A stretch of 64,000 bases of DNA from an uncultured virus (IMG/VR IMGVR_UViG_3300031687_001200) (IMGVR_UViG_3300031687_001200); one strand, 5' to 3'. Shown: positions 1 through 64,000, counted from the first letter of the stretch. Made by a program: numbers and translations. The notes: generated by a model from the sequence alone, not told the origin.

Positions 1-25
1 ATAGTAAAAACATTATAATAAAAGG

Positions 26-54
26 TTGACACTGGTGTCATTTTTTGTTATACT
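26..54 (+). promoter_or_regulatory. sigma70-type early promoter
   Basis: AAAGG-TTGACA-N17-TATACT upstream of ORF 92. Confidence 0.75.
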
Positions 55-91
55 ATGTATATAGGTTAAACAATAAAACGTAGGAGTTTTT

Positions 92-619
92 ATGTCAAAG
101 TTAGTAATTCAAACACAATATAGAGAGAACTATTCAGCTCATAACGAGGACTATGTGTCCGGAGTTAGTGCTGACCATTGGAAGTTCAAGGGTGGTTCTA
201 CTTATGTGGTTGAGAACCTCACGCCTGCTCAGGCAATGAAGATTGGAGTACACGGTATTCCAACTCTTACGGATATGATAGCATATTCAAACCCGGCTTC
301 AGAAGAATACATTCTGGATTACGAGGTTGTTGAGGACGACAATGCTCCTGTTTGTGAAGAGTGGGAAACTCCTTATGTACTAGAGTATGACACAGACATC
401 AAACGATGGAGAGCTACTAAGTTCACTTTCAATGGTGACATGGGTTATATGAAGAACGACATCATCAGCAAAACAGAAAGCTGGTTAGTTGTTGCTGAAG
501 AAGGCGGCAGTGGTCGTGAAGACTACAAGGCATTGTACACAATGTCAGATGGTCATACTGGATTAGGCGACTCTTTTCTAAGAGAGTGGTTTGCCCAAAA
601 CGAAAAAGAAGACTCGTAA
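92..619 (+). CDS. hypothetical phage protein
   Basis: 175 aa ORF with GGAG RBS downstream of a promoter; N-terminus KLVIQTQYRENY. Confidence 0.75.
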   Translation: MSKLVIQTQYRENYSAHNEDYVSGVSADHWKFKGGSTYVVENLTPAQAMKIGVHGIPTLTDMIAYSNPASEEYILDYEVVEDDNAPVCEEWETPYVLEYDTDIKRWRATKFTFNGDMGYMKNDIISKTESWLVVAEEGGSGREDYKALYTMSDGHTGLGDSFLREWFAQNEKEDS

Positions 620-643
620 GCGTTCTTGCTTACAAATTAATAT

Positions 644-720
644 ACGCTCTTAGCTCAGCTGGATAGAGCAACAGCCTTCTAAGCTGTGGGTCAGTGGTTC
701 GAATCCACTAGGGCGTACCA
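644..720 (+). tRNA. tRNA-Arg(TCT)
   Basis: Acceptor stem ACGCTCT/AGGGCGT, anticodon arm ACAGC-CTTCTAA-GCTGT, T-loop GGTTCGAATCC, encoded CCA. Confidence 0.95.
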
Positions 721-748
721 AAAACGTAACATTAATAAGGAAAGTAAA

Positions 749-985
749 ATGGAAGTAGACGTGCAACAGCAGATAACATTTGTTGACTACAAGTTTGTCC
801 GAAACTGGCAAAATGGTGGTAACGTTATTATATTCGACAAGGAATTATCAATGGAACAAATGGATGTTCAAATTGGTGATAGCTTTGTAGTAGATATTCG
901 TGATGACCAAGTTTGCTTTGTGGCAGTAGATTTTCAAGAGGAGTTGGAGAAAGAATATAGCCAGCTAGACTTGTTTTCTTCTTAG
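749..985 (+). CDS. small hypothetical protein (possible AbrB/MazE-like swapped hairpin)
   Basis: ATG 749 with AAGGA RBS; track start 686 lies inside the tRNA; QMDVQIGDSFVVDI resembles AbrB-like pattern weakly. Confidence 0.55.
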   Translation: MEVDVQQQITFVDYKFVRNWQNGGNVIIFDKELSMEQMDVQIGDSFVVDIRDDQVCFVAVDFQEELEKEYSQLDLFSS

Positions 986-1036
986 GCAACAGAGGGATGC
1001 CTCTGAAACATAAACTTATATGAGAAAGTTTTGATA

Positions 1037-1121
1037 GCCCGAGTGGTGAAATAGGTAAACACAGTAGACTTAAAATCTGCCGCCGACAGGCTTGACGGTT
1101 CGATTCCGTCCTCGGGCACCA
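1037..1121 (+). tRNA. tRNA-Leu(TAA)
   Basis: GCCCGAG/CTCGGGC acceptor stem, anticodon arm GTAGA-CTTAAAA-TCTGC, long variable arm, GGTTCGATTCC, CCA. Confidence 0.95.
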
Positions 1122-1270
1122 AACTAAGTAGGTCTCATTGCCCTACTATAAATAATCGAATGAGTGGTGCACTCGGCCCCTTGGGTTTTATTCCCCAAGT
1201 AAAATAATTGAATGAATGGTGCCCAGGTATAGGCAACACATAATTATTATTAACTAGCATAAGGAGAAGC

Positions 1271-1444
1271 ATGGCATTGAATAAATCAGAGAGTACTATC
1301 AAACGAGAGAAGGAAGAGTCTGATCGTTTGGTCCAGGAGTATTTAGATAGAGGCGGCAAGGTAACAGTTTGCGAACCTTTTGCTATTTCTCCACCAAGTG
1401 AAAACCCGCCCAATAAGTGGGGAGCAAAAAAGAAAGCAGACTGA
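1271..1444 (+). CDS. 57 aa SutA-like small protein (RNA polymerase-binding domain-like)
   Basis: Not in ORF track; AAGGAG RBS; MALNKSESTIKREKEESDRLVQEYLDRGGKVTVCEP...; EYLxRGGKV motif resembles SutA; TATAAATA promoter upstream. Confidence 0.6.
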   Translation: MALNKSESTIKREKEESDRLVQEYLDRGGKVTVCEPFAISPPSENPPNKWGAKKKAD

Positions 1445-1492
1445 TGGACCGAAACAATAACCCTGACACCGTAAATTCACATAAATAGTAGC

Positions 1493-2005
1493 ATGAAAGA
1501 ATTTATAAAAAGTGCAGGGTTATTGTTAGGTTGCATTGCTCTTGCAAGATTCATTGACTTGCCAGCAAATGTAACGCCATTTATGGCAATGGCAGTCTTT
1601 ATGCCATACATGACAAGCAATCGCTTGTTACAACTAGCACTTCCAACTACACTATTGTTTGCCACAGACCTTATAATTGGGCTATATGGACCGCTTATGC
1701 TGTTTGTATACGGCACTATGCTCCTCACAGGGCTCTTGTCTCGGCTTTTACATAAGGATAACATACAAACACTACTGGGTACTTCTGTGTTAAGTGTTGT
1801 TTTATGGCACTTTATTGTTAACGGAGCAGTGGTATTCTTTGGTAGTGGCTTTGGCCCATTAACACCAGAAGCATTATTGTTTGATATACGATTGCTTGTA
1901 AGTACACTTGTATTTTCAAGTATGTTTTATGGAGTAAGGAGTTTGTTTACACAAGAACAAGCAGATATAATACAAATAAGTGAATATAAAAATGTCAGAC
2001 TTTAA
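1493..2005 (+). CDS. membrane protein, DUF6580/ECF S-component-like putative transporter
   Basis: Multiple TM segments; PANVTPFMAMAVF and LFATDLIIGLY motifs. Confidence 0.6.
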   Translation: MKEFIKSAGLLLGCIALARFIDLPANVTPFMAMAVFMPYMTSNRLLQLALPTTLLFATDLIIGLYGPLMLFVYGTMLLTGLLSRLLHKDNIQTLLGTSVLSVVLWHFIVNGAVVFFGSGFGPLTPEALLFDIRLLVSTLVFSSMFYGVRSLFTQEQADIIQISEYKNVRL

Positions 2006-2540
2006 ATTAGATTTAGTTGATGCTAGGAATCCAGCACTTCATACAGTAGCAAGTGTTAATCCATTTGACGACAAAGAAGCAAATTGGGAAGAACGTGAAC
2101 AAGAGATGTTTGGACTTATGGAAAGACGTATGGGAGTTGGCTTAGCCTCCCCACAGATAGGCATGGGTTATAGAATGTTTGTAATGACATTCGAATCAGG
2201 CGAAAATATTGGGATATACAATCCAGAAATTATAGAATCGAGTGACGAAACAGCACCAATGGAAGAAGGATGTTTAACATTCCCATTATTGTATTTTATT
2301 GTTACTAGACCAGCAAAAGTTAAAGTTAAATTTCAAACAACAGATGGCACAGAAGTTGAAGATTGGTTAGAAGGTAGAGATGCAAGATGCTTTCAACACG
2401 AGTTAGACCACTTAAACGGTAAACTATACCTAGAGTATGCAAGTGACATGAAACTTAAACGTGCAATGAAGAAACGTGATAAACTGTTTAATACGTTCAA
2501 GTTGGACCAGGACTTGCAACGATTAGATAATGAGTCTTAA
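1992..2540 (+). CDS. def: peptide deformylase
   Basis: GVGLASPQ, EGCLT, QHELDHLNG motifs. Confidence 0.95.
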   Translation: MSDFKLDLVDARNPALHTVASVNPFDDKEANWEEREQEMFGLMERRMGVGLASPQIGMGYRMFVMTFESGENIGIYNPEIIESSDETAPMEEGCLTFPLLYFIVTRPAKVKVKFQTTDGTEVEDWLEGRDARCFQHELDHLNGKLYLEYASDMKLKRAMKKRDKLFNTFKLDQDLQRLDNES

Positions 2541-3378
2541 TTACCCGTTCTGGGTAAATGACTTTGATAGAGTTAGAGACTACAAAGAACAATTCCCACT
2601 AGCAACTAAAATATTTGAAAACCCAGTTTCTTTTTGGTACGGCAGTCGTAACGGAAAAGAGATGGAACAAATTGACTACAGCCTTCAACGTCTATTGCGT
2701 AGAACGGCTCCTCAGTTGCCCGTATTAGTCGTGTACAACATGCCTAATAGAGATGTGGGGCAATACAGTAAAGGTGGTGCTACAACAAGGGAAAGTTATT
2801 TGGATTTTCTTAAGAGTTTTGCTGATGGCATAGGTAGTAACAAGCCTATTCTTATATTCGAACCAGATAGTTTAACTCACACAGGTGATATGAATGACGT
2901 TGAAGCACAGGACCGTATAAGTTTAATGAAAGAAGGCTTACAATTACTCACAGACAATTGTGATGCATTAGTATATATTGATATAGGGCATAGTAATTGG
3001 CTTAGTCCAGCTGAAGCATCTAAGTTGTTGGATAAAGTAACAAATCATAAGGTCAGAGGTTTTGCAGTTAATGTAAGTAACTACAGAACAACAAAAGAGA
3101 GTATGGAATGGAGTTTAAAACTTTGTGAACATAGACCAAATGATTATTTTGTTATAGACACTAGTCGTAATGGCAATGGCCCACATGGCAATGAGTGGTG
3201 TAACCCACCAGGTAGAGCAGTAGGTGAAGAACCAACATGTGATACTGGTGAAGAACAATGTGATGCATTCCTATGGATTAAAATACCCGGTGAAAGTGAT
3301 GGCAAACTAAACAATGGTCCTAGAGCTGGAAGGTTCTGGGGAGAAATGGCGGAGGATTTAGTAAAAAATGTTAATTAA
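2530..3378 (+). CDS. glycoside hydrolase family 6 (endoglucanase-like)
   Basis: VVYNMPNRD, FEPDSL, YIDIGHSNW, NVSNY, IDTSRNGNG, WCNPPGR, WIKIPGESDG motifs. Confidence 0.9.
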   Translation: MSLNYPFWVNDFDRVRDYKEQFPLATKIFENPVSFWYGSRNGKEMEQIDYSLQRLLRRTAPQLPVLVVYNMPNRDVGQYSKGGATTRESYLDFLKSFADGIGSNKPILIFEPDSLTHTGDMNDVEAQDRISLMKEGLQLLTDNCDALVYIDIGHSNWLSPAEASKLLDKVTNHKVRGFAVNVSNYRTTKESMEWSLKLCEHRPNDYFVIDTSRNGNGPHGNEWCNPPGRAVGEEPTCDTGEEQCDAFLWIKIPGESDGKLNNGPRAGRFWGEMAEDLVKNVN

Positions 3379-3958
3379 ATATACTGATCCGTGGGTACAT
3401 TATGTATGGGAAGACTTCCTCACATTTGACGAACAAAAATACCTTTATGACCGATGCTTAGATGAGTTGCCTAAAGAAGAATACGAATCAAACGAGATGT
3501 TTTACTTAAATAACGAGTTACAAAACAATGCGGGTGTACAGGAAGTGAATTATGACTCTGTACTAGAAACTAAGATACAATCACAACTACTTCAAATGAG
3601 TAATCAATTAGAATATGTAGACAAAGGTAAATGGAGCGTAAGTTATAATATTACTAAAAACTTTAAAGACAAACAGTTATTCCCACATAACGATGACTAT
3701 GAAAAGTTAGGTCAATATGGTGCTGGAATGCTTAAAGTATTAGTATACTTGGGCAATGGCACAGACGATTATACTGACTGGGGTACTAAGTTATACACTG
3801 AAGATAACAACGTAGATAGTTTTAAGAAAGAAATTAATTTCCAGCCTGGAACATGTTTTTTATTCGAAGCGAATAAATATTCATACCACGGAACAGAATT
3901 TACTAATGGTATCAATGGGTACCGATTTATGCTAGGAGCAGAATATGTCAATAAATAG
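3368..3958 (+). CDS. 2OG-Fe(II) oxygenase superfamily protein
   Basis: PHND (HxD), WGTKLY, SYHG, downstream R. Confidence 0.7.
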   Translation: MLIKYTDPWVHYVWEDFLTFDEQKYLYDRCLDELPKEEYESNEMFYLNNELQNNAGVQEVNYDSVLETKIQSQLLQMSNQLEYVDKGKWSVSYNITKNFKDKQLFPHNDDYEKLGQYGAGMLKVLVYLGNGTDDYTDWGTKLYTEDNNVDSFKKEINFQPGTCFLFEANKYSYHGTEFTNGINGYRFMLGAEYVNK

Positions 3959-4277
3959 AATTAAGAATACATTCGCAATGATATGCTGGCTTGGATATGC
4001 ATCATTATCCACATGCTATACAGCACCAGCCAATGCCGAAGAAGTTCCAGTTCAATGGCAGACATGTGCGGCTTGTCATGGCGCACAAGGACAAGGACAA
4101 GGAATGTTTCCTAAGTTAGCAGGACAAACTCCAGACTATCTATCTGGTAGACTAACAGCATACAAGAACAAAGAAAAGGTTGGCATGAATAGCTCTATGA
4201 TGTGGGGCATGTCTGCACAATTATCTGACCAGGACATAAAAGCATTGTCAGAATACATATCAACATTGGGGAAATAA
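3945..4277 (+). CDS. class I c-type cytochrome (c553/c4-like) with signal peptide
   Basis: CAACHG heme motif, PKLAGQ, Met ligand in SSMM, LSDQDIKALSEYI. Confidence 0.9.
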   Translation: MSINRIKNTFAMICWLGYASLSTCYTAPANAEEVPVQWQTCAACHGAQGQGQGMFPKLAGQTPDYLSGRLTAYKNKEKVGMNSSMMWGMSAQLSDQDIKALSEYISTLGK

Positions 4278-4948
4278 TGGATAGTTATTGGGAATGGAAT
4301 AAAGAAAACTTTGATTGGCACTATGATCCTAGTAGTAAACAAAAGGATGTAACGTATGTTGGTAGATTCGTACACGAAAACTTAGAAGCAGTAGTTCAAA
4401 GTACAGTTGACCTTTTAACAGATGAAGATTACTATAACGAAGTTAGTATTAAGGGCGAGCCATATAACGAAGAAGCTAGAGAGATTATGGAAGGTTACCA
4501 TAACGATTTAACTAGAGCAGGATTTAACGAACATAACACTGGTGGCAGACAAACTAGACAAAACTTGAATACATTATTTCAAATAATGGCACAGGCATCT
4601 GGTTTATGGAATCCCCAGATAATGTTTTTAGAACAACCTCCCGGAAAGTTTGTACCTTGGCATAGAGATGCATACAATAACTATAGACGGAACTTTGCTA
4701 AAGTAGACGACGATACAGAGGTTATTAGATACCTTGTACAACTGAATGACTGGCAATGGGGTCATTATGTTAGTGTTGGCAACGAAGTAATACATCAATA
4801 TAAAATGGGCGATATACATTGTTGGCCCGAGGGTATATATCATGCTACGGGTAATGCTGGGTTATGGCCCAGATATGCATTAACGATTACAGGGTGTGTT
4901 GGTCCAGACAGTTTACATTTAAAAACGCCAAAACAGTATAATTTATGA
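4277..4948 (+). CDS. cupin/2OG-Fe(II) oxygenase-like protein
   Basis: QPPGKFVPWHRD (HxD), YHATGNAG, PRYALTITG. Confidence 0.65.
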   Translation: MDSYWEWNKENFDWHYDPSSKQKDVTYVGRFVHENLEAVVQSTVDLLTDEDYYNEVSIKGEPYNEEAREIMEGYHNDLTRAGFNEHNTGGRQTRQNLNTLFQIMAQASGLWNPQIMFLEQPPGKFVPWHRDAYNNYRRNFAKVDDDTEVIRYLVQLNDWQWGHYVSVGNEVIHQYKMGDIHCWPEGIYHATGNAGLWPRYALTITGCVGPDSLHLKTPKQYNL

Positions 4949-5634
4949 ACGCATTTAAAAAAATAAATGTTGAGTTTGATTACATTAAACTTCGTAATGA
5001 TGTTTCTAATGTAACTAAGCAAATAAAAGCAGAAGCAGTAGGCACAGCATCAGAAGGACAGTCTACTAGAAATATATGTTTAACAGTACCCACACAAGAT
5101 AGCGATGACTGGACAGATGGTAGTGCTGGTAAAACTTATGCTAATAATCAACAAACACGATACGATTTAAAAACACAATTCGATGCAAATGCAAATGAAA
5201 TGATAGATGAGCATTTGTACATACACCCTATTAGTCAAATTAAAGGAACATACTTAGAAGAATTTATAAACAGTTTTGATGATGTGTATAGATGGCGCAT
5301 AAGTATGCTACCACCAAGAACAACATTAAGTATACACAAAGACGGAAGTCCTATGATGTCTACTTTTAACAGCAATGGTGCTATTTTAGATTGGAGATTA
5401 CATTTTCCGATTACTACTAACAACAGATGCTTTTTAGTTAATTGGCCTGAGCACTTTACTACACCCAAAGAAGATGGCGAAACAGTTCCTCTAGAAATGG
5501 CGCATTTTAAAGCAGGTAGTAGTTATTTGCTGAATACTAGCATGACTCATTGTGCAACGAACTACAGTAATGTAGAACGTATACACTTAATTGCTAGTTT
5601 AGGTTCTGAGTCTACTAAGAATTTTTCTGTATAA
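4945..5634 (+). CDS. Asp/Asn beta-hydroxylase-like 2OG-Fe(II) oxygenase
   Basis: SIHKD, RLHFPITTN, THCATNYSNVERIHL. Confidence 0.65.
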   Translation: MNAFKKINVEFDYIKLRNDVSNVTKQIKAEAVGTASEGQSTRNICLTVPTQDSDDWTDGSAGKTYANNQQTRYDLKTQFDANANEMIDEHLYIHPISQIKGTYLEEFINSFDDVYRWRISMLPPRTTLSIHKDGSPMMSTFNSNGAILDWRLHFPITTNNRCFLVNWPEHFTTPKEDGETVPLEMAHFKAGSSYLLNTSMTHCATNYSNVERIHLIASLGSESTKNFSV

Positions 5635-6364
5635 CAAACGGATTTTGAATACTCCACATAGGCGGTAGTCTTCTAGTTGTTACTGTAGCGTCTGGAAATG
5701 CTGTTTGAGCTCTTTGTGTTAAATAGTCGTTATTCCAAAACCATGTGTAGTGTTGAGCTTCTAGTACAGCATCATCGCCTGTAGTAGGCACTCTATCTAT
5801 ATTAATTCTAGAATCGTCATTATTAATTAAACAGAACACATTACTGTTTTCAGTCTTTTCAACAATCTCATTATCTAACATACCATATTCATGTGTACGT
5901 CTTACAATAAAATAGTTAAGTGCAACTTCTCTTAAGAACACACTAAAGATAACTGTTCCACCTGGATTCAAGTGTTCGTAACATTCATCTAACTGACGAA
6001 AAAGTATTTCAGGATCTTCGTTTGCTGTTTTCATGTAAGTAAAGATTAAATCAAACTTCTCATCTCCACTCCATGGTAGAGGAGCGTCAATATCTCCGCC
6101 TGGATTATTCATTTGGTTATGAATGTTCCATGCTCTAAAATCTGCATCGGGAAAGTCTTCTATACCCAGGTCTAATGCTTCCTGGTCATATTCAAATACT
6201 GTATAGTTTTCTTCTTCTACTAGATTCTCTGGATCATTAAGTAGTGTACCAGCATTGCCGTACAATTCTAATACTTTTGCTGTAGATAAATCTATTGTGA
6301 TATTTGCACTTGCTAGTGCTGTTGATACGAAACTGTGCTTAGGCACATAGGCTTCAATTGTCAT
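5615..6364 (-). CDS. class I SAM-dependent methyltransferase-like protein
   Basis: KVLELYGNAG, KFDLIF, HLNPGGTV motifs. Confidence 0.65.
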   Translation of the reverse strand: MTIEAYVPKHSFVSTALASANITIDLSTAKVLELYGNAGTLLNDPENLVEEENYTVFEYDQEALDLGIEDFPDADFRAWNIHNQMNNPGGDIDAPLPWSGDEKFDLIFTYMKTANEDPEILFRQLDECYEHLNPGGTVIFSVFLREVALNYFIVRRTHEYGMLDNEIVEKTENSNVFCLINNDDSRINIDRVPTTGDDAVLEAQHYTWFWNNDYLTQRAQTAFPDATVTTRRLPPMWSIQNPFVIQKNS

Positions 6365-6408
6365 GTGTAGTGTCCTTGGTTACTTATTTACTTAATTACA
6401 GTAACTAT

Positions 6409-7044
6409 TTATATGCCGATACCGACATCACCACCAAAGTCTTGAACATCTTGTTCAAAATCTGCAGGATCTATTGTTACTGGAGATAAAACTTTTGGAA
6501 AAACATGGCATGGTACACATTGTGATGCACCAGCTCTTATAACTTCACCGGTAGTTGAATGTTTAAGCCATACTGTGCCAAACATTGAATTTTCTGTTGC
6601 AACATTTGATGAAGCAACCATTTCCCAATCCCATCGTTCTTGCACATTAGCAGGAATACCCATTCTGTTAACCATGATCCTATCTTCTCTATTATTAGGA
6701 CCCAGACCAGGCATGAACTCGGTGGTTATGAATGTTCCGTCTCTTTGTTGGAAACTTCTGATATCACTTTCATGCAGATCTTCTCCCAATTCTTCTGGAT
6801 ATGTCGAAACTAGCCAATGCAATTCTTCTGGCCATTCATCATTACCATCTGGGTCAACTGGTGGGGATTGGCTAGGTGCCAAATAGTCTTCTGGCATGTG
6901 AGGGAATTGTCTAAGTCTTGTGGTTTCTACGTTATCAACGTATTTGTATATATTTTGACCGCCATCTACAGTAGTATATCGTAGATTGTCAATTTCAAAG
7001 GTTAATCGGTTTTGTGTGTAGTCTATTACCCAATCCAACTGCAT
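6409..7044 (-). CDS. hypothetical protein, paralog of 19115-19690
   Basis: Shared YTTxxGG, DPDxNDxW, WLxxxYPE, PCxVFP motifs. Confidence 0.7.
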   Translation of the reverse strand: MQLDWVIDYTQNRLTFEIDNLRYTTVDGGQNIYKYVDNVETTRLRQFPHMPEDYLAPSQSPPVDPDGNDEWPEELHWLVSTYPEELGEDLHESDIRSFQQRDGTFITTEFMPGLGPNNREDRIMVNRMGIPANVQERWDWEMVASSNVATENSMFGTVWLKHSTTGEVIRAGASQCVPCHVFPKVLSPVTIDPADFEQDVQDFGGDVGIGI

Positions 7045-7045
7045 G

Positions 7046-7972
7046 TTAAACTCCTGAAGGGTTTATGTCTTGTAATTCTTGTTCTTGATCTGTATCTAAT
7101 GGACTCTCTTCTTCAGGTGCATGTAGTTCACCGTCTAAATAGTGTTTTGCAGATGAAAGGTATTCTCCTGCTTTAACTATTTTGGCTTGCCACCAATGAG
7201 GGAAGTCACCGTCCGGTAACTTATCTAGCATTTTATATAAATCAACACTATACTTGCCCATTTTAAATAATTCTTTTCTAAGCATATCTGCTTCGTTATC
7301 AACATGCCCAATAACATCTTTCTCTACTGAGTCTTCTTTGATTGCATGTTTGCCTGTGCCGCCACAATGATCACAGCCTTTGCCTTTACATGATTTACAT
7401 TGTTTGTATTTTGCTTCTTGCATACTTTCAGGCTTCCATATTGCAATAGCTTGGTCCATTATGCCTTTAGCTGAATCATCTGTTTCAAAACCACACTCTG
7501 TTGCAAAATCCATAGATGAACTATAATACATGTCATCTATATCAGCACCGGAATGTTGTAATTCATTTGCAATCTCTTCTGGAGTTTTGCCTAGTCTAAG
7601 TTCTTTGCCATTTACAAAAATATAGAATGATTGGTCTTCAGTACAACCAACTACACTTCTTTCTTCTTGTATTGTTTTTTCTTCCAATCCAGATAATTTT
7701 CTAAGTCTGTTTAAACCGTTAACATCTTCATGAGGATTAACTGAAGGGACCATATTAGGCTCCTGCTTTCTCATAGTCTTTTCTTGCGAGTATTCTCTTT
7801 CTAATCCAGGCATCTTAATTTGTAGTTGCCCTAGTGTAAGTTGTGGGTATTTAGTCATTGCCCACTGAAAGAAGTTACCGATACCAAACTGTGTTCCTTG
7901 GCTGTTATCTCGCTTTGCATCAGCTTTAGCAGATGCTGTTTTAAAGTTTAATACTTTCTTATCTTCTGGCAT
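7046..7972 (-). CDS. acidic modular putative head (internal) protein with CxxCxGxG zinc-finger
   Basis: CKSCKGKGCDHCGGTG; RLRKLSGLEE motif; C-terminal DFPHWWQAKIVKAGEYL domain. Confidence 0.55.
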   Translation of the reverse strand: MPEDKKVLNFKTASAKADAKRDNSQGTQFGIGNFFQWAMTKYPQLTLGQLQIKMPGLEREYSQEKTMRKQEPNMVPSVNPHEDVNGLNRLRKLSGLEEKTIQEERSVVGCTEDQSFYIFVNGKELRLGKTPEEIANELQHSGADIDDMYYSSSMDFATECGFETDDSAKGIMDQAIAIWKPESMQEAKYKQCKSCKGKGCDHCGGTGKHAIKEDSVEKDVIGHVDNEADMLRKELFKMGKYSVDLYKMLDKLPDGDFPHWWQAKIVKAGEYLSSAKHYLDGELHAPEEESPLDTDQEQELQDINPSGV

Positions 7973-7973
7973 G

Positions 7974-9683
7974 TTAAATTCCTGATAGCTTTTTAAGTTG
8001 TGCTAACGATGATTCGAATTGAGCATTTTCGTCTACTTCTTCTTCTTTATCTTCGTCTTCGTCTACTTCGTCTTTGTCAGCATCATCTTTCTTACCATTC
8101 TTTTTATCTTGATATGCTTGTAGCCCTGCAGGTAATTTACCTTCTTCAACTGCCGATTCTGTCTGAGCATCTTCACCATAGTCTCTGTGAATTTCATCAT
8201 AGTCCCAAGCATTGTCGTAACGTATATTAAATTCTTCTCTGCTCATATCCATAGCATCTTGAATAACGTCTTTCATTTTGCCTTCTTCTAAAGATTCTGA
8301 GTCTGATTGTAAATAACTTTTTGCAAGTTCTTGATACTTTCTAATCATATTTTCATCAGCTTTGCCTACATCATATGCTTGATACAAATCATCAAAGTCG
8401 TCTAATGGTCCATCTGATAACATATTTGAAAAGACTTCATGTGTAAGTAATGTATCACATTCTTCGCTACCTGGTTTACATTGTGCAAATGCAGTCATCC
8501 AATCTTGAGGTCCATCAATATTAGCAAACCACTCGTCTCCACCTTCTTCAACAGCGTAATCATCTCTAATATTGCCTAAGTCTACTTGTGGAAGTGTACT
8601 AGTTTCTTCTTCTACTAATCCCTTGGATTTAGCAAAGTCTAACATTGACTGTAAGCCAACTGTTTTTTGTATAGTGCCTAGGAAACGTTCTCTTGCTGAT
8701 CTCTCTTCTCCCATTCTAGCACTTGATAGCATATCCATCATTTTCTTTAATGCTTTGGCTTCACCAGCCGAAACATCAACAGTATCGCCATCGTCTGTTT
8801 GGACACTTGTTTTTGGTGAAAACTTCTTAACTTTCATAGCATCTACTTCTTTACTAGCATCATCACTATCAATTACTTTACCTAATTGATTAATCATGTT
8901 ATCTTGCTTAAAGCCAGGTCGGTAATCATCACTATCTACTTCTGCTTCAGGTTCACTCTCCATATCGTCAAAATTGATAGGCGCTTCTGAAAGTAATCCT
9001 GAAAGATATTTAACTACGTCTATTTGGTATGCATTTTCTGTTTTCATTTTATTATCCATTAATTTGTTTACAAATAAGGCATATATGTTGTTATTGTACT
9101 CACCCATATACCTTGTAAAAATCTCTTTGCGACTCCCTTCATCAGGAGCACTTATAAATGCATTTCTAAATGCACTTGCACTTGCAACTAAGTTATCAAT
9201 TCCTCTGTCGCCCCTACCAGCTATAGTTGGGGTAATATAGATATAACCTCTCTCGCCCATCGGTAAAGGCGGATGTTGCTTTAATGTATTTATCATCTGA
9301 TAGTACTTTGGTCTAGGTTCTCCGCGTACAGTCATGTCTAAACCTGTTGAATCGTCTATATTGTTCATTGGAAAACGTTGATCGTCTTTTCCACCTACTG
9401 CAAATATGACCATTGTGTTTTGTTGGTCAAATTGTGCTTTATAAGAATCAACTAAGTATGGATTGGCGGCAAGTATTATCTTATTCGCCGGTATACCGTG
9501 TGCAGTAGTCATTATTGTTGATTTTTCTTGAAAGTTAAATGGGCTCTTGGCGCCATCTACTTTATTTGATGAAGCAATGTATACATCTGCATCTGGAAAT
9601 TTAGCTTGAAGTCTATTATAAACTTCTGCATGATGTGGCAACATTGGTTGAAACCTGCCTGGGTATATTACTATTTTCTTCAT
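7974..9683 (-). CDS. T4-like cytidylyltransferase domain fused to acidic modular tail
   Basis: N-terminal YPGRFQPMLPHH (HIGH-like), SPFNFQEK, SASAFR; ends QLKKLSGI. Confidence 0.7.
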   Translation of the reverse strand: MKKIVIYPGRFQPMLPHHAEVYNRLQAKFPDADVYIASSNKVDGAKSPFNFQEKSTIMTTAHGIPANKIILAANPYLVDSYKAQFDQQNTMVIFAVGGKDDQRFPMNNIDDSTGLDMTVRGEPRPKYYQMINTLKQHPPLPMGERGYIYITPTIAGRGDRGIDNLVASASAFRNAFISAPDEGSRKEIFTRYMGEYNNNIYALFVNKLMDNKMKTENAYQIDVVKYLSGLLSEAPINFDDMESEPEAEVDSDDYRPGFKQDNMINQLGKVIDSDDASKEVDAMKVKKFSPKTSVQTDDGDTVDVSAGEAKALKKMMDMLSSARMGEERSARERFLGTIQKTVGLQSMLDFAKSKGLVEEETSTLPQVDLGNIRDDYAVEEGGDEWFANIDGPQDWMTAFAQCKPGSEECDTLLTHEVFSNMLSDGPLDDFDDLYQAYDVGKADENMIRKYQELAKSYLQSDSESLEEGKMKDVIQDAMDMSREEFNIRYDNAWDYDEIHRDYGEDAQTESAVEEGKLPAGLQAYQDKKNGKKDDADKDEVDEDEDKEEEVDENAQFESSLAQLKKLSGI

Positions 9684-9943
9684 TAAACTTCCAATACTTG
9701 TATGGTTAAATTAGTAGTGCCTTTTATTATTTTGTGTTTTATCTTTTTAGATATATGAATCACTAAACCCTTGGTCATTTTTTGTGGAGCATAGTTTTTG
9801 AATTGGAACATCCAATCGCTATTATTAATTACTTTTACGAAACTACTACATTTATCTAAGTGGTATTCAAGTTCGTAGTCATCGTTGATAATTTCAAACT
9901 CTTTAAAGAAACAACTTTGTGTAATGTATTGTGTAGTATTCAT
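9683..9943 (-). CDS. hypothetical protein
   Basis: 86 aa ORF filling the gap in a tightly packed minus-strand operon. Confidence 0.55.
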   Translation of the reverse strand: MNTTQYITQSCFFKEFEIINDDYELEYHLDKCSSFVKVINNSDWMFQFKNYAPQKMTKGLVIHISKKIKHKIIKGTTNLTIQVLEV

Positions 9944-9945
9944 GT

Positions 9946-11238
9946 CTAAACAATACCAGCTCTTCTTTTTAAATCTGTTATGTCTTTTGCTTCATACTGT
10001 GCCATTTGAGCACCCATATCAGCATTATCTATTATTTCTTCAACAACACCTTGAATTGCTTCTTCTCTATCGTCGTCTGCATGTTTGCCATGCATTGCAC
10101 ACCATTCGTTAAGCTCTTGATCAAACTGTTGTTCGCTCATGCCTAAGTATTCTGATAACCCTCTTTCTCCATGGTCATCATATACTTCCATAGCGGCATC
10201 AAACATAGTAGGCTCACCCCTTGGATCGAAACTTTCTTTTTCAGTAGCCTTTTTAAACTTTGTTGGTTCTGGTCTCCATTGCTCTTTGCCAGTGCCTTTA
10301 CACTTTTGACATTTGCTAGGACCGTCTTCTGAATGAGCATCTATCTTTCCTCTACCGAAACAAATGTGACAATCGTCGCCTTCTTTTTCTTCAAGCCCTG
10401 ATCTCTTTCTTAAATTATTTAATTCAGCTTCTTCATGCCATGAAGCTTTGAGTTTATCTTTTCTAGGATAGCTGGGAGTAGATTTTTTCATTTGATTGTT
10501 CCTGATTCTCATTAGGTCTTTGCCCAACTTAGTTGATTTGTCTGCTTCTTCACCGTCTAATGATTTAAACTTCTTAGAGGTTTTGTCAAACTTAAATTCT
10601 TTACCACGTTGGTCTTTAACTGTGTCTGCAACGCCAACATCTTTGTATGCTCTTTCGCCTAAATCTCTGTGAATGTAACCATCTTCTTCACCAGTACCAC
10701 CACAAGCATCACAGCCTTCGCCTTTGCAAAGTTCACATTTCGGAAGTACTTCGTCTTTGGTGTTTTCTGTTGTTTCTTTGTAGTTGAGTAAAAAGTCTGC
10801 TACATAACCACTAGCGTCTCTTGGGGCAATTTCTGGATACAGTTGTTTAAGTATGTCACTTAATGCAAATGCATTGAATCTTCCTGTCTTTACAAATTCA
10901 TCATGTAAACGTGGAAGTATTTTTTTAATTTGTTCTTCGCTTGGTACTGGTTGTTTGGGTGCTGATTGCTTTAATTCATCTGCCCAAGTATTGTCTCTGA
11001 TCTCACCTTCGTCACATGCATAATTCTGCATGCCTGTGCAACTATCTTCACCGTTCTCATCATCACCGTCCATATATGAACTACCTGAACATTCAGGACA
11101 AGTACCATCTTTGATTGTGTCGTGTTGATGTTCATCATAGCCATCTAATGCGTCTTGTAAATCATCTTGCCAGGTCGGCCCTGTATCTACATCATCAGTA
11201 GCTTCTGTATACGATTCGAATAAATGTTGTAATTTCAT
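9946..11238 (-). CDS. acidic modular putative head protein with several CxxCxGxG zinc-fingers
   Basis: MKLQHLFE start, CPECSG, CELCKGEGCDACGGTG, CHICFGRG..CQKCKGTG, LRKRSGLEE, ends LKRRAGIV; late promoter (GATAAATA) upstream. Confidence 0.6.
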   Translation of the reverse strand: MKLQHLFESYTEATDDVDTGPTWQDDLQDALDGYDEHQHDTIKDGTCPECSGSSYMDGDDENGEDSCTGMQNYACDEGEIRDNTWADELKQSAPKQPVPSEEQIKKILPRLHDEFVKTGRFNAFALSDILKQLYPEIAPRDASGYVADFLLNYKETTENTKDEVLPKCELCKGEGCDACGGTGEEDGYIHRDLGERAYKDVGVADTVKDQRGKEFKFDKTSKKFKSLDGEEADKSTKLGKDLMRIRNNQMKKSTPSYPRKDKLKASWHEEAELNNLRKRSGLEEKEGDDCHICFGRGKIDAHSEDGPSKCQKCKGTGKEQWRPEPTKFKKATEKESFDPRGEPTMFDAAMEVYDDHGERGLSEYLGMSEQQFDQELNEWCAMHGKHADDDREEAIQGVVEEIIDNADMGAQMAQYEAKDITDLKRRAGIV

Positions 11239-11284
11239 AATAATACTTCCTAAACTTTAACAAGTATTTATCACTTTTATGAAA

Positions 11285-11491
11285 TTATTCGGATTCTTTT
11301 GCAGTCCATACTAAGTCTACACCACGCCTAACAAGTTCGTTACGGCATTTCTGCTTAACTTTGTTCTTTTGCCCTTCGTTTATGTATTTAACTAGTTCTT
11401 CTTTAGACTGTTGCTTAATATAGTTGTGAGTTGTTACTTTACCTTTGCCTTTAACAAAAGTAGTTTGTGATGGTTTAAATTTTACTGGCAT
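11285..11491 (-). CDS. small basic hypothetical protein
   Basis: 68 aa, ACACGGAG RBS, ATAAATA late-type promoter upstream. Confidence 0.7.
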   Translation of the reverse strand: MPVKFKPSQTTFVKGKGKVTTHNYIKQQSKEELVKYINEGQKNKVKQKCRNELVRRGVDLVWTAKESE

Positions 11492-11545
11492 GTTGCTCCG
11501 TGTTGTTTTACAAGAAATATTTATGCCTGGATAAAGTTACAGATA

Positions 11546-12127
11546 CTATTTAATGAGTGCATTAATGCCAATCACTTGATAACCTATTAATCTAGAGTCA
11601 GATTGATCTACACTGAAGTCTATGTCGTGCCTAGTATTCCAACTATTTAACATAAACACACCTGTCCCGGCTTTGGTAGGACTAGAGTACCATGGATCTT
11701 TATCGTCCCAATTATGTGACCAGAAATTTGTACTACTGTTTTCGGGGTTGTCTTGTAAATTTATAATTAACACTCCAACAACCGTTCGGTTATCTAAATG
11801 CCGAGACATTTTAAAACCTGGAAAATCATTTATTACAGTTAAGTCTTTAACTCCAACTTGTATACCCTCCATTCTTCCCATCCATAGCGGTTTAACTGTT
11901 GGAATTTCTTCAGCCTCTTCACTTAAAAATGTTTCTAATTGTTGGGTATGATTTTTCCATGCTTCTAGAAAACTGTCATTATCTATTTTACATAAACGCC
12001 TTAGGTCTTTAACAGGATTGTTATTACCTTGATCCAGTATACCGTCATGTTGCCAATCTACAGTAGGCAAATCAAAATCTGTAATTTCCCAAACGGGTAC
12101 GTCAGTGTTTATATGTGTCATCTTCAT
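11546..12127 (-). CDS. 2OG-Fe(II) oxygenase superfamily protein
   Basis: MSRHLD (HxD), GVFMLN..TRHD, downstream R. Confidence 0.7.
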   Translation of the reverse strand: MKMTHINTDVPVWEITDFDLPTVDWQHDGILDQGNNNPVKDLRRLCKIDNDSFLEAWKNHTQQLETFLSEEAEEIPTVKPLWMGRMEGIQVGVKDLTVINDFPGFKMSRHLDNRTVVGVLIINLQDNPENSSTNFWSHNWDDKDPWYSSPTKAGTGVFMLNSWNTRHDIDFSVDQSDSRLIGYQVIGINALIK

Positions 12128-12139
12128 ATTGTTATTTAG

Positions 12140-12334
12140 TTAGTCTATCCCGTTGGGATATTGTTTGTTGAATTCTTCGTTGGTCCACATGTGTAGTTCT
12201 TTATATTTGCGGAAGTGTGGTATCTTAGCGTATGTAACATAATCTCTATCACAGTTACTACACCATTTTTCTATAGAGTGATGACATTCAGGTAGTTCAA
12301 ACCCTTTGGGCAGTACTATCCCATTTAAATCCAT
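12140..12334 (-). CDS. small hypothetical protein
   Basis: 64 aa, in operon, Cys/His cluster CHH..WCSNC. Confidence 0.5.
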   Translation of the reverse strand: MDLNGIVLPKGFELPECHHSIEKWCSNCDRDYVTYAKIPHFRKYKELHMWTNEEFNKQYPNGID

Positions 12335-12337
12335 ACA

Positions 12338-12625
12338 TTACTCTTTTTGTTTTTTCTTTTTGAGGTTAGCTACTGTGTTATGTAATACTTTTGTTTCAAG
12401 TTCTAAATCTACAATTCTCTTTGCTAGTAATGGGTATTGTGATAACCATTTATCTTCTTTGGATAAAATTTCTAAATGATATCTGTGAGCTACCCAAGCC
12501 ATTAATCTATCAACATGCTTTTGGAACCAAACACCTACTTTAGTGTTCTTAAACCATGCATAGAAACTACTGCCTATAATGCTTGATAAGATTGCTTTTA
12601 ATGTTAGTATGAATAACCAATGCAT
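12338..12625 (-). CDS. small membrane-anchored hypothetical protein
   Basis: N-terminal hydrophobic helix, C-terminal coiled coil; AAGGAG RBS. Confidence 0.6.
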   Translation of the reverse strand: MHWLFILTLKAILSSIIGSSFYAWFKNTKVGVWFQKHVDRLMAWVAHRYHLEILSKEDKWLSQYPLLAKRIVDLELETKVLHNTVANLKKKKQKE

Positions 12626-12627
12626 AA

Positions 12628-13110
12628 CTACTCCTTAGGTACGCATTTATTTACACGTTTGCCTTTGTTCTTTCCAGTACCTTTTTGAGTACCATCTTTC
12701 TTATAACCGTCCCAGCAATCTTGTTCTTCAATTTCTTCTTCTTGTATAGGATCTAGTTGCCATTGGGATCTAAACTCGCCACCGTTTCTAGGTTGAGCTT
12801 TCATATTAATTAAAGAAGCTAACTGTCTAACTAAATCGTCATCATCGAATGCTTTATCACGTATTTTATCTACAATGTTTTTTATGATATCTGCTCTGGC
12901 GGCAACGTAAGTACCCTCATCCATATCACGACTATTATAATCATGCTTGTTGAACTCGGGTCCTTTCTTTTTAAGTTCTTTCTTCTTATCCCTATGTGTT
13001 ACTGGTCTATTGAATTTTTCAATATTCTTTGCAACAGGATTACTGCCACCGTAAGGTTTTGGTCTCTGTGGGACGCCTCTACCTTCAGTTATAATATCAC
13101 TTAGTTTCAT
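12628..13110 (-). CDS. basic/acidic modular putative head protein
   Basis: MKLSDIITE start; C-terminal CWDGYKK...NKCVP module. Confidence 0.6.
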   Translation of the reverse strand: MKLSDIITEGRGVPQRPKPYGGSNPVAKNIEKFNRPVTHRDKKKELKKKGPEFNKHDYNSRDMDEGTYVAARADIIKNIVDKIRDKAFDDDDLVRQLASLINMKAQPRNGGEFRSQWQLDPIQEEEIEEQDCWDGYKKDGTQKGTGKNKGKRVNKCVPKE

Positions 13111-13111
13111 T

Positions 13112-13582
13112 TTATACGCTCTCTAATCTAACCATTAGTCTTTCAGCACGGTTAGTTACTTGTTTGTGCCATCTACTATCTCTACCTTCGATGCCAGCTT
13201 GTTTCCAATCCTGTGCTTCTAAGGCTTTGCGAAAGTTATTAAACTTTCCTAATCTTGTTCTACCCATATTGAACATCATGTTTACTAGTACTTCTTGCAC
13301 GACCCCAGGCCAATCTGTGAAGCCATCTCCATATAATGCAACGCATTCTGAGATGCTGGTGTCAAGATCTTTTTCAAAACATGCCTTTGTTCGTTCGTCG
13401 CTGACCGGTGTTCCGACATCTTGTCCAAATTCCGGATCAGATTCAAGGACCAAGTGTCCAACTCCGAAAGTTGGGTAGCCCAAATGGTCTTTATAAATCT
13501 CATTTACGACTCCTTCGTCGATTTTCAACTGTTCGAATACTGATTCTCTATCTAACTCAGTATCTTTTCCTATACCAAACAT
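13112..13582 (-). CDS. T4-type lysozyme (GH24)
   Basis: LKIDEG..IYKDHLGYPTFGVGHL (E-x8-D-x5-T triad), NMMFNMG, SRWHKQVTNRAERL. Confidence 0.92.
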   Translation of the reverse strand: MFGIGKDTELDRESVFEQLKIDEGVVNEIYKDHLGYPTFGVGHLVLESDPEFGQDVGTPVSDERTKACFEKDLDTSISECVALYGDGFTDWPGVVQEVLVNMMFNMGRTRLGKFNNFRKALEAQDWKQAGIEGRDSRWHKQVTNRAERLMVRLESV

Positions 13583-13638
13583 ATTAGCTCCTATGTGTGT
13601 TTATTATTTGTATTTATCTGATTAAAGGAATTTAATCC

Positions 13639-13664
13639 AAAAAAAAGCACACCGTAGTGTGCTT
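13639..13664 (-). terminator. rho-independent terminator
   Basis: GCACAC/GTGTGC stem followed by U-tract on minus strand. Confidence 0.75.
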
Positions 13665-13691
13665 CTTAATTTAAGTGATTAAAATTTCTAT

Positions 13692-14279
13692 TTACACACT
13701 TCCGTTATCAGCTACTGAACCAAAGTCTTTAATGGTTAAGCTATCTGTTACAACTAGTACTGTTACAGTACATACTCCACTAGAAGCGGAACCTGTTGTT
13801 ACTGAAGCAACAATATCTGTTGCTGAACTGTACCTAGCCATGTAGTTGCTTTGGAACTGAAAAGTTTCAGTCATATCTGCATCTCCGGCTGTGAATAACC
13901 TATCCGTGTCACCTGAATCTCCAACTATAAGTGCTGTACTATCTGTTGCACTTACCCATGGACTACCGATATCAACTGTTACACCATATACCATTGCTCC
14001 TGCCGGTATTTCGAATAAAGTAGTTGATCCGCTGTTAAATTGCACTTCTGTACTAACATACTGTGCAACAGCTTGGGTAGACGCATCAAATTGTCCTTTA
14101 GTAAGGAAAGCGGAAGCAACAGTGGCGTTGGCGCCTCGCACTTCAACTAATGTTGATCCATTGTTATCTGTGAACTTGAAATAGTCTTCTGTAGTGTCTG
14201 TGAGAATTTTTAATCCGCGTTTTCCAAATTGGACAAGATTGCCCAGTCCTTTTAACGAGAAATTATTTGTATCTGCCAT
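13692..14279 (-). CDS. putative virion structural protein
   Basis: Thr/Ser/Gly-rich beta-type composition, late promoter upstream, strong terminator downstream. Confidence 0.55.
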   Translation of the reverse strand: MADTNNFSLKGLGNLVQFGKRGLKILTDTTEDYFKFTDNNGSTLVEVRGANATVASAFLTKGQFDASTQAVAQYVSTEVQFNSGSTTLFEIPAGAMVYGVTVDIGSPWVSATDSTALIVGDSGDTDRLFTAGDADMTETFQFQSNYMARYSSATDIVASVTTGSASSGVCTVTVLVVTDSLTIKDFGSVADNGSV

Positions 14280-14364
14280 TTCGTTACTCCAACGTATTTA
14301 CATAATCGATTATGTAGAAGTCTGTAAACTTTCTACAATTGTATTTATGCTAGATGTCCGCTTT

Positions 14365-15111
14365 TCAAGAGATACTAGCAATAAATTTTTGTATTGTTTC
14401 GGCGTACAGTTTACACCCATCTTTGTTAGGATGACTGTCAGTACTTGATATTTGGAAGCCGTGATCGTCTGTAGTACTTAATACTTGTAATGGTAACCAA
14501 TTATTGGCACTATTAAAACAACGTGACATAGTTTTATTAGAAAATTGCTTTTTTAGAGCTAGACTTCTATGCTCATTAAATACCGATTCACTATGTATGT
14601 CACCCCATATTACGGTAGCATTAGGATTAATTTTTTCGTAGCTCATTGCTCTCTTTACAGACTCAACAAATAAGTTGTCCATGCCAGTGTAACCATTCGC
14701 TTTAGTAGGTAATAAAAATCGTTGCATGAAATCCTTAGCAAGTGTAGATTGATTTTCCCTTAGGGAGTCTTCTAGTTCAAAGTCACTATCTAGCATACCG
14801 TTTAGACTAGTTATTTGTCCATCCTTACCAAAATATGGATAGCGAATATCAATAGTGAATCCAAATATTATTAACGGCTTTTTAAATGTACTTGTAGTTT
14901 GTAACGGTTGCAACGATATTTCTGTATTACTTGCGGCACCTCTAGATACATTAACAACTGGCACATTAAGTTCTTCTGCTAGAAAGACGGGCCAAGCATT
15001 CTGTGGCTCACGTTCAGTTGTAGTGCCATCGAAATTTGTGAAAAATTCACCCTTTCGTACAGGTCCGATAGTAAAACTATCACCACATGCAATTATTCCA
15101 TCAAAATCCAT
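14365..15111 (-). CDS. SGNH hydrolase-like protein
   Basis: IIACGDSFT, NVSRGAASN, DSHPN motifs. Confidence 0.7.
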   Translation of the reverse strand: MDFDGIIACGDSFTIGPVRKGEFFTNFDGTTTEREPQNAWPVFLAEELNVPVVNVSRGAASNTEISLQPLQTTSTFKKPLIIFGFTIDIRYPYFGKDGQITSLNGMLDSDFELEDSLRENQSTLAKDFMQRFLLPTKANGYTGMDNLFVESVKRAMSYEKINPNATVIWGDIHSESVFNEHRSLALKKQFSNKTMSRCFNSANNWLPLQVLSTTDDHGFQISSTDSHPNKDGCKLYAETIQKFIASIS

Positions 15112-15137
15112 TATTGTTCTTCCATAGCATTATTTAG

Positions 15138-15166
15138 TTGACAACCGGCATATAGTAGTGTATAAT
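15138..15166 (+). promoter_or_regulatory. sigma70-type promoter for uvsE
   Basis: TTGACA-N17-TATAAT. Confidence 0.75.
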
Positions 15167-15198
15167 TAGAGCTTAATTAATTGATATGGTATTACTAT

Positions 15199-16251
15199 AT
15201 GTTTGACACATCTCAGAAGCGTATTGGATTTTGCTGTAAGTATATGGATCCTGATCAGGACCAGAAGCCTAAAGTACTTAAAGAAATACAATCTAACTTC
15301 ACAGAACGCCAAACTACTATAACATGGCTCAACAGACAGACTAAGGCTGTTGCTGAAGAGCGTATGTTAGACATAGTTGAACATAATATGCAAAGTGCAT
15401 ATAATTTAGTAGACTATGTTAGCACACTTCCTGCAGAGCGTAGGATGGTGCGTTTAGGTAGTAACCAACTACCCGGAGCAACACAAGATGATTGGAAATA
15501 TATGTGGAAAGATCCTACTAACGTTAAAATGTTGGAAGAAGGATTTGCTAAAGTTGGACAGTTGGCTAAAAGTCGTGACGTTCGTCTTTCTTTTCATCCC
15601 GGGCAGTTTTGTGTCCTTGCTAGTGATCGTCCAGATGTTGTTGAACGTTCTGTAGAAGAGTTCGAGTATCATGCAAACATGGCACGTTGGATGGGTTATG
15701 GACAAGAGTTCCAAGACTTTAAAATTAATGTGCATATCTCAGGTAGGAAAGGTTATCAAGGAATTATCGATATATTGCCTAGATTATCTGATGTTGCAAG
15801 AAACACTATAACTATCGAGAATGACGAAATGTGTCACGGACTTGATCAGTCATTGAAGTTAGAGAAGCATGTTGCATTAGTACTAGATGTGCATCATCAC
15901 TGGATTAGAGATGAAGAATACATACAGCCTAACGATGATAGAGTTAAGCGAGTTATTGATAGTTGGCGTGGTGTACGTCCTGCTATGCATTATAGTTATA
16001 GTAGAGATCATGGATTAGCAATGGCGTTGGAAGAAGGTGAAGAAATTAATCACAATGGATTACAAAACTTACCCGCATTATTAGAAGCTGGTGCTAAGAA
16101 ACAAAAACTTCGAGCACACAGTGACTATTACCCTAACGAAGAGGCTAATGCATGGGCGTTATCCTTTTGGGACAACTTCGACATACAATGCGAAGCTAAG
16201 GCTAAGAATTTAGCATCTGAGCAACTATACTTGCAAAGTATTAATGTATAA
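15199..16251 (+). CDS. uvsE: UV damage endonuclease UvsE/UVDE
   Basis: RIGFCCK, RLSFHPGQF, INVHISG, TIENDE, LVLDVHHHW, RAHSD, CEAKAK. Confidence 0.92.
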   Translation: MFDTSQKRIGFCCKYMDPDQDQKPKVLKEIQSNFTERQTTITWLNRQTKAVAEERMLDIVEHNMQSAYNLVDYVSTLPAERRMVRLGSNQLPGATQDDWKYMWKDPTNVKMLEEGFAKVGQLAKSRDVRLSFHPGQFCVLASDRPDVVERSVEEFEYHANMARWMGYGQEFQDFKINVHISGRKGYQGIIDILPRLSDVARNTITIENDEMCHGLDQSLKLEKHVALVLDVHHHWIRDEEYIQPNDDRVKRVIDSWRGVRPAMHYSYSRDHGLAMALEEGEEINHNGLQNLPALLEAGAKKQKLRAHSDYYPNEEANAWALSFWDNFDIQCEAKAKNLASEQLYLQSINV

Positions 16252-16274
16252 CAAACATCGAGTCCGGACTCTGT

Positions 16275-16381
16275 TGTTGTTGACTGTTTGTGGAACAACT
16301 AGTTCCTTATCTATCTAGCACATCTTAATGAGAGGTGCAATATTGTACTTGTCAACTGGTTCATACAAACAGTTAATAATA
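16275..16381 (+). ncRNA. candidate rod-shaped structured RNA
   Basis: 22 bp stem 16275-16296/16359-16381 (4 G-U, 1 bulge), internal bubble, apical hairpin GCACATCT/AGAGGTGC. Confidence 0.45.
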
Positions 16382-16460
16382 TTTACAATATTACCAATGA
16401 ATAGACGAGTTATGGTGTGATTTGGTTAAATAATGGTAGTTAAACCATAGGAGTAATGAA

Positions 16461-16811
16461 TTGACATACGTTGTAAAAGGTGAGTGCGTAGATTGTAAGC
16501 ATACCGCCTGTGTCGCTGTTTGTCCAGTAGATTGTTTTTTTGAATTAGAGAACACTCTGGTAATAGACCCTGATATTTGTATTGATTGTGCTATTTGTGA
16601 ACCAGAGTGCCCAGTTGATGCAATAGTAAGTGACAGAAAGCTAAAACCTGAAGATAGCCAATGGCTTCAATTTAATGAAGATATGAGCCGAGTTGGCGCT
16701 CCTGTAATCGTAAAAGTTAAAGATCCTATGCCCGGGCATGAAGATGTAAAAATGACTGGAGATGAAGCATTTGCAAAAGCCTCAAGAATACCATTTGTTG
16801 ATATTTCTTGA
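16461..16811 (+). CDS. fdxA: 7Fe/dicluster ferredoxin (FdxA-like)
   Basis: TTG start with AGGAG RBS; CVDCKHTACVAVCPVDCF and CIDCAICEPECPVDAI. Confidence 0.9.
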   Translation: MTYVVKGECVDCKHTACVAVCPVDCFFELENTLVIDPDICIDCAICEPECPVDAIVSDRKLKPEDSQWLQFNEDMSRVGAPVIVKVKDPMPGHEDVKMTGDEAFAKASRIPFVDIS

Positions 16812-16900
16812 TAAGTAATTACTTAAACTAATCAGTTTAAGTTCTTGACATACACCACATAATCTAGTATAATATGCATATAATAAGGTAAGGTACAATT

Positions 16901-17437
16901 ATGTTTGAAACAAGTATATTAACAGCCAAAGCAATAATGTTGACTATGATGGTCGGCACTGCTCCCATGGACGTAAAGAATGTAGAAGAAACATATTGCA
17001 TGTCGCTTAACATTTACTACGAAGCAAGAGGCGAAGGTTGGAAAGGCAAAACAGCAGTAGCCCATGTAGTACAAAATAGGGTAGTACACGACAAATACCC
17101 TAACACCGTTTGCGGTGTTGTGTTACAAGCAAAAACATGGAATGACCGTGTGGTAAGAGACATGTGTCAATTTAGTTGGTATTGCGACGGTAGACCAGAC
17201 GTTGTGCAAATACGTTACAAACAGAACCCGAGACGCGGCAAAGTTATCGAAGCCAACATGCGTGATTGGAGACGTTCAGTTGAAACTGCTCTGCAAGTTC
17301 AAGCTGGTTGGAGCAGAGATGTGTCCGGCGGAGCAACACATTATTATAATCATCATATTTCAACACCTAGTTGGAGTACGGTTTATCCTACAACAACTGT
17401 TATAGAAAATCATACATTCCTTGTTAGGAACGATTAA
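16901..17437 (+). CDS. SleB-like cell wall hydrolase (Hydrolase_2)
   Basis: NIYYEARGE, VAHVVQNRV, YPNTVCGVV, CQFSWYCDG, GATHYY, IENHTF; TTGACA-N17-TATAAT at 16845-16873. Confidence 0.9.
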   Translation: MFETSILTAKAIMLTMMVGTAPMDVKNVEETYCMSLNIYYEARGEGWKGKTAVAHVVQNRVVHDKYPNTVCGVVLQAKTWNDRVVRDMCQFSWYCDGRPDVVQIRYKQNPRRGKVIEANMRDWRRSVETALQVQAGWSRDVSGGATHYYNHHISTPSWSTVYPTTTVIENHTFLVRND

Positions 17438-17510
17438 AACTATAGTTAAACGATAAATACTTCTTATACAATTTCCAGTAGGATGGAGGTTGAAATCACA
17501 AGGAGTAACA

Positions 17511-17984
17511 ATGTACGAGTATAATTGCACGGTCGTAAAAATTGTTGACGGAGACACAGTAGACGTAGATATAGATTTAGGTTTTGGTGTTCAGTTAACT
17601 GATGAAAGAGTAAGAATTATGGGCATCGACACCCCAGAGTCAAGAACATCAGATGAAGTTGAAAAAGTATTCGGTAAAGCCGCAAAGGCGAGACTACAAT
17701 CATTGATGGGCGAGACATGTGTTCTAAAAACACAAATTAATAAAGACGGCGAAGACATGAAAGGTAAGTTTGGTAGGATACTAGGCGACTTTGATGTATA
17801 TGATGTTAAAACAGATTCGTGGAGACCTGCAACATCCATGCTAATCGAAGAAGGTCATGCTGTAGCATACTTCGGCGGTAGTAAGGAAGAAGTTCAAGCA
17901 AAGCATATGGTGAACAGAGCAAAATTAATCCGTGAAGGAATAGTTGACATGACACCTGAAGAAGCTGGCATTATAAACGAATAA
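17511..17984 (+). CDS. staphylococcal nuclease-like (thermonuclease) protein
   Basis: VDGDTVDVDIDLGF, RIMGIDTPESRT, KFGRILG. Confidence 0.88.
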   Translation: MYEYNCTVVKIVDGDTVDVDIDLGFGVQLTDERVRIMGIDTPESRTSDEVEKVFGKAAKARLQSLMGETCVLKTQINKDGEDMKGKFGRILGDFDVYDVKTDSWRPATSMLIEEGHAVAYFGGSKEEVQAKHMVNRAKLIREGIVDMTPEEAGIINE

Positions 17985-18071
17985 TAACATTTACCAAAAT
18001 AACTAAGGAATTTCCTTGACATTGTCTAAATATTGCGTTATAATAATATTTAAATTTAAAAGGGATTCCTT

Positions 18072-18359
18072 ATGTTAGTAAATATAGTAAAGAAAGGCGA
18101 GATTGTTTCACTAAGACTCAGCACTGGCGAAGAGCTAGTTGGCACTCTCAGAGATGAAGATACAAAAGAAATAACTATCGAACAGCCATTAATTGTTGGA
18201 CGTAGTGAAAAAGGTTTCGGACTAATGCCGTACTTGATGACCGTAGAACAAGAGTCGTCAGTAAAAATTTCCACACGCCACATTATGTCTATTGGGGCGA
18301 CAATGGAAGAAGTTGCCAAAGGATATAAAAAACAAACATCTAAAATAGTAAGTCTATAA
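18072..18359 (+). CDS. Sm-like fold phage protein
   Basis: GEIVSLRLSTGEELVG pattern; TTGACA-N17-TATAAT at 18016-18044. Confidence 0.55.
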   Translation: MLVNIVKKGEIVSLRLSTGEELVGTLRDEDTKEITIEQPLIVGRSEKGFGLMPYLMTVEQESSVKISTRHIMSIGATMEEVAKGYKKQTSKIVSL

Positions 18360-18856
18360 TGAATAAGAGATTTTATAGCGGAAAAACGTATAGTCATTCT
18401 ACTGGACATAGTTGTGCATTTAGACAATGGAAAGCAGATAGCCATTGTAACTTAATACACGGATATGCATTACAGTTTGAATTTATCTTTGGTGGTAACG
18501 AATTAGATTCCAGTAACTGGATAGTAGACTTTGGTGGATTGAAGCCACTTAAAGAATGGTTGAAATATATGTTCGATCATACTTACTTGGTAGCAGAGAA
18601 TGATCCAGAAATGGCAACTATTCAAATGTTACAAGACAAAGGTCTTATTGACATGAGAGTTGTTTCACACACTGGTTGTGAAAGATTTGCTGAAATGGCT
18701 TTTGACAAAGCAAATGAAATTGTTAAGGAATTAACAGATGGAAGATGTTGGGTACAGAAGACCACAGTAAGAGAGCATGAGCATAATAGTGCTACTGTAG
18801 AACTTAATGACCATCAAAAGGTACATTTTGTAGATATAGACGGTACATTAGTATAA
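18359..18856 (+). CDS. queD: 6-carboxytetrahydropterin synthase / PTPS
   Basis: AFRQWKADSHCNLIHGY, WIVDFGGLK, FDHT, GCERFAE. Confidence 0.88.
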   Translation: MNKRFYSGKTYSHSTGHSCAFRQWKADSHCNLIHGYALQFEFIFGGNELDSSNWIVDFGGLKPLKEWLKYMFDHTYLVAENDPEMATIQMLQDKGLIDMRVVSHTGCERFAEMAFDKANEIVKELTDGRCWVQKTTVREHEHNSATVELNDHQKVHFVDIDGTLV

Positions 18857-18859
18857 TTT

Positions 18860-19100
18860 CTATAGTCTGATTTTTCCACGTTGCGTGGGGGTTTGTACAG
18901 ACTTTAAACAACAAAACCAAATTGGTGTCACCTTTTAGATCCAGATTCTCCTTGATTAAGTTCAAGTCGTAGAAAGGTAGTTTTGCTGACGTTAAATCAA
19001 AACTTAGTGTAGAAACAGGTGTGGTAATACTTGAGGGGCAAACAATCCTAGAGAGTTAAGACACACAAAAAAGGCGAAAGCCTTGTGTAGATAGCCAGTT
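18860..19100 (+). ncRNA. candidate multi-stem structured RNA in convergent intergenic gap
   Basis: Five or more hand-identified stems plus long-range complementarity; GAAA-capped hairpin may double as minus-strand terminator. Confidence 0.4.
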
Positions 19101-19114
19101 AGTAATAGTAAGTC

Positions 19115-19690
19115 CTATGAACGCTGGCGCATTATTTCATCACGCTCTTCAGCAGTAATCTTTGTTAGTCCGGGATTGTCCGGGAATACACAACAAGGTT
19201 GCAAGTTATAAAAATCATCAACATAGTCACACCACTCACGTTTGAATGATTGATCAGTGCCAACTTTATGTACTATCGCAACTCTATTCTCTCTGTCATA
19301 TACTAACGTAGTATAATCACCGAATGATTGAAATTTGCCTAAACGTTGCAATCTGTCTAAATAATCAGTTCCATCATGACTTATGCCAAATGCTGGAAAT
19401 GTGCCAGACGTCCAATCCCTATCAATCATCCATTGCTCTTGCAGATCGTCATCGATATCGATAGGTTCGAAAGGTCCAAGTTCTGGGTATTGTTCAGCAA
19501 GCCAAAACTTTTCATTGTGCCAGGGATCGTTATCTGGATCGTGTTCTAATGTTGTTTGATTACAAATAACACCTTCACAGTATGTTTTAATTATAGTAGT
19601 ACCACCGTTAGCAGTTGTATACCAAAGTTGGTCGTTTATAAAACATTTTAGTTCAGATGCTTCTGTATTGTGAGTCCAATTAAGTTCCAT
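19115..19690 (-). CDS. hypothetical protein, paralog of 6409-7044
   Basis: Start reassigned to ATG 19690 (MELNWTHN), 5 nt after CTAAATA late promoter; aligns from its N-terminus with 6409-7044. Confidence 0.7.
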   Translation of the reverse strand: MELNWTHNTEASELKCFINDQLWYTTANGGTTIIKTYCEGVICNQTTLEHDPDNDPWHNEKFWLAEQYPELGPFEPIDIDDDLQEQWMIDRDWTSGTFPAFGISHDGTDYLDRLQRLGKFQSFGDYTTLVYDRENRVAIVHKVGTDQSFKREWCDYVDDFYNLQPCCVFPDNPGLTKITAEERDEIMRQRS

Positions 19691-19721
19691 ATAAGTATTT
19701 AGCTTTGGATAAATATATGTT

Positions 19722-21107
19722 ATGCTATTCGGGATATTAACATTAATTACAGCCTTGGCGATTGCCGGGGTAGCCGCTTGGTTCTCTATCATAGGGCTCA
19801 TGAGCATTTTCTCCGCCGCCGCAATGCCGATAGCAGTAATGGCTGGCGTACTAGAAGTAGGCAAATTACTTACAGCAAGTTGGCTGTACAGGTATTGGGA
19901 CGAGACCGGCATACTATTAAAAAGTTATCTAAGTGTTGCTGTAGCAGTACTAATGTTGATAACATCAATGGGTATCTTTGGATATCTTTCAAAAGCACAT
20001 TTGGATCAAGCAGGCGAAAGCGGAGATGCATTCGCTATTGTAGAACGACTAGAAAGCAAAGTTGCTAGAGAAGAAAACAAAATTACAATACTTGAAGACC
20101 GTATTGCCAGCCTACAAACAGGTGGCGGCATGGATACTACTTCAAGCATAGAACAACAAGCAACAATTAGAGACGGTGCTTGGGAAAGAGTACAAGGTGA
20201 CATTGACTATGCCCAAGGACAAATCCAAAGTGTAAGAGATCAACTAGTTATTGACCTCAAAGCACAAGATGATAAACTAATACCGTTAGACAGCATTGTA
20301 GACAGTTATGCGGACCAGGGTACAGTTACAACAGGAACCTTTCTTAATAGAAACACTACAGACAATGTTGCTAAAGCAAACGAAGTAAGACAAGAACAGA
20401 AAGCAGAACGTGATGCTATAGCAGATGAAAAAGATAATCTGCGTACAAGAGCTCAAACAGATATAAACATACAACAAGCAAACATAGACAAGTATAGAAC
20501 ACAGGCACAGAAAACAATAGAAAATGCAAATGCAGAAATTAACAAACTGCGAAATAGTAGTAGTGCTGACCAAGACCAAGCATTGGTTAAGGTGGATGAA
20601 TACAACGAACAAATTGATACAATATACGATGGCTTAATAGTAATTAAAGATGAAAAGTTTGAAGCCGAAAGTACAGTAAGAGAATTAGAGAAGGAAGTTG
20701 GGCCTATTAAATATGTGGCTCAATTAGTTTACGGTGACGATAGTGCAGACGTATTAGATAAAGCAGTACGGTTGTTTATATTATTACTGGTGTTTGTGTT
20801 CGACCCATTAGCAGTTATATTAATTATTGCGGCTAACCAAACATTACTTAGGCATGGTATTAACCTAGAGTCCAAAGGACCTCCAATACCGCCTACACCA
20901 ACCGAACCTCCTCCACAAAACGAATTAGAACAAGTATGGGATAATAAAGATTTGGGGAAAGTTACTGATGATGACGAACGAGCACTTATGGAAGGGCAAC
21001 TTAATCATCTAAAAGAACAACTAGTTGCAGATAGGTTGACACAACAAAATGCATCAGACGATGCCGCTACAGCAATGGCTGAAAGCGCCTCCAAAAAAAA
21101 AGACTAG
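19722..21107 (+). CDS. membrane protein with long periplasmic coiled coil
   Basis: 3 N-terminal TM helices, GIFGYLSKAH, coiled coil, EVGPIKYVA, VFDPLAV TM; ends on A9 tract. Confidence 0.8.
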   Translation: MLFGILTLITALAIAGVAAWFSIIGLMSIFSAAAMPIAVMAGVLEVGKLLTASWLYRYWDETGILLKSYLSVAVAVLMLITSMGIFGYLSKAHLDQAGESGDAFAIVERLESKVAREENKITILEDRIASLQTGGGMDTTSSIEQQATIRDGAWERVQGDIDYAQGQIQSVRDQLVIDLKAQDDKLIPLDSIVDSYADQGTVTTGTFLNRNTTDNVAKANEVRQEQKAERDAIADEKDNLRTRAQTDINIQQANIDKYRTQAQKTIENANAEINKLRNSSSADQDQALVKVDEYNEQIDTIYDGLIVIKDEKFEAESTVRELEKEVGPIKYVAQLVYGDDSADVLDKAVRLFILLLVFVFDPLAVILIIAANQTLLRHGINLESKGPPIPPTPTEPPPQNELEQVWDNKDLGKVTDDDERALMEGQLNHLKEQLVADRLTQQNASDDAATAMAESASKKKD

Positions 21108-21769
21108 AAGAAGCTCTTAAATCCTTAAATAAAAAATATGAAAAGACATTAAAACTCTTGAGTGATAAGCCGAAAGAAGTTATAATAGAGAAACAAGTTG
21201 AAAAGATAGTAGAAAAGATAGTAGAAGTAGAAGTACCAGTTGAAGTCCCAGTTGAAGTTATTAAAGAAATAATAGTTACTAAGGAGATTGAAGTTGAAAA
21301 ATTCATCGAGATTGAAAAACCAGTCGAGGTTGAGGTCATCAAGGAGACAGTTCGAATTGTTGAAAAGGAAGTGCAAGGGCCAGAACGAATTGTTGAAGTC
21401 CCAGGACCAGAACGAATTGTTGAAGTCCCAGGACCAGAACGAATTGTCGAACGTGTTGTTGAAGTCCCAGGACGAGAACGAGTCGTAGTTAGGACAGATA
21501 ACAGCAAGATAGAAGAGTTAGAACAACGTTTAGCAGTTAAGCCTTCAGTAGTTGAGAAGGCTAATGCTAACAACTTAATTGAAGCCGCAAGGATCATGTC
21601 TGAGAGCGAGTTCAATAAAGAAGGGTATACTGAGGAAGAAATATTAAATATGCTTACAAAGACAAGTGAAGAAGAAGTTAATCGTACTTTAGGGTTCTGG
21701 GCTATACCATTACCAAAAGACGATAATGATAAACCAGATCCAGACAACTTGAGGTATACCACAAAATAA
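21101..21769 (+). CDS. VEKIVEV/GPERIVEVP repeat protein, probable -1 frameshift extension of 19722-21107
   Basis: Frame open from 21083 across the A9 tract; in-frame TTG 21158 has no evident RBS. Confidence 0.65.
   Translation, partial: RLEEALKSLNKKYEKTLKLLSDKPKEVIIEKQVEKIVEKIVEVEVPVEVPVEVIKEIIVTKEIEVEKFIEIEKPVEVEVIKETVRIVEKEVQGPERIVEVPGPERIVEVPGPERIVERVVEVPGRERVVVRTDNSKIEELEQRLAVKPSVVEKANANNLIEAARIMSESEFNKEGYTEEEILNMLTKTSEEEVNRTLGFWAIPLPKDDNDKPDPDNLRYTTK
21380..21480 (+). repeat. 27 bp coding tandem repeat (PERIVEVPG)
   Basis: CCAGAACGAATTGTTGAAGTCCCAGGA x2 exact plus degenerate copies. Confidence 0.9.
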
Positions 21770-23040
21770 TGTCCGATAATAAAGATAGTAACCTAGAATG
21801 TAGTTTCTGTGGCAAGAAACGACATGATGTGCGTAAACTAATCGCTGGACCTAACTCGTATATTTGTAATGAATGTGTGAGTATAAGTCATAAAATTATT
21901 AACGAGGACTACGATACTTCTCCAGACATGGAACTGGAAGATATCCCTACCCCACAAGAAATTAAAGACTACTTAGATGAATATGTAATCAGCCAAGAAT
22001 ATGCAAAAGAGATTCTAAGTGTATGTGCATACAACCATTATAAGAAAACTTACTACAGCGATGATAAAGACAGTATCGAAAAGAGTAATGTACTATTAAT
22101 AGGTAGCACTGGTACAGGTAAAACACTTATAGTACAAACACTTGCTAGGAAACTTGGTGTGCCATTTGCTATAGCAGATGCAACTACACTTACTGAAGCA
22201 GGGTACGTTGGTGAAGATGTAGAGAGTGTAATCGAACGACTACTTAATACATGTGACTGGAACGTAGAAAAAGCACAGAAGGGTATAGTATTCATAGACG
22301 AGATTGATAAAAAGGCTCGTAGCAGTGAGTCTAACACCGGCACAAAGGATATTAGTGGAGAAGGTGTACAACAAGCACTCTTAAGACTAATAGAAGGAAC
22401 TACTGTAAAGATTTCCACTAACGGCTCAAAGCGTATGGATGACTTTATTGAATTTGATACTAAAGACGTATTGTTTATAGTAGGCGGAGCATTTGTAGGG
22501 TTAGACAAGATTGTTAACAAAAAATTAAAGAAAGGATCGATAGGATTCAATCAGAAAGTTCACAGTAAGAAAACAGATGTAAATTGGCTAGACCATGTTG
22601 AACATGATGACATTATCAGCTATGGATTAATTCCAGAGTTTGCTGGTAGGTTACCTAATATTGTAGGATTAGAAGATTTAGACCAAGATGATATGTTTAG
22701 CATATTAACTAATGCTAAATCTAGTTGTATTACACAGGTAACAAAATTATTAGAATTAGATGAAATAGAATTACAGTTTGAGGAGCAATATCTTAAAGAC
22801 GTTGCCGAGATTGCTGTAAAGAAAAAAGTTGGAGCAAGAGGATTAAAAAGCATTGTAGAAAACAGTTTACACAATATAATGTTTAGGGCGCCAATATTAA
22901 GACAGGAACAAGTGCAACAAGTGATATTTAATAAGTATCCTAAAACGGTTGACTTGCATCCTGTATTTGTGTATACTAACGGCAATAGTGAAATTGATAG
23001 ACACTATAAAATTAAACTTAGAGGTAAAAGTGAGTTATAA
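21769..23040 (+). CDS. clpX: ATP-dependent Clp protease ATP-binding subunit ClpX
   Basis: CSFCGK..ICNEC zinc domain, GSTGTGKT, GYVGEDVE, IVFIDEIDK, IGF loop, GARGL. Confidence 0.95.
   Translation: MSDNKDSNLECSFCGKKRHDVRKLIAGPNSYICNECVSISHKIINEDYDTSPDMELEDIPTPQEIKDYLDEYVISQEYAKEILSVCAYNHYKKTYYSDDKDSIEKSNVLLIGSTGTGKTLIVQTLARKLGVPFAIADATTLTEAGYVGEDVESVIERLLNTCDWNVEKAQKGIVFIDEIDKKARSSESNTGTKDISGEGVQQALLRLIEGTTVKISTNGSKRMDDFIEFDTKDVLFIVGGAFVGLDKIVNKKLKKGSIGFNQKVHSKKTDVNWLDHVEHDDIISYGLIPEFAGRLPNIVGLEDLDQDDMFSILTNAKSSCITQVTKLLELDEIELQFEEQYLKDVAEIAVKKKVGARGLKSIVENSLHNIMFRAPILRQEQVQQVIFNKYPKTVDLHPVFVYTNGNSEIDRHYKIKLRGKSEL
22949..22977 (+). promoter_or_regulatory. sigma70-type promoter inside clpX 3' end driving bS21
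   Basis: AAAACGG-TTGACT-N17-TATACT with TG extended -10. Confidence 0.6.
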
Positions 23041-23461
23041 TCGAGATAACAATAATAACAAATCGTTCACTAGAGATTTTAATTCTAGAAAACGTGATGA
23101 CAAGCCAAGAGTAGAGCCACACTATCTTGACGCCTATAAACCAGGTGTTGAAGTTAGAAATGGTGATGTTGGTAAAGCATTGAGGATATTGAAGAAGCGT
23201 TTAGAAAAAGCAGAGTTCCAAAAGACTATGTCTAAACTACAATATTTTGAGAAACCGAGTCAGAAAAGAAAGCGTATGAAAGACCAAGCGAAGAAGCGTT
23301 GGAGCAAACAAGTACGTGATATGGAAGCCTCCGGAGCTCAACGACAGTACGAACCTACTGGAACTAAATGGATGAAAGATAAAAGAAAAACTAGGAAACA
23401 TGCACTTGTGAAGGCGAAACTACAAATTCAACTTCGTAAGAAAGGTCCTTTTCATTCGTGA
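23030..23461 (+). CDS. rpsU: ribosomal protein bS21 with N- and C-terminal extensions
   Basis: VEVRNGDVGKALRILKKR...QYFEKPSQKRKR; GTG start with GAGG RBS. Confidence 0.85.
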   Translation: MSYNRDNNNNKSFTRDFNSRKRDDKPRVEPHYLDAYKPGVEVRNGDVGKALRILKKRLEKAEFQKTMSKLQYFEKPSQKRKRMKDQAKKRWSKQVRDMEASGAQRQYEPTGTKWMKDKRKTRKHALVKAKLQIQLRKKGPFHS

Positions 23462-24234
23462 AAGTAGTAATCGTTAGTGGAGGATTTGATCCTTTGCATA
23501 GCGGTCATATCGCCTACTTGTCAGACGCGGGCCATCTAGGCGACAAGTTAATTGTAGCACTTAATAGTGATGCATGGTTAACTCGTAAGAAAGGTAGACC
23601 GTTTATGTCTTTTGAAGAAAGGGCATGTATTATCGACAGATTAGATATGGTAGATAGTGTATGGGGTTTTGATGACTCCGACGGAAGTGTATGTAAAGCA
23701 TTGGAACAAGCCAAGAAAGCATACCCTTCACATGAGATTATATTTTGTAATGGCGGAGACCGTACAAAAAACAACATTCCAGAAATGGCTGTTGAAGGTA
23801 TTGAATTTATATTTGGTGTTGGCAGTGAGAATAAGTCCAACAGCAGTAGTTGGATATTAAAGGAATGGAAGTATCCAACTGAACGCAGAGTATGGGGCGA
23901 GTTTAGTGACTTGTTTCAAGACGAAGCAGTTCGTGTTAAAGAACTTATAATTGAGCCTGGTAAAGGCATCAGTTACCAAAGACACTTTAAACGTGATGAG
24001 ATTTGGTTTGTTAGTAAAGGTGAATGCGAAATAAAGCATGGCATCTACCCTAAGTATCCAGAACAATTTACAATACGAGCATTACACACAGATGAATCGT
24101 TTACAGTTAGACGTAACGAATGGCATCAAATTGTTAATAGGACCACAGAGAATTGTCATATTATAGAAATACAATACGGTGGTGACACACATGAAGACGA
24201 TATTGAAAGACTATCGTACTATGATGGAGAATAA
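23458..24234 (+). CDS. cytidylyltransferase fused to cupin (mannose-6-phosphate isomerase type II-like)
   Basis: SGGFDPLHSGH, FCNGGDR, SNSSSWIL; RVWGEF, SYQRHFKRDEIW, WHQIVN, IEIQYG. Confidence 0.85.
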   Translation: MKVVIVSGGFDPLHSGHIAYLSDAGHLGDKLIVALNSDAWLTRKKGRPFMSFEERACIIDRLDMVDSVWGFDDSDGSVCKALEQAKKAYPSHEIIFCNGGDRTKNNIPEMAVEGIEFIFGVGSENKSNSSSWILKEWKYPTERRVWGEFSDLFQDEAVRVKELIIEPGKGISYQRHFKRDEIWFVSKGECEIKHGIYPKYPEQFTIRALHTDESFTVRRNEWHQIVNRTTENCHIIEIQYGGDTHEDDIERLSYYDGE

Positions 24235-24675
24235 ATGGAAATGAGAGACATAGATACGAACAAAGTATGTGATATACTTAACGAGATTGTGGAATATGAA
24301 ATGGCAGGAGTAGTTAGATACTCGCATAGTTCATTAATGATAACAGGTCCTAACAGGATTCCTATTGTTACATTTCTACAAGAACAAGCAAATGAAAGTT
24401 TAGCTCACGCCTTACAGGCTGGCGAACTTATCACAGGCTTAGACGGACACCCTAGTCAACGAATAGCAAATATTGAAGAGTCGCATAATCATTCTGTACA
24501 ACAGGTACTTGAAGAAAGTTTAGCACACGAACTACACGCTGTCGGCTTGTATAAATCATTGCTACAAGAAGTTTCAGATGCAAGTATTTACTTAGAAGAA
24601 TATGCACGTGGACAGATAGGTGCGGAAGAACAACATGCATTGGAACTTAAGAAGATGTTAAAAGATTACGCATAA
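24235..24675 (+). CDS. bacterioferritin/ferritin-like protein
   Basis: Four-helix ferroxidase pattern E..EQANESLAH..HE..EEQH. Confidence 0.8.
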   Translation: MEMRDIDTNKVCDILNEIVEYEMAGVVRYSHSSLMITGPNRIPIVTFLQEQANESLAHALQAGELITGLDGHPSQRIANIEESHNHSVQQVLEESLAHELHAVGLYKSLLQEVSDASIYLEEYARGQIGAEEQHALELKKMLKDYA

Positions 24676-24863
24676 TGTCAGTACCTAGAGGAAAACCAAT
24701 ACCTAAAGGCATGATACGAATGACTGTGCAAATAGAAGTACCCTATGAACATGATATTATGAATTACGGTTATGTTGCAAGGGAAAAAATTAAAGAGTAC
24801 ATAGACAACGACCATTACGGATTCCAATTAGAAAACGGAGCATCGACTACAAATGAAACTTGA
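24675..24863 (+). CDS. small hypothetical protein
   Basis: 62 aa ORF overlapping both neighbours. Confidence 0.5.
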   Translation: MSVPRGKPIPKGMIRMTVQIEVPYEHDIMNYGYVAREKIKEYIDNDHYGFQLENGASTTNET

Positions 24864-25290
24864 TTATAAAGGTTCTGGCACTATAGGATTTACTTGTAGT
24901 ACATTTGATTTACTACACGCAGGACATATTGTTATGCTTGAAGAAGCCAAACATCACTGCGATTACTTAATAGTAGGTTTACAAAATGACCCTACTGAAG
25001 ATAGACCAACAAAGAACAAGCCGGTACAAAGTATTGTTGAAAGACAAATACAATTGGCGGCTGTGAAGTATGTAGATGAAATTGTTATTTACAATACTGA
25101 ACAAGACCTAACCGACCTACTACTAACGTTACCTATTAATGTTAGAGTTCTAGGAGATGAATACAAAACTAAAGACTTTACAGGTAAAGATATAGCCAAG
25201 CAACGTGGTTGCAAAATTATATATAACCCTAGAGACCATAGTTTTAGTAGCACTTCGTTACGCAAACGTGTAGTTAGCAACGAATCTTAA
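24853..25290 (+). CDS. tagD: glycerol-3-phosphate cytidylyltransferase-like
   Basis: GFTCSTFDLLHAGH, KPVQSIVER, HSFSSTSLR. Confidence 0.85.
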   Translation: MKLDYKGSGTIGFTCSTFDLLHAGHIVMLEEAKHHCDYLIVGLQNDPTEDRPTKNKPVQSIVERQIQLAAVKYVDEIVIYNTEQDLTDLLLTLPINVRVLGDEYKTKDFTGKDIAKQRGCKIIYNPRDHSFSSTSLRKRVVSNES

Positions 25291-25377
25291 AAAAAGGTTG
25301 ACTTTGAATCTAATACCTGTATAATATACACTATGTTAAGGAATGTTCCTTAGCAGTTAATTGATCTAGGAGGTCAT

Positions 25378-25644
25378 ATGACTACATCAACAGTAACTCT
25401 AACTAAAGAGCAAAAAGTTCTATCAGCTTTACAAGAAGGCAGAACTCTATCCTCAGCACAAATCAAATCATTTTTTGGTGCTGGTAACCCACAAGCAGTA
25501 ATTCAATCACTAAGATTCAAAGGATTTCCAATCTATTTGAATGTTGTGACTGATACAAAAAATCGTTCAAGAAACGTGTACAGATTAGGTACGCCTTCAA
25601 GAGCTATTATTGCCGCTGGTTATAAAGCAATGGCTAATTCGTAA
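25378..25644 (+). CDS. winged-helix DNA-binding phage protein
   Basis: KEQKVLSALQEG..LSSAQIKSFFG..SLRFKGFPIY..YRLGTPSR; promoter 25298-25325. Confidence 0.7.
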   Translation: MTTSTVTLTKEQKVLSALQEGRTLSSAQIKSFFGAGNPQAVIQSLRFKGFPIYLNVVTDTKNRSRNVYRLGTPSRAIIAAGYKAMANS

Positions 25645-25660
25645 GTAATTACGATATATT

Positions 25661-25685
25661 AAAAGGACCTTCGGGTCCTTTTTTT
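25661..25685 (+). terminator. rho-independent terminator
   Basis: AAAAGGACC-TTCG-GGTCCTTTTTTT. Confidence 0.9.
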
Positions 25686-25716
25686 ATGGCTAACAACTTA
25701 ATAAGGAAGAACAGAT

Positions 25717-25884
25717 ATGGATATCGCATTAGTAGTAAGTTTTCTTTTAGTCTTGTTTGTATTTGAACCAGGCAATGAGAAGATTAATAAGTATTGTAAA
25801 CAAGCAGTTATTGATAAAGAATTTGAAAGTCGTAAATCGTGTTGGGATTATTACACTGATTATCGAGACACAATTCCCGAATAG
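25717..25884 (+). CDS. 55 aa membrane-anchored small protein
   Basis: Not in track; AAGGA RBS; MDIALVVSFLLVLFVFEPGNEKINKYCKQ...CWDYY. Confidence 0.55.
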   Translation: MDIALVVSFLLVLFVFEPGNEKINKYCKQAVIDKEFESRKSCWDYYTDYRDTIPE

Positions 25885-26045
25885 AAAAGGTAAATACTAT
25901 TACCAATCAACTCTATCCTCCCAATAGTTATATAAAAGACTTGACATATTTGAAAAAATGTGTATAATATAATAATGCTTGGGACAATTGGCAGGGTGAT
26001 TCTATTCTGTCTAAGAAGCCAAAGTATACAAAAAGGAGGAATAAA

Positions 26046-26690
26046 ATGAAAAATTTATTCAACATTGATAACGCATTTAAGATACTAGTTGTATTACTAT
26101 TGTCTGTAATGGCGTTTGGTGCCAATGCGGCATCTCTAGGCGGAAGTATTGGTTATGGAAATGACTATACCTTCAGAGGACAGACTCAGACACAAGGCAG
26201 TGGCTTTGCTTTCGGATCTATTGATTTAGATCTTGAAAACGGTGCTTATGTTGGTGTATGGGTTGGTGAAGTCGACTTTGCAGGCGGTGACGCTGATGCA
26301 GAGATTGATATGTATGCAGGATATCAGCACGAATTTAGTGATATGATTTCTGTAGGCGTACAATACACAGACTACTCATACAGCGGAGATTCATCTTTAG
26401 ATGGTTCCGAGTATACAGTATCTGGTTCGTTCGGCGATCTTACGCTTTCACACACAATTGGACAGGAAGATTATAACGACTATTCATTAGTCACTTATAA
26501 TTTAATGGACTTTGTGGATGTCTCGTATGGTACACTGGATACTGTCGGTGAACACTACACTATTAGCAAAAGTTTCGAATTGCCTTTGGGCTTAGACGCT
26601 GATGTTAGCTATGTAGATTTCACAGCAGATAGTGGATCCAATGCAGTTGATGAAGACGCTTTTGTCGTCAGAGTTAGCAAATCCTTCTAA
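26046..26690 (+). CDS. TorF-like putative porin (outer-membrane beta-barrel)
   Basis: Signal peptide ANA, NDYTFRGQTQT, EIDMYAGY, C-terminal F; AGGAGG RBS; promoter 25941-25968; terminator 26705-26738. Confidence 0.8.
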   Translation: MKNLFNIDNAFKILVVLLLSVMAFGANAASLGGSIGYGNDYTFRGQTQTQGSGFAFGSIDLDLENGAYVGVWVGEVDFAGGDADAEIDMYAGYQHEFSDMISVGVQYTDYSYSGDSSLDGSEYTVSGSFGDLTLSHTIGQEDYNDYSLVTYNLMDFVDVSYGTLDTVGEHYTISKSFELPLGLDADVSYVDFTADSGSNAVDEDAFVVRVSKSF

Positions 26691-26842
26691 GGTAGCTTAG
26701 ATAAATGCCCCAAACAGCAATGTGCGGGGTATTTTTTTGGCTGAAATACCAAAAGATTACCAGAATTCGTGGTAAAAAGGTTGACTTGGACCCTGTTTTC
26801 TAGTATAATATATGTATATTAAGCAAAAAGGGAAAGGATAAT

Positions 26843-27130
26843 ATGCAAACAAGATTCAATAAAGAGCTATTTCAATGGGACGGAATGTACCTAATGTATA
26901 CAGGAGAGCATTCTCAGTCTAAGTATTTTGAGCTACCGTGTCATCCTACTAGAGTAGGAACACCTAAGTCAGAGTTTATTGCTAGATTTAAATATGGCAA
27001 TTACAAGCCTTGGAAAGCATGGGTTAACTTTATCGTAAAGAACTTTACGGTTGAGGAGTGGTTAGACTTATCAAAGCAAACTCATCCAGTCGGCGCTATG
27101 CAAGTTAAAGGCTACACGGGTAAGTTATAA
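26843..27130 (+). CDS. hypothetical early protein
   Basis: Follows AAAAAGG-TTGACT-N17-TATAAT promoter at 26781-26809. Confidence 0.7.
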   Translation: MQTRFNKELFQWDGMYLMYTGEHSQSKYFELPCHPTRVGTPKSEFIARFKYGNYKPWKAWVNFIVKNFTVEEWLDLSKQTHPVGAMQVKGYTGKL

Positions 27131-27486
27131 TGATTACTCAAAGAAACACAACAGTCCTTGCATCAGAGTATCAACACACAGACGATATGAAGAAGTTCAT
27201 TAAGGCTACAACAGGTGCTATAATGACTCCTGTTCAAGGCAAAGATGATACTTTTTGGATACACGGTGACAAGAGAGGAACTTACCATCAAAAGAAATAC
27301 TATAAAATCGAATTTGGTTTTGTAGAGCAAGTTTCTTATAACCCAAATAGACAAGTTAGAGAAGGTTACGGATTTGATATCCAATCAACAGGTGACTTGA
27401 ACGGTTGGCAGTTAATGGGAGAGTATCGCACAATGATTAAAGAAGCGATGGCTAACTATAAAAATAAGACAGAAGAGGTAGCATAA
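27130..27486 (+). CDS. hypothetical early protein
   Basis: TAATG-coupled to previous ORF. Confidence 0.65.
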   Translation: MITQRNTTVLASEYQHTDDMKKFIKATTGAIMTPVQGKDDTFWIHGDKRGTYHQKKYYKIEFGFVEQVSYNPNRQVREGYGFDIQSTGDLNGWQLMGEYRTMIKEAMANYKNKTEEVA

Positions 27487-27488
27487 TA

Positions 27489-27743
27489 ATGCAACGTAAT
27501 TACAAAAAGGCTTTCACTGCCTTAAAAAAAATAGGTGCACCAGTTATCGTTGGAGATGACTATGGTGATGATCGTTACTTTAAAATAAGTGCAGAAGACA
27601 ACGACACAGTTGTTTGGGCAGACTACTATAATATGGGCATGGGCCTGTTTGGTGTTAACCAAGATATAGTTGATATACTCGATGCTAACGGCTTGTTTGC
27701 AGAGTGGATTAACCCTGGCATTATAGGTGTACACGAAGCCTAA
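27489..27743 (+). CDS. hypothetical early protein
   Basis: GAGG RBS, in operon. Confidence 0.65.
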   Translation: MQRNYKKAFTALKKIGAPVIVGDDYGDDRYFKISAEDNDTVVWADYYNMGMGLFGVNQDIVDILDANGLFAEWINPGIIGVHEA

Positions 27744-27812
27744 AAAGGTTGACTTCTACCACGAAATGTGGTATAATAGTTATATAACAAAGTAAGATGT
27801 AGGAGTCGATAA

Positions 27813-28196
27813 ATGTATACCAAAAATCAAAACACAACAAACCAAAGCAAAGACAAAATTGTATCCATAGACGGTTACAGTATTGGTTCTTTTACTTGCT
27901 ATAACGCAGACAACGATGATAGTGCTATTATCCAACTTACTGCATTAGAAGAAATGTGGTATGGTCATGAAGAGAACATAGACCACCCAGAAGGTTCAGA
28001 ATATCCTGTAAGTATAAATGTTCCTCATATGAAAGTTATGAGAGACAGAGTTGCTGATAGTGTTCTTAACAGAACTGGTATTAACATAAAAGATTTTGAC
28101 AGCATTATACATGCGACAACTCACCCTGGTAGAGACAAGCAGGGTAATATTATCAATAATGATTTTGGTAATGCAAATGTAGTGAGAAACGTTTAA
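27813..28196 (+). CDS. hypothetical early protein
   Basis: Promoter TTGACT-N17-TATAAT 27749-27777; AGGAG RBS. Confidence 0.7.
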   Translation: MYTKNQNTTNQSKDKIVSIDGYSIGSFTCYNADNDDSAIIQLTALEEMWYGHEENIDHPEGSEYPVSINVPHMKVMRDRVADSVLNRTGINIKDFDSIIHATTHPGRDKQGNIINNDFGNANVVRNV

Positions 28197-28627
28197 TGAC
28201 GATGCATTTAGCACAAGGTCTTTCGACTATCCAGAATAAGAAGTATAAGCCTAAAATGACAAAGGCTAATATTGCCAAATGGCAGGCTGGACTAATTGTT
28301 AAAAACAAGCATAACAAACGTTTGGGTATGCCTAAATTAACGTTTGAACAGTATGTAGACTACTGTCATGGTATACAACCTAAGGTAGATCCACGTAGCA
28401 GACAAGCATTCAAACCCAACAGGAAGCCCGTACAAGACACTACGGTATCAGAGTATGATAAGTACCCAAGTATGACAATGTCAAAGGGCACAAGAACTGA
28501 TGGTATTGATGAGAAGTGGGAACAAGAAAAGAAAAATATTAGCAGTCAATACACTATAGCACCAGCATATAATAAAGGTGCATATCAAGTTATTGGTAAA
28601 GCAGACATAAAACATATAGGTAAATGA
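28196..28627 (+). CDS. conserved basic phage protein
   Basis: C-terminal YTIAPAYNKGAYQVI motif typical of T4-like phage hypotheticals. Confidence 0.7.
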   Translation: MTMHLAQGLSTIQNKKYKPKMTKANIAKWQAGLIVKNKHNKRLGMPKLTFEQYVDYCHGIQPKVDPRSRQAFKPNRKPVQDTTVSEYDKYPSMTMSKGTRTDGIDEKWEQEKKNISSQYTIAPAYNKGAYQVIGKADIKHIGK

Positions 28628-28866
28628 CAAAAGAAGAATTAATATTCCTAATAGATAACTTAGGATCGGAAGATAAGAACGGTAAAATCGAAGGCATATT
28701 TATAGGTAGGCACGGCGAAAGAATTGTAACAGATAGTATTCGAGTTGACATGGACGGCGGCAGAATTATTATAGCTCAGTCAGGCTCAGATCAATATAAC
28801 ATAAATAAGAGCAATTGGCAAACAGAGCTAACATTTATTCACCCAGGAGATAATAATGGATTATAG
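28624..28866 (+). CDS. hypothetical protein
   Basis: 80 aa, overlapped start. Confidence 0.6.
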   Translation: MTKEELIFLIDNLGSEDKNGKIEGIFIGRHGERIVTDSIRVDMDGGRIIIAQSGSDQYNINKSNWQTELTFIHPGDNNGL

Positions 28867-29134
28867 TGACCATAGACTATTAAAATTTGAAGACATCAAT
28901 TTTGCTGATGGCATGCACAAAGGCGGCAGGCAAAAACTATTCCATTTTAAAAATGGCTATGGTGCTAGTGTTGTTAAGCATGATAATTCTTACGGTGGTA
29001 AAAGTGGCTTATGGGAATTAGCAGTTCTTCAAGGTGAAGAATTGTGTTATGAGACTGAAATTACATCTGATGTAATAGGTCATCTTAACGATCCAGAAGT
29101 TGATCAACTGTTAGGGAGAATAGCAGACCTATGA
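28856..29134 (+). CDS. conserved phage hypothetical protein
   Basis: FKNGYGASVV..SYGG..GLWELAVL motif. Confidence 0.7.
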   Translation: MDYSDHRLLKFEDINFADGMHKGGRQKLFHFKNGYGASVVKHDNSYGGKSGLWELAVLQGEELCYETEITSDVIGHLNDPEVDQLLGRIADL

Positions 29135-29331
29135 GTAAACCATGGGAAGGCGGCAAAGGCGACACTAGTAGAAGTGGCGGCAACCAATACAAAGACAATT
29201 GGGAAAAGATATTCGGCAACAAGAAGAAAACGCCAGAAGAAGAATTAGAACCAGTTAAGAACGATGGACCTATATTACCAAACGGTTTGGCGAGACATTG
29301 GAAAGAAAAGGTTGACAAAGACGTCAAATAG
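29131..29331 (+). CDS. small hypothetical protein
   Basis: GGKGD..YKDNWEKIFG motif. Confidence 0.6.
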   Translation: MSKPWEGGKGDTSRSGGNQYKDNWEKIFGNKKKTPEEELEPVKNDGPILPNGLARHWKEKVDKDVK

Positions 29332-29395
29332 TATATAATACACACTTAATGCAATAAAGCATTATATCACATAAAGACCCGGAGGGTCGCTCACT

Positions 29396-30556
29396 ATGTC
29401 AAAACTAACACATGCAAATAAAATCAATGCCTTATTCAATGAAGCAGGCAGTAACTTTGTATCACTCGATGCAAGATTAACTCACGCACTAGCAAACAGT
29501 CCGGTATTTTCAAAAATGCTTGACGGCGCAGTAGATGAATTCAAACGTAGAAACAACAAATGGAAGAAGTGGGACGATATTATTTTGTGCCAAGGTGTTC
29601 CAACAACAATGGCACTGGTACAAATTGATACCACTATGCAACGTCCAGTTGACTTGCGACACGTTATTGAAATAATAAACGAGTTTAGCCAAAGTATGGT
29701 AATGCCAATACAAACTTATGTACCAGAAGGAGACAGTCCTTATATTGCTTGGGACGGGCAACACACGATATTAGCACTATATATTATTGCTACTAGAGTG
29801 TTTGGTATGCGTCCACAACAATGTGTAATTCCAGTTAATGTATATGCAGTTACCGACAAGTTAGAAATTAGACGTAACTTTATCATGCTCAATGGCGATG
29901 CTAAAAAGCCGTTAGACTTTATTGATATTTTTAAGCAAATGGTATTTGGTGTTAGGATCGACGGTGCTGATGACCAAGAATGGTTAGACGCAGAACTTAA
30001 ACAGCAGTACTTTGAACAAGCTGGATTGTTTGCAACCAACAGTAAGTTTGGTGACGAAGATGAGCCAGGTGCGTTTACTTTGTTAGCAGATACGTTAATG
30101 ACCAAACATGCAAAAAGTCGTAAGCACCCAGCAGTAACTAAAATGTTTTGTGATTATTGGGGTTATTTAGGACAAGAACGTCCAGTTGCTCCAAAAGAAG
30201 CTAGGGTATTATACGAATACTTTGATGCTTGTTACACACAAGGTATCACAGTTGACGAAGATTATTGCAGAGCATTAGCAGGCTTCACTAAGGAATTCTT
30301 TGAAGGTAACTTTAGTGAGACAGGTGCATTTTGGGATAAGGTAAAACAAAGTTACTCTAATTGGTATCGAGGTGCTAACAAGCACAGCACAGATGTCAAT
30401 ACAGACGGTGAGGTTATTGTTAGAGGGTTTACTACAGAATGGAGAGTTGGCGGTCCGTTCATAATTGCCCAAATTAACAAAAGTACAGAATTACAAACAC
30501 CAACATACACACCAAACAATGGTTATAGTGTTAAGGAGTTTGAATTATGGAGTTAA
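29396..30556 (+). CDS. ParB/Srx-superfamily-like (DGQH) protein
   Basis: MQRPVD...IAWDGQHT...FIMLN; own promoter 29312-29339. Confidence 0.6.
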   Translation: MSKLTHANKINALFNEAGSNFVSLDARLTHALANSPVFSKMLDGAVDEFKRRNNKWKKWDDIILCQGVPTTMALVQIDTTMQRPVDLRHVIEIINEFSQSMVMPIQTYVPEGDSPYIAWDGQHTILALYIIATRVFGMRPQQCVIPVNVYAVTDKLEIRRNFIMLNGDAKKPLDFIDIFKQMVFGVRIDGADDQEWLDAELKQQYFEQAGLFATNSKFGDEDEPGAFTLLADTLMTKHAKSRKHPAVTKMFCDYWGYLGQERPVAPKEARVLYEYFDACYTQGITVDEDYCRALAGFTKEFFEGNFSETGAFWDKVKQSYSNWYRGANKHSTDVNTDGEVIVRGFTTEWRVGGPFIIAQINKSTELQTPTYTPNNGYSVKEFELWS

Positions 30557-30990
30557 GAAACCCGGACAACGATAAAGGTAAATCCCTTAAGATTATTAAA
30601 GAGCAACAAGATGTTAAATGTATGCTCGAGGATTGTACTGAAACATTAAGTACTTTCGAAGGACCAGGTAGTAACATACTATGCAGAAAACATCAACGAG
30701 AATGTAGTGAATATGGCGGAATGGGTAAACCTAGCCGCCCACATACATTCTACAGAGGTTGGGTATGTACCACTTGCAACTATGACCCACGTGAGGACGA
30801 ACTACGGTTTGGACATGTAACAGATCCGTTCATACGGAATAGAGCAATGCGTGGTGTCATGCATGGCGACCACATACAACTAAAGAGTAAAGGTGGTAGC
30901 AACACAGCAGACAACATAGATACATCATGTTGTTTGTGTCATATGGCTAAAACATATATAGAAGGCGACTTCTTAGGAGCAAAACAATGA
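30547..30990 (+). CDS. HNH endonuclease-like zinc-binding protein
   Basis: CTTC...DHIQLKSKGGSNTADNIDTSCCLCHMAKT. Confidence 0.8.
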   Translation: MELRNPDNDKGKSLKIIKEQQDVKCMLEDCTETLSTFEGPGSNILCRKHQRECSEYGGMGKPSRPHTFYRGWVCTTCNYDPREDELRFGHVTDPFIRNRAMRGVMHGDHIQLKSKGGSNTADNIDTSCCLCHMAKTYIEGDFLGAKQ

Positions 30991-31319
30991 TACAAGAACT
31001 AAACATAAATAATTTTGATACACCATGGGCAGACACAGAGTGGAAGAACTTTAGAAATAGTTTATCCGAAGTGTTAAATTCTAATACTTGTACTGTTACA
31101 TTCGATAAGAAGAACGGAGACGAGCGTGTAATGACTTGCACACTCCAACGTGATCTTATGCCTGTTAAGGAAGTTGTCGAAGGCGAAGCGAAGAAGCCCA
31201 GGGTACTTAAAAATCCTGATAACACATTGTCGGTATACGACCTCAATGCTAAAGGCTATCGTAGTTTTGTTGTTCGAAACGTTAAAGCAGTAACATTTGA
31301 AGTAGCGGATGAACAATAA
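30987..31319 (+). CDS. WYL_2/SH3-like phage protein
   Basis: VTFDKKNGDERVMTCT..VYDLNAKGYRSF. Confidence 0.7.
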   Translation: MIQELNINNFDTPWADTEWKNFRNSLSEVLNSNTCTVTFDKKNGDERVMTCTLQRDLMPVKEVVEGEAKKPRVLKNPDNTLSVYDLNAKGYRSFVVRNVKAVTFEVADEQ

Positions 31320-31713
31320 GAAAAACTTTCTTAGTAAAAGTATTCACCATAATTCGGATCCCACACAGTCGCATTTGATTGTGTGTGCTCCGGCAAATGA
31401 TGATGCTGACTATGAGTGGGTAACTGAAGTAGGCATCAGTGAAGCAATTGCTAAGGTTGAAGGTTGGTTTGTTGATAACGATATACCTCATGTAGTTGAA
31501 ATGAATTATGGAGATCCGTGGAGTATAAAGTCTTCACACCAGTTCTCAGTTAATGTGGTCATTCGAGCAGATAAAAGACCTATGACAAAAGACGAGAGAA
31601 TTATATTCGAATTAAAATTTTTAAACAAATTCCCAATAACTAATTTGGGTCCATACATAGAAGAAGGTATGCGTAAAATAGGAGACGCAGAAAGTGAGCA
31701 AGAAAATGACTAA
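31309..31713 (+). CDS. hypothetical protein
   Basis: 134 aa in operon. Confidence 0.6.
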   Translation: MNNKKNFLSKSIHHNSDPTQSHLIVCAPANDDADYEWVTEVGISEAIAKVEGWFVDNDIPHVVEMNYGDPWSIKSSHQFSVNVVIRADKRPMTKDERIIFELKFLNKFPITNLGPYIEEGMRKIGDAESEQEND

Positions 31714-32056
31714 AAAGATATTTAGTGATTATACATATAGACCACTCCCGGAAGGGCTAACTATCAAAGATAGTAGCACACACGGACTAGGATTACATGC
31801 AACTACAAGGTTAGAAGCTGGTGTTGTTCTAGGAGAAACGCATGTACTAGTACACAATAGAGATAGACACGAATGGGTTAGAACTCCACTAGGTGGATTT
31901 ATTAATCACTCGGAGCATCCTAACTGTTACATAAGTACAGACAAGGGCGACAGAAATTTACACACTGTCATTCCAGTTCTCGGTGGAGAAGAACTTACAG
32001 TTTACTATCGTTTTAAAGGATACGATGGTATAATAGGAGATGCAGAGATTGACTAA
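31694..32056 (+). CDS. SET domain protein-lysine methyltransferase-like
   Basis: SSTHGLGLHAT, GGFINHSEHPNC, GEELTVYY. Confidence 0.88.
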   Translation: MSKKMTKKIFSDYTYRPLPEGLTIKDSSTHGLGLHATTRLEAGVVLGETHVLVHNRDRHEWVRTPLGGFINHSEHPNCYISTDKGDRNLHTVIPVLGGEELTVYYRFKGYDGIIGDAEID

Positions 32057-32312
32057 TACTGAAAAGAAAGAGAGTAGAGCTAGAGCATTTAAAGAATCAA
32101 TACAAGATACTGGTTTAGCATTAATTATAAACTTTCCATTGAACATGTTATTGCTGTACATAGCAAATAGAACATTTTTATTGGCATTGTCTGATGAGGG
32201 CAGTCGGATCTTTTGGACATCAGTGTTCTTAACGTTCTTCTTTACCATATTTGCTATTGTAAGAAAAACGTATGTAAGAATGTACTTTGAACGCAAAAAC
32301 GCAAAGATTTAA
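32040..32312 (+). CDS. small two-TM membrane protein
   Basis: Two hydrophobic helices; RKTYVRMYF. Confidence 0.65.
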   Translation: MQRLTNTEKKESRARAFKESIQDTGLALIINFPLNMLLLYIANRTFLLALSDEGSRIFWTSVFLTFFFTIFAIVRKTYVRMYFERKNAKI

Positions 32313-32331
32313 CAAAAGATGTCTTTTTTGA

Positions 32332-32359
32332 CTTGAAATTTACCAAAAAAGCACTATAT
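32332..32359 (+). promoter_or_regulatory. sigma32 (RpoH)-like heat-shock promoter
   Basis: CTTGAAA-N13-CACTATAT upstream of hsp20; late-type ATAAATA also at 32374-32380. Confidence 0.55.
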
Positions 32360-32385
32360 ATTATACTAGTTACATAAATAACTTT

Positions 32386-32760
32386 GCAATTTAAACTACA
32401 AGTGCAATTGAATCGTAAGAGACAAAAGCATACTGTAAAATAAGTTGCCGTTTTATAGGAAAGGACTCCTACACAAGGTAAGTGAATCGTAAGTGAAACA
32501 AACCGAATGGTAAGAAGATTAGAAACTAAAACGCCCAACTGCAAATTTAAGTAGCAGTTTAGTTAATAGGATACTTTTTCGGAAGACACGAAAAATTAAC
32601 GTTGGGATTGTCCACTAAAAGAATTTGAGATGGTAACACCTCAAATAACTTACAAGAACAGTCAAGTAGAATAGAGGAACAGGACACACACTATCGAATG
32701 TACCTCTAATCTGCGATCTTTTTATTCGCCATACGGGTTTAAAAAGAAGAGATAGAAATT
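32386..32760 (+). ncRNA. candidate large structured RNA / long 5' leader of hsp20
   Basis: About 8 stems, GUAA loops, duplicated TGAATCGTAAG, possible pseudoknot TGTCC/GGACA. Confidence 0.5.
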
Positions 32761-32762
32761 AA

Positions 32763-32780
32763 CTTGCTTTTTAAAAGGAG
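32763..32780 (+). promoter_or_regulatory. ROSE-like RNA thermometer hairpin
   Basis: CUUGCUU pairs with AAGGAG SD with bulged G, directly before a small heat-shock gene. Confidence 0.7.
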
Positions 32781-32786
32781 AAAATT

Positions 32787-33242
32787 ATGAATAAGCAGAT
32801 CCGAATCACAACCGATTCACTATCCCCACTATATAAAATGAGCGTCGGCTTCGACAGAATGGCAGAGCAGTTTTTCAACGACCCTTCATTTTCGCAAAAC
32901 GGTACAGGCTATCCGCCTTACAACATCACTAAGAACAAAGACGACATCTATGAAATTACTCTTGCTATTGCAGGATTCAAAAAATCAGATATCGATATTG
33001 AACTTGAAGATGGCACCCTCAAAATTACTGGTACTTCAAATGTACTAGATGCTGAAGAAGGTGATACAGTTGCGACTGAGTACTTACACAAAGGTATTGC
33101 AGAAAGAAATTTCCTTAGAACTTTCAAACTTGCAGAATACGTTGAAGTAAAAGATGCTAAACTAGAAGATGGTTTACTAAGAGTCCAACTAGAACGCAAT
33201 GTCCCTGATGCAATGAAACCGCAAAAAATTAAAATATCTTAA
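32787..33242 (+). CDS. small heat shock protein Hsp20 (IbpA-like)
   Basis: GYPPYNI, LAIAGF, YLHKGIAERNF, LEDGLL, PQKIKI. Confidence 0.95.
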   Translation: MNKQIRITTDSLSPLYKMSVGFDRMAEQFFNDPSFSQNGTGYPPYNITKNKDDIYEITLAIAGFKKSDIDIELEDGTLKITGTSNVLDAEEGDTVATEYLHKGIAERNFLRTFKLAEYVEVKDAKLEDGLLRVQLERNVPDAMKPQKIKIS

Positions 33243-33370
33243 GTTTTGTGGTAAATATGTGGGTAGTAGTAATTTAACTGCTACCTGCTATTACAGTCAT
33301 AAAAGGTTGCTTAATAGTTTAAACTAGTGTATAATACTATTCAAACACACATATAGTAAAAAGGTAACAA

Positions 33371-33670
33371 ATGGCTAAAGAGGCAGTAAAAACAAGAACG
33401 TCAACGGAACTTCGATATCCTTCCAGATTTAATGTTGTTATATATAACGATGACTTTACTCCTGTAGAGTTTGTTATAACTTTGTTAATAGAGATATTTA
33501 ATAAAAATATTTCTTCAGCAAAAACATTAACGCAAACCGTACATTCAGACGGACAAGCAGTAGCCGGAACATATAACTCAGAGATTGCTGAACAGAAATG
33601 TTTAGAGGCAGTTGCAGTATCCAGATCAGCCGGGCATCCTCTACAACTTAAAGTTGAAAAAATAGGATGA
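33371..33670 (+). CDS. clpS: Clp protease adaptor ClpS
   Basis: [33 protein letters not shown]. Confidence 0.93.
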
Positions 33671-35124
33671 GCATTGATAACCTCAATACTAGCAAATACG
33701 AACAAGGCTTCGATACTAAAGTAGAAGCGGACAGTTTGCCGCCTGGATTAGATGAAGAAACTGTAAGAAAGATTAGTGCTATTAAAGAAGAGCCAGAATG
33801 GTTACTGGACTTCAGATTAAAAGCATTTAAGAGATGGCTTACTATGGACGAACCTAATTGGAGTGAGCTAACTTATGTGCCTATTGATTACCAAGCACTT
33901 AGTTATTACTCCGCACCTAAGTTTTTTGAAGAAGGTGATATTCCACAAGAGATTTTAGATACGTTTGAAAAGTTAGGTGTCCCATTACACGAACGTGATG
34001 CATTACTTGGTTTAGATACAACTAAAACTGTAGACGAAAGCAAGATCCCATTAGTAGCCATTGATGCAGTATTTGATAGTGTTAGCATCGCTACTACATT
34101 CCAGAAAGAATTAAAGAAACACGGTATTATATTCAGTAGTATCAGTGAAGCAGTAAAAGAACATCCAGAACTAGTTAAGCAGTATTTAGGCACAGTTGTA
34201 CCATACACTGACAACTACTTTGCTACACTGAACTCTGCGGTGTTCACAGACGGTACATTTGTATACATTCCACCTGGCGTTAGATGTCCTATGGAGTTAA
34301 ATACATACTTCCGTATTAATGCTCGTAACACAGGACAGTTTGAACGCACACTTATTGTAGCAGATGCAGACAGCTTTGTTAGTTACTTAGAAGGTTGTAC
34401 AGCGCCAGCATATGATGAGAACACCCTACATGCGGCGGTTGTGGAGCTCGTAACACACGATAGAGCAGAGATCAAGTATAGCACAGTACAAAATTGGTAT
34501 GCTGGAGATGAGAATGGTGTGGGAGGAGTTTATAACTTCGTGACCAAACGAGCCATGTGTAAAGGTGTAGACAGTAAAGTAAGTTGGACTCAAGTTGAAA
34601 CAGGTAGTGCTATCACATGGAAGTATCCTAGTTGCATACTTAAAGGCGATGGTAGTATCGGCGAGTTCTTCAGTGTTGCAGTTACCCAAGGTAAGCAACA
34701 AGCAGATACTGGCACCAAAATGATACACTTAGGAAAGAACACAAAGAGTACTATTATATCCAAAGGCATTAGTTTTGGAGATAGTACAAACACATATAGA
34801 GGATCAGTCAAAGTAAATCCTGGTGCTCACAATGCTCAGAACTTTACCAAGTGCGATAGTTTAATGTTGCAAGACAGTAGAGCATTAACCATCCCTTACA
34901 TCACATGCCAAAATGATAGTGCTAAGATAGAGCATGAAGCAAGTGCTGGAAAGATTAGTGAAGAGCAATTATATTATTTACAAAGTAGAGGTCTCAGCGA
35001 AGACGATGCTATGAATCTAGTTGTTAATGGATTCTGCAAAGATGTATTCCAAAAGTTACCATTAGAATTTGCCGCAGAAGCAAATAAACTATTAAGTGTA
35101 ACACTGGAAGGCGCAGTAGGATAA
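33667..35124 (+). CDS. sufB: Fe-S cluster assembly scaffold SufB
   Basis: [64 protein letters not shown]. Confidence 0.97.
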
Positions 35125-35127
35125 ACA

Positions 35128-35156
35128 TTGACAACAAATAACAAAGGTAGTACAAT
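35128..35156 (+). promoter_or_regulatory. internal sigma70 promoter giving predicted leaderless sufC
   Basis: TTGACA-N17-TACAAT then 6 nt to ATG, no SD. Confidence 0.65.
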
Positions 35157-35162
35157 ACACAC

Positions 35163-35861
35163 ATGCTAAAATTAAAAAATTATACAGTTGAAGGAATATT
35201 CGAAGATGTTAGTTTAACATTTGAAGCTGGCAAAACTTATGTCATAATGGGCAGTAACGGTGTAGGCAAAAGCACACTGATACACAGTCTAATGGGTAAG
35301 CCAGGACTACCAGAAGCAACTGGTTGTGCAAGTTTTCAAGGTAGCGATATTAACGCACTAGAAACAGACGAACGTGCTAGACTAGGCATGTTTGTAGGAT
35401 TCCAAGCACCAACAAGTATTCCAGGTCTAAGTAACTTTCAATTTATTAAACAAGCAACTGGTCTTAAAGTAACAGACATCAAAGAGTCTTTAGGCAAGTT
35501 TAAAGAATTCGCTAACACATTAGGTTTACCAAATGATTGGGATAAACGTAATCTTAACACAGATGCAAGTGGCGGCGAAAAGAAAAAGAACGAACTAATC
35601 CAAATGCTAATGATGAATACAAAGTTAGCAATGTTAGATGAACCTGATAGTGGACTAGACGTAGACGGAATTAAAGCATTAACATCAGAACTAAATGCAT
35701 GGCGTACAGAAGACAATACTTTGATTGTAGTAACACATTACGACAAACTAATTACAGGATTGAATCCTGACGCTGTTATTGTTTTACAAAAAGACGGCGC
35801 TATTAAAGGTGACCAAACTTTAGCAGACAAGATTTTTGCTGATGGGTTCGAAGGTGTATAA
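35163..35861 (+). CDS. sufC: Fe-S assembly ABC ATPase SufC
   Basis: GSNGVGKST, SGGEKKKNE, LDEPDSGLD, VTHY. Confidence 0.93.
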   Translation: MLKLKNYTVEGIFEDVSLTFEAGKTYVIMGSNGVGKSTLIHSLMGKPGLPEATGCASFQGSDINALETDERARLGMFVGFQAPTSIPGLSNFQFIKQATGLKVTDIKESLGKFKEFANTLGLPNDWDKRNLNTDASGGEKKKNELIQMLMMNTKLAMLDEPDSGLDVDGIKALTSELNAWRTEDNTLIVVTHYDKLITGLNPDAVIVLQKDGAIKGDQTLADKIFADGFEGV

Positions 35862-37128
35862 AACTTTATTCGGGCAATCACTGTTAAGCCAGCAAACCAA
35901 TGCAGAAGAGTTCCATAAATTAGAAGACTATGTTGATTACGTTACCTCTAATAATTTTATAGATGAACTACCACACTCTTACTGGGCCAATATACTCCCA
36001 CAGTTAAAAAAGACGTATGAGACTAACATACTATCTTTAAAGGATACTGGACTACCTACTAAACGTAGTGAGCAGTTTAACTTTGCAAACATACATAAAC
36101 TGTATGATATTGATATCCTAAGTGCTGAATCAGATAAAGATAGTTATGACGTTATAGAACGTTTTAGTTATTTGAACGGTAAGACTAAGTCTATTGTATT
36201 AAACGACAGCAGAGTATTTACATCAAATGATTTAGGTAAACGTAGTCCGTTTAACATACAGATATTAGATAGTGTTAATACTAATAAGAACAGACAAAGC
36301 GAATATGTAAAACTACTAAAGCAACAAGATAACTTTAGTAAAGTAACATACGCTCTTTCACCTTTCCCTAACATAATTATATTCCCTAATGGTAGTAACG
36401 ATACGTTTAATAAAAATCCTGTTACAGTCCAGTATAGGAACAGCAGTGATGAACCTAGACTAGAGTGCAACACAACTATTTTTGATGTACAATACAATGC
36501 TAAAGTACATTTAAAAGAAGATGTTAAAACTACAGCAGGACAAATGAATTACAGCATGTATGTTCTTAGAGAAAACTCAGAACTAACAATAGAGCGAACA
36601 ACAAACGATTACGGTGGATGGAATATATTTGATAGTGTATTCATTTGCCACCCTGGAAGTAAACTAACAGTTAAGTTTACAAACACAGGAAGCCAGTACA
36701 CACAAGAAAACTTTTACATTGATAGTAGCAGTAAAACCTCAGTTGAAATTATTGGCAGAAACGAAATTTATAAAGGCAATCAGTATCACCAATATGTGTA
36801 TCAGAAAAGCAATGATCCTGATAACTATAGTTGTATTGATATTCGTAATGTTGGTAAAGAATATGCATCAACTAGTTTTATAGGCAGGTATGATGTTGGA
36901 CCACTAAGCACAGACTTTGATGGTACAATGAACAACCAGAATTTAATGCTAGATAAAAATGTTACTATGCATACTAGACCAGTATTAGATATCCATACAA
37001 AAGAAATCAAGTGTCAGCATGGTTGCACCGTTAGTAATGTTAACGAAGACCATATGTATTATTTACAAAGTAAAGGTGTTGATAGAGTAACCGCATCAGA
37101 GATGCTAATAGAGAGTTTTTTATGTTAA
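35836..37128 (+). CDS. sufD: divergent SufD
   Basis: GLPTKRSEQF, QNLML, TRPVLDI..IKCQHGCTV..YLQSKG; position between sufC and sufS; true start may be GTG 35854. Confidence 0.8.
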   Translation: MLMGSKVYKTLFGQSLLSQQTNAEEFHKLEDYVDYVTSNNFIDELPHSYWANILPQLKKTYETNILSLKDTGLPTKRSEQFNFANIHKLYDIDILSAESDKDSYDVIERFSYLNGKTKSIVLNDSRVFTSNDLGKRSPFNIQILDSVNTNKNRQSEYVKLLKQQDNFSKVTYALSPFPNIIIFPNGSNDTFNKNPVTVQYRNSSDEPRLECNTTIFDVQYNAKVHLKEDVKTTAGQMNYSMYVLRENSELTIERTTNDYGGWNIFDSVFICHPGSKLTVKFTNTGSQYTQENFYIDSSSKTSVEIIGRNEIYKGNQYHQYVYQKSNDPDNYSCIDIRNVGKEYASTSFIGRYDVGPLSTDFDGTMNNQNLMLDKNVTMHTRPVLDIHTKEIKCQHGCTVSNVNEDHMYYLQSKGVDRVTASEMLIESFLC

Positions 37129-38354
37129 GAGTATATCCCAAAGCGAAACAGATTAATGAAATTAGGAATTGTTTTCCTAGTTTAGCATATACTGAATTAG
37201 CATATTTAGATAACGCCGCCAGTTCACAAACTGTAGACAGTGCAATTAAGGCTGTGAGTGATTATCATTATAACTACAGAGCCAATGTGCATAGAGGTGA
37301 TTTTTATACTAGCGGAATTGCTAGTGAGAAGTTTGACCAAGCAAGAGAAGAAGTTGCTAAACTAATTAACTGCGACATATCTGAGATTGCATTTACGGCA
37401 GGCACAACAGATGGCTTAAATATTATAGCAGATTTTTTAAATGACGACAGAACAGTAATACTCACAGAGCTAGAACATCACAGCAATATCCTTCCTTGGA
37501 TGAAGCATGACAAAACTGCAAAAAACGGTAAGTTAGTTATAGTGCCAGCAAGTGATCACGGTGATGTAAGTATAGCAGATTTCCAAAGAGCAGTCGAAAA
37601 TAATCCTGGGAGTGTTGTATCGTTTCTAACACAAAGTAATTTAACTGGAATGAACACACCATGGCAAGAAATGGTACGCATTGCTAAAGCAAATGATTGT
37701 GAAGTTGTTATAGATGCTTGTCAAAGTATTGCACACAAACAAATTGACTTACAAGCAAACAACATTGACTGGCTGGTATTTAGTGGACATAAGATGTATG
37801 CTAGTACAGGATCAGGTGTGTTGTTTCATAGAGGCGGATTTAGTGAAGTACATGGACACGGCTTAGGTGGTGGAACTGCTGAGTTTGTTAGTTTCGACGA
37901 ATACAATTTGCATGGAGACTTTGAACGTATTGAAGCAGGTACTCCAAACGTAGCAGGCGTACACAGTATTGGCGCCGCGGCAAAATGGATTAATGAAATT
38001 GGATACAAAACTATACAAGAGAATGAAGCAGAGTTTTTTAATATGCTTAGAGACAAAGGATTGTTTGAGATTGAAGGATTAAAACTTATTGGACCGTTGG
38101 GACCTAGAAGCGTTTATAGTTTTGTAACAGAAATGTGTAACCCTAGCGACTTAGCAGGATTTTTAAGTTTCGATAAAGTATGTGTAAGGACGGGCCATAT
38201 GTGTGCCCAGCCTGCCAGTAGGCGTTACAACAACAAAGAAACTGGTGTATTCAGAGTTAGCTCTGGCCCATACAATAATGAATTAGACTGTGTTAAATTA
38301 GTGGAGGGAATATGGAAAGCGGTAGACAAGATGACAGCCTCGAAGACCAAATAG
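37122..38354 (+). CDS. sufS: cysteine desulfurase SufS
   Basis: YLDNAASSQ, ANVHRG, EHHSN, FSGHKMY, EAGTPN, RTGHMCAQP. Confidence 0.93.
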   Translation: MLRVYPKAKQINEIRNCFPSLAYTELAYLDNAASSQTVDSAIKAVSDYHYNYRANVHRGDFYTSGIASEKFDQAREEVAKLINCDISEIAFTAGTTDGLNIIADFLNDDRTVILTELEHHSNILPWMKHDKTAKNGKLVIVPASDHGDVSIADFQRAVENNPGSVVSFLTQSNLTGMNTPWQEMVRIAKANDCEVVIDACQSIAHKQIDLQANNIDWLVFSGHKMYASTGSGVLFHRGGFSEVHGHGLGGGTAEFVSFDEYNLHGDFERIEAGTPNVAGVHSIGAAAKWINEIGYKTIQENEAEFFNMLRDKGLFEIEGLKLIGPLGPRSVYSFVTEMCNPSDLAGFLSFDKVCVRTGHMCAQPASRRYNNKETGVFRVSSGPYNNELDCVKLVEGIWKAVDKMTASKTK

Positions 38355-38650
38355 TTGACCAAGTAGTCGCTAACTTAAAAAGAGTATTCGACCCTGAGTT
38401 ACCACTCAACATATACGACCTAGGACTAATTTATGCAGTTAAGTTAAACCAAGAGTTTGATTGTACTGTAGACATGACACTAACCTCCCCTAACTGCCCG
38501 GCGGCTGAGATATTGCCTATGGAAGTAGAGTTTGCAACACGAAGTGTAGAAGGTATTAATAAAGTGCATGTACATTTAACTTTTGATCCACCATGGAATC
38601 CTGATACAATGGTAAGCGATGAAGGTAAATACGCTCTAGGAATTTTGTAA
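38312..38650 (+). CDS. sufT: SufT/DUF59 Fe-S assembly protein
   Basis: VFDPELPLNIYDLGLIY, MTLTSPNCPAA, FDPPW. Confidence 0.9.
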   Translation: MESGRQDDSLEDQIVDQVVANLKRVFDPELPLNIYDLGLIYAVKLNQEFDCTVDMTLTSPNCPAAEILPMEVEFATRSVEGINKVHVHLTFDPPWNPDTMVSDEGKYALGIL

Positions 38651-38946
38651 TGAGTAAGTTCTCCAAAGAAGAATTAGAAAACAGTAAACGAATATTTAAA
38701 AGCGCCACACCTAAACAAGACCTTAGCTGGTATGTTAAGTGGATAGCTAGTTGTTTCATATTAAGCAGTATGAGTATTAGAGGTATCGAAGGCTTACAAA
38801 TATATGACTTGGTCCTAAGTTTAATAGGTGTAACAGGTTGGATGATCGTAGGTATACTTTGGAAAGACAGAGCATTAATGTTGCTCAATGGAGTAGGTAT
38901 TATTTTATTTTTAAACACTTTAGTTAGATATTTGGTGGGTGCATGA
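38650..38946 (+). CDS. small membrane protein (DUF6552-like)
   Basis: SWYVKWIAS, GW..VGILWKDRAL..LN. Confidence 0.65.
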   Translation: MSKFSKEELENSKRIFKSATPKQDLSWYVKWIASCFILSSMSIRGIEGLQIYDLVLSLIGVTGWMIVGILWKDRALMLLNGVGIILFLNTLVRYLVGA

Positions 38947-40442
38947 GCATTGACGTTCGAGCATTAGAAACAGACACCGGCAAAATAATAGATCTAGCAA
39001 TTCCTCAATACGGCGAACGAGGTGAACACCAGCAATGGCTTATACCTAGTAATATTCCTGGTCAGGCACACCCGTTAATAATGAGCAACGATCCATACTA
39101 TAGAAGAAATATAGGTGCCAAAGACCAAATTAAGATGGAGCACCAAATAATAGCAGTAGACTTGTTCATACCCACTAGTGGATACAGTAATTGGAGTGCA
39201 ATTGGTAACTTGTACATAGACCATTCTCTAAGACCACAACAACTAGATTTCCTAATGAGCTTCTTTGAAAATTGGGAAGATTTAAATTGTGTATTACTTA
39301 TAAGTTTTTGTGATGAAAGTCCAGAGCTATCATTAGTATTAGAAACAGTTTATAGTCTAATGGCAATTTACGAAATACCACATGAAAGAGTAAAGTTTAC
39401 AGGACACAATTTTGCTGGGCAAGAAGTACTTACTACTTTTGCTAAAGAGAATGGCGAAAAGCCACTTACTTACATTGTAAATTGGTGGATGATAGGTCAC
39501 CTTGACACAACTCATGTAGAAGCTCTAGTAGAACGTAGTTACCTACCCAAAGAAACCGGACGACTTGATCAAACATATATGTTGAATCCTGTAGATATGA
39601 CACCCAAAAACAATACGTTTGTTTTCCTTAACAGGCGAGAAACAGACAACAGACTAGCATTGCTATACCTATTATGGCAAAAGGGTGTTAAGCATGTAGA
39701 AAGTATAATAAGTGCATTTCCACCGTTAAGACTATTTGCTATAAAACCAGGTGAAGACACCGGTGAACGTAATCACTACACTACTATATTCTTTAAAAGT
39801 ATGTTAAGGGATCTTGTGCCGTCGACAGCCACAGAACATACTGATGTAGACACACTAAACTTCAAAACCGAAATGAAGTTAGGCAAATCAATACCAGGCG
39901 ATCATCCATTTATTGGAGATACTGAATCAAGGTCCGCTCCCAATATGGATGATGCATACATTTGGCTAACTTGTGAAAGCACTAGCGACTTAAAAGAGAA
40001 AAACTTTTTCTTTACTGAAAAAGTATTAAAGCCTATGGTGTACGGACAAGCATTAGTAGTGTTTGCACAGCCTGGATTTGTTAAAGCATTTAAGTCGTTG
40101 GGATTCCACACACTATGCGAGGAGTATGGCATAAGTGAGGAGTACGATAATGTTGAAGATGATGCTCAACGCATAGATATGATTGCAGAAGAAATAATTA
40201 AAGTAGGATCTATTCCTTTACTAAAAATGCATGAAATACATGCAACACTAGAAGACAAAATTAAAGAGAATAAAAAGCGTATGTGGTTAATGTTAAGTAA
40301 CATACCAAACCCAGAAGCTTTTGTGTGGCAAGCCCACAACTCTATGATATCACAAATACACGAACACATACCATACAACACCGAAGAATCGTTAAAACTA
40401 TACAAAGATTATTGGGACTTGGATATGGTAGAAACTAAATAG
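38943..40442 (+). CDS. TEKxxKP family protein, putative glycosyltransferase-like
   Basis: FLNRR, TCES..FFTEKVLKP..G..LGF..YD; related to 44923-46089. Confidence 0.5.
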   Translation: MSIDVRALETDTGKIIDLAIPQYGERGEHQQWLIPSNIPGQAHPLIMSNDPYYRRNIGAKDQIKMEHQIIAVDLFIPTSGYSNWSAIGNLYIDHSLRPQQLDFLMSFFENWEDLNCVLLISFCDESPELSLVLETVYSLMAIYEIPHERVKFTGHNFAGQEVLTTFAKENGEKPLTYIVNWWMIGHLDTTHVEALVERSYLPKETGRLDQTYMLNPVDMTPKNNTFVFLNRRETDNRLALLYLLWQKGVKHVESIISAFPPLRLFAIKPGEDTGERNHYTTIFFKSMLRDLVPSTATEHTDVDTLNFKTEMKLGKSIPGDHPFIGDTESRSAPNMDDAYIWLTCESTSDLKEKNFFFTEKVLKPMVYGQALVVFAQPGFVKAFKSLGFHTLCEEYGISEEYDNVEDDAQRIDMIAEEIIKVGSIPLLKMHEIHATLEDKIKENKKRMWLMLSNIPNPEAFVWQAHNSMISQIHEHIPYNTEESLKLYKDYWDLDMVETK

Positions 40443-40474
40443 TACTACGAATTACACACACGGAGAAGAAGTAA

Positions 40475-41059
40475 ATGGCAGTAGAGATGACAATACCAGA
40501 AGTTAGCTGGTTACGAAGAAAAATCCCAGAAGGACAAACTGATTACGATTGGGTAGGACAAACATCCACCGATATCTTTAAAGACAAACGAGTTGTAGTG
40601 TTCGCACTACCAGGTGCATTTACACCAACTTGTTCAAGTACACATTTACCAGGATACGAAGCAAAATACGAAAACATCTTAGAACAAGATGTAGACGAAG
40701 TATATTGTCTTAGTGTAAACGATTCATTTGTAATGAATGCATGGTTTAGCTCAATGGGAATTGAGAATGTGCAACCTATTGCAGATGGCAATGGAAATTT
40801 TACTCGCCAAATGGGTATGCTAGTTAAGAAAGAAGCAGTAGACTTTGGAATGAGAAGCCAGCGTTATAGTATGGTAGTAGACAATGGCAGAGTTGAAATG
40901 ATTTTTTGTGAAGAAGGCAAGGAAGATAACTTTGCTGGCGATCCTTTTGAAATTAGTGATGCAACTTCTATGCTTAATTATCTAGAAGCAGTTAAAGATA
41001 TCCGCAGAGAAGAAATTGCAAAGGCTGAGGCTGATGAAGAAGATACAGCTAATACTTGA
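40475..41059 (+). CDS. peroxiredoxin (Prx5/AHP1 type)
   Basis: LPGAFTPTCSSTHLPGY, SVNDSFVMNAW, RSQRY. Confidence 0.93.
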   Translation: MAVEMTIPEVSWLRRKIPEGQTDYDWVGQTSTDIFKDKRVVVFALPGAFTPTCSSTHLPGYEAKYENILEQDVDEVYCLSVNDSFVMNAWFSSMGIENVQPIADGNGNFTRQMGMLVKKEAVDFGMRSQRYSMVVDNGRVEMIFCEEGKEDNFAGDPFEISDATSMLNYLEAVKDIRREEIAKAEADEEDTANT

Positions 41060-41939
41060 AAACGAATCTAGAACTAAAGTAGAAAAAATAGAGTGGGATC
41101 TTTATGATACTTACTCTGCTTTAAAAGTTTTTAATGTATTGCAAGATACTAAATCCAGAAGTACAATGCATCCACGCATTGACCTTCGCCAAAAGAACAC
41201 AGCAGAAACTACTTTTACATTAGCAACGGAAATGAATGAGATCATTGCCCAAATTAATGTGTTAGGTGAAGATTGTACTATAGATGAAGCACTTAAACTA
41301 GACGTATCAGTTCCACCGCATGAACAAGTTAAAAAGTTAAATGCATTACACGAAATATTTCAACTGTACACAGAGAAATCTGGCAGAGCGGCAACCCAAT
41401 TACTATTAGAGCGTGTAAACATATTAGTACACATGCTAGAAGCAGGCCCAGTAGAAATAGACCAAGTGTTTATTGTTGCAAAGCAAGAAAGCCTTAACAC
41501 CGTAGCATCGAGTTTATTAGACATGACCGATGAAGACCACATGGAACGTATGCCAAATGCATTGTGGGGAATATTGGAGATGGATTATCATACTGTGGGT
41601 AAGGATTTAAATGCATGTTACTACACCGATGACATTGAATTAGTTAAAGCCGGTGAACTACGACAGCAGACACAATTAACTCCATGTATTGCCGCTAATT
41701 TTATGACTAGTAGCAAATGGGCACCAACACCAGAGAGCGATGCACAAACTCAACAAAAGTTTTACACATGGTGCGAGATAAATAAGTTGGACGAATACAT
41801 CGATTACACTGAATCACAGTACAGACCCGGCAGATTACGGTTAGGCGAAATAAACAAAACATACAATATTCAGGATATTCAAGAGCTTGTAATAGAATTT
41901 CCGAGTATCAAAGAAATTATGCTAATAAATGATAAATAA
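41034..41939 (+). CDS. hypothetical protein
   Basis: LNALHEIF, YHTVGK motifs; ATG 41034 with GAGG. Confidence 0.65.
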   Translation: MKKIQLILENESRTKVEKIEWDLYDTYSALKVFNVLQDTKSRSTMHPRIDLRQKNTAETTFTLATEMNEIIAQINVLGEDCTIDEALKLDVSVPPHEQVKKLNALHEIFQLYTEKSGRAATQLLLERVNILVHMLEAGPVEIDQVFIVAKQESLNTVASSLLDMTDEDHMERMPNALWGILEMDYHTVGKDLNACYYTDDIELVKAGELRQQTQLTPCIAANFMTSSKWAPTPESDAQTQQKFYTWCEINKLDEYIDYTESQYRPGRLRLGEINKTYNIQDIQELVIEFPSIKEIMLINDK

Positions 41940-41972
41940 TAGCATCGAATACCCATAGTAGGAGTTTTAACA

Positions 41973-42800
41973 ATGACAGATTTTGTATTACCAACCCAAA
42001 GTAGTTTTGACGGCTTGACTACAAGCGGATACACACTAACAGATGCAGACGAAGGCTTTTTAACTAAAGAAGTAGGTGGCATCATTAAATTACTTGCGGA
42101 TCAAATGACTTCTAGCGAACTAATTCATGTAAGAGCTACAAGAACAAGTACCGGAAAAACAGAAAAATTTATTATAGACAATATAGCGGATTGGTCAGCA
42201 GGCCCTAAAATATTAACTAGTGATCACTTTGGCGATACGTTCTTAGATTGCACAGGATTTCTTACATACACTGGCAATGATGCAAAAGTGTTTAAAAACA
42301 CATTACCTACGCCAACAATAGTTAATGATTCAGACGGTGTTCCAACTTCACTTACTATTGCAGTAGTTGGCGGAACAGATATTGTGTTAGATTTAACAGC
42401 AAATCCAGATGCCAGAAGCAGTTCACAGATTGCAGGCTTCACTGGAGACATAGGCACAATGGCTGAATTTAAAAATTCATCTGATACAGCATTAGGAGCC
42501 GAGGCAGATACATTATCGCCAGAACTTGCTATTGTTATGCCTTTGCCAGTTCCAACAGCCAAACCAGCATGGGATTCCTTTGGACATTCAACATTGTTTA
42601 GTTCAGTATTTAATAGACTTCCAGTTAACGGTGTAATGGTTGTTAACCATGTAGAGTTTGCTACAATTAACGATGCTCTTTGGGCCGTACTAGACGCACA
42701 TTCTACGCAAGGTCACACATACGAAGCGACTTGGCTAGTGTCAGGTGCTGGTGAAGATACATCAGCAACAGACGTTGCTTGTATTAAACGACTTTCTTAA
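41973..42800 (+). CDS. hypothetical late protein, paralog of 42864-43703
   Basis: Shared IIKLLxDQM, TGKTxKFIIDN, TFLxCxxF, LPVxGV motifs; late promoter and AGGAG. Confidence 0.75.
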   Translation: MTDFVLPTQSSFDGLTTSGYTLTDADEGFLTKEVGGIIKLLADQMTSSELIHVRATRTSTGKTEKFIIDNIADWSAGPKILTSDHFGDTFLDCTGFLTYTGNDAKVFKNTLPTPTIVNDSDGVPTSLTIAVVGGTDIVLDLTANPDARSSSQIAGFTGDIGTMAEFKNSSDTALGAEADTLSPELAIVMPLPVPTAKPAWDSFGHSTLFSSVFNRLPVNGVMVVNHVEFATINDALWAVLDAHSTQGHTYEATWLVSGAGEDTSATDVACIKRLS

Positions 42801-42814
42801 AAAACAATAAAATA

Positions 42815-42846
42815 AAAAGCCAGTTCAAAGTGACTGGCTTTTTTTT
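42815..42846 (+). terminator. rho-independent terminator
   Basis: AAAAAGCCAGT..ACTGGCTTTTTTTT. Confidence 0.85.
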
Positions 42847-42863
42847 GACTGATAAATACAACT

Positions 42864-43703
42864 ATGACTACTAACTTAACCTTACATAATGATGCAAGAC
42901 ATAGCGAAGAAGATATCTACGAATATGAGTGGGAAGACTTAGCAGACGGTCTAATAACTAATGAACATGGTAGTATAATTAAATTACTATGCGATCAAAT
43001 GAATAAAAACGATATCGTATTGCTAATAGAGCCTATGAGTGGTACTGGCAAAACGGCTAAGTTTATTATTGACAACGCCGTCGATCCTGAAAATATTCCT
43101 AAAATTGTTTCACAAGATGTATTTCAAAATACATTTTTATATTGTGGAGAATTTTTTGAAATTGTAGAAGACGATCCTCGAGTGTTTCAAAATTCTATAA
43201 CACCTGACACCATTGCATACAATATGGCAGGCGAAATAGAAGGCGTAACAAAGCATTATGAAAATGCAGATGACTTATACATAGATTTAAGTATCGAACC
43301 TGCAGTTAGAACTAAAGATCAATTATCCTTAATCACAGACTTTACGCCTAAAAATATGGCAAACATGCTAAACTTTAATGGTGATGCATTGGGAGAAGCA
43401 CATGAAGTGTTTGAACCTACTTTAATAGTAATGTTTCCTTTCCCAATTAGTTTAGGCTATCCTTTACATGAAGCTGAAGGCTTAGTTGGTCAATGTTTAG
43501 CATCACTCCACGCCTTACCAGTTGGTGGCGTACTAGTATTAATGGATATTCATTACGAACGTGTTAATTTACAAATGTGGCGAGCAATAGATTGTATGAA
43601 AGATCGACATAATCACGAATTTCAATTGGAGTGGTTACTTGGTTTAGCCGCTGACGGATCAAAGCAAGTATTCAAAGCCGCCGCAATTAAACGCATAGCA
43701 TAA
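42864..43703 (+). CDS. hypothetical late protein, paralog of 41973-42800
   Basis: Colinear similarity along full length; ATAAATA 5 nt before ATG. Confidence 0.75.
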   Translation: MTTNLTLHNDARHSEEDIYEYEWEDLADGLITNEHGSIIKLLCDQMNKNDIVLLIEPMSGTGKTAKFIIDNAVDPENIPKIVSQDVFQNTFLYCGEFFEIVEDDPRVFQNSITPDTIAYNMAGEIEGVTKHYENADDLYIDLSIEPAVRTKDQLSLITDFTPKNMANMLNFNGDALGEAHEVFEPTLIVMFPFPISLGYPLHEAEGLVGQCLASLHALPVGGVLVLMDIHYERVNLQMWRAIDCMKDRHNHEFQLEWLLGLAADGSKQVFKAAAIKRIA

Positions 43704-43724
43704 CTTAGGAAAATAAATACTACT

Positions 43725-44936
43725 ATGAAACTAGCTATTACTGGTGTTGGTATAGTCTCGCCTTTAGGCAATACACTCTCCGAAAATATAGATAATTTAA
43801 AGGCTAAAAAGGTTCCTATAACTGATTATAGACCACAAGGTCATTTCAGTGATTGGATTTTAGAAGTAGAGAAAGCATTCCATTGCAACTACGATGATGT
43901 AAATGCGGAACATCTTATTAAAACTAAAGACAGACGTTGGATAGATCCAACTGTAGTTAGCAGTATGATAGCAGTAGATGAAGCAGTTACAATGAGTGGT
44001 CTAGACTTGCCACATGACACACCTGTAGTAGTGGGAACTATTAGAGGCGGTGCTCCAAACTTAGCAAGATATGGTCAAACGCTACATCAACACAAACGCA
44101 AAGTACACCCTCAAATACTGTTAAGTAGCTCACTAGAGTACGTTAGCAATCATATAAGCAGTCATTACAAATTACATGGCCCAAGCCTAGCAACTAGCGG
44201 AACGTGTGTCAGCGGCTTACAAGCACTAGACATTGCTAAAAAGTACATGCAAACTGAAGGATACACTAGTTGTATCGTGGGTGGCACAGACTTTATGACC
44301 AGTTCGATGAGTACAATATACTTCCAGTTACTAGGTGCAATTAGCCCAACAGGCAAAAGTGTCCCATGGGACGAAAGTAGAGACGGTTTTGTAATGGGAG
44401 AAGGCAGTGTGTATCTAGTAGTAGAACCATTAGAACTTGCACAAGAGCGTGGAGCAGATATACGTTGGGTAGTTGATGGGTTAGGTATAGCAAATGACGG
44501 AGCCCATGCAACCCAGCCAGATTTAGAAGGCACTGGAGCCAGAATTGCAATAGATAAAGTATTTAAGCAAGCCGGTACAACAGCAGAAGATTACACAGTT
44601 TTAAATGCACATGCCACAAGCACACCATTTGGTGATCCTGTAGAGTATAACGTGTTGAAAGATTACTTTCCAGAAGGAAGTCACTTGTACGGTAACAAAG
44701 GACAAGTGGGCCATATGATGGGTGCTAGTGGACTTGCAGAAATAGTGTTAGGTGCAGAGGCAATGATAGATGGATTTGTGCCAGCAAATGCAGGATTAGA
44801 AAATCCGTTTACAGATGATGGACATTTTGATTTATTAACAGAAGTTAAAGAAAAAACATATACTAGAATGTTTAAAACTAGTTTTGGATTCGGCGGACGT
44901 AGTGCGGCGGTGAGTATAACTAGTGACTCCGAATAG
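43725..44936 (+). CDS. beta-ketoacyl-ACP synthase (FabF/FabB-like)
   Basis: AITGVGIVSPLG, active Cys in SGTCVSG, RDGFVMGEG, NAHATST, KGQVGH, SFGFGG. Confidence 0.92.
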   Translation: MKLAITGVGIVSPLGNTLSENIDNLKAKKVPITDYRPQGHFSDWILEVEKAFHCNYDDVNAEHLIKTKDRRWIDPTVVSSMIAVDEAVTMSGLDLPHDTPVVVGTIRGGAPNLARYGQTLHQHKRKVHPQILLSSSLEYVSNHISSHYKLHGPSLATSGTCVSGLQALDIAKKYMQTEGYTSCIVGGTDFMTSSMSTIYFQLLGAISPTGKSVPWDESRDGFVMGEGSVYLVVEPLELAQERGADIRWVVDGLGIANDGAHATQPDLEGTGARIAIDKVFKQAGTTAEDYTVLNAHATSTPFGDPVEYNVLKDYFPEGSHLYGNKGQVGHMMGASGLAEIVLGAEAMIDGFVPANAGLENPFTDDGHFDLLTEVKEKTYTRMFKTSFGFGGRSAAVSITSDSE

Positions 44937-46089
44937 TTTCGAATACAAGCAAATACAAATAACTACAATTGAAACAATTATTCCGAATGACGACAGTACG
45001 TTCAGCCAGTTATATCCATATGCTAATATAGGCACAAGAAAGTTTCCTAAGTGTTGTATCAGTTTTGAAGATTTTAGACGACTTGATAGTGACCAGATAG
45101 AAGACAACCACTTTTTTGAAATATCATACACCGATTGGGTTAACATCGATGATAAAAGTGTATTCAAAGATTATAACCTTATGATTTCCAAAAGCATGGA
45201 AGCATTTATACATACTGGGCTCGATAGTGTCTATCCTGACATTCCCAAGTACTGGTTTGCTGACGATGGTACTTTAGATCAAATTGATCCTAATGCCCCT
45301 GACGATAGCAATCGATATATTGGATTAGACATACCTAAACGCACAGTAGTAGTTACTGATAACATTATGCCTAATGGGCATCCTGTGGAAGGTGTACACT
45401 TTATTCCTTCTAATGTATGGCTTCAAGAGCACGATATTCAAACTCTTCTAGCTGAACAGTTTGATGAAGAAACTATAAGAGAAAATATATTTCATCCTAA
45501 AGATAAAAAGTTTATTGCATTAATGGGTTACCCTAAACAACACCGTTGGGACTTCTTTAATAAAGTTATCGGTGATAGTGTGTTAGAAAAACAATGCTTA
45601 ATAGGATCTTATCACCCTAATTTTAAACGTTCAGTGCGTAACGATACACAACTATCTCCAAGAAGTGACGGACCTAAGTATAGAAACATGGAAGTAGACT
45701 GGGTACAGAATTGTCATTTTTGGATATCAATGGAATCTTGGTATATAGGAGATTTTGATCCTATGAGTCAACTAACAGAAAAAACATACAAGCCCATAGC
45801 GGCAGGAATGCCTTTCTTAATATCAGGCGGTGGCGCTGAACTTGATCATCTAACTAATCTAGGATTTGAAAACTTTTTAGATGTGTTCGGAGATTATAGA
45901 GGAAGTACATTCCAAGAAACTAACGACAACATCATAAACATTATCAGTCATCCAGAAAAGTATGACAAGGAAGAACTTGCAACACGATGTATACATAACA
46001 ATAAAATACTGCAACAATGGAATACTGTAGCAGTTTGGGAACATTATTTAGAACAGGTTAATAATGTTTACATTGACAGCAATATATAA
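44923..46089 (+). CDS. TEKxxKP family protein, putative glycosyltransferase-like
   Basis: SMES..LTEKTYKPIAAGMPFL..LGFENF..DY. Confidence 0.5.
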   Translation: MTPNSFEYKQIQITTIETIIPNDDSTFSQLYPYANIGTRKFPKCCISFEDFRRLDSDQIEDNHFFEISYTDWVNIDDKSVFKDYNLMISKSMEAFIHTGLDSVYPDIPKYWFADDGTLDQIDPNAPDDSNRYIGLDIPKRTVVVTDNIMPNGHPVEGVHFIPSNVWLQEHDIQTLLAEQFDEETIRENIFHPKDKKFIALMGYPKQHRWDFFNKVIGDSVLEKQCLIGSYHPNFKRSVRNDTQLSPRSDGPKYRNMEVDWVQNCHFWISMESWYIGDFDPMSQLTEKTYKPIAAGMPFLISGGGAELDHLTNLGFENFLDVFGDYRGSTFQETNDNIINIISHPEKYDKEELATRCIHNNKILQQWNTVAVWEHYLEQVNNVYIDSNI

Positions 46090-46107
46090 AGGTGCTACAA
46101 TATTATC

Positions 46108-46527
46108 ATGAAAACAAAATTTAAATCAGCATTTATGGATACAGCAGAAAGATTTGCTGAACTAAGCAGTGCCAAACGTGCCCAAGTAGGGGCAATTATT
46201 GTTAAAGACAACAGAATTATCAGTATAGGCTACAATGGTATGCCTAGTGGTTGGGATAATGTATGCGAAATACCCGGTGAAGATAAAACAAAACCAGAAG
46301 TGTTACATGCAGAAGCAAATGCTATTACTAAGGTAGCACAAAGTTCTGACAGTAGCAAAGGTGCTACAATATTTTGCACACATGAGCCTTGCATAGATTG
46401 TGCTAAACTAATATACCAATCAGGCATTACTAAACTTATATACAAACATAAATATAATGCCGCTAAAGGGTACGGCGGAGACTTCCTAGCAAAAAGCGGA
46501 GTGGACGTTGAGCAATTAAAAATATGA
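46108..46527 (+). CDS. dCMP deaminase
   Basis: VGAIIV, GYNGMP, HAEANA, PCIDC; promoter 46073-46101. Confidence 0.92.
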   Translation: MKTKFKSAFMDTAERFAELSSAKRAQVGAIIVKDNRIISIGYNGMPSGWDNVCEIPGEDKTKPEVLHAEANAITKVAQSSDSSKGATIFCTHEPCIDCAKLIYQSGITKLIYKHKYNAAKGYGGDFLAKSGVDVEQLKI

Positions 46528-47474
46528 AAGTTATAAAAACAGAAAACGCAGGTATACAAATAGATTGCGACATATCCAAACTAACTGAACAAGAATATAA
46601 AGACATCAACGAGTTATATTTAGATAACTTACTAATTACTTTTATTAATCAGCCATTTGAAACATTGCCGTTTGCTAAACTAATTACTAAGATGGGAACG
46701 TTTGCCAATTGGGATCAAATGCTTTGGGGACAAGACGGAGAGAATCTTAAGAAACATGCTTTTATAGATCCGTTTATATTTGAAACAGATTCTCTTAGAG
46801 AAGAGCCAGACAACTTCTATCCTGTACAACGAGTAACAGGTAAAAAAACTGAGAAAGGATTACCAACTGGTATCTTTGGTAACGGAGAACTAGATTGGCA
46901 CAGTAACATGAATGGCGAAATGGATAGAGCTAGAGGTGTCGCACTACAAGGTGCATGGCATTGTGAAGGAACACATACAGCATTTATGGACACAGTTAAA
47001 GCATACGATGATATGTCTGATGAACTTAAAGCAAGATGTGAAGGTGTTATAGGCAACTACGAATACGCTCCAGAGAACTGGGCAAAAGGTGTGCCAACTC
47101 CACAGTTACATATGATGAAGGGCTTTGGACTAACTGACAGCAAATACACAATGCCATTAGTTCATGAAGGCTTTAATGGCAAGAAAGGTTTATACTTTCA
47201 CTATCACAACAACTGCAAATTTGAAGATAAAGAATTAAAGCAGATACTTATGGAACATTGTTTCCAATCAAAATACATCTACGAACATGAATGGCATCCT
47301 GGAGATATTGTTATATCTGACCAAGTGCTAACCTTACATAAGCGAGTAGAGTGGGATCCGGAGATTATAGCAAAAAGAGTGCTACACAGGATAACATTCC
47401 ATTACGACAACATGATTGACGATTACTTTAACAAATACACTAAAATTAAAGAAACTAATACGCTAGAATACTAG
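46524..47474 (+). CDS. TauD/TfdA family dioxygenase
   Basis: ELDWHSN, TAFMD..AYDDM, WHPGDIVISDQ..TLHKR, RVLHR. Confidence 0.85.
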   Translation: MKVIKTENAGIQIDCDISKLTEQEYKDINELYLDNLLITFINQPFETLPFAKLITKMGTFANWDQMLWGQDGENLKKHAFIDPFIFETDSLREEPDNFYPVQRVTGKKTEKGLPTGIFGNGELDWHSNMNGEMDRARGVALQGAWHCEGTHTAFMDTVKAYDDMSDELKARCEGVIGNYEYAPENWAKGVPTPQLHMMKGFGLTDSKYTMPLVHEGFNGKKGLYFHYHNNCKFEDKELKQILMEHCFQSKYIYEHEWHPGDIVISDQVLTLHKRVEWDPEIIAKRVLHRITFHYDNMIDDYFNKYTKIKETNTLEY

Positions 47475-47516
47475 AAAACGGTTGACATTAGTGTGTTAAG
47501 GCGGTATAATACATAG

Positions 47517-47738
47517 ATGAATAAGAAATCCAAGACACAAATGACTAAAGCTGAACTCATAGAGCTATGCTACGAGCTAGAGAAAGAACTAGTTACCAAG
47601 CAAAAGACTGTAGATTCATTGCAAAATGACAGAGTAGCATTAGATACAATTGTTGCTGACACAGACGTCAGTGCAATTATCACCGGCATGAATGCTAGAA
47701 TTAAAAAATTAGAAGAGAGACTAGAAAATAATGGATAA
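47517..47738 (+). CDS. small coiled-coil protein
   Basis: TTGACA-N17-TATAAT (47482-47510) 6 nt before ATG. Confidence 0.65.
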   Translation: MNKKSKTQMTKAELIELCYELEKELVTKQKTVDSLQNDRVALDTIVADTDVSAIITGMNARIKKLEERLENNG

Positions 47739-48117
47739 TTTAGTATTTGTTTACGGCTCGCTAAAGACAGGCGGAAACATAAGAGGCTTGGACGGAAGAC
47801 CAGGAGCAGAGATTGTTGGCAGAGCAACTACAACATATCCTGATTACAACATGCTAGACTTAGGAGCCTTTCCCGGCGTAACAATGAAGGGAGAGTATAA
47901 GATCCAAGGCGAAGTATGGAAATGCAATGCAGAGGTAATGGAAGATTTAGATGCTATAGAAGGCTATCCAGATTTTTACAACCGTGTTAGAACTGAAACA
48001 ACACAAGGCAGAGCATGGATGTATTACCTAGAAGCAGACGCCTATCAATCAGCAACATACCCAGAAAGCCCTAGTATTGAATTAATAGATGATGTACTAC
48101 ACTGGAAACTATTTTAA
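47731..48117 (+). CDS. gamma-glutamylcyclotransferase family protein
   Basis: VFVYGSLK, GEVW, LDAIEGYP..Y.R, AWMY. Confidence 0.88.
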   Translation: MDNLVFVYGSLKTGGNIRGLDGRPGAEIVGRATTTYPDYNMLDLGAFPGVTMKGEYKIQGEVWKCNAEVMEDLDAIEGYPDFYNRVRTETTQGRAWMYYLEADAYQSATYPESPSIELIDDVLHWKLF

Positions 48118-48450
48118 ATGTACGGAGTAATTGAAATGAAAGACCTATCGCTAGATAGTTTAATTATGCTAACAGAAGGCTGGCATGAAGACAGGAACTT
48201 AATTAACGGTGCAACGGATAAGGATCAAGTATGTAAATTGATTCAGGAAGTTGGCGAACTATCAGATAACGTATGCAAAGGCAAAGATGTTAAAGATGAC
48301 ATTGGCGACTGTATGGTTGTACTGATTAATATCGCAAAACGTAACGGAGTAACTATGCAAGAATGCTTACAAGTTGCTTACGAAGATATCAAACATCGTA
48401 GAGGTAGAATGGTCGATGGGATTTTTGTTAAAGAGGCAGACGAGGTATAA
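48118..48450 (+). CDS. MazG-like nucleotide pyrophosphohydrolase
   Basis: KLIQEVGEL, DDIGDCMVVL, AYEDIKHRRG; start may be 48136. Confidence 0.85.
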   Translation: MYGVIEMKDLSLDSLIMLTEGWHEDRNLINGATDKDQVCKLIQEVGELSDNVCKGKDVKDDIGDCMVVLINIAKRNGVTMQECLQVAYEDIKHRRGRMVDGIFVKEADEV

Positions 48451-48452
48451 TC

Positions 48453-48644
48453 ATGAGAAACATAATTGATGGTTTCTGGAACACTTGGGACAAAACAAGT
48501 GAATTACTTTTAGATATTAATGACTGGTATAAAGAGAAAGTCGATGATATTGCTTGGAAGTATAACTTCAGTACATACAACATGACATGGTTAGGATTTG
48601 CTGAAGGAGTACTATTAGTATTACTCCTACAGTGGTTATTTTAA
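48453..48644 (+). CDS. small membrane protein
   Basis: C-terminal TM helix, GAGG RBS. Confidence 0.55.
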   Translation: MRNIIDGFWNTWDKTSELLLDINDWYKEKVDDIAWKYNFSTYNMTWLGFAEGVLLVLLLQWLF

Positions 48645-49006
48645 TGGAACTTACTCTATTGTTAGGCTTAATGATTAAGCACACAATAGCAGATTACTTT
48701 ACCCAATACAATTGGATGATTAAGGATAAGGCAACTTATGGAGCCTTTGGTGGATTAGCCCACGCAGGTTGGCATGGTATATTAACATTTTGTGTGCTAC
48801 TGTTGATCACACCATTAGCATTTTGGGTAATGGCTTTATTAGGATTGTTAGATGCAGTTTTACATTATCATATAGATTATGTTAAAAGTAATGTGTGGGT
48901 AAATTACGGCTATACACCAGCACATCAGATGTATTGGGTTACACATGGCGTTGATCAATTTGCACACTTTTTAACATATATAGGAATTGTATACTTATGC
49001 GTATAG
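48644..49006 (+). CDS. DUF3307 family membrane protein
   Basis: KHTIADYFTQ, HYHIDYVK, GVDQFAH. Confidence 0.8.
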   Translation: MELTLLLGLMIKHTIADYFTQYNWMIKDKATYGAFGGLAHAGWHGILTFCVLLLITPLAFWVMALLGLLDAVLHYHIDYVKSNVWVNYGYTPAHQMYWVTHGVDQFAHFLTYIGIVYLCV

Positions 49007-50049
49007 AACAAGATATTAAATTAGATTTCAATGACGTTTTACTTAGACCTAAACGTAGTACAATGGGCAGTCGTAAAGAAGTAAATCTAAGACGAGAATT
49101 TGTATTTAGGAACAGTAAACAACGATTTAACGGCATTCCAATCATTGCTAGTAATATGCATGGCGTTGGCACATTTGCAATGGCAGAGGAACTAATTAAG
49201 ATTCCTATGTTTACTGCATTATGTAAAGACTACCAACCTGCAGAGATTTGGGATTGGTTAGGAAGCCATGTACATAAACCAGACCTATCAGACTTAGTAG
49301 CAGTTAGCACAGGTATTACTGATATAGATGACGAAAGGATTGAAGCAACCCTTAAACTAGTTCGTAGTATTAGATATGTATGTATCGATGTTGCTAACGG
49401 ATATAGTGAACGCTTCTTAGACTATGTTGCTCGTTTTAGAGACAAGCATCCAGAAATTACAATCATTGCAGGCAATGTAGTAACGCCTGATATAACAGAG
49501 GAGTTATTATTACGTGGAGCAGATATTGTTAAAGTGGGGATTGGTCCTGGTAGTGTTTGCACTACTCGTGTTAAGACAGGTATTGGGTACCCGCAATTAT
49601 CCGCCGTTATTGAGTGTGCCGATGCCGCTCATGGTCTTGGCGGACACATTATTGCTGATGGCGGGTGTAGTAGTCCTGGAGATGTAGTTAAGGCATTTGC
49701 CGGCGGAGCAGACTTTGTTATGCTAGGTGGTATGATGGCTGGCACGGATCAAGGTGGAGGCGAAGTAGTAGATGGGCATGTAGAATTTTACGGTAATAGC
49801 ACAACAAAAGCACAGGAGGATTTCGGTGGAGTACAAAATCATAGAACAAGCGAGGGTCGTATCGTACGTTTGCCTTACAAAGGTGACGTCAATAACCCCA
49901 TTACAGATATACTTGGAGGCTTGCGTAGTGGTTGCACTTATGTTGGCGCCGGGGAATTAAAACATCTTAGTAAATGTGCAACATTTGTACAAACTAAGAA
50001 TGGTGCTACACATAACACAGTGTACAAGCATTTACAAGTAGGCGAATGA
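48997..50049 (+). CDS. guaC: GMP reductase
   Basis: MRIEQDIKLDFNDVLLRPKRS, CIDVANGYSE, KVGIGPGSVCTTR, ADGG. Confidence 0.95.
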   Translation: MRIEQDIKLDFNDVLLRPKRSTMGSRKEVNLRREFVFRNSKQRFNGIPIIASNMHGVGTFAMAEELIKIPMFTALCKDYQPAEIWDWLGSHVHKPDLSDLVAVSTGITDIDDERIEATLKLVRSIRYVCIDVANGYSERFLDYVARFRDKHPEITIIAGNVVTPDITEELLLRGADIVKVGIGPGSVCTTRVKTGIGYPQLSAVIECADAAHGLGGHIIADGGCSSPGDVVKAFAGGADFVMLGGMMAGTDQGGGEVVDGHVEFYGNSTTKAQEDFGGVQNHRTSEGRIVRLPYKGDVNNPITDILGGLRSGCTYVGAGELKHLSKCATFVQTKNGATHNTVYKHLQVGE

Positions 50050-50076
50050 ATATTTAATAAATAACCAGGAACAAAA

Positions 50077-50286
50077 ATGAATTATAGTATTACAGTACCA
50101 ATGGAAAAGGGCGATTCGCTTAAAGCAATTAAATCTAACTCAGCACTAACTGATATGACTTTAATTATTAACGATGGATGGGCAACGTTTATCGGCTCAG
50201 CAAATACCCCAGAAGAGTTTGAAGCTGATTTAATAGACAGTATAGAAGATTTACCAGCACCAGTTACAGCAGTGGAAGTATGGTAG
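50077..50286 (+). CDS. small hypothetical protein
   Basis: ATAAATA promoter and AGGA RBS. Confidence 0.55.
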   Translation: MNYSITVPMEKGDSLKAIKSNSALTDMTLIINDGWATFIGSANTPEEFEADLIDSIEDLPAPVTAVEVW

Positions 50287-50287
50287 C

Positions 50288-50509
50288 ATGATTATTCCAG
50301 CCTCACACGAAGCAATTCATATTATATGGGAATTAGAACATGAGATGCTTAATCCTAGAAACTGTGGTTATACAGGAATGGATATGAAGAAGAGGTTATG
50401 GGATATTAAGATGCGAGTTGACGAGGCATTACTAAAAGCGCCGCCATACTACGGTGAACCAGAGTATGAAGATATTTACTTGCTGGAAAGGATAAAAGGT
50501 AATATATGA
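50288..50509 (+). CDS. small hypothetical protein
   Basis: 73 aa in operon. Confidence 0.55.
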   Translation: MIIPASHEAIHIIWELEHEMLNPRNCGYTGMDMKKRLWDIKMRVDEALLKAPPYYGEPEYEDIYLLERIKGNI

Positions 50510-51297
50510 AACTAGGTATAATTGGTAAAGGATTTGTAGGATCAGCAGTTAGCAACGGCTTTAATGATGACGTTGAACAGATAATTGTGGATCCAGAATT
50601 TACTAACAATATAATTTATGACCTTGTGGTATTTGATCCTATTATAACGTTTGTGTGCGTTCCTACGCCTGTTTCTGAGGATGGTAGTTGCGATGTAAGT
50701 ATTGCTAGAAGTGTGTTACAAGAGCTCAATGAGCTTCAGTACAAGGGTGTAGTAGTTATTAAGAGTACTATTGTGCCTGATTACTTACATGAGTTTAAAA
50801 AGGCGTATGGACTAAGGATAGTATATAACCCAGAGTTCCTTACAGAAGCGAATGCAAATCAAGACTTTATTAATCCTAAAATGCAAGTGTTAGGTGGCAG
50901 ATGGAAAGATTGTGAAGTAGTAGAAAAAGCATACTTAAGAAACAGTAAAGTTAAAGTAGTACCAACGTTTAAAACAGATTTAACCACAGCAAGTTTACTA
51001 AAATACACTATCAATAGTTACCTTGCTACCAAAGTAATGTTTATGAATGACATATACAAACTACACCAAGCAGGCAGTAGTATGGTAAGTTGGGATCAGT
51101 TTACAGACATGCTAACCAGAGACCCTCGTATGGGAGATAGTCATATGCAAGTGCCTGGCCCAGATGGAGAGTTTGGATTTGGTGGGCATTGTTTCCCTAA
51201 AGATACAGAAGCATTATTAAAATATGCACACGACAAAAAGATAAAACTTAGTACACTGAAAAACGCAGTGGAACACAATAAGAAAATAAGAGACTAA
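50506..51297 (+). CDS. UDP-glucose/GDP-mannose dehydrogenase family (short form)
   Basis: GIIGKGFVG, CVPTP, KSTI, NPEFL, KY..N, GFGGHCFPKD. Confidence 0.9.
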   Translation: MKLGIIGKGFVGSAVSNGFNDDVEQIIVDPEFTNNIIYDLVVFDPIITFVCVPTPVSEDGSCDVSIARSVLQELNELQYKGVVVIKSTIVPDYLHEFKKAYGLRIVYNPEFLTEANANQDFINPKMQVLGGRWKDCEVVEKAYLRNSKVKVVPTFKTDLTTASLLKYTINSYLATKVMFMNDIYKLHQAGSSMVSWDQFTDMLTRDPRMGDSHMQVPGPDGEFGFGGHCFPKDTEALLKYAHDKKIKLSTLKNAVEHNKKIRD

Positions 51298-51298
51298 C

Positions 51299-51652
51299 AT
51301 GACATCCAGAAGTAAGATACACTTATCGATATTAACACTAACCGTAATACTATTACTAGCATTTTTTACCAGCGATGTAAAGGCAACTCCTTATATTGCA
51401 TACTTCCATGAACTACCATTTGAAGGCACTACATCAATGCCAGAGACACACAGTTTACGATTAGGCTACATAGCTAACGGCATGTACATAGAAGCAGGTC
51501 CTTTAACTGGCGGACATAGTATGGAAATGGGCTACAAGAAGACTAAAGGAAACTGGACTTTTAAGACCAAGTACGAAGGCGAAGAAACTAGATATAATGA
51601 CATGTTTAAAAGCAAGATTGAAACTGAAGTCATTTACAAGTTCGGAAAATAA
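51299..51652 (+). CDS. secreted small beta-barrel-like protein
   Basis: Signal peptide, alternating beta strands, YKF near C-terminus. Confidence 0.5.
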   Translation: MTSRSKIHLSILTLTVILLLAFFTSDVKATPYIAYFHELPFEGTTSMPETHSLRLGYIANGMYIEAGPLTGGHSMEMGYKKTKGNWTFKTKYEGEETRYNDMFKSKIETEVIYKFGK

Positions 51653-51674
51653 GCATACATTTAGATAAATACTA

Positions 51675-51740
51675 CTGTCTATACGCAAGACGAAACTAGA
51701 TACAATGCGTACTAACTGGGTTTAGACACCCTAGACGGAG
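51675..51740 (+). promoter_or_regulatory. candidate three-way-junction RNA leader occluding the SD
   Basis: CTGTCTA/TAGACGG, TACGCA/TGCGTA, GGGT/ACCC; after GATAAATA promoter. Confidence 0.45.
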
Positions 51741-51746
51741 ATAAAA

Positions 51747-52385
51747 ATGTTTAAAAATATGCTAAAAAAGGCAATTCATAAGAGCCAGCATGTTCAACGT
51801 AACTGGGACCTTTCCAGATCCATACCTCAAGAAGATATGGACATTATTGCAGAAGCAGTAACTGGAGCACCAAGCAAACAGAACATCAAATTCTTTAAGC
51901 CTTATTTCATTACAGACAGAAAGAAAATAGAAGCCATTCATAGAAACACATTAGGATTTATGATCGAAGATGGCAAACAAGGTGGCAAAGCACTAAAAGG
52001 AAACAGGTTAACTACTAACCCGCAAGTTTTAGCACAATTGTTAATCGTGTTTGTTGAAGATTTTGATAAGAAAGACGCATTATCAAAAACAGATTATAAT
52101 ACTGCTAACGAAAAGTGGACTATGGATCACGATAGAGATCAAGCATTAGGTGTAGCCGCTGGTTACGTTAACCTAACTTCAGCTCTACTTGGTTACGGTA
52201 CTGGTTGTTGCAGTTGTTGTGATAAGCAGGCTATTCAAAAGATTCTAGGAATAGATGAAAAACCATTATTATTAATGGGAGTTGGTATTGGCGACGGTGA
52301 TAAGCCGAGACGTGAACACCACCTGAATAGTAGCCTCACGTTTCCAACAAAACGCAAAAACATTGAAGTAGAATACGTTAAGTAG
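51747..52385 (+). CDS. nitroreductase family protein
   Basis: QRNWD, APSKQN, GVAAGYVNL..LLGYGTGCCSC, LLMGVG. Confidence 0.85.
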   Translation: MFKNMLKKAIHKSQHVQRNWDLSRSIPQEDMDIIAEAVTGAPSKQNIKFFKPYFITDRKKIEAIHRNTLGFMIEDGKQGGKALKGNRLTTNPQVLAQLLIVFVEDFDKKDALSKTDYNTANEKWTMDHDRDQALGVAAGYVNLTSALLGYGTGCCSCCDKQAIQKILGIDEKPLLLMGVGIGDGDKPRREHHLNSSLTFPTKRKNIEVEYVK

Positions 52386-52415
52386 ACTTAATTCAAGTAT
52401 AAGTGTTGAACGCTT

Positions 52416-52449
52416 AAAAAGCCAGTTTTTAATAGACTGGCTTTTTTTT
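52416..52449 (+). terminator. rho-independent terminator
   Basis: AAAAAGCCAGTT..GACTGGCTTTTTTTT. Confidence 0.85.
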
Positions 52450-52512
52450 GACTTGACTTTCTAGATAATTGTGTTATACTATGTATTCCAAAAACTAAAA
52501 AGGAGAGAAGAT

Positions 52513-53685
52513 ATGGAATTAGCATATTCGTTAAACACGTTTTACTTTCTGTTATCCGGCGTACTAGTTATGTGGATGGCGGCAGGATTTACTATGCTCG
52601 AAGCAGGTTCTGTGAGAAGTAAAAATGTAATAGAGATTTTACTAAAAAACGTAGCACTATATAGTGTTGCATCATTAACATTTTTAATCGTAGGCTATAG
52701 CATTATGTATGGTTGGGGAGATATATCTACACATTCTGTGTATGCTGATTTCTTTTTCCAAGTTGTATTTGTAGCCACAGCAATGTCTGTTGTATCAGGT
52801 GCAGTAGCAGAGCGTAAAAAACTGTGGACATTCTTATTGTTCGCGGCAATCTTCACAGCAATCATTTACCCTATACAGGGTTCGTGGTCGTGGGGTGGAG
52901 GCTGGTTAAGTGAAAGAGGATTCTTTGACTTTGCTGGTGCAGGAATAGTACATATGGCAGGTGCCACTGCGGCATTGGCTGGTGTGTTAATACTAGGTCC
53001 TCGTAAAGGTAAGTATGCTAAAGACGGCACACCTAAACCAATACACGGTTCTAATGCGGCTCAGGTTGCTCTAGGAACACTTATCTTATGGATGGGGTGG
53101 TTTGGCTTTAATGGTGGTTCACAACTTGCAATCTCTGGAATAGAGAATGCTGATGCAGTTGCAAAGATATTTGTTAATACAAATACTGCGGCGGCGGCTG
53201 GACTAATTACTGCAATGGCTGTATGTAAACTATGGCTAGGCAAAACTGCCTTAAATGCTTCAATGAATGGTGCCTTAGCTGGCTTAGTAGTTATTACTGC
53301 TGATCCACTTACACCTTCACCAATAATTGCTGTAATATACGGAGCAATTGGCGGACTAATAGTTCCGTTTGCAATGAGTTATATTGAGAAGAAAGGAATA
53401 GACGATCCTGTAGGTGCTATTAGTGTTCACGGTGTTGCTGGTATAGTAGGACTCATGTTAGTTCCTATACTAAATGTTGATGCAAGTTTCTTAGAACAAG
53501 CAATCGGCATTGGTGTAATCGGTGGATTCGTATTTAGTACTTCGTACCTTGTATGGCTCTTACTTGATAAGACCGTAGGTATTAGGGTAGGCGAGCAAGA
53601 AGAAGTCGGTGGTTCGGACATGTGGGAAGCTGGTGAAAAAGCATATCCATACTTTATGAAAGGACACGGCGAAGAAGAAAAATAG
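52513..53685 (+). CDS. amtB: ammonium transporter
   Basis: AGFTMLEAG, FFFQ, SGAVAER, DFAGAGIVH, WMGWFGFNGGS, NGALAGLV, DDPVGAISVHG. Confidence 0.95.
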   Translation: MELAYSLNTFYFLLSGVLVMWMAAGFTMLEAGSVRSKNVIEILLKNVALYSVASLTFLIVGYSIMYGWGDISTHSVYADFFFQVVFVATAMSVVSGAVAERKKLWTFLLFAAIFTAIIYPIQGSWSWGGGWLSERGFFDFAGAGIVHMAGATAALAGVLILGPRKGKYAKDGTPKPIHGSNAAQVALGTLILWMGWFGFNGGSQLAISGIENADAVAKIFVNTNTAAAAGLITAMAVCKLWLGKTALNASMNGALAGLVVITADPLTPSPIIAVIYGAIGGLIVPFAMSYIEKKGIDDPVGAISVHGVAGIVGLMLVPILNVDASFLEQAIGIGVIGGFVFSTSYLVWLLLDKTVGIRVGEQEEVGGSDMWEAGEKAYPYFMKGHGEEEK

Positions 53686-53700
53686 TTTTAGTATTTTATT

Positions 53701-53730
53701 AAGCCACTTTTAATCGAGTGGCTTTTTTTT
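53701..53730 (+). terminator. rho-independent terminator
   Basis: AAGCCACTT..GAGTGGCTTTTTTTT. Confidence 0.85.
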
Positions 53731-53773
53731 GACTATAAATACTACTACACATACACATACACAGGAGAAATAT

Positions 53774-53998
53774 ATGTCAGCAAATAAATCAGGTTTTGAG
53801 ATTAGAGCGAATCTACTCAATCAAGCACAAACAATTTTAGAAAATAACTTACAACGAACACAAGATAGAGTTGGATATAATAACTCGCTATCACCATCTC
53901 GCAAAGAGCCGTTAGAAGTTAAAGAAGTTTCACCCCAAGAAGTTATTGAATTAGCACAAAAATTATATGCATTTGTTGAATCAAAAGAGTCTGCATAG
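53774..53998 (+). CDS. conserved small phage late protein
   Basis: TATAAATA promoter, CAGGAG RBS; KSGFEIR..LLNQA...AQKLYAFV. Confidence 0.7.
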   Translation: MSANKSGFEIRANLLNQAQTILENNLQRTQDRVGYNNSLSPSRKEPLEVKEVSPQEVIELAQKLYAFVESKESA

Positions 53999-54000
53999 TA

Positions 54001-54516
54001 ATGTGGGAGAAACTATTTTGGTGGTTAGCCAAACGTAGAGGTACAGAAACACTAACCAACATATACACAGACAGTGAATATATGCACAGAGTATTCCTAG
54101 GACGCCAAATTCATAAGGACGGAATAGCTGGAGCATATGGTGGTGGAAGAGTCTGTCTAAATTTAATAACAGGTAGCGACTTACCTGTAGAGCATAATCA
54201 CCCTTGGGGTTACTTTACTCTCATACTGTCGGGAGGATACTATGAGGTTAGAGGAGAGGAACGTAAGTGGCGCAGACCTGGATGGTGTGCTATAAGGTCA
54301 CATAACGATTTCCATAGAGTTGAAATCCCTGAAGGTAAATTTGCTATAACATTCTTTGTAAAAAGTCGACATGGGAAAATGGGTTCATACTTTATGGACA
54401 ATGGCAAACCCGTTAAAGATTTAAAATTCTGGTTACGCAGAGGCATAGCTAGAGAAAAAATTGGAGCAATGATTAAACTTAAGACTCCAGAGGAAATAAT
54501 AAATGACAACGATTGA
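54001..54516 (+). CDS. cupin-like protein
   Basis: EHNHPW..TLILSGGYYE, FHRVE. Confidence 0.7.
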   Translation: MWEKLFWWLAKRRGTETLTNIYTDSEYMHRVFLGRQIHKDGIAGAYGGGRVCLNLITGSDLPVEHNHPWGYFTLILSGGYYEVRGEERKWRRPGWCAIRSHNDFHRVEIPEGKFAITFFVKSRHGKMGSYFMDNGKPVKDLKFWLRRGIAREKIGAMIKLKTPEEIINDND

Positions 54517-55447
54517 TAATATTCTAGCAATCACACCAGGCGAAGGAGAAATCTCAGATTGGTTTATTGAACGACTAGAGGTTTTAGTAGAGCAAGGACT
54601 GTTCCTAGATGCTAACCATGTTCTAGGCGTTAGAGAATCTATAGTGGATAGTTTAAAAGAATATAGTAACAAACACAATATAAATTCTGTTGTAGTAGGC
54701 ATGAGCGGAGGCATAGATAGTGCCTTAACTGCCGCACTATTCAAACAAGCCGGATGGCAAGTACATGGCTTAACTATGCCTATACATCAAATCGAAGATG
54801 AAACTAATAGAGCAATAGAGAACATCGATGCATTAAGATTAGAACGACACCACATAGACTTATCAGATCAGTTTGATAATATGCAAGAAAAACTAGGTGC
54901 ATTCGATAGTACATACAGAGGACTACAGCGTCAAGGTAATATTAAAGCAAGACTACGAATGATTGCATTGTATAATCTTGCACACGAAGTACAAGGTCTT
55001 GTAGCAAGTACAGATAACTTTAGCGAATTAGCCGCAGGTTTTTGGACACTACATGGTGACGTAGGCGACCTTGCACCTATACAAAGTTTAAGCAAAAGTT
55101 GGGAAGTTCCTGCCTTGGCAATGGACCTCGGAGTACCCGAAAACACTATACATGCATTGCCTACAGACGGTTTAGGCATAAGTACTAGCGATGCAGACCA
55201 ATTGGGAATGAACTACTTAGAGTTTGATGTGTTGTTAACAGACATGCTTAACCTACCAAAAATAGACGATAAGAGCATATACGAATACATAAATACTATA
55301 GATGATGAAGATGCCAAAGAAAAAGCTATGCTTGTTTTTGGTAGAGTTAAGATGACCGCATTTAAACGTGCTAATCCTTTTAATATTTTTCATCCTGTAT
55401 ACAGCGACAGATTCGCTAAACTAGACAAACTAGATAGGAGTTTATAA
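54503..55447 (+). CDS. nadE: NH3-dependent NAD(+) synthetase
   Basis: VGMSGGIDS, GNIKARLRM, STDNFSE..GFWTLHGD, PTDGL. Confidence 0.92.
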   Translation: MTTIDNILAITPGEGEISDWFIERLEVLVEQGLFLDANHVLGVRESIVDSLKEYSNKHNINSVVVGMSGGIDSALTAALFKQAGWQVHGLTMPIHQIEDETNRAIENIDALRLERHHIDLSDQFDNMQEKLGAFDSTYRGLQRQGNIKARLRMIALYNLAHEVQGLVASTDNFSELAAGFWTLHGDVGDLAPIQSLSKSWEVPALAMDLGVPENTIHALPTDGLGISTSDADQLGMNYLEFDVLLTDMLNLPKIDDKSIYEYINTIDDEDAKEKAMLVFGRVKMTAFKRANPFNIFHPVYSDRFAKLDKLDRSL

Positions 55448-55448
55448 A

Positions 55449-55748
55449 ATGGGAATATTTAAATGGATCGCTTCATTTTTTACATCACCATCACCAGCCG
55501 AAGTTGTTACAACTAAATCTGCTCCTGCACCAGCCCCAAAGGTTGTTAAGGCAGTAGCACCGGTAAAAGCAGTTAAGAAAACTGTTGCACCGAAGAAAGA
55601 CGTTAGCGTAACTAAGGCAAGTTTGAGCAAACTTACTAAAGCACAGATAGAAGCTGAAGGTAAGAAGTTCGGACTCGATGTTGACAGAAGAAAAACTAAA
55701 GCAGATATTATTACAGAAGTATTAGCCGCATCTAAAAAAGCAAAGTAA
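55449..55748 (+). CDS. small basic protein with C-terminal helix-extension-helix (Rho-N/SAP-like)
   Basis: LSKLTKAQIEAEGKKFGLDVDRRKTKADII. Confidence 0.6.
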   Translation: MGIFKWIASFFTSPSPAEVVTTKSAPAPAPKVVKAVAPVKAVKKTVAPKKDVSVTKASLSKLTKAQIEAEGKKFGLDVDRRKTKADIITEVLAASKKAK

Positions 55749-55778
55749 CATTAGTTAGCTTAACTTAGAAGAGGTTTA

Positions 55779-57665
55779 ATGAAAAAGAAAATTGTTTTAG
55801 TTCAACCTAATTTTAAGATAGGTGGCGGTAGTTTTACCGGTTATTGGTTACCGTACTCTGTAGGTTGTCTTTGGAGTTATGCAAGTCAGCACTCTTGGGT
55901 AACAGACGAATTTGAAGTACAAGACATAATATATAAGAGAGAAGCGCCTGAACAACTAGTTGATAGATTACTAGATTGTACAGTAGCGTTTTTCTCTTGT
56001 TATATGTGGAATTGGGAATACAACAAATACATAGCCAAAGAACTAAAAAGACGTAACCCAGCGATTGCGATTGTATTCGGTGGACCACAAGTTACAACAC
56101 GCCCTAAACAGGAAAAATTCTTCCTAAATCATCCATATGTAGACAGCATTAGCCTTACCGAAGGGGAAGAATCCTTTGTGGCTATACTTGATGCATTAAG
56201 GAACGACAATGCTTTACAAGACGTCTACGAGGGTCTAAGGCTAGATGATTTAGAGGTACCTAGCCCTTACTTAACTGGCGTATTCGACAAGATTATGGCA
56301 GAGTCAGACCCTAACGAACAATGGAACGGCACACTAGAAACTAATAGAGGCTGTCCGTTTGCATGTACTTTTTGCGATTGGGGTAGTTTAACGTATGCTA
56401 AAATTAAGAAGTTTCCTATGCCTAAAGTGTTACAAGAGTTAACATGGATGGCAGAGAACAAGATAGACTATGTTACTATTGCTGACGCAAACTTTGGTGT
56501 GTTCACAGACAGAGACTTAGAAGTAACTAACACACTTGTTGACTTACAAAACACATACGGTTATCCAAAAGTTGTGGATGCTACATGGTATAAGAACAGT
56601 AGCGATGAAATATTAGAGATTGTTAAGAAGTTTATTAGCAGTGGATTTAATAGAGGACTAACATTAAGTGTGCAAAGCATGGACATGGATGTTCTAGAAG
56701 AGATTAAAAGACGTAACATGGAAATGTCAGACTTAACTATGATTTTTGACAAGTGTAATAGAGAAGGCATACCAAGTTATACAGAACTTATTTTAGGCTT
56801 ACCACTAGAAACATTTGAATCTTGGAAGTCAGGACTATGTGAAGTTATTAAAGCAGGACAACATAATGCTATTGAAAGTTGGTTAGCACAGATGTTAGAA
56901 AATGCACACATGAACTTACCAGAAGAAATTGAGAAGCATGGTATAACTACAGTTGTTGTGGAAAACTATGTTAGTGGATTCGAAGAAGAAGACAACATAC
57001 CTGAAAAAGTATCATTAGTTACCGGCACAAAATATATGCCTAAACCAAAGTTTATTGACAGTTGGTTATATGCATGGGTAGTTAACAACTTCCATAATTA
57101 TGGTTGGAGTCAAGCACTAGCAAGAGTTATATATAAATTGAATGGTACTGAGTATGAAGAAACATACGATAAAATGTATCAAGCATGTATAGACGACACT
57201 GGCTTAGTTGGTGACCTATTCCGTACAGCTAAAGAACAACTTACATATTACTTAGAGACAGGTAGAAGTGATGGCGAAGGAAGAGAAAGCTTCAGTGGGC
57301 ACACATTAATGTGGGAAGCTCAAAAAGACTTTCACTTGAATAGCAACGCAGTTAAGTCGTTTGTAAAAGAACACATGACTCCAGAGTATTGTAACATGGA
57401 TCCTGTTATGTACCAATACCTATTAGAATTTCAATCCAACTATACAACTGAAGAAAGCACAGACTATCCATTCCAATCAGCACCCGGTTTTAATTTTTAT
57501 GAATACATAAACAACATAGAGCCAGAGCTAGTAATGACACTAGAGCCTTACCAATTTAACATAGCAGAAGATGTTAAAGGTGATGAATATTACAATCGAC
57601 TTTACTTTAGACGTAGACAAGGTTGGGGCAAAACAATCATTGGCAAAAAACTCACTATAAGTTAA
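55779..57665 (+). CDS. B12-binding domain radical SAM protein
   Basis: FSCYMWN, VFGGPQ, EGEE, ETNRGCPFACTFCDW, DANFG, ELILGLP. Confidence 0.9.
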   Translation: MKKKIVLVQPNFKIGGGSFTGYWLPYSVGCLWSYASQHSWVTDEFEVQDIIYKREAPEQLVDRLLDCTVAFFSCYMWNWEYNKYIAKELKRRNPAIAIVFGGPQVTTRPKQEKFFLNHPYVDSISLTEGEESFVAILDALRNDNALQDVYEGLRLDDLEVPSPYLTGVFDKIMAESDPNEQWNGTLETNRGCPFACTFCDWGSLTYAKIKKFPMPKVLQELTWMAENKIDYVTIADANFGVFTDRDLEVTNTLVDLQNTYGYPKVVDATWYKNSSDEILEIVKKFISSGFNRGLTLSVQSMDMDVLEEIKRRNMEMSDLTMIFDKCNREGIPSYTELILGLPLETFESWKSGLCEVIKAGQHNAIESWLAQMLENAHMNLPEEIEKHGITTVVVENYVSGFEEEDNIPEKVSLVTGTKYMPKPKFIDSWLYAWVVNNFHNYGWSQALARVIYKLNGTEYEETYDKMYQACIDDTGLVGDLFRTAKEQLTYYLETGRSDGEGRESFSGHTLMWEAQKDFHLNSNAVKSFVKEHMTPEYCNMDPVMYQYLLEFQSNYTTEESTDYPFQSAPGFNFYEYINNIEPELVMTLEPYQFNIAEDVKGDEYYNRLYFRRRQGWGKTIIGKKLTIS

Positions 57666-57694
57666 CACATCTTTTAATATTGTATAAATACAAC

Positions 57695-57897
57695 GGAAGT
57701 TAAGCAATCCCCCTTCCACAAGAGGACGGTTGATATAGGTGTCGGTTGTTCCGGTGAGTATCCGGTGTAGTTTCGCAATATGACAGACAGCATTACGAGC
57801 CTATGAGTACTATAAAAGTTAAGGAACTTTAACCCCTCAGCATTGTCCGTAAGGAGATGTGAATTTGGGTGCTAATTAAAATATTAGACTCAAGGAG
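57695..57897 (+). ncRNA. candidate ~200 nt multi-stem structured RNA/leader
   Basis: After TATAAATA; nested stems GGACGGT/ATTGTCC, ATAGG/CCTAT, TGTCGGTTG/TGACAGACA, CCGG-TGAGTAT-CCGG, AAAGTT/AACTTT, TTGGGT/ACTCAA. Confidence 0.5.
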
Positions 57898-57903
57898 AGT
57901 AAA

Positions 57904-58080
57904 ATGACAAGTATTATTTTAAATACGAAGTCATTCTTTCAAAATATTGCAAACAGTTGGACCGGATTCAAAGACAATTATTGTCCTGAAGGTCAAACTT
58001 GCAATGACATTGCTACTATAGGTGGACTTATTTTCACTGTATGGTTTATGTACATTGCTATGGAACCAATACTGAGATAG
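57904..58080 (+). CDS. 58 aa small membrane protein
   Basis: Not in track; AAGGAG RBS; MTSIILNTKSFF...CPEGQTC..IGGLIFTVWFMYIAMEPILR. Confidence 0.6.
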   Translation: MTSIILNTKSFFQNIANSWTGFKDNYCPEGQTCNDIATIGGLIFTVWFMYIAMEPILR

Positions 58081-58143
58081 AATTAGACTGAATATACTAT
58101 AACTATAAAACATGAATATCTTTAGGATATTCTCCCAAGTTTT

Positions 58144-58172
58144 AGGGTTCGCGGTTGCGGACCCTTTTTTTT
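58144..58172 (+). terminator. rho-independent terminator
   Basis: AGGGTTCGC-GGTT-GCGGACCCT followed by T-tract. Confidence 0.85.
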
Positions 58173-58262
58173 GGCTAAAATTTGTATAAATACTTACTCT
58201 ATAAGGACTCGGAGTCTTTTTGAGAAAACAAACACAGTAGGATGTGTACACAGGAGTAAAGT

Positions 58263-59054
58263 ATGGGATGGTTAGCAAATTGTTCTGAGTCAGAACGTGC
58301 CAGCATTTTGGCAAAACTGGCAGGTAGAGCTTATCTAAATGAAGCGGAATTAAAAGCCACAGAAAAAACATTAAAGATGCAAAGGTCGAAAGCAAAATTT
58401 ATTAAAGACGGAGACGCAGAAGCGTGGGTATTTATTACTCGTGACGATGCTATTATTGTAAGTTGTAGAGGAACAGAGCCAACTAAGTTCAGCGATATAC
58501 TAGCAGACTTAAAAACAATACCAGTTAGGCACCCTAGGGCCGGAAGAGTGCATCAAGGATTCAAAGAGTATTCAGATTTAGTATTCGACGAAATTGTAAC
58601 ACATGTTAAGAAAATGCGTAAGAAAGACGAAAACGTATTTGTGGTAGGGCATAGTTTAGGTGGAGCGATGGCAGTACTAGTAGCAGAAGGATTATCTGAT
58701 GCTGGCGTACCTGTTAAAGAGCTAAGAACATTTGGTCAGCCTAGAGTAGGAAATAGAGCATTCAGAAGACATTTAGAAGGTTGTGATATAGGACGTTATA
58801 TACGTTATGTTAATAATAACGATATAGTACCTAGTGTTCCACCTTCAGCATTTGGCTTTGTACACGGCGGTAACTTGCATTACATAAACAGTTGGGGTCT
58901 TATTAGAGACATGACTGTATGGCAAAGAATGAAAGATGGTTGGAGAGGATTTTGGGCGGCTTGTAAGCAGTTTAAATTCTTTGATTTTGTAGCAGATCAT
59001 GGCATGCCTAATTATGTAGAGAAGTCCGGTAACATTGCTAAGTTGGATAAATAG
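58263..59054 (+). CDS. class 3 lipase
   Basis: RGTE, VHQGF, GHSLGG, TFGQPRVG, DIVP, DH. Confidence 0.9.
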   Translation: MGWLANCSESERASILAKLAGRAYLNEAELKATEKTLKMQRSKAKFIKDGDAEAWVFITRDDAIIVSCRGTEPTKFSDILADLKTIPVRHPRAGRVHQGFKEYSDLVFDEIVTHVKKMRKKDENVFVVGHSLGGAMAVLVAEGLSDAGVPVKELRTFGQPRVGNRAFRRHLEGCDIGRYIRYVNNNDIVPSVPPSAFGFVHGGNLHYINSWGLIRDMTVWQRMKDGWRGFWAACKQFKFFDFVADHGMPNYVEKSGNIAKLDK

Positions 59055-59082
59055 TATAGTAATATATTACGGAGATATCAAG

Positions 59083-59247
59083 ATGGTAGAGTATATCAAA
59101 AATAGAATTAAAGAAAGAACTAGTTGGGATGGTGGTGTTATAATCGCTATGTCTCTAGCAATAATCTTGTTCGGTGGTCTTGTTAAAATAGCGGCGTGGG
59201 CCGGTTTAGCATATGGCATCTGGGCAATAGTACAAAAAGAGGATTAA
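59083..59247 (+). CDS. small membrane protein
   Basis: GGAG RBS; ERTSWDG followed by two hydrophobic segments. Confidence 0.6.
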   Translation: MVEYIKNRIKERTSWDGGVIIAMSLAIILFGGLVKIAAWAGLAYGIWAIVQKED

Positions 59248-59251
59248 TTAA

Positions 59252-59674
59252 ATGGCAAGTTTTGCACAAGAAAAAGAAATGAAGGCACACTTACTATTAA
59301 TAGCAGAAGCAGGAACTTATGCTGGTTACTTCAGTCAAGGAACAAACGCGGACGGAGACGTAAGCACATTTTACCTTACTACTGATAGTGATAAAGCGGC
59401 GGCTGACACATTGTTAGATGCCAAAGTTGCAGAGCTTACAGCTAATGATATAGGTGGAGAAACAGCAGGCGGCGAAGGTCCTAGTGAATTCGACGGTTTC
59501 ACTCCTATTCATTATGACGATGATGTGGCTGGCAGTGATTATAGAACATGGTTTGTTAAAGATGCAGACGGTGAATACTATAAAACAGATAACGGAAACA
59601 GCGACAACCTTGCTCAAATTTCCGATGCTGATGAGATCACAACACTAATTACAGACAGCGGCTATATAGCTTAA
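59252..59674 (+). CDS. acidic hypothetical protein
   Basis: 140 aa, GAGG RBS. Confidence 0.65.
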   Translation: MASFAQEKEMKAHLLLIAEAGTYAGYFSQGTNADGDVSTFYLTTDSDKAAADTLLDAKVAELTANDIGGETAGGEGPSEFDGFTPIHYDDDVAGSDYRTWFVKDADGEYYKTDNGNSDNLAQISDADEITTLITDSGYIA

Positions 59675-59814
59675 ATTTTTTCGTAATGGGCAAAAGACTC
59701 TGCAGGTCCTAGCCCTTTACACCCTTCACTACATACCAGTAATACTACACGATTAGCCTAGTCCTAGGTTAAATACATATTGACAACAGACAATAAAGGT
59801 AGTACAATAACACC

Positions 59815-60201
59815 ATGCACAAAGAAGAAGACTTACAGTTTCTAAACGAGTTAGAACCTAGCGAACTTTACGATTATATCGTAGAGCGTGGGGACAACAT
59901 AGTTGAGTCCAAAGAGGACCTTACAGCACTATGCACAAACGAACATAGAGTGTATGGCTGTCAAAGCCTTGTGTGGGTTGCAAGAAACGATAACGACTGG
60001 CAATGGGAAAGTAATGCATATTTTGTGCAAGGCTTAATTAACATTGTTATGACTCATGTAGTTAACATGACAGATGAAGAGATTGCTGAACTAGAGTTAA
60101 GCAAATTTGAATTTATTTGTGGTGAGAAAGTAACATGGGGAAGGGTAAGAGGCATTGAAAGTTTCTTGCAAAAATTAAAAACAATAGTAACGGAGAAATA
60201 A
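59815..60201 (+). CDS. sufE: Fe-S assembly sulfur acceptor SufE
   Basis: RVYGCQSLVW, S.A.FVQGL, R.RG; promoter 59780-59808. Confidence 0.82.
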   Translation: MHKEEDLQFLNELEPSELYDYIVERGDNIVESKEDLTALCTNEHRVYGCQSLVWVARNDNDWQWESNAYFVQGLINIVMTHVVNMTDEEIAELELSKFEFICGEKVTWGRVRGIESFLQKLKTIVTEK

Positions 60202-60789
60202 ATGAATTTTGTACCATATGTAATAGAGAAGACATCACAAGGCGAACGTAGTTACGACATCTACAGTAGATTGCTCAAAGAAAGAATAGTATTTTTAAAT
60301 GGTGAGGTGAACGATGCAGTATCAAATAGTATTTGTGCTCAGTTCCTATTCCTAGAAGCAGACGATCCTGACGCTGATATTAATTTTTACATTAACTCTC
60401 CTGGTGGAGCAGTAACTAGTGGCATGGCTATATACGATACTATGCAATACATTAAACCCGCTGTAAGCACTATTGTAATGGGACAAGCGGCTAGTATGGG
60501 TTCATTCCTTGCTAATGCTGGCGCTCCTGGTAAACGTTTTATGTTACCTAATGCTAGGCACATGATACATCAGCCATTAGGCGGTGCAAGTGGACAAGCA
60601 AGTGACATTGAAATCCGTGCTAAAGAGATTGTTCGTATTAAGAAAGAACTTACTGATATATACGTTAAGCATAACAACAAGGGCAAAACTTACGAAATAT
60701 TTGAGAAAGCTATGGATAGAGACAACTTTTTGTCCAGTTCAGAAGCACTCGAAATGGGCCTTGTTGACGAAATTATTGAACAAAGATAG
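60202..60789 (+). CDS. clpP: Clp protease proteolytic subunit
   Basis: [32 protein letters not shown]. Confidence 0.96.
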
Positions 60790-60801
60790 ATAAGTAATAG
60801 T

Positions 60802-61164
60802 ATGGAATTATTAAAAACATTCAATCCAGACAACGTTATTACATTTACAGAATCTGCAACAGAACATCTAGTATCACAGGTAAAAGCCAGTGAAGGCGCA
60901 ATTGGTGTAAGTCTTGGGCTAATGCCTAATGGCTGTGCAGGGTTTGAATACAAATGGGATATAGTTACTGAAGTAGAAGACGGTTATAAAGAACACATGA
61001 TAGGTCCTTACTTGTTTCTGTTAGATGAGAAAAGTGAAGACTTCCTTGCAGGCAGTGAAGTAGACTTAGTTAATGAAGGATTAAAAGGGAAGACACTAGT
61101 AGTTAAGTCTCCAAAAGCATCCGGAGAGTGTGGGTGCGGGGAGTCGGTAACATTTGATGTCTGA
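60802..61164 (+). CDS. sufA: A-type Fe-S carrier (SufA/IscA/HesB)
   Basis: GCAGFEY, CGCGES. Confidence 0.88.
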   Translation: MELLKTFNPDNVITFTESATEHLVSQVKASEGAIGVSLGLMPNGCAGFEYKWDIVTEVEDGYKEHMIGPYLFLLDEKSEDFLAGSEVDLVNEGLKGKTLVVKSPKASGECGCGESVTFDV

Positions 61165-62035
61165 ACTTAATTTTATTGAATACAATGTCAACAAAGAAGA
61201 GTTTAGCCCATCAGATATAGTTATAGCACTTCGTGGATTAGGCTTTCAACAAATTAGCGAAGCAAACAATGCCTTAGCAACAATGTGGGCTTGTAATAGT
61301 TGTATCATATTATTAAGTTTAAAAGACGATTTGCCTACAGGGTTAAGTGGATTTGGATTGAACATGCCAAATGCTCCAGACGGTAGTAAGCATTGTGAAA
61401 CAACCGGCTTAAACTTATGGAAAGATCCTAACGGCTTAAACGTTTACTCATACCCAGTAGAAGATTTTAGAACAGTATTTGACCAAAAGTTTACTATGCG
61501 TGGTACTGCTGGAACAGACGATGCTTTGCAATACTTTGCAGGATTTGTTTACAAGTGCAATCAAATAGAAACTAGAAACATTTACATAGATCAGTTAAAA
61601 CTAAAACCAGTTAAATCTACAGAGAACTATATTACTACAGTTTGCAGTAAGAATAGATTTAATGTGGTATGGGATTTAAACAGTCATGATAACGTAGTAA
61701 GTCAACTTACTATTGTTACTGAAGACATTGCTGATGTAACTGCTAAAATGATTGGCAGAGGCTTTGATAGTAACGGAATTACAACAGAGCGTAAAGAAGA
61801 AATACGAAGCAAATACCAAACACAAGAGCAGGCAGGATTCCCACCAACACATTTTGTTGAAGCATGGGACTTAAATTTAGGCGGCAAAGAAAAGAGTTTT
61901 GTACTCGAGAAAATGTTTGAAAATGCATTGCCTAACTTAAATATAGTAATGCAACAAAGAAACAACCATAACGGGTTTAGTGAAGAAACTTTACTATACT
62001 ATTCAGAACAGGCATTACCAGAGCTAACAGCATGA
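61157..62035 (+). CDS. hypothetical protein, possible degenerate VOC/HPPD-like fold
   Basis: FIEY..LRGLGF, DPNGL; metal ligands not evident. Confidence 0.45.
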   Translation: MSELNFIEYNVNKEEFSPSDIVIALRGLGFQQISEANNALATMWACNSCIILLSLKDDLPTGLSGFGLNMPNAPDGSKHCETTGLNLWKDPNGLNVYSYPVEDFRTVFDQKFTMRGTAGTDDALQYFAGFVYKCNQIETRNIYIDQLKLKPVKSTENYITTVCSKNRFNVVWDLNSHDNVVSQLTIVTEDIADVTAKMIGRGFDSNGITTERKEEIRSKYQTQEQAGFPPTHFVEAWDLNLGGKEKSFVLEKMFENALPNLNIVMQQRNNHNGFSEETLLYYSEQALPELTA

Positions 62036-62367
62036 ACAGTATAATCGAAAAAGCGTTAAATACCAGCCGGTGTGTAGCAGAGTTTGGCAAAGAGTTTGGC
62101 GAAACTAAAGTAGGTGAACGTAGTGAATTGTTTTTAAAGTTATGGGACAAGTGGGGCAACAATGCAGTTATTTTCCCTAAAAACATATTACAACCAGTTA
62201 CTATGCCGTACAATAGAGCATCCTGGCATATGATAAAATCTGAGATGGGTGTTAAAGCATTTGCAGAAAAACATAACATAGCAGAATTTTACGAATATCA
62301 AGTTCGAGGCAGTGAAGTTAGATTTAAATGTGAAGACACAGCATTGTTATACAGGTTACAATTATGA
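62032..62367 (+). CDS. hypothetical protein
   Basis: ATGA-coupled in operon. Confidence 0.6.
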   Translation: MNSIIEKALNTSRCVAEFGKEFGETKVGERSELFLKLWDKWGNNAVIFPKNILQPVTMPYNRASWHMIKSEMGVKAFAEKHNIAEFYEYQVRGSEVRFKCEDTALLYRLQL

Positions 62368-62702
62368 ATCCATTAATAGATTACACAACAAAGACTACAG
62401 ACGAGTTATCAGAACTTAATAAAAAGTACACTAAACAATTATATAGTCTTAGTGGAGACCACCCTTTATACAATCATGTTTTAAGTCTTAGAGAAGATGT
62501 ACAATTTGAATACGGCGAACGTATGCAAATGGCTATGCATAAAGAAACACTAAAGAAAGAACCAGCACAAGTTATAAATATAGGCGAGATAGAATCAACC
62601 ACCTATGGTTATCAACCAGATGATGACTCATTGTTTATCAAAGCAGTCGCCGACACCTACACAAAGAGAAAACCTAATGAAGACGATACATCTAAAATCT
62701 GA
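62364..62702 (+). CDS. hypothetical protein
   Basis: ATGA-coupled in operon. Confidence 0.6.
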   Translation: MNPLIDYTTKTTDELSELNKKYTKQLYSLSGDHPLYNHVLSLREDVQFEYGERMQMAMHKETLKKEPAQVINIGEIESTTYGYQPDDDSLFIKAVADTYTKRKPNEDDTSKI

Positions 62703-63426
62703 TAAAGATATAAACTTAATAGCAATAACAGAACAACCAGGCACAGACGAGATAGATGCCTTAGATCATTTTAAGTTTACAATAACATACACTATGTTTG
62801 TTTCACAGCACAACGAAGCTAGTATCGAAGAATTAAGTGTTGCACAAAATATCAGCTATCAAAAAATTAATTACTTCTTAGGAAACTATGTAGACAACAG
62901 CATATGGTATGATAAAATAGGGCAGGATATGATTGATAATCATTTTTCAACTACTAAGAATTTACTATTAGTAACACCTACTATAAATGTTACTTACTTA
63001 GGCAATTGCTTGTTTAGAAAGTTAAATGCACTATGTAAGGAAAATGTATATGTTGATGGCATAAGTGTTAAGGATTGGGGTACTAACCTAACATACTCTT
63101 ACAGAACAGATGAGCCAGAAGAAGGCATACACATACTACCAACCAACGACGAATGGATGGGAGAATTTAGTATTTACGATACTCCATGGTGGGATCGTGA
63201 CAGCATTAGTGCATACGATTATGCATGTAGAAGTTCTGAAGACCTAGCAGAAGTTAAAGAAGTACTAAAAGAAGAGGGGCAGATTATGGGTAACGATTTT
63301 CAATTAATTGAAGACGAAGTTATCAAGCAAATGCGAACAAATGACCCCGCAATGTTTAGTGAGAAGAAAGGCGAAATAATTGAAGTTGACTTTAAATCGA
63401 GATCCGCACCTAAAAAGGTTGACTAA
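62677..63426 (+). CDS. hypothetical protein
   Basis: ATG 62677; PWWDRD motif; C-terminal KKVD overlaps next promoter. Confidence 0.65.
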   Translation: MKTIHLKSDKDINLIAITEQPGTDEIDALDHFKFTITYTMFVSQHNEASIEELSVAQNISYQKINYFLGNYVDNSIWYDKIGQDMIDNHFSTTKNLLLVTPTINVTYLGNCLFRKLNALCKENVYVDGISVKDWGTNLTYSYRTDEPEEGIHILPTNDEWMGEFSIYDTPWWDRDSISAYDYACRSSEDLAEVKEVLKEEGQIMGNDFQLIEDEVIKQMRTNDPAMFSEKKGEIIEVDFKSRSAPKKVD

Positions 63427-63453
63427 TCCACACAACTACTATATACTACTTAA

Positions 63454-63963
63454 ATGTTAGACAAACATCAAAGATATCTAAGCGATGAGACTACCGGCAT
63501 GGAAATGCTGTATCACAATGCTGATATTAACAAAGTAGAGTTCCTGCATACCGATGATATTACTAAGTTTAACAAGTTTGCTGAAGAACTTGGCATAAAG
63601 AAACTGGAAATTTTAGGTGATGACGACTTCGACAGGATAAATACATACATAATTCCACAACACTATAAAGAGTTAGATGTTGAGAGTTATGTAAGACAGC
63701 TAATTCCAAACGGAGTGGACCGCACTGATAACGCGGAGACCAGTCAAAGAGTTGAAATGGAACTAGCACTATATAAAGAAAGAGGATTACTTCCTATACT
63801 ACAAGTGTTAATATATATTGTTGACACATTGCGTAAATTTAATTTAGTATGGGGTGTTGGAAGAGGCAGTAGTGTAGCAAGTTATATACTCTACTTAATT
63901 GGGATTCATAAAGTTGATTCTCTGAAATATAATTTAGATATAAAGGAATTCCTTAAGAGGTAA
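63454..63963 (+). CDS. N-terminal fragment of split DNA polymerase III alpha (DnaE NTPase region)
   Basis: RVEMEL..VWGVGRGSSVASYILYLIGIHKVDSLKYNL; stops before PDID motif; promoter 63419-63447. Confidence 0.85.
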   Translation: MLDKHQRYLSDETTGMEMLYHNADINKVEFLHTDDITKFNKFAEELGIKKLEILGDDDFDRINTYIIPQHYKELDVESYVRQLIPNGVDRTDNAETSQRVEMELALYKERGLLPILQVLIYIVDTLRKFNLVWGVGRGSSVASYILYLIGIHKVDSLKYNLDIKEFLKR

Positions 63964-63965
63964 TA

Positions 63966-64000
63966 ATGGTACAACGAAAAACAAACAATGGACAAATAAT
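63966..64000 (+). CDS. partial ORF running off the window
   Basis: GAGG RBS, ATG 63966 (MVQRKTNNGQI). Confidence 0.5.
   Translation, partial: MVQRKTNNGQI

Follow-up and report, generated by a model that had tools for sequence, protein, structure and literature searches.

A leader RNA of an uncultured virus, placed directly before the gene of a small hydrophobic peptide, represents with near certainty a real and new family of structured cis-regulatory leader RNAs. Comparison of its relatives shows a predicted fold that opens with hairpin P1, continues with P2, P3 and P4 arranged as a three-way junction, and closes with P5, whose loop is of the GNRA type, and P6, which adjoins the SD; the family belongs to uncultured marine T4-related giant phages. 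Large well-folded RNAs without a known job are rarely found, and most new riboswitch classes started as orphan motifs. With this leader, control by RNA in giant phages that have not been cultured becomes open to direct testing, and it also points to a conserved small membrane protein under phage expression control.

The transcription unit and its relatives

Within the window, i.e., the whole stretch of 64,000 nucleotides that was analysed, the leader is part of a compact unit made of the following elements:

57662..57677, + strand: TTAAC-N6-TTTAA palindrome, just 5' of the promoter box
57683-57690, + strand: TATAAATA promoter box (family consensus NATAAATA)
57894-57897, + strand: SD GGAG, immediately 3' of P6
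57904-58080, + strand: peptide gene, 58 codons, ATG at 57904
58144-58172, + strand: intrinsic terminator, stem at 58144-58165 (9 bp, 6 GC pairs), T run to 58172

The leader between the box and the open reading frame (ORF) measures 208 nt (~210), is untranslated and is GC-richer. A unit of promoter, GC-richer leader, small ORF and terminator had been proposed in an earlier, sequence-only reading of the window, and all four parts are present at the positions listed here. The unit is flanked upstream by a B12-binding radical SAM gene (55779-57665, with B12-binding and Radical_SAM domains) and downstream by a class-3 lipase gene (58263-59054). A terminator-like element is also found 3' of the ORF in 62 of the 66 relatives with enough downstream sequence, and the transcript, with its own promoter and terminator around leader and peptide gene, is probably a self-contained, putative late phage unit.

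In T4, the late promoters have the sequence TATAAATA. The candidate late box found here reads TATAAATA in the window and NATAAATA across the family, and it is accompanied by a conserved upstream -35-like TTAACA. With regard to the class of promoter, it can be observed that, together with this TTAACA, the base opening the box before ATAAATA is G rather than T in most leaders (75 of 88, as compared to 10 with T and 3 with C). The palindrome recurs in the form TTAAC-N(4-9)-[GT]TTA[AG] in 57 of the 88 unique loci, in 47 of which its first base lies 22 nt ahead of ATAAATA, and could be a candidate operator or a -35-like element. The ATAAATA box, whose presence was a selection criterion for the leaders, lies 4-6 nt 5' of the first P1 pair in 88/88. 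Because of this spacing, P1 is probably located at the extreme 5' end of the RNA, where the hairpin probably also stabilises the mRNA; the transcript start is placed here from the T4 box-to-start spacing, which we take to hold for this promoter.

Relatives were collected both by peptide and by leader DNA. A peptide-based scan of viral contigs returned 3 loci and later 28, and DNA patterns taken from the conserved part of the leader returned 11 and later 27 viral loci, 4 being chance matches. The DNA pattern is present in at least 175 loci on viral and metagenome contigs, the metagenome part being counted among the matches listed, and 145 of these loci were kept, each having ATAAATA no farther than 220 nt upstream as well as an SD and an ATG downstream. 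The 145 loci, again among the matches listed, reduce to 88 distinct leaders of 163-233 nt, of which 47 representatives (<88% identity) were used for a plain MAFFT alignment. A covariance model of 213 positions and 51 pairs, derived from this alignment, recovers all 88 leaders at 111-198 bits and finds exactly one site in the window, at 57684-57906. A locus scan with a subgroup peptide alignment gave only loci that were already known. The main DNA patterns demanded an exact P4, so that the collected set is biased; upon checking for this bias, a relaxed-P4 pattern and the peptide-based search were found to agree with the exact-P4 set. Similarly, the model-fitted alignment of the 88 leaders leans towards the covariance model, and the MAFFT alignment gives a matching picture.

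The conserved fold

By thermodynamics alone the window leader is within chance, and it is the covariation across its relatives that exceeds chance. Indeed, the minimum free energy (MFE) of the leader is -47.7 kcal/mol as compared to a shuffle mean of -48.45 (sd 4.44), with a fold z of 0.17 on the + strand and of -0.42 on the - strand. On the window, the comparative fold has an energy of -45.6, about 2 kcal/mol dearer than the MFE, and this small distance is the reason why single-sequence prediction missed it. The structure was drafted from visible compensatory changes, and then tested in three ways. Its elements are the following:

57695..57717, + strand: P1 hairpin GGAAG/CTTCC, strands 57695-57699 with 57713-57717
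57704-57710, + strand: P1 loop GCAATCC, pseudoknot partner
57722..57729, + strand: P2 5' strand GAGG-AC-GG, partner 57833-57838
57833..57838, + strand: P2 3' strand CCCCTC, which closes the three-way junction
57735..57804, + strand: P3 variable domain, basal stem 57735-57744 with 57796-57804
57745-57750 with 57786-57791, + strand: P3 middle stem
57751-57765, + strand: P3a hairpin
57814..57831, + strand: P4 hairpin AAAAGTT-AAGG-AACTTT, with GGA in or beside the loop
57841..57859, + strand: P5 hairpin CATT[G]TCC-GTAA-GGAGATG, with a bulged G and a GNRA loop
57865..57893, + strand: P6 hairpin TTGGGT[G]CTAAT...ATTAGACTCAA, with a bulged G, ending flush with the SD

In the MAFFT alignment of the 47 representatives, 88.8% of the cells are paired, as compared to 35-47% when partners are slid by 1-3 columns, changes on both sides occur in 36 of 54 pairs, and none of 500 shuffles reaches any of the measures. 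The model-fitted alignment of the 88 leaders gives 93.3% of cells paired versus 33-47% slid, with 38 of 51 pairs showing compensatory changes and the covariation score reaching 0.376 versus 0.03-0.06. In a blind mutual-information scan over all column pairs, the top pairs are the structure's own, those of P5 foremost. A conserved structured domain with covariation support, a feature of riboswitches, is present in the leader. In addition, G-U pairs are frequent (for instance, 32 and 25 cells at two of the pairs), and since they would be A-C on the opposite strand, the RNA strand is the + strand.

The individual helices differ in how they vary. P1 is paired in 99.5% of cells and shows compensatory changes at three of its five pairs, while P2 shows them at 4/4 outer and 2/2 inner pairs, with 92.6% and 80% of cells paired. 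The basal stem of P3 is 94% paired, with 6/6 pairs covarying, and P3a is 98.9% paired, with 4/4 pairs covarying; P3a is missing from 44 of the 88 members, and in short leader forms P3 is a single hairpin. P5 is 99.0% paired, with compensatory changes at all seven pairs, and P6 94.5%, with such changes at five of nine pairs, three of them among the four of the lower stem. The helices are joined by linkers (ACAA after P1, AG after P4 and UGAAU after P5), and the junction bases ACAA, UUG, GAGC and GUGAA are conserved among the freely covarying helices. P6 carries in turn an invariant U-G(bulge)-C-U-A beside a variable loop.

Five of the seven stems of the earlier reading are upheld by the comparative data, namely GGAAG/CTTCC, corresponding to P1, ATAGG/CCTAT, at the base of P3, CCGG-TGAGTAT-CCGG, now P3a, AAAGTT/AACTTT, now P4, and the hairpin ending at the SD, now P6. 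Two other stems did not survive the comparison: GGACGGT/ATTGTCC is paired in only 59.5% of cells, its bases being really part of P2 (GAGG..GG/CCCCTC) and of the P5 5' strand, and TGTCGGTTG/TGACAGACA is paired in 50.4%. The two copies of TGAGTA had also been likened to paired T-loops, a suggestion that is not borne out, as the second copy (57804) falls in a stretch that is mostly gapped in both leader alignments.

P4 behaves differently from the rest of the structure. Its 6/6 pairs are constant in 88/88 leaders, whereas every other helix covaries. A relaxed scan in which the three inner P4 pairs were left free returned 47 loci, 21 of which are true members by the covariance model, and the P4 sequence is identical in all 21; P4 is likewise kept in 16 leader-bearing loci found via the peptide alone. 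The loop region AAGGAA is also invariant, and every member has one GGA at the P4 loop and another in its SD. Because P4 is constant while the other helices covary, the comparison indicates that it is read for its sequence, beyond its shape; a DNA-level signal could also lie behind this invariance.

The probable pseudoknot, translation and competing readings

The loop of P1 can base-pair with the P6 5' strand including the bulged G (57867-57872, GGGTGC), and the two segments change together across 16 target types, as in the pairs (in DNA letters) GCAATCC/GGGTGC, CATTGG or TACTAG/CTAGTG, CATCC/GGATG, CACAACGC/GCGAGTG and CACTTC/GAAGTTG. Cognate duplexes between loop and P6 5' strand have a mean energy of -6.33 kcal/mol, as compared to -4.42 (sd 0.18) for permuted partners (0/10,000), the energy test having been performed also on the 47 representatives. 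The controls gave no effect, both for the P1 loop against the P6 3' strand (-2.36 versus -2.33) and for a reversed P6 target (-3.92). When evaluated by fixed columns, the pseudoknot is 81.4% paired versus 32-56% slid, with double changes at only 2/6 pairs, which are few because the register of the pseudoknot shifts between lineages; its support rests on duplex energies with variable register. The pseudoknot is probable on this comparative ground, and it is rated less firm than the nested helices because it shares bases with the covariation-supported lower stem of P6. Since both use the same bases, the pseudoknot and the lower P6 stem are mutually exclusive, and their energies are near equal (about -6.3 and about -6.0 kcal/mol, respectively).

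A natural variant of the leader (L238/L239), which strengthens the case for the pseudoknot, has lost the loop and 3' strand of P6 and has kept a perfect 6-bp pseudoknot pair (-7.7). Its freed P6 5' strand can pair with the SD instead, an arrangement seen only there. The alternative to the pseudoknot in this variant is thus an SD-containing hairpin, which fits a pseudoknot that represents the ON state. Against the pseudoknot, one group of P1 loops pairs better with other targets than with its own.

As to translation, a GGAG or GAGG is found 5-11 nt (mostly 6-7) 5' of the ATG in 88/88 leaders, an SD having been demanded at selection, and 87 of the 88 continue into the SD and ATG of one peptide family. 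A search over eight leader segments for a conserved partner of the SD or start gave none beyond P6, and the cognate complementarity of SD/start to P1 and P2 is below that of permuted pairs (z +2.5 and +5.6). Similarly, there is no T run after P6 and thus no terminator at that point. Simple masking of the SD or attenuation is unlikely, since the SD has no conserved partner and P6 no terminator. An alternative pairing does exist in the form of pseudoknot versus P6, yet the SD is not sequestered in typical members; with no classical expression platform, the size of any ON/OFF effect is conjectural.

On these comparative data, we consider it an even call that the leader is a cis-acting translational control RNA working via a pseudoknot/hairpin toggle, and in this sense a riboswitch-like candidate. 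The leader would act in cis on the translation of the peptide by switching between the pseudoknot and the P6 states. In the ON state, the P1 loop would capture the P6 5' strand, about 20 A/U-rich nucleotides before the SD would be single-stranded, and ribosomes would load well. In the OFF state, P6 would be formed, its 11-bp helix would abut the SD GGAG, and ribosome loading would be poorer. In the standby-site view of initiation, a single-stranded stretch upstream of the SD should raise ribosome loading. The balance between the two states would be set by the compact junction domain, and a trigger, which may be a small ligand or a protein, would most likely dock on P4.

If the trigger were a small molecule or an ion, the leader would be a true riboswitch, whose junction P2/P3/P4, with P5 docking on it, would be the candidate aptamer for a host metabolite. 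This is possible but doubtful. The architecture is typical of aptamers in its multi-helix junction, pseudoknot, GNRA loop and conserved junction bases, and marine riboswitch candidates before short ORFs (Downstream-peptide motif) and in T4-like cyanophages (manA, wcaG) represent a precedent (PMC2864571). However, the invariant part is the whole of a regular hairpin, P4, beyond the junction bases, a platform that sequesters the SD or terminates transcription is lacking, and the downstream gene offers no ligand clue. A more specific version, in which the leader would be a new riboswitch class of marine giant T4-related phages, with a junction that senses a metabolite or ion and times the tail-anchored peptide late in infection, looks rather doubtful. 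Were the leader a true riboswitch, the phage would sense host physiology directly through RNA. The trigger may instead be a protein. CsrA-type regulators recognise two GGA motifs, one displayed by a hairpin loop and one within the SD. A host or phage protein that recognises P4 and/or the bulged-G P6, thereby blocking or aiding ribosomes at GGAG, would account for a P4 that is constant in 88/88 leaders and in 21/21 members of the relaxed search among covarying helices, for the two GGA motifs that all members share, at the P4 loop and within the SD (CsrA-like by sequence only), and for the invariant P6 element next to its variable loop. Nevertheless, such an operator appears unlikely: the CsrA family (PF02599) is not found in the two partial virus records that carry the locus (G001, 30% complete, and G002, 66% complete), and the elaborate covarying fold is more than a hairpin-binding protein requires.

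It is also conceivable, if improbable, that no trigger is involved. In type I toxin mRNAs (hok, tisB, zorO), a long folded leader with alternative pairings precedes a small hydrophobic peptide. A constitutive leader of this kind would protect the 5' end, and its slow refolding would delay or limit translation of a peptide that might damage membranes; the small hydrophobic peptide, the length and folding of the 5' UTR before it, a hairpin predicted to lie at the 5' end, the two pairings equal in energy and the unit's own terminator all point that way. While the plan of leader and peptide is the same as in type I toxin mRNAs, the transcript here is that of a lytic phage and no antisense or sRNA partner was found, with no TATAAATA box on the opposite strand within the locus and with sigma-70-like matches at chance level (6 versus 3.5, sd 1.9). 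Moreover, the invariance of P4 would be left unaccounted for. The type I toxin-like reading, which the earlier note had raised, remains a candidate. That note had also considered an independent ncRNA, which is unlikely because 87/88 leaders continue directly to the peptide's SD and start codon. A related proposal is a dual-function RNA, whose transcript of ~480 nt would act in trans via its 5' domain and also encode the peptide. It would be favoured by a monocistronic transcript with its own promoter and terminator and by one leader (L180) that carries a different ORF, but the coupling of 87/88 leaders to one peptide family and the lack of an evident conserved single-stranded seed besides the P4 loop make it very improbable; a trans-acting role is much less likely than the ligand, protein or no-trigger options.

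The earlier reading had noted a likeness to the cobalamin riboswitch, with its GGGAA and B12-box elements missing. A variant of this riboswitch tied to the B12-dependent radical SAM gene upstream has only two points in its favour, a CCGG-loop-CCGG arm that looks like P5 of the cobalamin riboswitch and the domains of that gene (B12-binding and Radical_SAM). Against it, the cobalamin models (RF00174, RF01689) give no match at gathering thresholds, at E<=10 over 57500-58300 or at E<=1 in eight diverse relatives, the CCGG arm (P3a) is missing in 44/88 members, and the B12-radical-SAM gene is not conserved as a neighbour, being absent upstream in several relatives (L004/L016/L017, L024, L025 and L029). 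In addition, the putatively controlled gene is that of the peptide, and the leader sits downstream of the radical SAM gene, behind its own promoter. The cobalamin link has, in our judgement, practically no chance of being right. In the cobalamin riboswitch, an aptamer loop kisses an expression-platform hairpin near the ribosome-binding site. The contact between loop and SD-adjoining hairpin proposed here is similar, but sequence and model likeness are absent, as is a B12 box, and relatives do not keep the association with the gene.

The comparison with Rfam covariance models and the search for covariation among homologues, which had been suggested as a check, gave no known family and strong covariation. 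In particular, at gathering thresholds the whole window yields only 2 tRNAs; at E<=10, the region 57500-58300 gives only two chance matches and, on the terminator, a suhB-like one that stays below threshold (24.3 bits versus a gathering score of 41); and at E<=1, the eight diverse relatives give only three chance matches, all in one leader (L069). The proposal of an RNA of ~200 nt forming a new riboswitch-like class holds for the covarying multi-helix fold, which has no match in Rfam 15, while its riboswitch-like character is a candidate reading.

Among marine RNAs, the Downstream-peptide motif/glutamine-II riboswitch (RF01704) and the glnA RNA (RF01739) are likewise structured 5' UTRs before short ORFs, a likeness in arrangement only. 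Neither model matches in 57500-58300 (E<=10) or in the eight relatives (E<=1), and unlike them the leader RNA is about three times larger, has six helices, is found in phage records only and precedes a different peptide family. The Downstream-peptide ORFs encode 17-100 aa, are conserved, belong to no known family and are supported by synonymous changes (PMC2864571). The manA (RF01745) and wcaG motifs are candidate cis-regulatory 5' UTR RNAs of marine T4-like cyanophages (PMC2864571); the leader has no match to their models, a different fold and a tie to a single peptide gene, whereas theirs are metabolic genes. Fremin, Bhatt and Kyrpides (2023) list 8,495 candidates from DNA viruses, obtained from IMG/VR intergenic regions and screened for covariation, which are 29-151 nt long, unnamed and mostly uncharacterised (PMC10690425). 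Part of the leader may be among these candidates, which were compared by description, and full-text literature searches gave no paper on the motif. By arrangement, the nearest known systems are the Downstream-peptide, manA and wcaG motifs, and by logic, the loop-to-platform contacts of riboswitches and the leaders of type I toxin mRNAs; the leader RNA belongs to none of them.

The peptide and the phages that carry the leader

An ORF of 43-67 aa with a hydrophobic C-terminus follows 87 of the 88 distinct leaders, the exception being L180, whose different ORF has at least 90 aa and begins like a signal peptide. In the window peptide, an N-terminal helix is followed by a turn, CPEGQTC, and then by a hydrophobic helix that reaches almost to the last residue of the C-terminus, with the AF2 model placing the helices at 3-26 and 30-57 (pLDDT 70.6); the CxxGxxC motif is present in 74/88 peptides. 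The ORF is coding, since variation is greatest at third codon positions (117,059 differences versus 86,642 and 68,443 at the other two) and the single-base codon differences are mostly synonymous (33,333 versus 26,901 non-synonymous). The peptide family had no match in Pfam, PHROG or PADLOC and nothing at >=0.9 in the ESM Atlas, and a homologue search returned 10 proteins, for which the sole name given is "hypothetical protein" (3/10). Among 26 true peptide relatives on viral contigs, 10 are without the leader and lie directly behind another gene. The peptide can thus be expressed without the leader, the latter being an addition within one phage lineage. A lysis cassette composed of the peptide and the lipase was also considered and dropped, as in two relatives (L024 and L025) SufE and ClpP, and no lipase, are found directly downstream.

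The window is viral, and its locus recurs with 100% identity in a virus record of 110 kb (G001). Its genes, both phage and auxiliary metabolic, include those for Suf proteins, ClpP, a ClpX-like protein, peroxiredoxin and NAD synthase, and it also encodes endolysins and a baseplate lysozyme. The closest matches among isolates are jumbo phages, such as Atu_ph07, with 67% identity in ClpP, and a relative of 250 kb that carries the same leader RNA (G002, 66% complete) has a gene for a capsid protein of the T4 Gp23 type (270 bits). The leader RNA is present in one copy in the window and in one copy each in G001 and G002.

A blastn search of the locus against 50,697 phage records gave no match. A scan with the leader pattern of one genome for each of 185,579 prokaryotic species returned 11 matches, all by chance, which score 16-25 bits as compared to 111-198 for true members, and a peptide scan of prokaryotic genome contigs gave 2 matches, both spurious. 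The distribution of these matches indicates that the leader RNA family is confined to phages. In ocean viral sequence the leader is common, as a metagenome scan found it in at least 120 stretches.

Putative promoter boxes and the upstream palindrome

A palindrome precedes the ATAAATA box of the leader unit, and other boxes are found elsewhere in the window:

57662-57677, palindrome TTAAC-N6-TTTAA, upstream of the ATAAATA box
58185-58192, second TATAAATA box, 78 nt upstream of the lipase gene
53734, 62573 and 6406 (minus strand), further boxes, each 32-42 nt upstream of an ORF start

Such placement ahead of ORFs is consistent with a promoter motif in use by the phage of the window. Upon inspection of the 60 nt preceding the box, the palindrome, whose general form is TTAAC-N6-GTTAA and which in the window ends in TTTAA instead, is present in 57 of the 88 related loci, starting 22 nt upstream of the ATAAATA box in most members, and could work as an operator. 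TG is frequent immediately 5' of the box in these loci, which permits a second reading of the region as a -35-like TTAACA combined with an extended -10 that makes use of this TG, so that more than one promoter class is possible.

Variant leaders among related loci

Two family members, the first of them represented by two loci, depart from the common arrangement:

L238:175-389, plus strand, and L239:262-476, minus strand, leader without the P6 loop and 3' strand
L180:267-468, minus strand, plus downstream, leader with a different cargo gene

In L238 and L239, the complementarity between the P1 loop (5'-terminal hairpin) and the 5' strand of P6, the hairpin abutting the SD, is retained despite the missing parts of P6, and the freed strand TGCTTT can pair with the SD region GGAGGCA. 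L180 is alone among the 88 leaders in preceding another gene; that ORF spans at least 90 aa, and its start resembles a signal peptide.

Neighbouring and other genes

Two small proteins are encoded near the leader unit:

Window 55449-55748, L004:1003-1251 and, in L024 and L025, the ORFs that come after NAD synthase, Lys/Ala-rich protein of 82-106 aa
Window 59035-59247, 70-aa ORF overlapping the end of the lipase gene

In the window and these three related loci, the Lys/Ala-rich protein, which has no assigned family, is always encoded 3' of the NAD synthase gene and ahead of either the leader unit or the gene for the radical SAM protein. The 70-aa ORF is hydrophobic in its C-terminal half and has a relative at L002 (2665-2823); the corresponding region of L004 also carries a cluster of several small membrane proteins.

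A large Fe-S cluster assembly gene set is present in this single phage window (33667-38351 and 59815-61164), including SufB/D-like proteins (phrog_12033), an ABC ATPase, a SufS-like protein, SufE and a HesB/IscA-like protein; it is accompanied by genes for ClpP, a ClpX-like protein, peroxiredoxin, peptide deformylase and NAD synthase. The window further carries tRNA genes at 644-717 and 1037-1118, both matching Rfam RF00005 (67.5 and 59.4 bits, respectively).
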